Source: a virus
Lineage: Duplodnaviria; Caudoviricetes
Virus record (IMG/VR): IMGVR_UViG_3300020045_005498
Span: 1 to 28,679 of that record
Direction: 5' to 3' (one strand)
Length of the DNA: 28,679 bases
Every line of letters begins with the position of its first letter. The stretch's first letter is position 1. Position numbers and translations under genes: made by a program. Below the pieces are notes generated by a model. The model saw nothing but the letters and a program-made list of their open reading frames with translations. It was not told where the DNA came from and ran no database searches. Positions 1-28,679 of this stretch are shown one piece after another.

Positions 1-2
1 CA

Positions 3-1205
3 AAGTATGTCCGTATAGTCCCATCCGGCAAGCGATTAATCGGTCTACCCCTCAATGTTGAATACTCCGCATCATCGGCAGAAGCCAAGACAGCTCATGG
101 TAACTCGCCTATCCTGGCCATTCTTGACGAATTAGGACAGGTCAGGGGCAACCAAGACGATTATGTTGATGCGATCATCACAAGCCAAGGTGCTTACGAC
201 AATGCTATCAGGATCGGCATAAGCACCCAGGCGCCGAACGATGCCGACCTCTTGTCTGTTATTCTGGACGATGCAAAGTTAAGCCAGGACCCGCATATCG
301 TCGCTCACCTGTACGCCGCTGACGATGATTGCGAGATAATGGACGAGAAGCAATGGCTATATGCTAATCCTGCTCTGGGTAAGTTCAGGTCAGAGAAGGA
401 GTTTCGAGAACTGGCAGTCAAAGCAGCTCGTATGCCATCTTTTGAGAACACCTTTCGTAACCTGTACCTAAATCAGCGAGTAGAAGTTACGGCGCCATTC
501 GTCAGTAAATCGGTCTGGTTGTCATGCGGGGCCGACGTCGAAGAGATTAATCCGTCATTGCCGGTATGGGGTGGCCTGGATTTATCACAGAGGACCGATT
601 TAACCGCACTCGTATTGACGCAGAAACAAGAAGGAGTGTGGCAAGTATGGGTTACTTTCTGGACTCCTGAGGTTGGATTGCACGAAAGATCAAAGAAAGA
701 CCGGGCACCATATGACCAGTGGGTTTCGGCAGGAAAGATTAGGACCACTCCAGGCGCGACAGTCGATTATGGCTATGTCGCACAGGAAATGCTTGATTTA
801 ACCGCTGGCCTTGACGTGAAGGGCATTTCTTTTGACAGGTGGAGAATTGATGATCTAAAGAAAGAACTGGCCAAACTCGAAGAGGATGTGCCGGAAGACG
901 AACGTTTAATTTTGGTTCAACATGGCCAGGGGTTTAAGGATATGAGCCCGTCTATCGAAGCGCTTGAGGCTGAATTGCTCAACGCCAGGATAGCCCACGG
1001 CATGCACCCGGTTTTGACCATGTGTGCAAGTAACGCCTTGGTTGTTTATGATCCAACCAAGGCGCGAAAGTTTGAGAAAGCGAAGAGTACCGGCAGGATT
1101 GACGGACTTGTTGCCCTGGCTATGGCTGTTGGTATTGCCAGCCGTACAGAGGAAGTTGAAGACGCGGGGAATATTTACGAGACGCACGGGTTACTTGTTG
1201 GATAA
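3..1205 (+). CDS. terL: Terminase large subunit, 5' end outside the window
   Basis: The frame of ORF 252..1205 is open from base 3 (KYVRIVPSGKRLIG...ILAILDELGQ, Walker B). The nuclease domain has GGLDLS, FDRW, QGF and RIDGLVALAMA motifs. Confidence 0.95.
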   Translation, partial: KYVRIVPSGKRLIGLPLNVEYSASSAEAKTAHGNSPILAILDELGQVRGNQDDYVDAIITSQGAYDNAIRIGISTQAPNDADLLSVILDDAKLSQDPHIVAHLYAADDDCEIMDEKQWLYANPALGKFRSEKEFRELAVKAARMPSFENTFRNLYLNQRVEVTAPFVSKSVWLSCGADVEEINPSLPVWGGLDLSQRTDLTALVLTQKQEGVWQVWVTFWTPEVGLHERSKKDRAPYDQWVSAGKIRTTPGATVDYGYVAQEMLDLTAGLDVKGISFDRWRIDDLKKELAKLEEDVPEDERLILVQHGQGFKDMSPSIEALEAELLNARIAHGMHPVLTMCASNALVVYDPTKARKFEKAKSTGRIDGLVALAMAVGIASRTEEVEDAGNIYETHGLLVG

Positions 1206-1230
1206 AAAAGTTAAATAAAGGTGTTTTTGG

Positions 1231-1259
1231 TTGTATTTTTAAAAAATACGGTGTATCTT
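1231..1259 (+). promoter_or_regulatory. Putative sigma70 promoter between terL and portal
   Basis: TTGTAT (1231-1236), 17-bp spacer, TATCTT (1254-1259) in an AT-rich intergenic gap; overlaps the palindrome GTATTTTT-A-AAAAATAC (1233-1249). Confidence 0.5.
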
Positions 1260-1269
1260 GCTTATAGAC

Positions 1270-1303
1270 GCAACAAAAATGTTGCACGCAACCAGAAAGT
1301 TGC
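1270..1303. promoter_or_regulatory. Two tandem palindromic operator-like sites GCAAC-N6-GTTGC
   Basis: GCAAC-aaaaat-GTTGC (1270-1285) and GCAAC-cagaaa-GTTGC (1288-1303), 18-bp period. Confidence 0.55.
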
Positions 1304-1325
1304 ACTAAGCAAATACAGGTAATAA

Positions 1326-1484
1326 TTGAATATTCTTCCTGACGTAATAGCACTTTCGGGCCTTGTCCTTCTTGGATACGGCCTTTTTTTGTTCCAACCA
1401 TGGGTATCTTACTCCGTTTGTGGTGCATTGTTGATTATCGCCGGGGCTCGTCTCGGTAAAAACGAACCGGGTGAGCAAGTATGA
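1326..1484 (+). CDS. Small membrane protein (52 aa) upstream of portal, not in ORF track
   Basis: TTG start after ACAGGT; MNILPDVIALSGLVLLGYGLFLFQPWVSYSVCGALLIIAGARLGKNEPGEQV with two hydrophobic segments; ATGA overlap with the portal start. Confidence 0.7.
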   Translation: MNILPDVIALSGLVLLGYGLFLFQPWVSYSVCGALLIIAGARLGKNEPGEQV

Positions 1485-2710
1485 GCCTGATGGGGAGAAT
1501 TGCCCGGCCTAAAGCCATGACCTCTGAAGAGTTATCGCGTGCTCTTGGTTCTGGATACGGCGGGCAAACTTCGACCGGCATTGCAGTAAATACTGATTCG
1601 GCAATGCGGGCCATGTCTGTGCATACGTGTGTCAAGGCAAAGGCCAACGGTTTGAAGATGATGCCCTGTCATTTGCTCAAAAAGACCAGCAAAGGCACTG
1701 AGAAGGCTACCGACCATCCACTTTACCGTATCCTGCACAGTCAACCTAACTCTTGGATGACAGCCTCTGAGTTTTGGGGCATGGCCTCTGCCTGTCTTGA
1801 CCTTCGGGGAAATTTCTTTGCACTCAAGAGCTTTGTTCCTGGCCGGCCACTCCGTGAATTGATTCCGCTGCCTGTCGGGGCCGTGCAAGAAGTAACGCAA
1901 GAGCCTGATTATGGACTGTTTTACAAGGTTTCACGGCCTGACGGTCAGGTTGATATTGTCCCTGGCAACAGAATTATGCACCTTCGGGGCCTGACCTTAG
2001 ATGGTTTTATGGGTCTCAATCCTATTGCTTACGCGCGGGAAAGTATCGGCCTTGAGCTGGCGACCGAGAAGCACGGGGCAAAGTTATTCACGAACGGCAC
2101 AAACATCGGCGGCGTGTTAACCATGCCTCCCGGCCAGTTTTTCAAGGACCGGACCAAGGCAAGAGAATTCCTTGATAGTTTCAACGATAACTACTCTTCA
2201 GTCGAAAATGCCCATAAGGCGGCACTCCTGGAAAATGGCGTTACATGGACCAAAATGGGTATGACCTCGGTTGACAGCCAGTTTCTAGAGGCTCGACGTT
2301 TCCAGCATCGACAAATTGTTGACCTATTTTTTTCCATACCCCTGTCAATAATGACATCCGAAGATAAGACCGCCACCTTCGCCAGTTCGGAACAGTTCAG
2401 CATTGCCTACGTAATGTATGCGCTGATGCCATACGTGGTCAACATCGAGCAGGCTATTACCCGCGATTTGCTCACCGAAGAAGAGAAAAAGACCTATTAC
2501 GCCAAGTTTGAGCCGAAAGCGTTACTCCGTGGCTCGTTCAAGGACCAGATGGAAGCGTTCCAAATCGGAGTTAACACCGAAATCTATAGCCCGAACGATG
2601 TCCGCGAAATGCTCGAAATGAACCCATACCCAGGCGGCGATGAATACCGAACGCGCACCAGCTCCATGAAGGAACCAGCGAAAACACCCGCAAAAGAGGA
2701 AAAAGCATGA
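1481..2710 (+). CDS. Portal protein, HK97 family
   Basis: 409 aa; HPLYRIL..QPN, LRGNFF, IMHLRG..LDG..G..PI, DSQFLEAR, SPNDVRE..EMNP motifs; position after terL. Confidence 0.96.
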   Translation: MSLMGRIARPKAMTSEELSRALGSGYGGQTSTGIAVNTDSAMRAMSVHTCVKAKANGLKMMPCHLLKKTSKGTEKATDHPLYRILHSQPNSWMTASEFWGMASACLDLRGNFFALKSFVPGRPLRELIPLPVGAVQEVTQEPDYGLFYKVSRPDGQVDIVPGNRIMHLRGLTLDGFMGLNPIAYARESIGLELATEKHGAKLFTNGTNIGGVLTMPPGQFFKDRTKAREFLDSFNDNYSSVENAHKAALLENGVTWTKMGMTSVDSQFLEARRFQHRQIVDLFFSIPLSIMTSEDKTATFASSEQFSIAYVMYALMPYVVNIEQAITRDLLTEEEKKTYYAKFEPKALLRGSFKDQMEAFQIGVNTEIYSPNDVREMLEMNPYPGGDEYRTRTSSMKEPAKTPAKEEKA

Positions 2711-3537
2711 ATCTATCATATCGCAACCAAATAAACGCCGAAATCGTGGCCGCTCACTGTAAAAAGCCGTTGAACAAACCGGAATGGTTTTCAATCAACA
2801 ATCTTTCCAGCGACAGCCCGGAAATCTTCATTTATGACTTTATCGGATGGCCGTTTAACGACGCAGGGGAGCTTATACGGGCTTTGTCGGAAATGAAAGA
2901 CAGAACGCCAACGGCAAGAATCAATTCTCCCGGCGGAGATGTCTTTGATGGTTTCTCGATACAAAACGCATTTTCCTCCCATCCTGGCGGGGTGAATGTC
3001 GTAATTGAAGGGCTGGCCGCGTCAATCGCCTCTGTCATAGCAATGGGTGGGAAAGCGGTTAGTGCGTACAGCAACTCTATGATGATGATTCACCGGTCAA
3101 TGTCGTTTATTGGTGGTCACGATACAGATCTTATAGAAATTGGCGAGTTGCTGTCAAAAATAGACAATAGCATTATCGACGCATACGCGGGGAAAACAAA
3201 ACTCGGGAAAAAAAATATTCGAGAAATGCTGGTTGGCAGCACCGGGAATGGCTCGTGGATGACGGCAAAAGAAATGAAAGAAAAAGGTTTTATAGATTCA
3301 ATCATCGACGGGAAAGGAGCAAAAGCACAATTTGACCTTTCCATGTTTGCCAATTGCCCTGACGACATACGGGGCGAAGAAAAAGAACTCACCGAAAGGG
3401 ATGCAGAAAGAATCTTGCGGGATGCCGGATTCTCTAGAAGTAAAGCCAAATCTCTGCTTGCGGGACGCTCGACAGATGACAGTGGCCAGTTAGAGGCAGT
3501 AGCAGAAAAAGCACTCTCGATATTTTTAAGCAAATAA
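2707..3537 (+). CDS. Head maturation protease, ClpP-related
   Basis: INSPGGDVFDG, GLAASIAS (catalytic Ser), MMIH (His), KGFID; C-terminal RDAERILRDAGFSRSKAK tail. Confidence 0.93.
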   Translation: MNLSYRNQINAEIVAAHCKKPLNKPEWFSINNLSSDSPEIFIYDFIGWPFNDAGELIRALSEMKDRTPTARINSPGGDVFDGFSIQNAFSSHPGGVNVVIEGLAASIASVIAMGGKAVSAYSNSMMMIHRSMSFIGGHDTDLIEIGELLSKIDNSIIDAYAGKTKLGKKNIREMLVGSTGNGSWMTAKEMKEKGFIDSIIDGKGAKAQFDLSMFANCPDDIRGEEKELTERDAERILRDAGFSRSKAKSLLAGRSTDDSGQLEAVAEKALSIFLSK

Positions 3538-3607
3538 ACAAAAGGACCGCTGTGAAGCAGGGCCGGAAACTTACTGCCGCGATGGCAGAAAGGGGTATCA
3601 AATGGCA
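3535..3607 (+). promoter_or_regulatory. Structured two-hairpin mRNA leader, copy A (upstream of major capsid)
   Basis: Near-identical scaffold to 7348-7420; hairpins GCT-GTGA-AGC and CTGCC-GCGAT-GGCAG next to the SD AAAGGGG. Confidence 0.75.
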
Positions 3608-4813
3608 GAAATCAAAGACACAATCGAAGCAATCGGCAAGGCGTTTGAAACGTTCAAAGCCGAAAACGACAGCCGACTGAAAGACATCGAAGCAAAAGGC
3701 GGTGCTGATCCTCTTTTGACTGAAAAAGTAGACAAGATCAACGTCGAACTTTTGGAAATGTCGAAGATCAAGGCGCAAATCGAATCAATCGAAACAGCCG
3801 TAGCGAGAAGCCAATTCCCAGCCGGCGGAATTGGTGTTGACCCTGCAAAAGCCGAGCACAAAGCAGCATTTGACAAGTTTTTCCGCAAAGGTGCCGAAGC
3901 TGGTCTTCGGGATCTGGAAATAAGAGCCGGTTTATCCACTCTTTCTGACCCTGACGGCGGTTTTCTTGTGCCTGAAGAGATGGATACGACGATTGACCGG
4001 ATTGCAACCAGTGTATCGGCCATGCGGAAAATCTGTTCTGTTCGGACCATCGGGACTGATACCTATAAGAAATTGGTTAATGTCGGCGGGGCTTCTTCCG
4101 GTTGGGTAGAAGAGAAAGGCGCACGCGGCGATACCGATACCCCGACGCTGAAGGAAATCGCTATCAATGCGAAAGAAATTTATGCGATGCCTGCCGCGAC
4201 TCAGACCTTGCTCGACGATGCCAGGGTTGATATTGCTGCATGGCTCGGAGATGAGGTTTCCATCGAATTTAACGAGCAAGAATCCGATGCTTTCGTTAAT
4301 GGCAATGGTGTTGGTCAGCCGAAAGGGCTTAACGCCTATGAGATGATTGCCAATGCTTCTTACGTCTGGGGCAAGGTCGGCTTTATTTCCAGCGGTCACG
4401 CTACCCTGTTGAACAATCCCGACAAGCTGAAAGACCTCAAGCACTCCCTGAAGCCTTCTTACCGTACCGGCGCTTCCTGGCTGATGAACGACAGCACCTT
4501 CCTGGTTGTCGATAAGCTCAAGGACGGTAACGGCAATTACATCTGGCGGCCGGGCCTTGTCGAGGGAACTCCTGACACCCTGTTGGGCAAGCCGATTGAA
4601 TACGATGACAACATCGCCAATATCGGGGCAAACACCTTCCCGCTCTGGTTCGGAAATTTCAAGCGGGCGTATCTTATCATTGACCGCTTTGGAATCCGTG
4701 TTCTTCGCGATCCTTATACCAGCAAGCCGTATGTGAAATTCTACACCACCAAGAGAGTTGGCGGCGGGATTATCATGTACGAGGCAGTCAAAGCCATGAA
4801 GATTGCCGCGTAA
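3602..4813 (+). CDS. Major capsid protein, HK97 fold
   Basis: 403 aa; N-terminal coiled-coil delta domain, DGGFLVPEE, FVNGNGVGQPKG, LKDGNGNYIW, LLGKPI, FGNFKRAY, RVGG motifs. Confidence 0.97.
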   Translation: MAEIKDTIEAIGKAFETFKAENDSRLKDIEAKGGADPLLTEKVDKINVELLEMSKIKAQIESIETAVARSQFPAGGIGVDPAKAEHKAAFDKFFRKGAEAGLRDLEIRAGLSTLSDPDGGFLVPEEMDTTIDRIATSVSAMRKICSVRTIGTDTYKKLVNVGGASSGWVEEKGARGDTDTPTLKEIAINAKEIYAMPAATQTLLDDARVDIAAWLGDEVSIEFNEQESDAFVNGNGVGQPKGLNAYEMIANASYVWGKVGFISSGHATLLNNPDKLKDLKHSLKPSYRTGASWLMNDSTFLVVDKLKDGNGNYIWRPGLVEGTPDTLLGKPIEYDDNIANIGANTFPLWFGNFKRAYLIIDRFGIRVLRDPYTSKPYVKFYTTKRVGGGIIMYEAVKAMKIAA

Positions 4814-4825
4814 TAAACCTGAAAT

Positions 4826-4843
4826 GGCGGGGTAAAACCCGCC
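4826..4843 (+). terminator. GC-rich hairpin after capsid gene (weak terminator or mRNA-stabilising stem)
   Basis: GGCGGG-gtaaaa-CCCGCC; no U-tract follows, so read-through is likely. Confidence 0.4.
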
Positions 4844-4867
4844 TAAAAATAACCAAAGGACAACAAA

Positions 4868-5317
4868 ATGAAAGATATTTTCAATCACATCAAACCGATT
4901 CAGGTTGTGCCGTCAATGCTCCTTATTGATGCGGCTTCCCCTGCTGCGGTGGAAAAATCCCTTGCCGGGTTTAACTCTGCGGTAATCCTCATCGACAACG
5001 GTGCCAAGCCCATAGGCGACACCGGGACCATTACCCTCAAACTCGAACATGCCGACGACAGCGCAGTTTTTGACGTTGCCGGAACCTACAACGAGGTTGA
5101 GGCTATCGACGTTCAGGGCGTTACCCCCTCAACCGGCACGGGCATCGTCTTTACCCTGGCAACGGCGGCCCAGGTAGCGGCAATTACCAAGATCGGCTAT
5201 GTCGGCGGAAAAAAATGGCTGAAATTCACCCTTGCTGAGAATGACGCAAACTCAACAGGTACACAGATTTCTGTTGTTTTGGTCAAGGGCAATGCGCTTG
5301 ATTTACCCACTACATAA
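4868..5317 (+). CDS. Putative capsid decoration/vertex protein
   Basis: 149 aa, beta-rich, directly after the MCP gene with AAAGGA RBS; MKD..N.I start and IGYVGGKKW motif resemble post-capsid virion proteins. Confidence 0.55.
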   Translation: MKDIFNHIKPIQVVPSMLLIDAASPAAVEKSLAGFNSAVILIDNGAKPIGDTGTITLKLEHADDSAVFDVAGTYNEVEAIDVQGVTPSTGTGIVFTLATAAQVAAITKIGYVGGKKWLKFTLAENDANSTGTQISVVLVKGNALDLPTT

Positions 5318-5326
5318 GGTGACACC

Positions 5327-5866
5327 ATGACCTATGTAACGAAAGTTTATAACGAGCCAGGCGGGGACCGGCAGGTTATCGCGTCTGGCGGTGAAGTACA
5401 GGTGCAAAGCGGCGGAAAGGCCCAGGTGCAGAGTGGCGGATTGCTTGAATCACAGACCGGGGCAATCGTTACCGGGTTAGCTCTTAATCTGCGAGTCAGG
5501 GCAACAACGGCAGAAGTTAACTCCGGTTTGGTTCTTTTGCCGACGCTCGCCGGGTACAAATACCGCATTACCGACCTGACCATGATAGCTATAGGCGGAA
5601 ATGCTGCAACGGCCACATCTGTTGACATTGTGACCACGCAGGGCGGCAGTGCAGCAAGACCTTTTGTTGCTGCTGTCGCGGCCCTTTCCCGGTCGGCTGT
5701 AGTCAAGCCAGATACCGCTAACATGACGGTGCTGGCCGACGGTGCATCTTTCACCGCTATGGATGTGAATACGGCGGTTTATGTGTCAAAGCAGGCGGCA
5801 GGAAGTAGCCTTGCAACGGCTACGCACATTGATGTTATTTTGTCCTACGTGATTGAGGCAGCATGA
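5327..5866 (+). CDS. Putative head fibre/decoration protein
   Basis: N-terminus MTYVTKVYNEPGGDRQVI resembles head-fibre N-termini; short 8-aa (GGxxQVQS) repeats; Ala/Thr/Val-rich. Confidence 0.5.
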   Translation: MTYVTKVYNEPGGDRQVIASGGEVQVQSGGKAQVQSGGLLESQTGAIVTGLALNLRVRATTAEVNSGLVLLPTLAGYKYRITDLTMIAIGGNAATATSVDIVTTQGGSAARPFVAAVAALSRSAVVKPDTANMTVLADGASFTAMDVNTAVYVSKQAAGSSLATATHIDVILSYVIEAA

Positions 5867-6666
5867 TCTTAACCCCATACACGCCGCCATCGGCTGAACC
5901 AATATCATTGACTCAAGCAAAGAGGCACCTTGCTCTTGCTGTCGATGATGCCGGGGCAGTGCTTTACACCGCAGAGGACGCGATAATTTCCGTCAATATC
6001 ACGGCGGCGCGTCAGTTTGCCGAGGGCATAACCTGGGCGGATATGGTTTTGCAGGTATGGGATATGTATCTTGACGCATGGCCGGCGGGCGGGGAAATCC
6101 CCCTGAACCGCTCGCCGGTTCGTGCGGTCGAATCAATCGAGTACACGGATATTGACGGGACAGTAAGCACATTCGCAAGCACAGAGTACAGCCTTGACAA
6201 TGTGTCGATGCCTGGGCGAATTGTGCTTAATTACGGTAAATCATGGCCTAGCGCGAGCCTTTCGCCGGTTAATCCGGTCAAGATTCGATTTAAGACCGGC
6301 TTTTTGGTGCCGTTTTCCGCCACTGCCGCAACCGATGTAATTAGCGCGGCGAATCATCCTTTTGTTGACGGCGATAAAGTGCGGCTGTCCGTGTCTGGCG
6401 GAACATTGCCTGCCGGTCTTGCCGCACTGACCAATTACTTTGTCCGTGACGCGGTGGCCGGGGTGTCTCTGAAATTATCGGCCACTGTCGGCTGGGCAGC
6501 GATTGATATTACCACGGCGGGAACCGGAAACATGTTCATCGGGGAGTTATCGCAGGCAATAGTACAGGCAATGCTTTTAAAGATTTCAGACCTCAAGGAA
6601 GGGGTTGACCGTAACGACGCGGCGATCAGAATTTTGCTCTCAATGGACTCGGTAAAGACGTTCTGA
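5863..6666 (+). CDS. Head-tail connector (HK97 gp6/phiE125 gp8-like) with inserted beta domain
   Basis: PSAEPISLTQAKRHL, ITAARQFAE, SPVRAVESIEYTD, VKIRFKTG ... QAIVQAMLL; about 80 extra residues between KTGF and the C-terminal helix. Confidence 0.85.
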   Translation: MILTPYTPPSAEPISLTQAKRHLALAVDDAGAVLYTAEDAIISVNITAARQFAEGITWADMVLQVWDMYLDAWPAGGEIPLNRSPVRAVESIEYTDIDGTVSTFASTEYSLDNVSMPGRIVLNYGKSWPSASLSPVNPVKIRFKTGFLVPFSATAATDVISAANHPFVDGDKVRLSVSGGTLPAGLAALTNYFVRDAVAGVSLKLSATVGWAAIDITTAGTGNMFIGELSQAIVQAMLLKISDLKEGVDRNDAAIRILLSMDSVKTF

Positions 6667-6992
6667 TGGATCATTTCAAACTTGATAAGATCGTAACTCT
6701 CCAGGCGAAAACCATGTCAACCGACGATTACGGCGGGCCGGTTGAAACATGGGCTGATTATGCCAGAATATGGGCGAAGTATAGAGAGCTTCGAGGCAGA
6801 GAACTTTTTGCAGCACAGGCCGCACAAAGTGAGACAACGGCAATGTTTTACGTCAGGTATGCGAGTTACATTGTTCCGAGTATGCGGATTATCAAAGATG
6901 GCAAGCCGTACGACATAACCGCAGTGGTCGATATTGACGGAAAAAATGTTGAAATGGAAATATCCGCTAAAACAGGACTGAGCGAGGGGTAA
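6666..6992 (+). CDS. Head closure/head-tail joining protein (SPP1 gp16-like)
   Basis: DDYGGPVETW...WA...RGRELFAAQ...VRY...MRI...YDI; 108 aa. Confidence 0.9.
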   Translation: MDHFKLDKIVTLQAKTMSTDDYGGPVETWADYARIWAKYRELRGRELFAAQAAQSETTAMFYVRYASYIVPSMRIIKDGKPYDITAVVDIDGKNVEMEISAKTGLSEG

Positions 6993-7342
6993 TGGCAACC
7001 ATCGAGGCGCAGATACAGACCCTTTTAGGCGCTCTAGTAACTGGCCGGTGCTATCCGCTCATTAATACTCAGCCGACAATAGTATTGCCGTATATCACGT
7101 TTCAGGTGATTGACGCGGTGCCGATGTTGGTCACGGCGAACATTACCAAACCGGAAAAAATGCGCTTGCAGGTTGATGTATTCGGGCAGACATACGGTTC
7201 GGTAAAAGGGATAGCCGCACAGGTAAAAACGGCGATTGATAACGCAACTTTTGCAGGAACAGCCACAATATCAAGTATGGACCTCTACGAAGAGGTAACA
7301 AAAGAACACCGAATAATGATTGAATTTTATATCTGGCCATAG
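6992..7342 (+). CDS. Tail terminator/completion protein (DUF3168-like)
   Basis: RCYP...LPYITFQ...RLQVDVFG.TY; lies directly before the major tail gene. Confidence 0.85.
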   Translation: MATIEAQIQTLLGALVTGRCYPLINTQPTIVLPYITFQVIDAVPMLVTANITKPEKMRLQVDVFGQTYGSVKGIAAQVKTAIDNATFAGTATISSMDLYEEVTKEHRIMIEFYIWP

Positions 7343-7347
7343 GCCGG

Positions 7348-7420
7348 TAAACAAAAGGACCGTCGGGACGACAGGGCCGGAAACTTACCGCTGTGAAGCG
7401 GAAAGGGGATCAAAATGGCA
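7348..7420 (+). promoter_or_regulatory. Structured two-hairpin mRNA leader, copy B (upstream of major tail protein)
   Basis: Same scaffold as 3535-3607 with different hairpins GTC-GGGAC-GAC and CCGCT-GTGA-AGCGG. Confidence 0.75.
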
Positions 7421-8059
7421 ACACCTATTGTATGGAAAAACGTAGCAGTTGCGATGCAATCAAGCATCGCTGAAGCAAAAACCATCACCGGAATCACCAA
7501 AGCAAGCCCTGGCGTAGTCTCTTCTACCGACCACGGGTACAGCAACGGCGATTATGTGTACCTCAACCTTCTTGGAATGTATCAACTCGACGAGAAAGTT
7601 GCCAGGGTGGCCAACGTCGCGGCTGGAACATTTGAGCTTGAGGGAATCGACACCACCAGCTTTGACACTTTTACCAGTGGCACCGCGCAGAAATTGACCT
7701 TTGGGACCAGTATCACCACAGCCCTGACCGTCAACGGGTCAGGCGGCGAGTTTGACTTTGTCGATACCACAACCATTCACCAGAATACCAAGACGCAGAT
7801 TCCCGGTCTTCCTTCGGCTATCTCGTATCAGTTCTCTCATATTTGGGATGCTGCTGACGCTGGACTTTTGGCAATGAAAAACGCCTCTGACATCCAAGGC
7901 AAACGGGCATTTAAATTCACGTTCGGTACTGGCGGAAAAATCCTGACATTCTCCGGTTTTGTCGGTTGCTCAATGCTTCCTGGCGGTCAGGCGCAGGGAT
8001 TGGTTACGACCAGCTCGGTTATTACCATGGACGGAACTCCGACCTATTACGCGGCGTGA
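7415..8059 (+). CDS. Major tail tube protein
   Basis: 214 aa; ITGITKASPGVV..DHG.SNGD.V insert, SGGE.DFVDTTT, QIPG, FSGFV; followed by tail chaperones and the tape measure. Confidence 0.9.
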   Translation: MATPIVWKNVAVAMQSSIAEAKTITGITKASPGVVSSTDHGYSNGDYVYLNLLGMYQLDEKVARVANVAAGTFELEGIDTTSFDTFTSGTAQKLTFGTSITTALTVNGSGGEFDFVDTTTIHQNTKTQIPGLPSAISYQFSHIWDAADAGLLAMKNASDIQGKRAFKFTFGTGGKILTFSGFVGCSMLPGGQAQGLVTTSSVITMDGTPTYYAA

Positions 8060-8064
8060 CCTGA

Positions 8065-8376
8065 ATGTTGAAACTTAATCCAGATCCTCAGTTTACCGCT
8101 GATGCAATGATAACCGTGCCGGGCCAGGTTGAACCCGGCGCGATAACCTTAACCTTCAAGTATCGCAGCCGCAAAGAGCTTGCCGCTTTCTTCGAAGGAA
8201 TGAAAGACCGGAAGGACGTTGATGTTTTCCCGGATTTCATTGTTGGATGGTCGGGGATGGATGCTGATTTCAGTAAAAAAAATATCGGCATTTTTCTTGA
8301 CAATTACCCTGCGGCGTTTGGGGAAATCTTAACAGAATACTCAAACCTTTCCTTCAAGAGTCGCGTAAAAAACTAA
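8065..8376 (+). CDS. Tail assembly chaperone (gpG analogue)
   Basis: LNPDPQF.A...VPG...TFKYR...IVGW...FLDNYP; ends R-V-K-N at a slippery site. Confidence 0.88.
   Translation: MLKLNPDPQFTADAMITVPGQVEPGAITLTFKYRSRKELAAFFEGMKDRKDVDVFPDFIVGWSGMDADFSKKNIGIFLDNYPAAFGEILTEYSNLSFKSRVKN
8367..8373 (+). other. Programmed -1 ribosomal frameshift heptamer A AAA AAC
   Basis: X XXY YYZ heptamer in the correct phase just before TAA 8374-8376; the -1 frame (CTA AAA GCT...) is open into ORF 8397..8699. Confidence 0.85.
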
Positions 8377-8699
8377 AAGCTGCTGCCGTCTTCCTGGTGG
8401 GCGGTAGCAGCAAATTAGAAGACGTGTCAAGCATGACAGGTTTACCGCTCGAATTGTTGCAGGAGTCAGAATCAGCCTCTGACGGATTGGTTTATCCAGA
8501 CAATATGCAAGTGGTGTCAATATTCAACGACATGATGACACAATGGCGGGTAGGTGCAACAGGGGCAACCGGGCTAGACTATGCGGCACTGCCAGCAGTT
8601 TTAAGTATCAGGCGGGTAAAGATTGCTGACCGTGAGGACATTTTCGAGTGTTTGCGGATTATGGAGTCGGCGGCATTAACAGAAATGAGGTCGGAATGA
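8373..8699 (+). CDS. Frameshift extension of tail chaperone (gpT analogue, DUF1799-like)
   Basis: VYPDN...F..M.TQWRVG..GATGLDY...LRIME.AAL; reached by the -1 frameshift. Confidence 0.85.
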   Translation, partial: LKAAAVFLVGGSSKLEDVSSMTGLPLELLQESESASDGLVYPDNMQVVSIFNDMMTQWRVGATGATGLDYAALPAVLSIRRVKIADREDIFECLRIMESAALTEMRSE

Positions 8700-9085
8700 T
8701 AAAGATTGGTGTCAGGGTCGAAGGGATGGAAGATTTTGACGCGCAATTTGCCGAAGTCGTTCAGGCAATCGAGGAAAACCTTGATGAAGTAGCTAATACC
8801 GTTCTGACAGAAGCCAAAAACACCGCAGCGTTTATCGACAAAACAGGAAACCTGCGCGGGTCAATCAAAAAGAGAAAATCGAAGTACAAAGACGGCGGAT
8901 ATATTGTTGAGGCCGGTGGCCGTGGTAGCTCAAAAGGATACCACGCATTTAACGTCGAGGTCGGCCATGTTCTTATAGCATGGGGGAAACCAACAGGGAA
9001 AAGAGTACCGGCAAAACCTTTTTTGAGGCCAGCGGCGGAAAAAGGCATACGAAAGGCCATAGAGATTTTTAGGAGCGGTAAATAA
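8696..9085 (+). CDS. HK97 gp10-like tail completion/neck protein
   Basis: DKTGNLRGSI, YHAFNVEVGH, PAKPFLRPA motifs; start moved to ATG 8696 (GAGG RBS, ATGA overlap). Confidence 0.85.
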   Translation: MIKIGVRVEGMEDFDAQFAEVVQAIEENLDEVANTVLTEAKNTAAFIDKTGNLRGSIKKRKSKYKDGGYIVEAGGRGSSKGYHAFNVEVGHVLIAWGKPTGKRVPAKPFLRPAAEKGIRKAIEIFRSGK

Positions 9086-12066
9086 TGGCGAAAATAACCG
9101 GAATTTACGTTCCAATAAATGCCGACCTGAAGCAGCTCCGGTCAGACATGGGGCAGGCAAAGCAGATCATCACTGAATCTGCCAATTCCATGACCAATTC
9201 GCTCAATGGGGCTCTTTCTGGAGACCAAGCGAAAAGGGGCGTAAACTCTCTAGTAACCAATTTGAGCGCGTTATCCATGGCCTCAAAGAATGTCGGAAAA
9301 GATTTTTCAAATATCGGCGTAGACCTCAAGCAATTTCAAAGCGTAACCGGAACATCCGCATCGCAATTTGCAAAACTCCAAGGGCAACTGCTCCAAACAC
9401 AGGCGGCAAAGGCGCAAGAAAAGGCACTGCGCGACATCGCCAAACAAGCCGGATTGACCACTAAGGAAATTCAAGCACTCGGCAAGCAATTCGGCCTGTC
9501 GAAAACACAGATAGACAACGTTGCCAGTAGTACCAACACCATTGGCGGCGGATTCTCGAACCTACTTGGTTACATTTCCCCGGTAATCATCGCACTAGGC
9601 GCAGCGGCCAAGGCGGCGGAGATATTGAAGGGCGAGTTTGTCTATGGGCTGAAGGCGGTTGAAAGTTACGGAATGTCAATAGCGCAATCGACAGCGCTCA
9701 TAACCACTTTTTCGCAGAAAGCGAAAGACGGCGACTTGGCCGGGGCATTTCTTGAGGCGAACAACTACGCAAAAGAGCTCGTGCCCGCCCTTGAGATGAT
9801 CGACAGCAAGACCATTGCCAGTGGTAAAGACCTGCAAGCGATGTCGGAAACGTTCATAGCAAACGGCGTTCTGTTAGAGATAAACAACAAGAAACAGGTT
9901 GAATCATTCACCGCTGTTGCAAATGCCCTGGCGATATTGACACAGGGCCAGAACAAAGACATCCAGATGCGACAGGAGATCCGGGGGCTTCTTGACGGTG
10001 AGATCCGTTCACAGGACAAGCTCGGCATGCTCCTGAAAGCACAGATACCTGACATTGAAAAACAGTTGGTAAAATGGCGGGAAAAGGGAACCGTTTTAGA
10101 AAACCTTGGCGGCCTGCTCCAGGGTTTTAGCGCGTCTACCGGGCTAATAGAAGACCAATGGGCGACGGTCGGATCAACAATGGAAACCATCCACACGCGA
10201 ATCTTGCGCGGGATGATGGAGCCGGTTTTTGACGATCTTATCGGGCTTGCGAAAGACCTGAACAAATCTCTCATGGATGCGGAAGGAAACCTTACGCCTC
10301 TCGCGCGGGGGATAATTAAACTCTTCAACGACGGTTACGACGGGGCTAAGTCATTTTTCGACGAGAGCGAAAGAGGCTGGGCTAAAATGCTTTTCGACAT
10401 CAACCTTGTTACAGCCGGGGCAAGAATATTTAATTCTGTGCTTGGGTACGCAAAGGGGATGCTCGAAGATTACGGCAGTACCGGGTTAGAAAAGACAAAA
10501 AACGACCTTGCGGAAATTGAGCAGAAAATAAAGGACGTTTCCACCAGGGGCGATGATTGGTGGGAAGTATCGCTTTTTAAAGATCCAGGCGCAGACAAAA
10601 AATACCTGACAGAATTAAACACCAAAGCAGAAACGCTACGGCTGACAATAACAGACATCCATAATGAATCTGCGCGTGAGCTTGGGAAATCAGGCGGTGC
10701 TGTTAGTAAGGCCGCGCCAAAGATAGCGCCGCCTCCTCCTGACAGCACCGGAACAACCGGAGGCGGGTCAAGTAGAGCGTCAGACATGAACGCGGCGGTC
10801 AGTGCGCAGCTAGGATACCTAAAGGCAGCAGAGGAAAAGAAAGCGGCAGCCATCAAGGCGGCGATAGATATTGAACAGCAAGCCAATGAAAACGCCTACG
10901 ACATAGGCATAAAGACATACAGAGCTTACCTCGACACAAAACAAAGACTCACCGAAGATTCTCTACAGACGGAAATTTCCGCCAAACAGAAAGAGTTTGA
11001 CGATGCAAAGGCCGCGGCCGGAAAATTGTCACCGATAACCGACAAGGACGGCAACTCTCGACCTGACAAAGACCTGAAAGCGCAATACGACGCTTTGAAA
11101 AAGGTCGAAATGGCAGAGAAATCATTGATAGAAGCACAGGGAAAACTTACCACGGCACAGTCTGAAGGGTCAAAAATAGTAAGGGTTGCGCTCAGGGAAG
11201 AGATCGACCTAATCAAGCAATACAAGATTGAGTTTTCCGGGCGGGCCAATCACTTTGAAGAGGCCGAACGAATTAGGCAAACCACGATTGATTACACCAC
11301 TCAGTTGTGGCAACTCCAACAGGACGCAATAGAGGGCGTTGCCGGGGCGCAAGAGGCACTTGCCGGATTTATGGCGCGTGGTGAAAAAGATCTGAAGATA
11401 GCCAAGAGTGAAGATAAATTCTACAAAGCTGATGTTGATAACAGTGCCTTTGGGTCGTCAAACGAATTTGATTCTATAACCAGCAAATACACCGATATGT
11501 ACCGAGGTCTTCAGTTGATTGAGGATGAGTTCGGCAAACAATCAACTGAGGCAAAAAAAGCCAGGTGGGGTGCTGAGGTCGATATGGCGAGAGATTCAAT
11601 TGATGCCATATCCCTTGCTCTTTTGCAGGGAAATGAAAGCCAGTTCAACGCCGGGAAAGCTCTTGCAATCTCCATGGCGATCATTAACGGGGCGCTGTCG
11701 GTAAGCAAAGCTCTTACTTTGGCATACCCGATGAACTTCGCCGTAGCCGGGATGGTCGGTGCAGCGGCGGGGACACAGGTTTCGGCAATAATGAGCCAAC
11801 AGTATCAGGGCAGAGCTGAAGGTGGGCCGGTCACTGCCGGGCAGACGTATATCGTCAATGAGAACCGGGCAACGCAGGGGCCGGAATACTTTACCCCGAA
11901 GGTAGCCGGCACAATTACCCCGGCAAATAAAATGAACGGACAAACAACCAACAACAGCATCACTCAGGTAATCAACGTGGTTGGACGAATCGACAGAAGA
12001 ACGTCAACGCAATTAGCCAGTGACGCGGCGAGAAAACAACGGGTTGCTAATGCGAGGTTCGGCTGA
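9085..12066 (+). CDS. Tape measure protein
   Basis: 993 aa, helical and Ala/Gln/Lys-rich; C-terminal RAEGGPV..GQTYIVNE..GPEYFTP. Confidence 0.93.
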   Translation: MAKITGIYVPINADLKQLRSDMGQAKQIITESANSMTNSLNGALSGDQAKRGVNSLVTNLSALSMASKNVGKDFSNIGVDLKQFQSVTGTSASQFAKLQGQLLQTQAAKAQEKALRDIAKQAGLTTKEIQALGKQFGLSKTQIDNVASSTNTIGGGFSNLLGYISPVIIALGAAAKAAEILKGEFVYGLKAVESYGMSIAQSTALITTFSQKAKDGDLAGAFLEANNYAKELVPALEMIDSKTIASGKDLQAMSETFIANGVLLEINNKKQVESFTAVANALAILTQGQNKDIQMRQEIRGLLDGEIRSQDKLGMLLKAQIPDIEKQLVKWREKGTVLENLGGLLQGFSASTGLIEDQWATVGSTMETIHTRILRGMMEPVFDDLIGLAKDLNKSLMDAEGNLTPLARGIIKLFNDGYDGAKSFFDESERGWAKMLFDINLVTAGARIFNSVLGYAKGMLEDYGSTGLEKTKNDLAEIEQKIKDVSTRGDDWWEVSLFKDPGADKKYLTELNTKAETLRLTITDIHNESARELGKSGGAVSKAAPKIAPPPPDSTGTTGGGSSRASDMNAAVSAQLGYLKAAEEKKAAAIKAAIDIEQQANENAYDIGIKTYRAYLDTKQRLTEDSLQTEISAKQKEFDDAKAAAGKLSPITDKDGNSRPDKDLKAQYDALKKVEMAEKSLIEAQGKLTTAQSEGSKIVRVALREEIDLIKQYKIEFSGRANHFEEAERIRQTTIDYTTQLWQLQQDAIEGVAGAQEALAGFMARGEKDLKIAKSEDKFYKADVDNSAFGSSNEFDSITSKYTDMYRGLQLIEDEFGKQSTEAKKARWGAEVDMARDSIDAISLALLQGNESQFNAGKALAISMAIINGALSVSKALTLAYPMNFAVAGMVGAAAGTQVSAIMSQQYQGRAEGGPVTAGQTYIVNENRATQGPEYFTPKVAGTITPANKMNGQTTNNSITQVINVVGRIDRRTSTQLASDAARKQRVANARFG

Positions 12067-12653
12067 TGTTTAACGAAACGAGGTTACTTGACGGCGTGGC
12101 CTATGGGTCAGAATTTGGCCAGGAGTTCAACACCAATACGGTGACTTTGAGATCAGGCCATGAGCGAAGAAACATAAACTGGACCGCTCCTCTTGGGAAA
12201 TACTCTGTTGCTTATTCTGCTTTGCTTGAAAGCGACCATCTTCTCGTCCGCCATGCACACATGGCCTGTTTCGGCAGCGCTATTGCTTTTCGTTTCAAGG
12301 ATTGGATGGACTTTGCCGCAACAAGCGAACCTATCGGGCTGGGGACCGGCGCAGCTCAATCTTTGCAGCTCACAAAAACGTATTCGTTCGGGCCGCTCGA
12401 AATGGTCAGGAATATAACCAAGCCTGTCTTTGCTACAATATACGAAGATGGCGTTGCCATAGCATCGGTCCTTGACACAACGACCGGAATAGTCACGGTA
12501 ACATCCGCGCCGAATTCGGTATTGACATGGAGTGGAGAGTTTGACGTTCCGGTAAAATTTGACGATGACAGACTTGATTGCCAGCCGGTCAATAAGTCAG
12601 GAGGCAAGTTTATTTTGCGATCAAACGTCACCTTGTCAGAGGTCAGGCTGTGA
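12066..12653 (+). CDS. Distal tail protein, DUF2460/TIGR02217 (RcGTA-like)
   Basis: SGHERRNINW, FRFKDW.DF, QLTKTY, RNITKPV, GEFDVPVKFD. Confidence 0.9.
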   Translation: MFNETRLLDGVAYGSEFGQEFNTNTVTLRSGHERRNINWTAPLGKYSVAYSALLESDHLLVRHAHMACFGSAIAFRFKDWMDFAATSEPIGLGTGAAQSLQLTKTYSFGPLEMVRNITKPVFATIYEDGVAIASVLDTTTGIVTVTSAPNSVLTWSGEFDVPVKFDDDRLDCQPVNKSGGKFILRSNVTLSEVRL

Positions 12654-13567
12654 GAGACATATCAACACATCTAAGAGATCACTTACATGACGACACCACG
12701 ACAACGTGTCGGCTGCTCAAGTTTGTTTTGACCAATGGCAATACCTACGGCATGACCACGCTCGACAGCGATATAACCTACGACGGAACGACATACCACG
12801 CAATAAACGGTTTCGACCCGTCGAACATTGCCACAGATGCCGGGCTGACGGTGGACAACTCAGAGGTCCGTGCGCTGATATCGGCAGACATCTCAGGAAT
12901 TACCGTTGCAATGGTGAAGGCCGGCCAGATGGATGACGCAACATGGGAAATGCTGCTTGTCAACTATCGAGACTTGTCGATGGGCCACGTTGTCATTGAT
13001 GGGGGAGATGTCGGAGAGGTTCGGGTTGTCGATGGGGTTGTTTATATGCCTGAGCTGGTCAGCTCGGTAATGCGCTTGCGTCAGGCGGTCGGTCATGTGT
13101 GGTCGAGATCGTGCAGGGCGATATTTGGTTCTCCTACTGAATCACAGACCGGGTGCGGTGTTGACGCGGAATCTTTGTGGATGGCCGGAACCGTAACCGG
13201 GTTGGGAGACGAGGACAGGCGGATTTTCAGTGATTCGTCTTTGCTTGCCTTAGCTCCTGAGCCGATACCCGGCAGAGTGCAATGGTTGACCGGCAGCAAT
13301 ACGTCAAGCAGGGTGTACCAGATCGAAGCCTATGGCGACACGACCGGGACCATCGGCCTACTTGAGCCTTGCGCCTTTGATATCGTGGTGGGCGATACGT
13401 TTCGCCTAAGGGTCGATTGCGATAAACAGCCGTCAACCTGCAAAAACCAGTGGAACAACTGGCTCAATTACAAAGGGGAACCGCTTATTCCTGTCGGGGA
13501 TGGAGTGCAGATCCTGACACCTTCGGCGCAGATTGCCGGTGGCTTTGTTGGGAGTGAGGTCATTTAA
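12650..13567 (+). CDS. Tail hub protein, DUF2163 + BR0599 C-terminal domain
   Basis: TTLD.DITYDG, SRSCRA.FG...CGVD, GDTF....CDK..STCK..WNN.LNYKGEP.IP. Confidence 0.9.
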   Translation: MRDISTHLRDHLHDDTTTTCRLLKFVLTNGNTYGMTTLDSDITYDGTTYHAINGFDPSNIATDAGLTVDNSEVRALISADISGITVAMVKAGQMDDATWEMLLVNYRDLSMGHVVIDGGDVGEVRVVDGVVYMPELVSSVMRLRQAVGHVWSRSCRAIFGSPTESQTGCGVDAESLWMAGTVTGLGDEDRRIFSDSSLLALAPEPIPGRVQWLTGSNTSSRVYQIEAYGDTTGTIGLLEPCAFDIVVGDTFRLRVDCDKQPSTCKNQWNNWLNYKGEPLIPVGDGVQILTPSAQIAGGFVGSEVI

Positions 13568-13980
13568 TGAAAGAAGAAATAATTTCCTTCGCTCGGTCGA
13601 TGATCGGCACTAAATGGCGGCACATGGGCAGAACGTCACGCGGCGTTGATTGCCTTGGTCTTCTCTTGCTCAGTTTAAAGGCGGGCGGTTTCGAGCCAAA
13701 ATATGAAAAGAAATATGGCCGTGAACCGTGGAAAGACGGATTGCAAGAGGCACTTGTTGACCACTTTGGAGATCCGGTAATTGATTGGCAGCCGGGAGAT
13801 ATTGCCTTGATTAAATTCGACCAATCGCCGGACCCGTCACACGTTGGGATACTCGCTGATTATAAATATGGCGGGCTGTCGCTAATCCACTCCTACAGTC
13901 TGATATCAGTAACCGAGCACCGTCTTGACGCTGCATGGGCAAAAAGAATAGTTGAGGTGTATAGACCATGGCAGCAGTAG
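13567..13980 (+). CDS. NlpC/P60 tail-tip peptidase
   Basis: ARSMIGTKWRHMGR...GVDCLGL (Cys), HVGI (His), LIHS. Confidence 0.92.
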   Translation: MKEEIISFARSMIGTKWRHMGRTSRGVDCLGLLLLSLKAGGFEPKYEKKYGREPWKDGLQEALVDHFGDPVIDWQPGDIALIKFDQSPDPSHVGILADYKYGGLSLIHSYSLISVTEHRLDAAWAKRIVEVYRPWQQ

Positions 13981-14906
13981 TCCCATACGTCATATATGCC
14001 GCTGTCAGTGTTGCGGTTGGCTTTGTCATGCAGTCTTTGCAGAAGCCGATAGAGGGGGCAAAGCTCGGAGACATTGCCAAGCAGACGGCCAGAGAGGGCG
14101 GGGAAAGGCTTATTGTCTGGGGCATAGTCAGGCCGATAGGCGGGAATATTGTTGCCTGCTCCGAACCATCGAAAACGACGACGACATCGGGAGGAAAGGG
14201 CGGAGGAAGTAGCAGCAGCAGACAGACCACAGAATCAGTCTACCGGACCTATGCAATCGGAGTATGCGAAGGGCCGATTACCGGATACCGCAGAATATGG
14301 CGGAACAACAAAATTGTGTATGATGCCCGCCTTGACGAGAATGGGGTTTTGAATGAATGGGGCGCTGCGAATAATGCTACTTTTTTACAGGCTGCAACAC
14401 TTTACAACGGATATTACGATCAGTTACCAGATGCGGCGCTTGAGTCTATTTTCGGCGTAGGTGAAGTTCCGGCAATGCGCGGAACGGCGTATATGGTTAT
14501 GGCGCACGAAAACCTTACAGATTTAGGCGGGGCCGTTCCTCAGTATATCTTTGAAGTTGTCAGGGCTGAGGGTATACCTTATACGAGTCGGCCTTATGCT
14601 GTTGAGGATGTAGATTCAATGTCTATTGACACAACATCAATAGCTTCAGGTGTGTTTAGAGCGCAACTTCTCTCATATGATGATGGCTTGACCGAAGGTA
14701 TTGAGATTGGCGAAACTATTGATTCAGGCGTGTTTAGGCAGTCTTTATTTACTTATGATGATGGCTTGACCGAAGGTATTGAGATTGGCGAAACTATTGA
14801 TTCAGGAAACATGCGGGTAGGGTTAATATTATACGAAGACGCTTTGCCTGAAGGAATAACCGTCTCTTCAACAGAAATTACATCGGGGTATTTGAATGAA
14901 AATTAA
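13968..14906 (+). CDS. Central tail/baseplate protein, N-terminal part, with C-terminal 26-aa repeats
   Basis: GGKGGG, YAIGVCEGPI, RIWRNNK, QLPD, PAMRGTAYMV, LTDLGGAVPQY.FEV are typical of the N-half of GTA-like central tail proteins. Confidence 0.8.
   Translation: MAAVVPYVIYAAVSVAVGFVMQSLQKPIEGAKLGDIAKQTAREGGERLIVWGIVRPIGGNIVACSEPSKTTTTSGGKGGGSSSSRQTTESVYRTYAIGVCEGPITGYRRIWRNNKIVYDARLDENGVLNEWGAANNATFLQAATLYNGYYDQLPDAALESIFGVGEVPAMRGTAYMVMAHENLTDLGGAVPQYIFEVVRAEGIPYTSRPYAVEDVDSMSIDTTSIASGVFRAQLLSYDDGLTEGIEIGETIDSGVFRQSLFTYDDGLTEGIEIGETIDSGNMRVGLILYEDALPEGITVSSTEITSGYLNEN
14676..14806 (+). repeat. Perfect 53-bp direct repeat (14676-14728 and 14754-14806), 78-bp period
   Basis: TATGATGATGGCTTGACCGAAGGTATTGAGATTGGCGAAACTATTGATTCAGG twice, encoding YDDGLTEGIEIGETIDSG. 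Confidence 0.95.
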
Positions 14907-15807
14907 CCATAGATTGGCTGGTCGTTACAAGATTGAAGCTGTTAAAATGAAAGAGGGGGTTGAGGTAGGCAGGAGAGTGTGCGCCGATTGGTTTGAAAAC
15001 CTTATAACTGACGCTGGATTGAATAAACTAGGAACAAGTGGAAGCTATGCTACGTATTGCCAGGTAGGATCAGGAAATGCCGTGCCTGCTAACGCGAATA
15101 CCGCGTTGGTTTCTTATTTAGCGCACACATCAACAATTCAAACAACCAACACCGGAGCATCAGGCAGCGCACCGTATTATGTATTTCTTCAAAGAACATA
15201 TCGTTTTGCAGAAGGGGAAGCCGCTGGAAATATATCAGAGGTTGGTGTAGGTTGGGCTACAACAGGCTCTTTGTTTTCAAGGGCTTTGGTTCTGGACTAT
15301 ATAGGAAACCCAACAACAATAACAATTCTTTCAGATGAATCTCTTGATGTCCTTTATGAAGTTAGGAACTATATTGATATTGTGGATAAAACCGGAACCA
15401 CTGTGTTTACTGGAAACAAAGGAGGAAGTTACGATTGGATAATTAGGCCAGGGTTGGTTAATACCTACAGCAACATAAGCGGATGGAACGCTAGTAACGC
15501 CATGAGCTTCACTCAGTCTTCAGGAACTAAATGGCCTTGTGGAAATGGGCCGATAGCAGCAATAACTTCATACCCTGCCGGGACTTCTCCGCTAAACTTA
15601 GTACCATCTGCTTATGTTGACTCTAGCATGGAAATATCTTTTACAGCATCTGCAACTATCGCGTTGGGTAATCTTTCCGGTGGCATACGTGAAATGCATG
15701 GTGCGCTTGGGCAGGGCTATTTCCAAATACAATTTGACCCACCTATACCAAAAACATCAATTGATGTTCTGACTGTAGTTATTACCCTAAGCTGGAGCAG
15801 GTATTAA
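14896..15807 (+). CDS. Putative tail-tip virion protein
   Basis: 303 aa; WFENLITDAGLN, CQVGSG, YRFAEG.AAGNISEVG, LFSRAL resemble baseplate/fibre-attachment N-termini. Confidence 0.65.
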   Translation: MKINHRLAGRYKIEAVKMKEGVEVGRRVCADWFENLITDAGLNKLGTSGSYATYCQVGSGNAVPANANTALVSYLAHTSTIQTTNTGASGSAPYYVFLQRTYRFAEGEAAGNISEVGVGWATTGSLFSRALVLDYIGNPTTITILSDESLDVLYEVRNYIDIVDKTGTTVFTGNKGGSYDWIIRPGLVNTYSNISGWNASNAMSFTQSSGTKWPCGNGPIAAITSYPAGTSPLNLVPSAYVDSSMEISFTASATIALGNLSGGIREMHGALGQGYFQIQFDPPIPKTSIDVLTVVITLSWSRY

Positions 15808-15808
15808 A

Positions 15809-16375
15809 ATGTTACCAGGAGGAATATTGTCAACAGAAGTTGTTCGTGGTCAAATCGTCGGCGCAAGGGCTATGTCAGTGAGCAAGATTGTTGATTACGA
15901 AGACGGTGGAATTGCCATAAATGATTCTTCTGAAGGATTGCTTTATCAAGCTTGGAAATGCATAATTAGCGATAACAAGGCCATGCTGTCCGCTGAGAAC
16001 ATGGACGAGACGGTGGTTTATTCCGGCACATACTTAACCGAGATCAGTTTTACTTTTGACCAAAACATGCGGCTATCTCTTGCTTACGTAGACAGCAATT
16101 TGCCGTATCTGCAATGGTATGATTCAAGTGTTGGTGGTCAGGTAACAACCGCATTGCCGACTGATATCGTCAACCCTCGGTTATTTCTGGATGACAAGCG
16201 AGTTTTGCAAAGTGCCGTTTCTGACATAATCCTTGGTTATGTCAGAAACAACAATCTTTATTACCGACAGCAAAGAGACAGATTCACCATTGAATATTTG
16301 CTGAAAGAAAATGTATCGAGGCTTGTTAAAATCGGAATGAATAATCAATTAAGATTGCAGTTTATGGCGGCTTGA
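15809..16375 (+). CDS. Hypothetical tail-associated protein
   Basis: 188 aa, tightly packed in the tail operon; DYEDGGIA.ND, FDQNMR, LDDKR, RQQRDRF. Confidence 0.6.
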   Translation: MLPGGILSTEVVRGQIVGARAMSVSKIVDYEDGGIAINDSSEGLLYQAWKCIISDNKAMLSAENMDETVVYSGTYLTEISFTFDQNMRLSLAYVDSNLPYLQWYDSSVGGQVTTALPTDIVNPRLFLDDKRVLQSAVSDIILGYVRNNNLYYRQQRDRFTIEYLLKENVSRLVKIGMNNQLRLQFMAA

Positions 16376-16376
16376 T

Positions 16377-18002
16377 ATGTCTTTTTTCACTGATATATAT
16401 TCTGAGTTTTTCCCTACACCAGTGCCTGTCCTGCAAAGTGATTCGGCGTGGGCCTTGGGATCATTGGTAAACGAAATATGTCTCCGTGCCGGGATTCCAT
16501 ATAATAAAATAAACGTCAATTTGTTATATGAATACGTAGAAGGGTTTCACTTAAGCTGTGACAATGCGGCGTATACCGGCATTGAAGCACTGTCGAGTAT
16601 ATTCTTTTTCGACGTGTGTAATTTCGACGGTGTGACAAACTTTATTCCACGCGGCGGAAATTCTATAGCCACCATATCAATTGATGATTTGGTCGATGAT
16701 GGAAATGATATTTACTCGAACCAGAGAAAAGACAGTATCCAGATTCCGAGAGTATACCATCTCGAATATTACGACATAGGCGGTGGACTTGAACCGGATA
16801 AGCAGACATCGGACAGAAGCCTTGACTCAAGAAGCCAATCAGAAGTTAGGATACAAACTGTTGTCTTGATGCAGGCGGAAACGGCTGCAAAGAAAGTTGT
16901 TATCAATCACAAGGTGGCTATCGAGGAACAACGCGGCGAACTTGATATATCATTGCCTGATAGTTGGATATGGCTTACGGTAGGTGATATTGTAACTTTT
17001 GAAGGTGAACGTTTCCGCATAACAGAGTGTGCAATAGACGATGGTTTCCAGCGGTATAAAATAATTTATGACCGGCAAAGCGCATATGGTTCTTATATTA
17101 ATGCCGTGCCTATCGGGACACCTTCAACCGCTCCAACTCTTGTAGTAGGTTCAACAACGTTACATTTCATAGATTCGCACATTTTAAGAGACTCAGACGA
17201 CAAATTAGGGTATTATGTCGGTATCAATGGAGCATCAGACGCATGGTCAGGGGCAACGGTTGAATTATCGACGGACGGTGGCCAAACTTACCCTGATGTT
17301 ATTAATTCAAATACCTCTGTGACGGTAGGAACTTTGACAGATACATTACCTTCACACAATATAAACTATCCAGACGAACGAAACACATTGACCGTTCAAC
17401 TCATAAAAGATTCTCTCGAATTGTCACCATGCACTTTGTCAGAAATGATGAACCGGGCGAATATGGCCATTGTCGGTGACGAAATAATAAACTTTTCTAA
17501 CGCTGTTGAAACATCTCCTGGAATATGGAACCTGTCGTACTTGCTGCGGGGCAGAAAAGGAACGGCGTGCGTTTCTCATTCTTCAGGCGAGAGATTCGTT
17601 TTACTTGACCGTCAACGGCTAGCCTTTGTTGATGCTGAACTTTATCAACTTGGCAGGACGCTTACTTTCAGGGCCACGACATTCGGCGCATCTTCTGGTG
17701 CTGTGAGTAGCTTCCTGTTTTCTGGGAAAACACAGAAAGAGCGGACACCTGAATATCTCTCTGCTGTCCGTGATGGCGGCAATATCGTCATTTCATGGCA
17801 GGGTGTCGGGCGGATCGGCGGCGGCGCATCCGTGGCAATGGGGCAATATTTTACAGGTTATAGAGTCACGGTAAACGGCGTTTCACAAACCACAACCAGC
17901 GAAACTTTGACCATCGTTGACCCTGGCGGGGCCGTGACGATATCCGTGCAACAAATTAACGCCATAACCGGAAACGGGGCGGCCTCTACAGTGGTGATAT
18001 AA
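16377..18002 (+). CDS. Central tail protein, C-terminal part (phage tail/host-specificity-like)
   Basis: [57 protein letters not shown]...H..GERFVLLD. Confidence 0.85.
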
Positions 18003-18331
18003 TGGCAGACACGATAAACAATGCAATCCCGTTTGTTCCTGAAAGCACGACCGACCCGGCATCTGGACTAAACCTCTCTTTAAAAATAATTGACGCACTC
18101 ACACAGATCAGGGTTGTCAGTATAGCCAACGACCCGCCAGTTGGTCCGACCGAAGGAGACAGATACATTGTCGGGACTGTACCAACTGGTGCATGGGTAG
18201 GCCACGCCGGAGAAATGGCGCAACACCTTGACGCGGGGTGGAATTTTTACAGCGCGGTGATAGTTGTAAATCTAACTGACGACAAACTCTATATAAACGG
18301 CTCGACCGGGTGGATTGTGGTTGGTCCTTAA
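18002..18331 (+). CDS. DUF2793-domain protein
   Basis: [25 protein letters not shown]...GW.F. Confidence 0.85.
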
Positions 18332-18348
18332 AATCAAAAGGTGACAAA

Positions 18349-18612
18349 ATGGCAATGACCAGAGAAGACAAGACCGGAATAGTAATGCAGATTTTTACCA
18401 CGCAGCGAGTCCAGGCGGTAGTTGCAAACGTCGCATGGGTGCCTGGAGCAACAGACCGGGCATTTTCTGCACCTGTTGATTTCGCCGGGGTAATTTACAC
18501 CACGGCAGCAGGAGCACAAACATCAATCCCACTGGCGGCAAATCTGTCGCGGGGGCTTGACGGTATCGTGTCGGTAACTTTTGACGCAAACGGTGCAATC
18601 GAGGTGATGTAA
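18349..18612 (+). CDS. Hypothetical protein (87 aa)
   Basis: Start moved to ATG 18349 (AAGGTG RBS); TAATG coupling to the next gene. Confidence 0.65.
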   Translation: MAMTREDKTGIVMQIFTTQRVQAVVANVAWVPGATDRAFSAPVDFAGVIYTTAAGAQTSIPLAANLSRGLDGIVSVTFDANGAIEVM

Positions 18613-19028
18613 TGGATATGTCATTTGGCATGATGACGAATTTTACGGTTGTGCATGGCCTGGCGCGAACCCCAGGAAGCAAATATGACCAAATCCGAAA
18701 CGACCAAGTTATCTCCAGAAAATGGGCACCATCACCGCGTCCACCATCCGATGCATCCGTAAGCATAATCAACGGGCTATTCCGTTTCGATGGCGAAGGT
18801 GACTTTATCGCCGGTCCTGAAGTTTGGGGAGATTCGCGATATATCGAAACACTGGTCATGAGCCATGCGACCGAGTACGAGACTGCGACGAGTGCGATAC
18901 AGTTTATCGGCGGTGTTGAGTATACTTTTACTGCTACTACGATGGTTGATCCGGTAATTCCAGACGGTGAGGCTGTCCTGTTCGGTGGTGACTCAGCGAT
19001 CTTCGGCGGCGAGGATGCAATATGGTAA
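18612..19028 (+). CDS. Hypothetical protein with C-terminal FGG repeats
   Basis: 138 aa, coupled to both neighbours; ends AVLFGGD-SAIFGGE-DAIW. Confidence 0.6.
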   Translation: MDMSFGMMTNFTVVHGLARTPGSKYDQIRNDQVISRKWAPSPRPPSDASVSIINGLFRFDGEGDFIAGPEVWGDSRYIETLVMSHATEYETATSAIQFIGGVEYTFTATTMVDPVIPDGEAVLFGGDSAIFGGEDAIW

Positions 19029-19429
19029 TCACCACAGCCACAATGCAATCACAGTTACGGGCTATCTTTCCGGGCATTGTTGATTGGCTACCGACCGACC
19101 GGGACTACCTCTTGGCAGACATCGAGACAGTCAGAAGCCTTATCACCAAATACCGAGATCCACTAAACAGATACATTCCGCAAGTGTGGGAATGTGAAGA
19201 GATCGCTTCAGCCTTCATGGTTGATGTCAGGCGCGGCGAATTGGCAGCAGGGAAGAAAAAGAACATGGCAATCGGGGAAGCACTTGGAACAAAGTGGAAC
19301 GGAGTTGAAAAGCGACACCATGCAAACATCTTCTTTTCTGCTGATGGGATTTATCTCTTCGACATGGTTACTCAAAAAATATGGCAGGCCAAACCAGGGC
19401 AAGACAAAATCTTTTTTGTGAGGATATAA
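19022..19429 (+). CDS. Putative papain/transglutaminase-like cysteine protease (MOA agglutinin C-terminal-like)
   Basis: WECEEIA (cf. DCDDFA), IGEALG, HHANIF (cf. HAxN), YLFD. Confidence 0.55.
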   Translation: MVITTATMQSQLRAIFPGIVDWLPTDRDYLLADIETVRSLITKYRDPLNRYIPQVWECEEIASAFMVDVRRGELAAGKKKNMAIGEALGTKWNGVEKRHHANIFFSADGIYLFDMVTQKIWQAKPGQDKIFFVRI

Positions 19430-21069
19430 TGAGTAGAAACATATTGTTAATTGTATTTTTGTTGCTCCTTGGGACAGGTTGTGGATTAAACAATCCTGGC
19501 CTATCCGATTTATCTCAGGATGTCGCGACCGTCGAGCTTGATGCCGATAACAACGGTGCGGTTGATATTGACAAAGGTGGGACGAACGAGACGACTATGG
19601 TCGAGATTGTCCCGACCGCTGATCTGACATTTGACCCTGTAACAGGTATATTTGGTGTTGCCACGACGATACCGCGGATTGCCGACATGGATACAAATGT
19701 TGAATTTGCCGCCATGTTTCCGCTTCTGTCCTTCGGCGGAGCTGTCAGTGTCACCGAACAACCAAACGATCCGCTTGCCGCTGAACTATCCACAGGCGAT
19801 TTGATCGTCGCAAGTATCAGCGGAGACATGTTTTATAAATCAGCGACTGGCCTTTATACTTTTGCCGGTGGCTATGTGGTTGACCCAACAATTCCCACAG
19901 CGTCTGACTGGGCTATTGACACAACTGGTTTAGTCCTCTCAGCGACATTCAGCGAATCTGTCTCTATCGGGGCCAACGGACAGGGAACAATCACATTGAG
20001 CTGTACTAATTCCGGCAACCATGCAATTACAGTTGATAGCGGTTTTCCTGGAGCGTCAGCCGTATTTGCAATTGGTAACGGGGCTGTCGAGGCAAGCACG
20101 ACAGACACTTGTGCCTTGTATCATACTCAACCAGGCGACGGTATCGAGGCAACTGACGATGGAACAGATTGGGCAAGCGTCGGTGCTCCTGGGGCAAGTG
20201 TCATCAATAGTAGCACGGAGCCGTCAACGTATGACATGGCTCTGACAATCACCGATACCTCAACGACCGGCGATACTTTTACGGTTGATGGTACTGCTTA
20301 CGATTACCTTGATTCTCCTGTAGCGGTCGAAGGTTTAAGTTCAGCCTCTGAGGCCATCACCTACACCGGCAGCAATACCGCCACCTGCACAGGCACTGCG
20401 GTAACTGGCGCAGGGCCATGGGCTGTTGATATGAGTGATAGTGCGGAGGATGTGGCTTGTGAGGTTACTGAGAGCGCTGTGACTTATCTGATAAATGAGG
20501 ATTTTAGCGGGACAGGTACACCTTCCGGCTGGGTTCTTACTGACACATCAGGAGCTTTCAACTTTGATGCGACGACGAACCCCTTTTCTCTATCAGGGCA
20601 GTATCTATCTATTGACTCTGCGGCGAATAGTATCAGCAAAAAGGTTTCTATTCCTGTCACCAACTACGCAACATCATATGGTGTTGCCCTGCTTAAAGTG
20701 CGAGATCTGACAACAAAAATCGCACCGATAGAGATCAGAAACTCAACTATAGCAATGGCTACACTTACTATCGAAACGAGTGGAAAGATCACCATAGGAA
20801 CCGCAGGTGGAACAGGTGTATTGACTGCTAATGTTGAAGTCGTAGTGGGAGAAGAATACTGGTTCAAATGGGTGTTTGTAACAGGCACAGGCAGTAATGC
20901 AACCTTGACAGTATCTATGTCTGATGATGGCGTAAACTGGGTACAAAAAGGGTCATCAACAAACGGAACAGCAACAGCCGACGTTGCATTTATAAACATT
21001 AATGGGACGTATTCCACTGCATCTGCCTATGATGTGAGAACTATTAAAGAATCCAATGAGAGTTTTTAA
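19429..21069 (+). CDS. Large acidic Thr/Ser-rich predicted lipoprotein with beta-sandwich domains
   Basis: Start moved to ATG 19429 (GAGGA RBS, TAATG overlap); MSRNILLIVFLLLLGTG-C signal with lipobox-like Cys; paired Cys; C-terminal EDFSG...W lectin-like domain. Confidence 0.65.
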   Translation: MSRNILLIVFLLLLGTGCGLNNPGLSDLSQDVATVELDADNNGAVDIDKGGTNETTMVEIVPTADLTFDPVTGIFGVATTIPRIADMDTNVEFAAMFPLLSFGGAVSVTEQPNDPLAAELSTGDLIVASISGDMFYKSATGLYTFAGGYVVDPTIPTASDWAIDTTGLVLSATFSESVSIGANGQGTITLSCTNSGNHAITVDSGFPGASAVFAIGNGAVEASTTDTCALYHTQPGDGIEATDDGTDWASVGAPGASVINSSTEPSTYDMALTITDTSTTGDTFTVDGTAYDYLDSPVAVEGLSSASEAITYTGSNTATCTGTAVTGAGPWAVDMSDSAEDVACEVTESAVTYLINEDFSGTGTPSGWVLTDTSGAFNFDATTNPFSLSGQYLSIDSAANSISKKVSIPVTNYATSYGVALLKVRDLTTKIAPIEIRNSTIAMATLTIETSGKITIGTAGGTGVLTANVEVVVGEEYWFKWVFVTGTGSNATLTVSMSDDGVNWVQKGSSTNGTATADVAFININGTYSTASAYDVRTIKESNESF

Positions 21070-21070
21070 T

Positions 21071-23014
21071 ATGCGAGGAATTATAATAAAACTGAATTCC
21101 GCCCTGCTTTTAATACTGTTATTCGCTCTCACTGTGTCAGCAGAAGAAATAGACGTTACGCGTGATGCAAATGGGTGGTCTGTATTTGTGCCACACGCTG
21201 ATGCCAGAATTATGTACGTTGATCCTGTAGGTGGAGATGATGGTGCAGCGGTTTATTATGCTCCATCTCATGCCGCAGTTGGTAGCGATCCATTTGACCC
21301 AATTGGGCCTATTGCAGCATATAGCACATTTACTGAGGCGTTGGGTGATGCGAGAACTGGTTACGGTGATTGGATTTTGCTGAAAAAAGGGATTGTCCTC
21401 AGGGAAAATACCGGCAGCGGCGGAGATCCATATGTTACCAGGCGTTTGCCTGCTGGATTGTCTGCTGCATACCCGACCTTATTTGGGACTTATGGAACCG
21501 GTGCAATGCCCAGGGTTGAAACAAGATCAATGGGCATAGATGTTCATGGCGCTGCATCATATGTTGCTGTACAGGGGATAGACTTTTACGCCTACACGCG
21601 CGATCCAGAAAACGTTGCCTTTGTACCGGAGGGGGATAACTCTTCAGCCGGTCTTCATTTATTTTCAGCGGGCAGTGCTGTCTCGACAGGTAGATTGATT
21701 GAGGGGTGTAAGTTTAGATTTTTTTACAATAACGGGCATGTCAGCGTACTCGCTGGTGATTGGGACGCTGGAGCCAGGATGGACGGTATAACCATACGTA
21801 GGACCAGTTTCCTTGATGCTTTTCCGGTTACTGCTGACGGCAGAGCACAAGGTCTTTTAATGGGCAGCGCCGGTGTCACTGTCGATGAGTGTATATTTGA
21901 CCATAACGGTTGGTTTGTGCAGGATGGCTCGAACATTGGTAACTCATTTAGCCAAAATATATACATGGGGTCAATGCAGGGCGTGACTGTTAAAAATACC
22001 ATATCTTCACGGCCAGCATCCATAGGTATAAAAAACGCTTCATACGGCGTTACTGGTCCAGGATATGGCCACGATGTTACTTGGACAGATAACCTCATTG
22101 TTGACGCTGAGGTTGCTTTGTCCTATTGGGCATTGGCTGTAACTGATGGGGGATTGCCTGGCGACGAGGATGTTGTTATCACCGGGAATGTCGTTTCGCA
22201 TACCGGCACAACCAGGCCGACAAACAGATCCCTTGCTTGGGGTTTCGATCCTGCTGGCATAAACAGGCTATTGTTCGCAGACAATCTCTTTGTGGATCAG
22301 GCGGCAGACCAACCAGGGTATTTGTTGCGTCCGAGAGGTTATCTTAAAGATGCAGTTTTCTCAGGTAACGTTTTCCACGATATTCCAGCGGGGTATGGTA
22401 TTAATCCTACTGTTGACACCTCCAACCCATATAACACTGACAGCAGTATAGAGTTTCGCGAAAATATCTTTGATCTTGTCGGTAATGTCAATCAGATTGC
22501 TTATGCGGCATACGATATATCCGGCACTATAAACCTTGCTGACAACACCTATTATAATGCGGCTGCGGATGGTACTAGATTTTACCATAACGGTATAAAC
22601 CGGACAGACGCACAGTGGATCTCGGAAACTGGAGATAACTCCGCATTTACGCAACCCACGTTTACCGATGACACGCGGTCGATAGAATCATACCTCGACA
22701 GTATCGGAGAGACAGCGACTATAGCCAGTTTTTATTTGTTGATAAGGTCTATGGGGTTTGATAATTGGGACACTCGCCTGACAGCACCTGCAGTAAACTC
22801 CTACATTCGCACAGGTTTCGACATGACCACAGCAGCGTTAACCTGTGCTCAGTACGCTCCAGCCTGTACCGTTGAAAACTGCGAGACTGATGGTTGGTAC
22901 TGGTACGATGATTCCTGTCACGGATCGGCAGAAGGAACACCACCAACCACGCAGCCATGGCGAGGCCCATTCCGCATAGGCGGCGCATCATTCCGTATGC
23001 CACGAGAACAATGA
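21071..23014 (+). CDS. Secreted right-handed parallel beta-helix protein (pectate-lyase/depolymerase-like)
   Basis: Signal peptide MRGIIIKLNSALLLILLFALTVSA|EE; YVDPVGGDD, GDWILLKKG, LIEGCKF, DECIFDHNGW and repeated xxxDN/GN coils; Cys-rich C-terminal module. Start could be 21056. Confidence 0.75.
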   Translation: MRGIIIKLNSALLLILLFALTVSAEEIDVTRDANGWSVFVPHADARIMYVDPVGGDDGAAVYYAPSHAAVGSDPFDPIGPIAAYSTFTEALGDARTGYGDWILLKKGIVLRENTGSGGDPYVTRRLPAGLSAAYPTLFGTYGTGAMPRVETRSMGIDVHGAASYVAVQGIDFYAYTRDPENVAFVPEGDNSSAGLHLFSAGSAVSTGRLIEGCKFRFFYNNGHVSVLAGDWDAGARMDGITIRRTSFLDAFPVTADGRAQGLLMGSAGVTVDECIFDHNGWFVQDGSNIGNSFSQNIYMGSMQGVTVKNTISSRPASIGIKNASYGVTGPGYGHDVTWTDNLIVDAEVALSYWALAVTDGGLPGDEDVVITGNVVSHTGTTRPTNRSLAWGFDPAGINRLLFADNLFVDQAADQPGYLLRPRGYLKDAVFSGNVFHDIPAGYGINPTVDTSNPYNTDSSIEFRENIFDLVGNVNQIAYAAYDISGTINLADNTYYNAAADGTRFYHNGINRTDAQWISETGDNSAFTQPTFTDDTRSIESYLDSIGETATIASFYLLIRSMGFDNWDTRLTAPAVNSYIRTGFDMTTAALTCAQYAPACTVENCETDGWYWYDDSCHGSAEGTPPTTQPWRGPFRIGGASFRMPREQ

Positions 23015-23112
23015 CCTATACATCAATCCACCTCGTCGAGTACCGAGACTATCCGCTATCTCCTGCACTGTCACGGGCTGAGGTTATAGCGGCGGTGCAG
23101 CGGGATAAATAA
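23011..23112 (+). CDS. Small hypothetical peptide (33 aa), not in ORF track
   Basis: ATGA overlap with the previous stop; MTYTSIHLVEYRDYPLSPALSRAEVIAAVQRDK. Confidence 0.4.
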   Translation: MTYTSIHLVEYRDYPLSPALSRAEVIAAVQRDK

Positions 23113-23121
23113 GGAGAAAAT

Positions 23122-23229
23122 ATGTTGAAATGGTTTGATGGTGTTTGTGACAGGGCATATTTTATTATGTTCGACATTATGACGATCTGGCAAAACATTC
23201 GTAAATCGAGAGGTAAGCCAATTGATTAA
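23122..23229 (+). CDS. Small amphipathic peptide (35 aa), not in ORF track
   Basis: Strong AAGGAG RBS; MLKWFDGVCDRAYFIMFDIMTIWQNIRKSRGKPID; overlaps the next start. Confidence 0.5.
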   Translation: MLKWFDGVCDRAYFIMFDIMTIWQNIRKSRGKPID

Positions 23230-23722
23230 AACAACAATCATTCCATACGCCGGCTGCAATATAGAAGTGCCAGAACTCCTCGCGCTTAATGACTACTGGC
23301 CCTATGGGTTACCGCTTGAGGATTGGCCTACATTCTGCGGTGCTGGGGAAGGCATAGGAGATAGAATTATCCCTGATACCATATGCGGTGTGCGGGTTGC
23401 CTGTTGCTGTTTTGAGCATGATATATCCTGGTGTATCGCAGACGGCTCCTTCGTCGATTTTATGAAAAGCAATCTCCGGCTTTATTGCAATCTTCGGGCT
23501 ATCGTTCTACCTCGTATCCCCTACTGGCAGAAGTTGGCAGCCGAGGCCAAATGCTTCTTTTATTTTGCTGCTGTTTGCACCGTTGGTCATAAGATATTCA
23601 AAAAACAGTTTTCCACCACAAAGCAATACCTCGACCCTTTCGACAACCCAGGCGTTAAGGAGAAACTTCACCGGCTGGCAATGGCAACGCTCAATTACCC
23701 GACACAGGACTATGCAAACTAA
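23222..23722 (+). CDS. Phospholipase A2-like protein
   Basis: FCGAG...IPD...CCCFEHD motif resembles the CG...CCxxHD signature of PLA2-like folds; GAGGT RBS, TTG start. Confidence 0.5.
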   Translation: MIKTTIIPYAGCNIEVPELLALNDYWPYGLPLEDWPTFCGAGEGIGDRIIPDTICGVRVACCCFEHDISWCIADGSFVDFMKSNLRLYCNLRAIVLPRIPYWQKLAAEAKCFFYFAAVCTVGHKIFKKQFSTTKQYLDPFDNPGVKEKLHRLAMATLNYPTQDYAN

Positions 23723-23966
23723 TGGCGACGATTCTTTCCTTCTTGAACTTGGTATAAAAATAGCTGGCTTTTTCGTCTCATTCGTCGGCGGGATTGTTAC
23801 AGCAACGTGGGTAGTTGCAAGCAAAATGAAGGGGATTGACGATAGGCTGAAATCGGTAGAAGCGATGCAGAACAAATGCCAGAATAACACCTTGGCGCGA
23901 ATTGACGATAAGCTCGACTCGATACATAGGCGGATTGATGAAATCTTAATACGGGGAAAAGAATGA
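23712..23966 (+). CDS. Putative holin-like membrane protein (1 TM + coiled coil)
   Basis: Start moved to ATG 23712 (CAGGA RBS); IAGFFVSFVGGIVTATWVVA followed by a heptad-rich tail; upstream of the endolysin remnant. Confidence 0.5.
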   Translation: MQTNGDDSFLLELGIKIAGFFVSFVGGIVTATWVVASKMKGIDDRLKSVEAMQNKCQNNTLARIDDKLDSIHRRIDEILIRGKE

Positions 23967-24151
23967 CACCAGTTGAACGAGTAGAAAGGATGTTGAGTAT
24001 GGAACCAGTACAGGAAAGAGATGCCGCCGGGATTATGATTTATTCAGCGGTCGAGTATAACAAAGGAATAAAAGAAGCCGCACAGGTGAAAAATGACGCT
24101 CGGAGAAAAAATGACGCTCGGAGAAAAACAGGAATTATTCTTCCGTCTTGA
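23963..24151 (+). CDS. Hypothetical protein (62 aa)
   Basis: ATGA overlap and GGGG RBS; the C-terminus overlaps the endolysin start. Confidence 0.5.
   Translation: MTPVERVERMLSMEPVQERDAAGIMIYSAVEYNKGIKEAAQVKNDARRKNDARRKTGIILPS
24093..24128 (+). repeat. Perfect 18-bp tandem duplication at endolysin start
   Basis: ATGACGCTCGGAGAAAAA x2. Confidence 0.95.
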
Positions 24152-24351
24152 GGCGCAATTACTCGCAAAAGCCCTGGAAATATGCACGTGATCTGAATTT
24201 TATCAAAGGTGGACGGTTGCTTGTCGAAACGAAATATTTTCAGGAGCTGGGCGAGTGGTGGGAAAGGCAGAATAAGCTTTGCATGTGGGGCGGTCGTTTT
24301 AAAAGCGGAGACGCAGGACATTTTAGTTTGACGCATGATGGACGGGCATGA
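24093..24351 (+). pseudogene. M15-family (L-Ala-D-Glu/D-Ala-D-Ala peptidase) endolysin with internal deletion and frameshift
   Basis: One frame gives MTLGEK-MTLGEKQELFFRLEAQLLAKALEICT* (24093-24191). The +1 frame gives ARDLNF...LGEWWE...WGGRF..DAGHFS..HDGRA*. The central RT..Q...SxH segment is missing. Confidence 0.75.
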
Positions 24352-24533
24352 GCAAAACAAAGCAGAACATACAGAAAAGCAAGCGCGGCGACGGTGCGGA
24401 ATTCTGGTCACGTAGACCGCTTGCCGGATTGCCTGTTTGCGCTGAAAATAAAAGGCTTTGCCGGCGTATTGAGCGGCGGCGAAAATGGCGGGAGATTATG
24501 CGGGAATTTCGCTTATGGGGGATGGCCAGTTGA
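24348..24533 (+). CDS. Small basic hypothetical protein
   Basis: 61 aa, Arg/Lys-rich, EFWSRRP motif; ATGA overlap. Confidence 0.6.
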   Translation: MSKTKQNIQKSKRGDGAEFWSRRPLAGLPVCAENKRLCRRIERRRKWREIMREFRLWGMAS

Positions 24534-24535
24534 TA

Positions 24536-24692
24536 TGTCAATTCCTGTCAACTGGTCTATTTAATCATTTTGTGGCTTTCCTTGCTGCTGTTGGCTGGGG
24601 GACAAGGGCTCGAACCTTGATAAGCGGAGTCAGAGTAATCGTATCGTCCGCAAACCCTTTGTGGCAAATGGTTGCAGAGGCACAAATTGACA
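24536..24692. promoter_or_regulatory. Candidate integrase arm-type sites flanking att core
   Basis: TGTCAATT (24536-24543), TGTCAACT (24546-24553) and inverted AATTGACA (24685-24692). Confidence 0.4.
24592..24636 (-). other. att core (attP-like): 3' half of tRNA-Gln(CTG)
   Basis: Minus strand ACTCTGACTCCGCTTATCAAGGTTCGAGCCCTTGTCCCCCAGCCA = anticodon loop CT-CTG-AC, T arm CAAGG-TTCGAGC-CCTTG, acceptor strand and GCCA; no 5' half; about 60 bp from the integrase stop. Confidence 0.88.
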
Positions 24693-24698
24693 GTATGG

Positions 24699-25760
24699 CT
24701 ACTCGTTGAATTTATTACCATTATTTACCCGCCTATTTTCACGCAATTTACGCCCTTCATCACCAACAAAATCCCTTCCCACATTGGTGTAAATCTTGTT
24801 CGTTGTCTCAATCGATGCGTGACCGAGAATCCTCTGCAATGCGTGTGGGTTCATTCCAGATTCAGCGGCCAGGGTTGCGAAAGTGTGCCGTAACAGGTGT
24901 TGATTTATGCCGGGGCGGTTCAGCCCTGCCTCCTTCACGGCACGTTTTAATTCTTTCCACATGGTAACATGTCTTGTCCCGGTTTTCTCACTGATGGTCA
25001 AATGTCCTTCCATTTTGATATCCAGGATTTTATAGAGCTCGTCTTCGAATCTGTCAGACAAAAACGGAACCTTCCGGTATTTATTCCCCTTGCCAAGCAC
25101 GTTGACAATCTTATGCGATTCGTCGATGTCTTCAACCTTCAGCGCCATTGCTTCCTCCAACCTCAAGCCGAGATCCGACATAAGTAGAAACGGGAGCCGG
25201 TAATGCGGTCGGATATGCTTGTAAATTGCGTCAAGCTGCCGTTGCGTTAGTGGGCGCTTCGGTTCGGCCGCGGTCCGTTTCTTGGCGAACCTGGGGAGCT
25301 TAAACGATATCGGCTGGCAATGTCCCTCATCTGCTGCCCATTTGAGCAGTGTGGAAAAATAATTGATGTGCTTGTTGATGGTGGCCGGCGCTAATCCTTT
25401 AGTCATGAGAGCGGCCTTGAATTCACTGAATACGGAGATTGACAACTGGATCGGTCGAAGGTTGCCGAAGAATGGTACTATGTAGAGGTCAATGGTAAAT
25501 CGGTAATCACGGATGGTTTTTGCTGCGGCCTCGTGCTCGTACCAGCGAAGGAAAGGGATTATTAATTCTTTGATATATGGCGATACAGACGTTACTTCTT
25601 CCGGGTTCTGTTGCCGTATTGACTTTTCGAAGGATAGCGCAGCTTCAAACGATCCCTCGAACGGCGACCGTGTTCGGCTGGTGCCATGACCGAGGTCAAT
25701 TATCCACCATGTTTTACCGGGGAACCGTTTATGTTTTGTCGGATGTGGCCTGACTGCCAT
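24699..25760 (-). CDS. int: Tyrosine integrase
   Basis: GLRLEE (R), GKGNK (K), HLLRH (HxxR), LGHAS (H), TTNKIY (Y); next to the att core. Confidence 0.96.
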   Translation of the reverse strand: MAVRPHPTKHKRFPGKTWWIIDLGHGTSRTRSPFEGSFEAALSFEKSIRQQNPEEVTSVSPYIKELIIPFLRWYEHEAAAKTIRDYRFTIDLYIVPFFGNLRPIQLSISVFSEFKAALMTKGLAPATINKHINYFSTLLKWAADEGHCQPISFKLPRFAKKRTAAEPKRPLTQRQLDAIYKHIRPHYRLPFLLMSDLGLRLEEAMALKVEDIDESHKIVNVLGKGNKYRKVPFLSDRFEDELYKILDIKMEGHLTISEKTGTRHVTMWKELKRAVKEAGLNRPGINQHLLRHTFATLAAESGMNPHALQRILGHASIETTNKIYTNVGRDFVGDEGRKLRENRRVNNGNKFNE

Positions 25761-25768
25761 AGTTTACC

Positions 25769-25999
25769 TCACGGGAAAATTGTGAATGTAACTGTGATGC
25801 TCAGGTTGTGACGATCTGCGTCTGTGCCGATTTCCAGGCACAGAACAACGAAAAGTACGACGAGAAGGAGATTGAAACAGATAACGAACATGACGACGGT
25901 AAACGTGTTGTCATGGCTATGCCATCCTTTGATGGTAATGTCATGTCCTGCCTGTAACGCTTGCCCATACGAATTTTGAAGGTCTTGCATCAACCCCAC
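25769..25999 (-). CDS. Small membrane protein between repressor and integrase
   Basis: One long hydrophobic segment FTVVMFVICFNLLLVVLFVVLCL; co-oriented with repressor and int; start may be ATG 25990. Confidence 0.45.
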   Translation of the reverse strand: MGLMQDLQNSYGQALQAGHDITIKGWHSHDNTFTVVMFVICFNLLLVVLFVVLCLEIGTDADRHNLSITVTFTIFP

Positions 26000-26043
26000 C
26001 CCCGAATGAATTATTGATTATAGGCGGGGCCGCGACAACACCG

Positions 26044-26478
26044 CTAGATAAAAAGCTTCTTTCCACCCATTAGCTTTGCGATTTCTTCCAGTGTTATCCT
26101 TATTTTGTCCTTCATTTCTTTTGGTGCGTAATCTCGGATAAGGTCAGCCAGGTCGTTATCATCAGACTTTCGCCTATCGACAGATATGTCCCCGGTGAAA
26201 CTACGATCACCTTCGAAATTATGCCCTGTTTGGACGGATATACCACACTCATTGCTTAAAGATTGGTCGGGCTTCTTTGTTCCCTTGTATCTTTGCGGAT
26301 TAATCCCGACGGCATCTTCTATATCTTTCCAACGGCCAGGCCCAGGGAAGGCAATGCCGTTTTCCCATTTATGTATTGCTGTTGCCGAAACGCCTAACTC
26401 TTTCGCCAGATCGTTTCCATTCATTCCCCGTGACTCTCTTGCCATAACAAGAGCATTGCCGAAGTCGTTCTTTTTCAT
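26044..26478 (-). CDS. XRE-family HTH repressor (CI-like, no peptidase domain)
   Basis: ARESRGMNGNDLAKELGVSATAIHKWENGIAFP; GGAGG RBS before ATG 26478; divergent from the early genes. Confidence 0.9.
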   Translation of the reverse strand: MKKNDFGNALVMARESRGMNGNDLAKELGVSATAIHKWENGIAFPGPGRWKDIEDAVGINPQRYKGTKKPDQSLSNECGISVQTGHNFEGDRSFTGDISVDRRKSDDNDLADLIRDYAPKEMKDKIRITLEEIAKLMGGKKLFI

Positions 26479-26526
26479 GTGTGACCTCCACAATTAATTT
26501 TATCGGTTGACTACATGCCCTTACTA

Positions 26527-26582
26527 TTCACCATGTGTGAACGATTTGCAACAATTATTTACACTATTTTACAATGAGTGAA
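26527..26582. promoter_or_regulatory. Operator-like palindromes TT(C/T)AC-N5-GTGAA
   Basis: TTCAC-catgt-GTGAA (26527-26541) and TTTAC-aatga-GTGAA (26568-26582) in the repressor/cro gap. Confidence 0.6.
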
Positions 26583-26591
26583 AAAAAGTTA

Positions 26592-26621
26592 TTGACAGTG
26601 AATAAAAGTTGGTGGTATAAC
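26592..26621 (+). promoter_or_regulatory. Early rightward sigma70 promoter
   Basis: TTGACA (26592-26597), 18-bp spacer, extended -10 TGgTATAAC (26613-26621). Confidence 0.8.
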
Positions 26622-26662
26622 CCCTCAACAGCAAAGGAACCGTAAGCAGATAACATTATGTA

Positions 26663-26905
26663 ATGATGTTATTTTTTGTCAAAAATCTAAACTTTTTTAA
26701 ACTTATGATACCTCTGATTAAACCAACCATGATTCACTACGTTTTGACAGGTGAAAGAAACCTGGGCGTAGAAAAGGCTAAAGTCGTCGCAAAATACACC
26801 AAAACTGACCCGATGGTGTGGCTGGATAAGTCCAGGGTCGGCGAGCGACGAAAGGCGTGGGAGAAGGCTTTCCCGAAAGTCAAGAAAAACGAGAAGAAGG
26901 GCTAA
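26663..26905 (+). CDS. Cro-like regulator (start uncertain)
   Basis: First gene after the early promoter; IKPTMIHYVLTGERNLGVEKAKVVA resembles a recognition helix and what follows it. Confidence 0.55.
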   Translation: MMLFFVKNLNFFKLMIPLIKPTMIHYVLTGERNLGVEKAKVVAKYTKTDPMVWLDKSRVGERRKAWEKAFPKVKKNEKKG

Positions 26906-26908
26906 CCA

Positions 26909-27091
26909 ATGACCCCATTCGAGCAAATGGTCTTGGATAAACTCCAGGCCATAGACGAGAAAATCGAGGCATACATCAACCCGTGCAAATCTCTCGAAAT
27001 ATCCGAGAAAGCGCGGATCATGAAAAAAGCACTGGCGACCGGAGACAAAAAGATGATCCGCGAAGCTGGGCGACGAATCAACGGAGAGTGA
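26909..27091 (+). CDS. Small hypothetical early protein
   Basis: 60 aa, AAGGG RBS, fills the gap between neighbours. Confidence 0.6.
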   Translation: MTPFEQMVLDKLQAIDEKIEAYINPCKSLEISEKARIMKKALATGDKKMIREAGRRINGE

Positions 27092-27093
27092 AA

Positions 27094-27753
27094 ATGACAC
27101 AAGAAAAAACAGTCAAAGGCTACAAAGCGACAGATAAAAACATGCAGTGCAGGGGGTTTCAGTTTGAGCTTGGAAAATGGTACAAGCACGATGGTGAGAT
27201 TGCCATGTGTGAAAGCGGGTTTCACTTCTGCGAGTTTCCTTCGGGGCCGTGGTGTTTTTATTCAAGAGACGATACGCGGATTTTCAGGGTCGAAGCAAAA
27301 GGAGTTGTGTTGGGTGAAGGACCAGGCGCAGACTTAAAGCATGTTGCCATGGAAATACGCCTGACTGAAGAAATATTTTTCACCGGGGACGGGAACACCG
27401 GGCACGGGAACACCGGGGACGGGAACACCGGGGACGGGAACACCGGGGACGGGAACACCGGGGACGGGAACACCGGGAACTGGAACACCGGGCACTGGAA
27501 AACCGGGGACGGGAACGCAACAGATAAATGTTCTGGCCACCTGTGCATGAAAGAACAGCCGGTAATCATCTTTGACAAAAAAGTAATTCCAGGAGTGATA
27601 GTGCCATATTGGTTGATTGAAGAACTATCCGACCTTCTGTCCCGCGATGAAGAAATAGATAACATCGATAGATTTCTTGAAATTCCGAACGCTACTAAAA
27701 AAGCAATTATGTCGCTGCACCACGCCCACATAGAGCGGAGGAAATCAAAATGA
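27094..27753 (+). CDS. Phage protein with KGYK..CRG..GFHFC domain and TGDGN pentapeptide repeats
   Basis: Start moved to ATG 27094 (GGAG RBS); paralogue of 27904..28629. Confidence 0.8.
   Translation: MTQEKTVKGYKATDKNMQCRGFQFELGKWYKHDGEIAMCESGFHFCEFPSGPWCFYSRDDTRIFRVEAKGVVLGEGPGADLKHVAMEIRLTEEIFFTGDGNTGHGNTGDGNTGDGNTGDGNTGDGNTGNWNTGHWKTGDGNATDKCSGHLCMKEQPVIIFDKKVIPGVIVPYWLIEELSDLLSRDEEIDNIDRFLEIPNATKKAIMSLHHAHIERRKSK
27382..27516 (+). repeat. 15-bp tandem repeat x9 (TGDGN)
   Basis: Consensus ACCGGGGACGGGAAC, in frame. Confidence 0.95.
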
Positions 27754-27866
27754 AAGAAATCCTCATACACGCGGCAAAAACAGCGGCAAAAACAGCGATC
27801 ATTTTCGGGATTTTCCTTCTTTGTGCGGCCACATTCTTTACGAGTTGGGCCGAGAGGATTGGGTGA
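27750..27866 (+). CDS. Small membrane peptide (38 aa), not in ORF track
   Basis: GGAGG RBS and ATGA overlap; MKEILIHAAKTAAKTAIIFGIFLLCAATFFTSWAERIG; contains a 12-bp tandem duplication at 27771-27794. Confidence 0.6.
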   Translation: MKEILIHAAKTAAKTAIIFGIFLLCAATFFTSWAERIG

Positions 27867-27903
27867 TGCCATGAGAAACTATGACAGTAATCAAGGAGAC
27901 ACA

Positions 27904-28629
27904 GTGGAAACAATCAAAGGTTACAAAGCCACGGACAAAAACCTTCAGTGTCGCGGATATCAGTTCGAAATAGGCAAAACTTACACTCACGATGGTGAAA
28001 TCAGCCTGTGCAATAGCGGCTTTCATTTTTGCGAAAACCCGCTTGATGTGTTGGGTTTTTACAATCTGTGCGAAAGCGAGTTTTTGGCTGTCGAGTCTGC
28101 GGGGAAATGTAAAAAAGACAACAAAAAAACGGTCACGAACAAGCTGAAAGTATCAGCGTCTATCGGGTTGCCTGGGCTGATAAAAGCATCTGTTGAGTGG
28201 ATTTTTAAGAACACAGATAAAGTCAAGAGCATAGAAGACAACGGATATTCCAGCCAACTGGCCGCATCAGGAAAATACAGCAAACTGGCCGCGTCAGGAG
28301 ATTCCAGCAAACTGGCCGCATCAGGAGATTCCAGCAAACTGGCCGCATCAGGAGAATACAGCAAACTGGCCGCGTCAGGAGATTCCAGCAAACTGGCCGC
28401 ATCAGGAGATTCCAGCAAACTGGCCGCGTCAGGATATTCCAGCAAACTGGCCGCATCAGGAGATTCCAGCCAACTGGCCGCATCAGGATATTCCAGCCAA
28501 CTGGCCGCATCAGGAGATTCCAGCCAACTGGCCGCATCAGGAGATTCCAGCAAACTGGCCGCATCAGGAGATTCCAGCAAACTGGCCGCAGCAGGAGAGA
28601 CCAGCAAAGTGGCCGCAGCAGGAGATTAA
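27904..28629 (+). CDS. Second KGYK..CRG..GFHFC domain protein with 9-aa repeats (3' end uncertain)
   Basis: GTG 27904 after AAGGAG; (GDSSKLAAS)n; the repeat pattern continues past the TAA. Confidence 0.78.
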   Translation: METIKGYKATDKNLQCRGYQFEIGKTYTHDGEISLCNSGFHFCENPLDVLGFYNLCESEFLAVESAGKCKKDNKKTVTNKLKVSASIGLPGLIKASVEWIFKNTDKVKSIEDNGYSSQLAASGKYSKLAASGDSSKLAASGDSSKLAASGEYSKLAASGDSSKLAASGDSSKLAASGYSSKLAASGDSSQLAASGYSSQLAASGDSSQLAASGDSSKLAASGDSSKLAAAGETSKVAAAGD

Positions 28630-28679
28630 AGCCAAGCGGCTGGCGTAGGATATAACAGCAAACTGGCCGCGTGAGGTGA
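28243..28679 (+). repeat. 27-bp tandem repeat, 14 good units plus about 2 degenerate units
   Basis: Consensus GGAGATTCCAGCAAACTGGCCGCATCA. Confidence 0.95.

Follow-up and report, generated by a model that had tools for sequence, protein, structure and literature searches.

A hairpin unit resembling 23S rRNA helix 93 precedes phage virion genes and may act as a translational brake read by RluB

Two leader copies at the capsid and tail genes

The window, by which we mean the whole 28,679-nucleotide stretch analysed (IMG/VR virus record IMGVR_UViG_3300020045_005498, Caudoviricetes), carries a major capsid gene and a major tail gene, each preceded by one copy of a two-hairpin leader (copy A, 3535-3607; copy B, 7348-7420; Table 1). 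Both copies, which the original prediction had described as a duplicated leader ahead of these two genes, were confirmed letter for letter, and so was its description of four inserts that all base-pair and close a GNGA(N) loop, with one mismatch retained in each outer stem. The lower strand of hairpin A2 overlaps the Shine-Dalgarno sequence (SD), G7401 of hairpin B2 lies 13 nt upstream of the tail gene ATG, and the A-rich strand before A1 is likely a standby stretch for the ribosome or S1. A descriptor of the geometry alone, run on both strands of the window, returned exactly four hairpins, A1, A2, B1 and B2, which are not due to chance. A covariance-model search of the window found no third copy (next-best match, E 0.63); copies A and B themselves score E ~1e-23 to 1e-25, as expected for members of the training set. 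Since folding energy is ordinary for each copy taken as a whole (z -0.73 and -1.94) and unremarkable for the upstream hairpins (z -0.92 and -0.08), and is notable only in the two SD-proximal hairpins (z -3.2 and -3.8), the evidence for structure is covariation and not stability. The leader has no match in Rfam 15 (cmscan), in keeping with the original prediction, which recognised no named family in it; the sole Rfam match in the window at E<=5 lies outside the leader copies (21025-21074, E 4.8). A promoter and terminator scan gave scores no higher than those of shuffles.

Table 1. Leader features and neighbouring genes in the window
Feature	Position	Strand	Basis or detail
Head maturation protease	2707..3537	+	phrog_133; TAA stop 3535-3537 begins copy A
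A-rich single strand 5' of hairpin A1	3536..3543	+	sequence
Hairpin A1, bulged, putative helix 93 mimic	3544..3564	+	GTGA loop 3552-3555
A1 bulge	A3559	+	equivalent to A2602 position
A1 mismatch	A3546·G3562	+	equivalent to A2589·U2605 position
A1 pair	G3545-C3563	+	equivalent to G2588-C2606 position
Hairpin A2, putative mimic without bulge	3570..3592	+	GCGA+T loop 3579-3583; five pairs
A2 mismatch	A3573·A3589	+	G3588 is 13 nt upstream of ATG
Shine-Dalgarno-like AAGGGG, capsid gene	3590..3595	+	sequence
Major capsid protein (major head protein), HK97-type	3602..4813	+	phrog_10, E 3e-78
Tail terminator gene, 5' of copy B	6992..7342	+	phrog_347
Hairpin B1	7357..7378	+	GGGA+C loop 7365-7369; bulged A7373; A7359·G7376 mismatch
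Hairpin B2	7384..7405	+	GTGA loop 7393-7396; five pairs; A7387·A7402 mismatch
Shine-Dalgarno-like AAGGGG, tail gene	7403..7408	+	sequence
Major tail protein	7415..8059	+	phrog_584, E 5e-40

The hairpin unit and its spread over viruses

Each window copy consists of two versions of one unit, namely a GNGA(+N) loop, five pairs, an A·non-U mismatch and then more pairs (7-8 per hairpin), with an optional 3' bulge placed after the third pair. The idea of exchangeable stems in a fixed scaffold was not borne out, as both slots hold this same unit, single-unit leaders are common, and the 10-mer common to copies A and B is an allele found in other phages too; the scaffold letters are lineage-specific, and the exact-scaffold pattern had 0 matches in viral contigs. 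Among homologues the unit covaries strongly, a check that had been proposed from the start. The third-position G is invariant, and the loop spellings (n=114) are GTGA 49, GGGA 31, GAGA 20 and GCGA 14, on which a CsrA/RsmA site, with its GGA in the loop, was rejected. A processing stem for RNase III of the T7 type is a long duplex of ~20 pairs, and was rejected on the number of pairs per hairpin.

The unit lies 9-16 nt upstream of a start codon in 114 of 134 viral contexts (mode 12-13 nt), as would befit a mimicry-type operator at the ribosome-binding site, a spacing that, like the letter at the position of 2605, is partly forced in the SD-proximal hairpins by search patterns requiring AAGG. 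The upstream hairpins were left unconstrained by these patterns, and here the sixth position is unpaired in 42/43 (42/42 in a metagenome set that shares some contigs with the former), with its two neighbours paired in 40/43 and 42/43. The seventh pair is G-C in 38/43, the fifth is C-G in 34/43 and A-U in 3/43, and the bulged base is A in 13 of 17. Folding predicts a pre-formed hairpin in 83-84% of leaders, and group II introns commonly hold GNRA-type hairpins, both of which would suit a fold that acts with no protein reader, either as a stabiliser of the 5' end once the RNA has been processed within the A-rich strand, or through tertiary contacts as a GNRA module. We consider this very unlikely, since a stabiliser would not retain the sixth-position mismatch, the invariant third G and the fixed loop spelling, the folding energy of the whole copies is nothing unusual, and the occurrence at rluB described below would be left unexplained. 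A refolding switch was likewise rejected: in the copy folded alone the 3' strand of the upstream hairpin pairs with AUGGC, but when the SD-proximal hairpin (and not the upstream one) was held folded the median gain in SD/AUG opening was ~0 kcal/mol, which argues against activation by refolding.

At least seven major-capsid families have the unit ahead of their genes, as do tail-tube genes and the coat genes of ssRNA phages, the latter in three ssRNA phage records and in RefSeq NC_073808.1. Among 60 ORFs tested behind it, 19 encode major capsid and 8 major tail proteins, with 13 and 6, respectively, among 58 ORFs of a further set; low-copy genes (portal, tape measure, endolysin, antirepressor) are also found there, and the suggestion that the leader sets subunit stoichiometry was not supported. 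The proposal of a structured RNA that acts in cis where translation of high-copy virion genes begins, and that a protein probably binds, is supported. The unit is not inherited with the capsid gene, because it is absent from all 80 loci of relatives of this gene, a capsid 86% identical included. With another leader pattern, 3 of 47 matched loci were true leaders. Among cultured tailed phages, short BLAST searches gave no case of the unit next to a structural gene, a match in Ralstonia RSF1 being rejected after it failed the geometry test, and the hairpin spelling of the E. coli type matched viral contigs once, without a start codon.

The suggested likeness to lambda boxB did not survive this distribution. 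The boxB of lambda and P22 shares the short hairpin form and a GNRA-like loop with one added base, and acts in transcription with the phage N protein near early promoters, whereas the position of our unit is linked to start codons and RNA phages carry it too; as ssRNA phages have no transcription step and no common phage reader was found, the comparison fails and a boxB/N antitermination site was rejected. The only protein content common to the window and eight further motif-bearing dsDNA records is a terminase-like and an integrase-like protein, and no RluB gene was found in any of them, five of the eight fetched records being <90% complete or read in part; nor does an RluB-like gene lie downstream of the unit in 105 metagenome contexts. 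It is highly improbable that a phage-encoded protein (N/boxB-like, Com-like or structural) binds the hairpins, as had been suggested: boxB pentaloops do resemble the GNGA+N loop and the window holds a small Arg-rich ORF with no Pfam match (24348-24533), but no small protein common to the nine dsDNA records was found, within their stated completeness, and the unit is also present in ssRNA phages and bacterial chromosomes. A host reader is favoured, since ssRNA phage coat genes carry the unit and the dsDNA records share no reader and encode no RluB.

Bacterial rluB leaders and copies away from start codons

The only cellular gene leaders found with the unit are those of rluB itself, in 28 of 30 Bacteriovoracales loci and in E. 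coli. All 30 of the Bacteriovoracales rluB-like leaders have the core hairpin, the 28 its full geometry, and the hairpin-to-start spacing has a mode of 13, the same as in phage. Across whole genomes, 25 of 41 Bacteriovoracales have a single match each, always at an rluB-like gene and with 0 control matches, and 18 of 20 matches phylum-wide are at rluB. The enzyme is termed RluB-like by its best score, the upstream scpB and an RluB-type bulge loop, and it falls under the NCBIfam RluB cut-off (150 vs 290 bits). A model built from 21 phage leaders only recovered the five rluB leaders given to it (best E 1.7e-6, weakest 0.19). The bona fide E. coli rluB leader also has the geometry (shuffle rate 0.25%), with a third pair C-G instead of G-C and a distance of 18 nt from the ATG; the E. 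coli rluF leader is without it. Elsewhere the full geometry was found in 1/28 rluB leaders of a Clostridia order and 0/16 of a mixed sample, a Clostridia rluB hairpin (L500) was rejected as not general and failing the full geometry, and the rluB leader of the Desulfocapsa genome closest to the probable host is without the hairpin.

No other host leader was found in the sampled Desulfobulbia (301 genomes), Desulfobacterota (221 genomes; 30 of 33 matches inspected), Desulfobulbales (121), Spirochaetota (150) and Acidobacteriota (150), which speaks against a translation enhancer read by another host component, be it 30S, S1 or a factor recognising helix 93 or the 16S GUGA hairpin. Such a general enhancer would be expected before highly expressed host genes, and in Bacteriovoracales the site is only at rluB. 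Some upstream hairpins end in GAT as in the genomic stretch upstream of the 23S loci, which we take to be 16S, the 5' flanks of the motif are generally A-rich and G-poor, and the missing hairpin at rluB of the probable host would also fit; the 16S likeness is, however, limited to three pairs and the loop, and we regard this possibility as unlikely.

Some copies of the unit have no SD nearby. A Desulfobulbales repeat of the group II intron type has 14 of them, within intron domain I; the unit also lies in a part of Klebsiella phage phiKp_21 that is free of genes, and twice in an intergenic region of crAss002. Because of such copies away from start codons and in group II introns, the chief alternative to the brake proposed below is a role in stabilising the RNA or boosting its output. 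Bound RluB would cap the RNA 5' of the ribosome footprint and shield it from nucleases while the start region is kept free, giving a higher yield of virion protein. This would explain why the unit stands before those genes of dsDNA and ssRNA phages that are in greatest demand, the copies in intron domain I and in non-coding phage DNA offer a brake no target, and the stretch from SD to AUG opens at no greater cost than in leaders without the motif (5.7 vs 5.95 kcal/mol). We nevertheless find it somewhat unlikely, since finding the geometry ahead of rluB itself most simply points to negative feedback, the first SD letters would lie under a ~30-kDa enzyme that covers positions 2587-2607, and holding the hairpin brings no refolding gain.

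Likeness to helix 93 and a possible brake on virion synthesis

According to PMC3919597, helix 93 of 23S rRNA (nt 2587-2607) is the substrate of RluB (U2605) and RluF (U2604); as an RluB substrate it consists of the loop, then three pairs, the bulged A2602 and two pairs, with the loop pinned by the S4 domain of RluB and U2605 flipped out between G2588-C2606 and A2590-U2604. The unit has the layout of helix 93 as bound by RluB, with its mismatch where the target U flips out. Compared with helix 93, whose sequence was also taken directly from bacterial genomes, it shares the GNGA loop, the G at 2592, three pairs, an optional bulge at the A2602 position and two further pairs, so that five pairs are stacked, followed by the A at 2589 opposite the unpaired flip-out position and the pair G2588-C2606 beneath (mostly G-C in the unit). 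It differs in lying in mRNA, in having bulge-free forms and loops with one extra base, and in the pair 2590-2604, mostly C-G in the unit and A-U in rRNA. U at the flip-out position, which a true, modified RluB substrate would have, was found in 1/43 and 1/42 upstream hairpins, and the window hairpins have G, A, G and A, so there is nothing in them to modify. For each of the two 23S loci, the best match of the phage-only model is helix 93, with weak scores (E 0.1 and 0.65). With this match, the covarying fold at a fixed distance from start codons in unrelated phages, and the same geometry in the enzyme's own leader in two bacterial lineages, the unit is probably a non-modifiable mimic of the RluB substrate, read by RluB or a close relative of the RsuA family.

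If the reader is of the RluB type, we lean slightly towards a net effect like that of thrS, a brake or threshold on translation. The thrS operator controls the gene of its own enzyme and mimics tRNA, whereas the window leaders are putative rRNA mimics on virus genes. In E. coli thrS, as described in PMC3858243, the enzyme's substrate is copied as two hairpins by the SD with an unstructured strand upstream, and free ThrRS binds the two hairpins and blocks 30S. The brake is favoured because the A-rich strand, two hairpins and SD match this layout, and because phage and Bacteriovoracales rluB leaders have the same start-codon spacing. Similarly, the leaders of uL1, uS8 and bL20 use rRNA mimicry, the mRNA site competing with newly made rRNA for the protein (PMC10931766). 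Here, in contrast, we propose a modifying enzyme as the reader, and the site occurs in phages, a group II intron and the reader's own gene; in the window the copies precede capsid and tail genes, and only the rluB copies stand at the gene of the reader. The rRNA methylases KsgA, ErmC and Sgm are under autogenous control, binding a substrate-like site in their own mRNA, which fits the rluB leaders although they are another enzyme class, and we know of no phage use of such control. Structured RNAs directly 5' of phage structural genes have been described in GP20-a, GP20-b and other candidate leaders (PMC10690425); our unit differs in having no Rfam match, and an unnamed candidate in the alignments of that work may overlap it. 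Six spellings of the motif were absent from six supplementary files of PMC10690425; its files 1, 2 and 4 lay outside the coverage and may contain an unnamed version, as may the likewise uncovered supplement of PMC5737381; the literature covered gave no description of the motif or of RluB autoregulation.

We hypothesise that the S4 domain of RluB would hold the GNGA loop, with the sixth-position mismatch offering a pre-opened flip-out site without a U to modify. RluB bound beside the SD would then restrain translation of the capsid and tail genes, with release once new rRNA or an excess of phage mRNA draws the enzyme off; virion synthesis would in this way depend on host growth, and leaky late transcripts would be muted. 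As a whole, this reading of the unit as an RluB-mimic brake relieved by rRNA synthesis is tentative, and we give it slightly less than even chances. The fifth pair is C-G in most units and not A-U as in helix 93, the E. coli hairpin departs at the third pair and in its distance from the ATG, most rluB leaders, that of the nearest Desulfocapsa included, are without the hairpin, and the Bacteriovoracales enzyme scores below the cut-off. Furthermore, a brake is counter-intuitive on the most-needed genes, above all the ssRNA coat gene, and the copies of the intron repeat, phiKp_21 and crAss002 have no SD nearby. A broader proposal, on which we are a shade more doubtful, is one of separate origins: a dead-end copy of helix 93, a helix of the peptidyl-transferase centre, would have evolved in unrelated dsDNA phages, in ssRNA phages and in a group II intron to capture RluB. 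Free RluB would serve as a host-range-portable sensor of ribosome synthesis that times virion production, and RluB would be a so far unrecognised translational regulator of its own gene, in lineages ranging from E. coli to Bacteriovorax, as well as a general phage host factor. The link to helix 93 and RluB was absent from the original prediction.

If RluB is the reader, an rRNA-modifying enzyme would moonlight as an mRNA regulator, and viruses of two realms would exploit it on their most abundant genes, providing a concrete route by which phage output could track host growth or capsid mRNA could be stabilised. As the rluB leader of E. coli K-12 itself carries the hairpin, the system is directly accessible there. 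Should another protein read it, the unit still counts as a phage RNA motif of wide occurrence and strong covariation that Rfam does not contain, and it can help to flag the genes for capsid, tail-tube and coat proteins in uncultured phages.

The hairpin unit and its place before the start codon

Copies A and B of the two-hairpin leader were found in the window letter for letter, and no Rfam family matches the element. Comparison of relatives showed that both hairpins of a leader are copies of one unit, and that the stems originally taken for exchangeable modules are alleles of it. The unit is topped by a GNGA loop, sometimes one base longer, above three pairs, the third with a fixed G, and an optional 3' bulge; below the bulge site come two pairs, then an A facing a non-pairing base, then at least two pairs. 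On its 5' side the flank is rich in A and poor in G. The covariation on which the original prediction had staked the fold was borne out in 21 two-hairpin leaders, with 98.6% of cells paired and two-sided changes at 10 of 14 pairs, a level that none of 500 shuffles (a control inflated by related sequences) and no slid register came near. Whole-copy folding energy is not unusual (z of -0.73 for A and -1.94 for B).

Among the viral matches listed, the start codon lies 9-16 nt past the lower G in 114 of 134 distinct SD-proximal contexts, most often at 12-13 nt. At two positions the search pattern permitted either pyrimidine with either purine, and these are Watson-Crick in 112/114 and 113/114 listed start-bearing contexts versus expectations of 65.5 and 57.2; in the 20 listed contexts without a start codon the first scored position is at chance (10 vs 10). 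A metagenome scan, whose contigs are partly those of the viral set, agrees: among the matches listed, 112 of 113 contexts are fully paired and 105 have a start codon. A second, upstream hairpin occurs at 49 loci among the 114 (0.9% in shuffles). In seven spirochaete-type phage leaders a variant upstream hairpin recurs between palindromic CATG flanks and breaks the A·R rule, with C·C at the sixth position. Separately, a cassette of promoter-like letters followed by hairpin and SD recurs before varied small genes, some excisionase-like, on phage-like contigs related to spirochaete prophages.

Genes and viruses carrying the unit

The window is part of a temperate siphophage genome with terminase, portal, protease, HK97-type capsid, tail tube, integrase and repressor. 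Its host is probably a Desulfobulbales bacterium, as judged from sequence: a tail-tube-like gene in a Desulfocapsa assembly is preceded by a nearly identical two-hairpin leader, and the same assembly, unlike four other genomes compared, matches the att-like stretch next to the integrase with two mismatches. This stretch resembles a tRNA 3' end, and one Desulfocapsa contig, on which ARAGORN found no full tRNA, carries a near match to it at either end. Elsewhere in the window, at the late region's end, lies an Arg-rich ORF of 61 aa that has no Pfam match and no relative among eight motif-bearing phages. Two neighbouring ORFs are paralogues with a common N-terminal domain and with tandem repeats of 15 nt and 27 nt at their ends, and a direct repeat within a tail gene gives a 26-residue duplication.

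Coordinates of features (L-numbers are our handles for fetched loci and contigs)
Feature	Sequence	Positions
HK97-type capsid gene	window	3602-4813
Tail tube gene	window	7415-8059
Perfect 53-nt direct repeat	window	14676-14728 and 14754-14806
Arg-rich ORF	window	24348-24533
att-like stretch adjoining integrase	window, reverse strand	24590-24623
Paralogous ORFs	window	26983-28629
Repeat-bearing tail-tube leader	L132	~2330-2422
CATG-flanked variant hairpin	L235, L241, L294, L369, L635, L680, L729	
Promoter-like/hairpin/SD cassette	L214, L329, L391/L700, L627, L634, L642, L671, L696, L727	
crAss002 unit copies	L519	1505-1575
Group II intron units	L749-L770	
Bacteriovoracales rluB leaders	L433-L462	
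Klebsiella phage phiKp_21 unit	L805 (LC768486.1)	20004-20022
E. coli rluB leader hairpin	L800 (NZ_CP195973.1)	1467-1484

The four closest tail-tube loci (85-91%) all carry the unit, and it is absent from all 80 capsid-relative loci, an 86% identical capsid included. On one further contig the tail gene and the contig's own, distant, capsid gene are preceded by identical copies, which suggests that the unit may be copied within genomes. At another tail-tube gene, 83% identical, four CCGGG(G)AA repeats occupy the leader in place of the unit. Among the viral matches listed, 60 of 88 downstream ORFs were tested and 33 are structural, including 19 major capsid (seven PHROG families) and 8 major tail proteins; the others comprise one endolysin, seven of unknown function and 19 with no match. 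In the metagenome set 58 of 105 listed were tested, 25 being structural and three pointing to an antirepressor, an excisionase-like protein and a primase.

Three records with maturation and replicase genes are ssRNA phages, with the hairpin before the middle gene, and RefSeq NC_073808.1 has a similar stretch directly before an annotated coat gene. Eight dsDNA records and the window together hold 25 units (1.0 in shuffles); only terminase-like and integrase-like proteins are common to at least three of them, and none encodes RluB. Given its occurrence in both dsDNA and ssRNA phages and the few proteins shared by the nine dsDNA sequences, the element works at the RNA level and is likely read by a host molecule; that the phages encode the reader themselves is highly improbable.

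The unit also occurs at sites without an SD. In 121 Desulfobulbales genomes, 14 of 23 model matches fall in one repeated element, and at 7 of 8 tested loci a group II intron domain begins just downstream on the same strand. Here the unit is an accessory hairpin ~60 nt from the apparent 5' end of the intron family, with the mismatch kept and with compensatory changes, among them one at the closing pair. In phiKp_21 it sits in 2.1 kb devoid of genes, inside an apparent larger paired region with no Rfam match, possibly a phage non-coding RNA. crAss002 has two exact copies, 52 nt apart, intergenic and upstream of gp72.

Likeness to helix 93 and occurrence at rluB

The RluB substrate is 23S 2587-2607, in which the S4 domain pins a four-base loop, A2602 is bulged and U2605 is flipped out between G2588-C2606 and A2590-U2604; with RluF, A2602 is folded in and U2604 flipped (PMC3919597). 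When helix 93 sequences taken from genomes were aligned with the window hairpins, all four reproduced this layout, A1 and B1 bulge included, A2 and B2 bulge-free. All four carry a purine where helix 93 has U2605. Against the likeness, the fifth pair of the unit differs from that of the rRNA. In upstream hairpins, which lay outside the search-pattern constraints, this sixth, flip-out position is unpaired in 42/43 and 42/42 of the matches listed, and its neighbours pair. A covariance model trained solely on phage leaders matches rluB leaders and, weakly, helix 93.

Besides prophage leaders, a scan of prokaryote genomes picked up seven Bacteriovoracales loci in which the hairpin adjoins the start of a gene for an S4-domain pseudouridine synthase. 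The best family of this synthase is RluB, with a score under cut-off; its gene sits after scpB and the protein has the RluB-type bulge loop. In loci picked by protein alone, the core hairpin is present in 30/30 and the full geometry in 28/30 Bacteriovoracales leaders. When 41 genomes were searched in full, 25 gave a single match, always at the rluB-like gene, and controls have none; the pattern was derived from these leaders themselves, so that uniqueness is the sole real test. In the E. coli rluB leader a hairpin built of a GGGA loop, then five Watson-Crick pairs, A·A and a G-C lies 18 nt before the ATG, in a stretch present in 5420/5426 E. coli genomes. This is the only descriptor match in 30 kb (shuffle rate 0.25%); its third pair is unlike the phage consensus, and the rluF leader lacks the hairpin. 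In both lineages it is a candidate autoregulatory site, of which the literature searched gave no description.

Against an RluB link, most rluB leaders lack the unit (1/28 and 0/16 carry it in two other samples), as does that of the Desulfocapsa genome. No other host gene leader had it in five genome samples; that a different host molecule reads it seems to us rather unlikely. An RluB-type reader is probable, and we consider it quite likely that these non-modifiable mimics are bound by RluB itself or by a near relative.

A proposed reading by RluB

The analysis establishes the unit's fold, spread, position, helix 93 likeness and presence at rluB; it is real, widespread and apparently undescribed. 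The literature as far as it could be consulted describes neither the motif nor RluB as an mRNA regulator; the motif is not described in the accessible parts of PMC10690425, PMC5737381, PMC7491321 and bioRxiv 2026.09.15.751765, and an unnamed version may stand in the alignment supplements to the first two of these. By analogy the unit resembles known substrate-mimic operators, and we found no precedent for viral use with a host rRNA-modifying enzyme.

Folding computation indicates that the SD-proximal hairpin is pre-formed. With the hairpin unbound, the openness of SD-to-AUG equals that in 38 control leaders, and opening -20 to +13 costs 13.1 kcal/mol versus 9.5 in these controls. Holding the hairpin folded does not open the SD. 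Stabilisation mediated by RluB strikes us as doubtful, if the least unlikely of the alternatives, and an effect of the fold alone as improbable. With their A-rich, G-poor 5' flank the phage leaders have the layout of thrS, in which two hairpins are bound by free enzyme and the 30S is blocked (PMC3858243); in leaders that mimic rRNA, newly made rRNA brings about release (PMC10931766). The phage hairpin-to-start spacing equals that in Bacteriovoracales rluB leaders. The reading to which we commit, tentatively and with its direction of effect predicted, is that RluB bound at the unit would act as a translational brake or threshold coupled to host ribosome synthesis.
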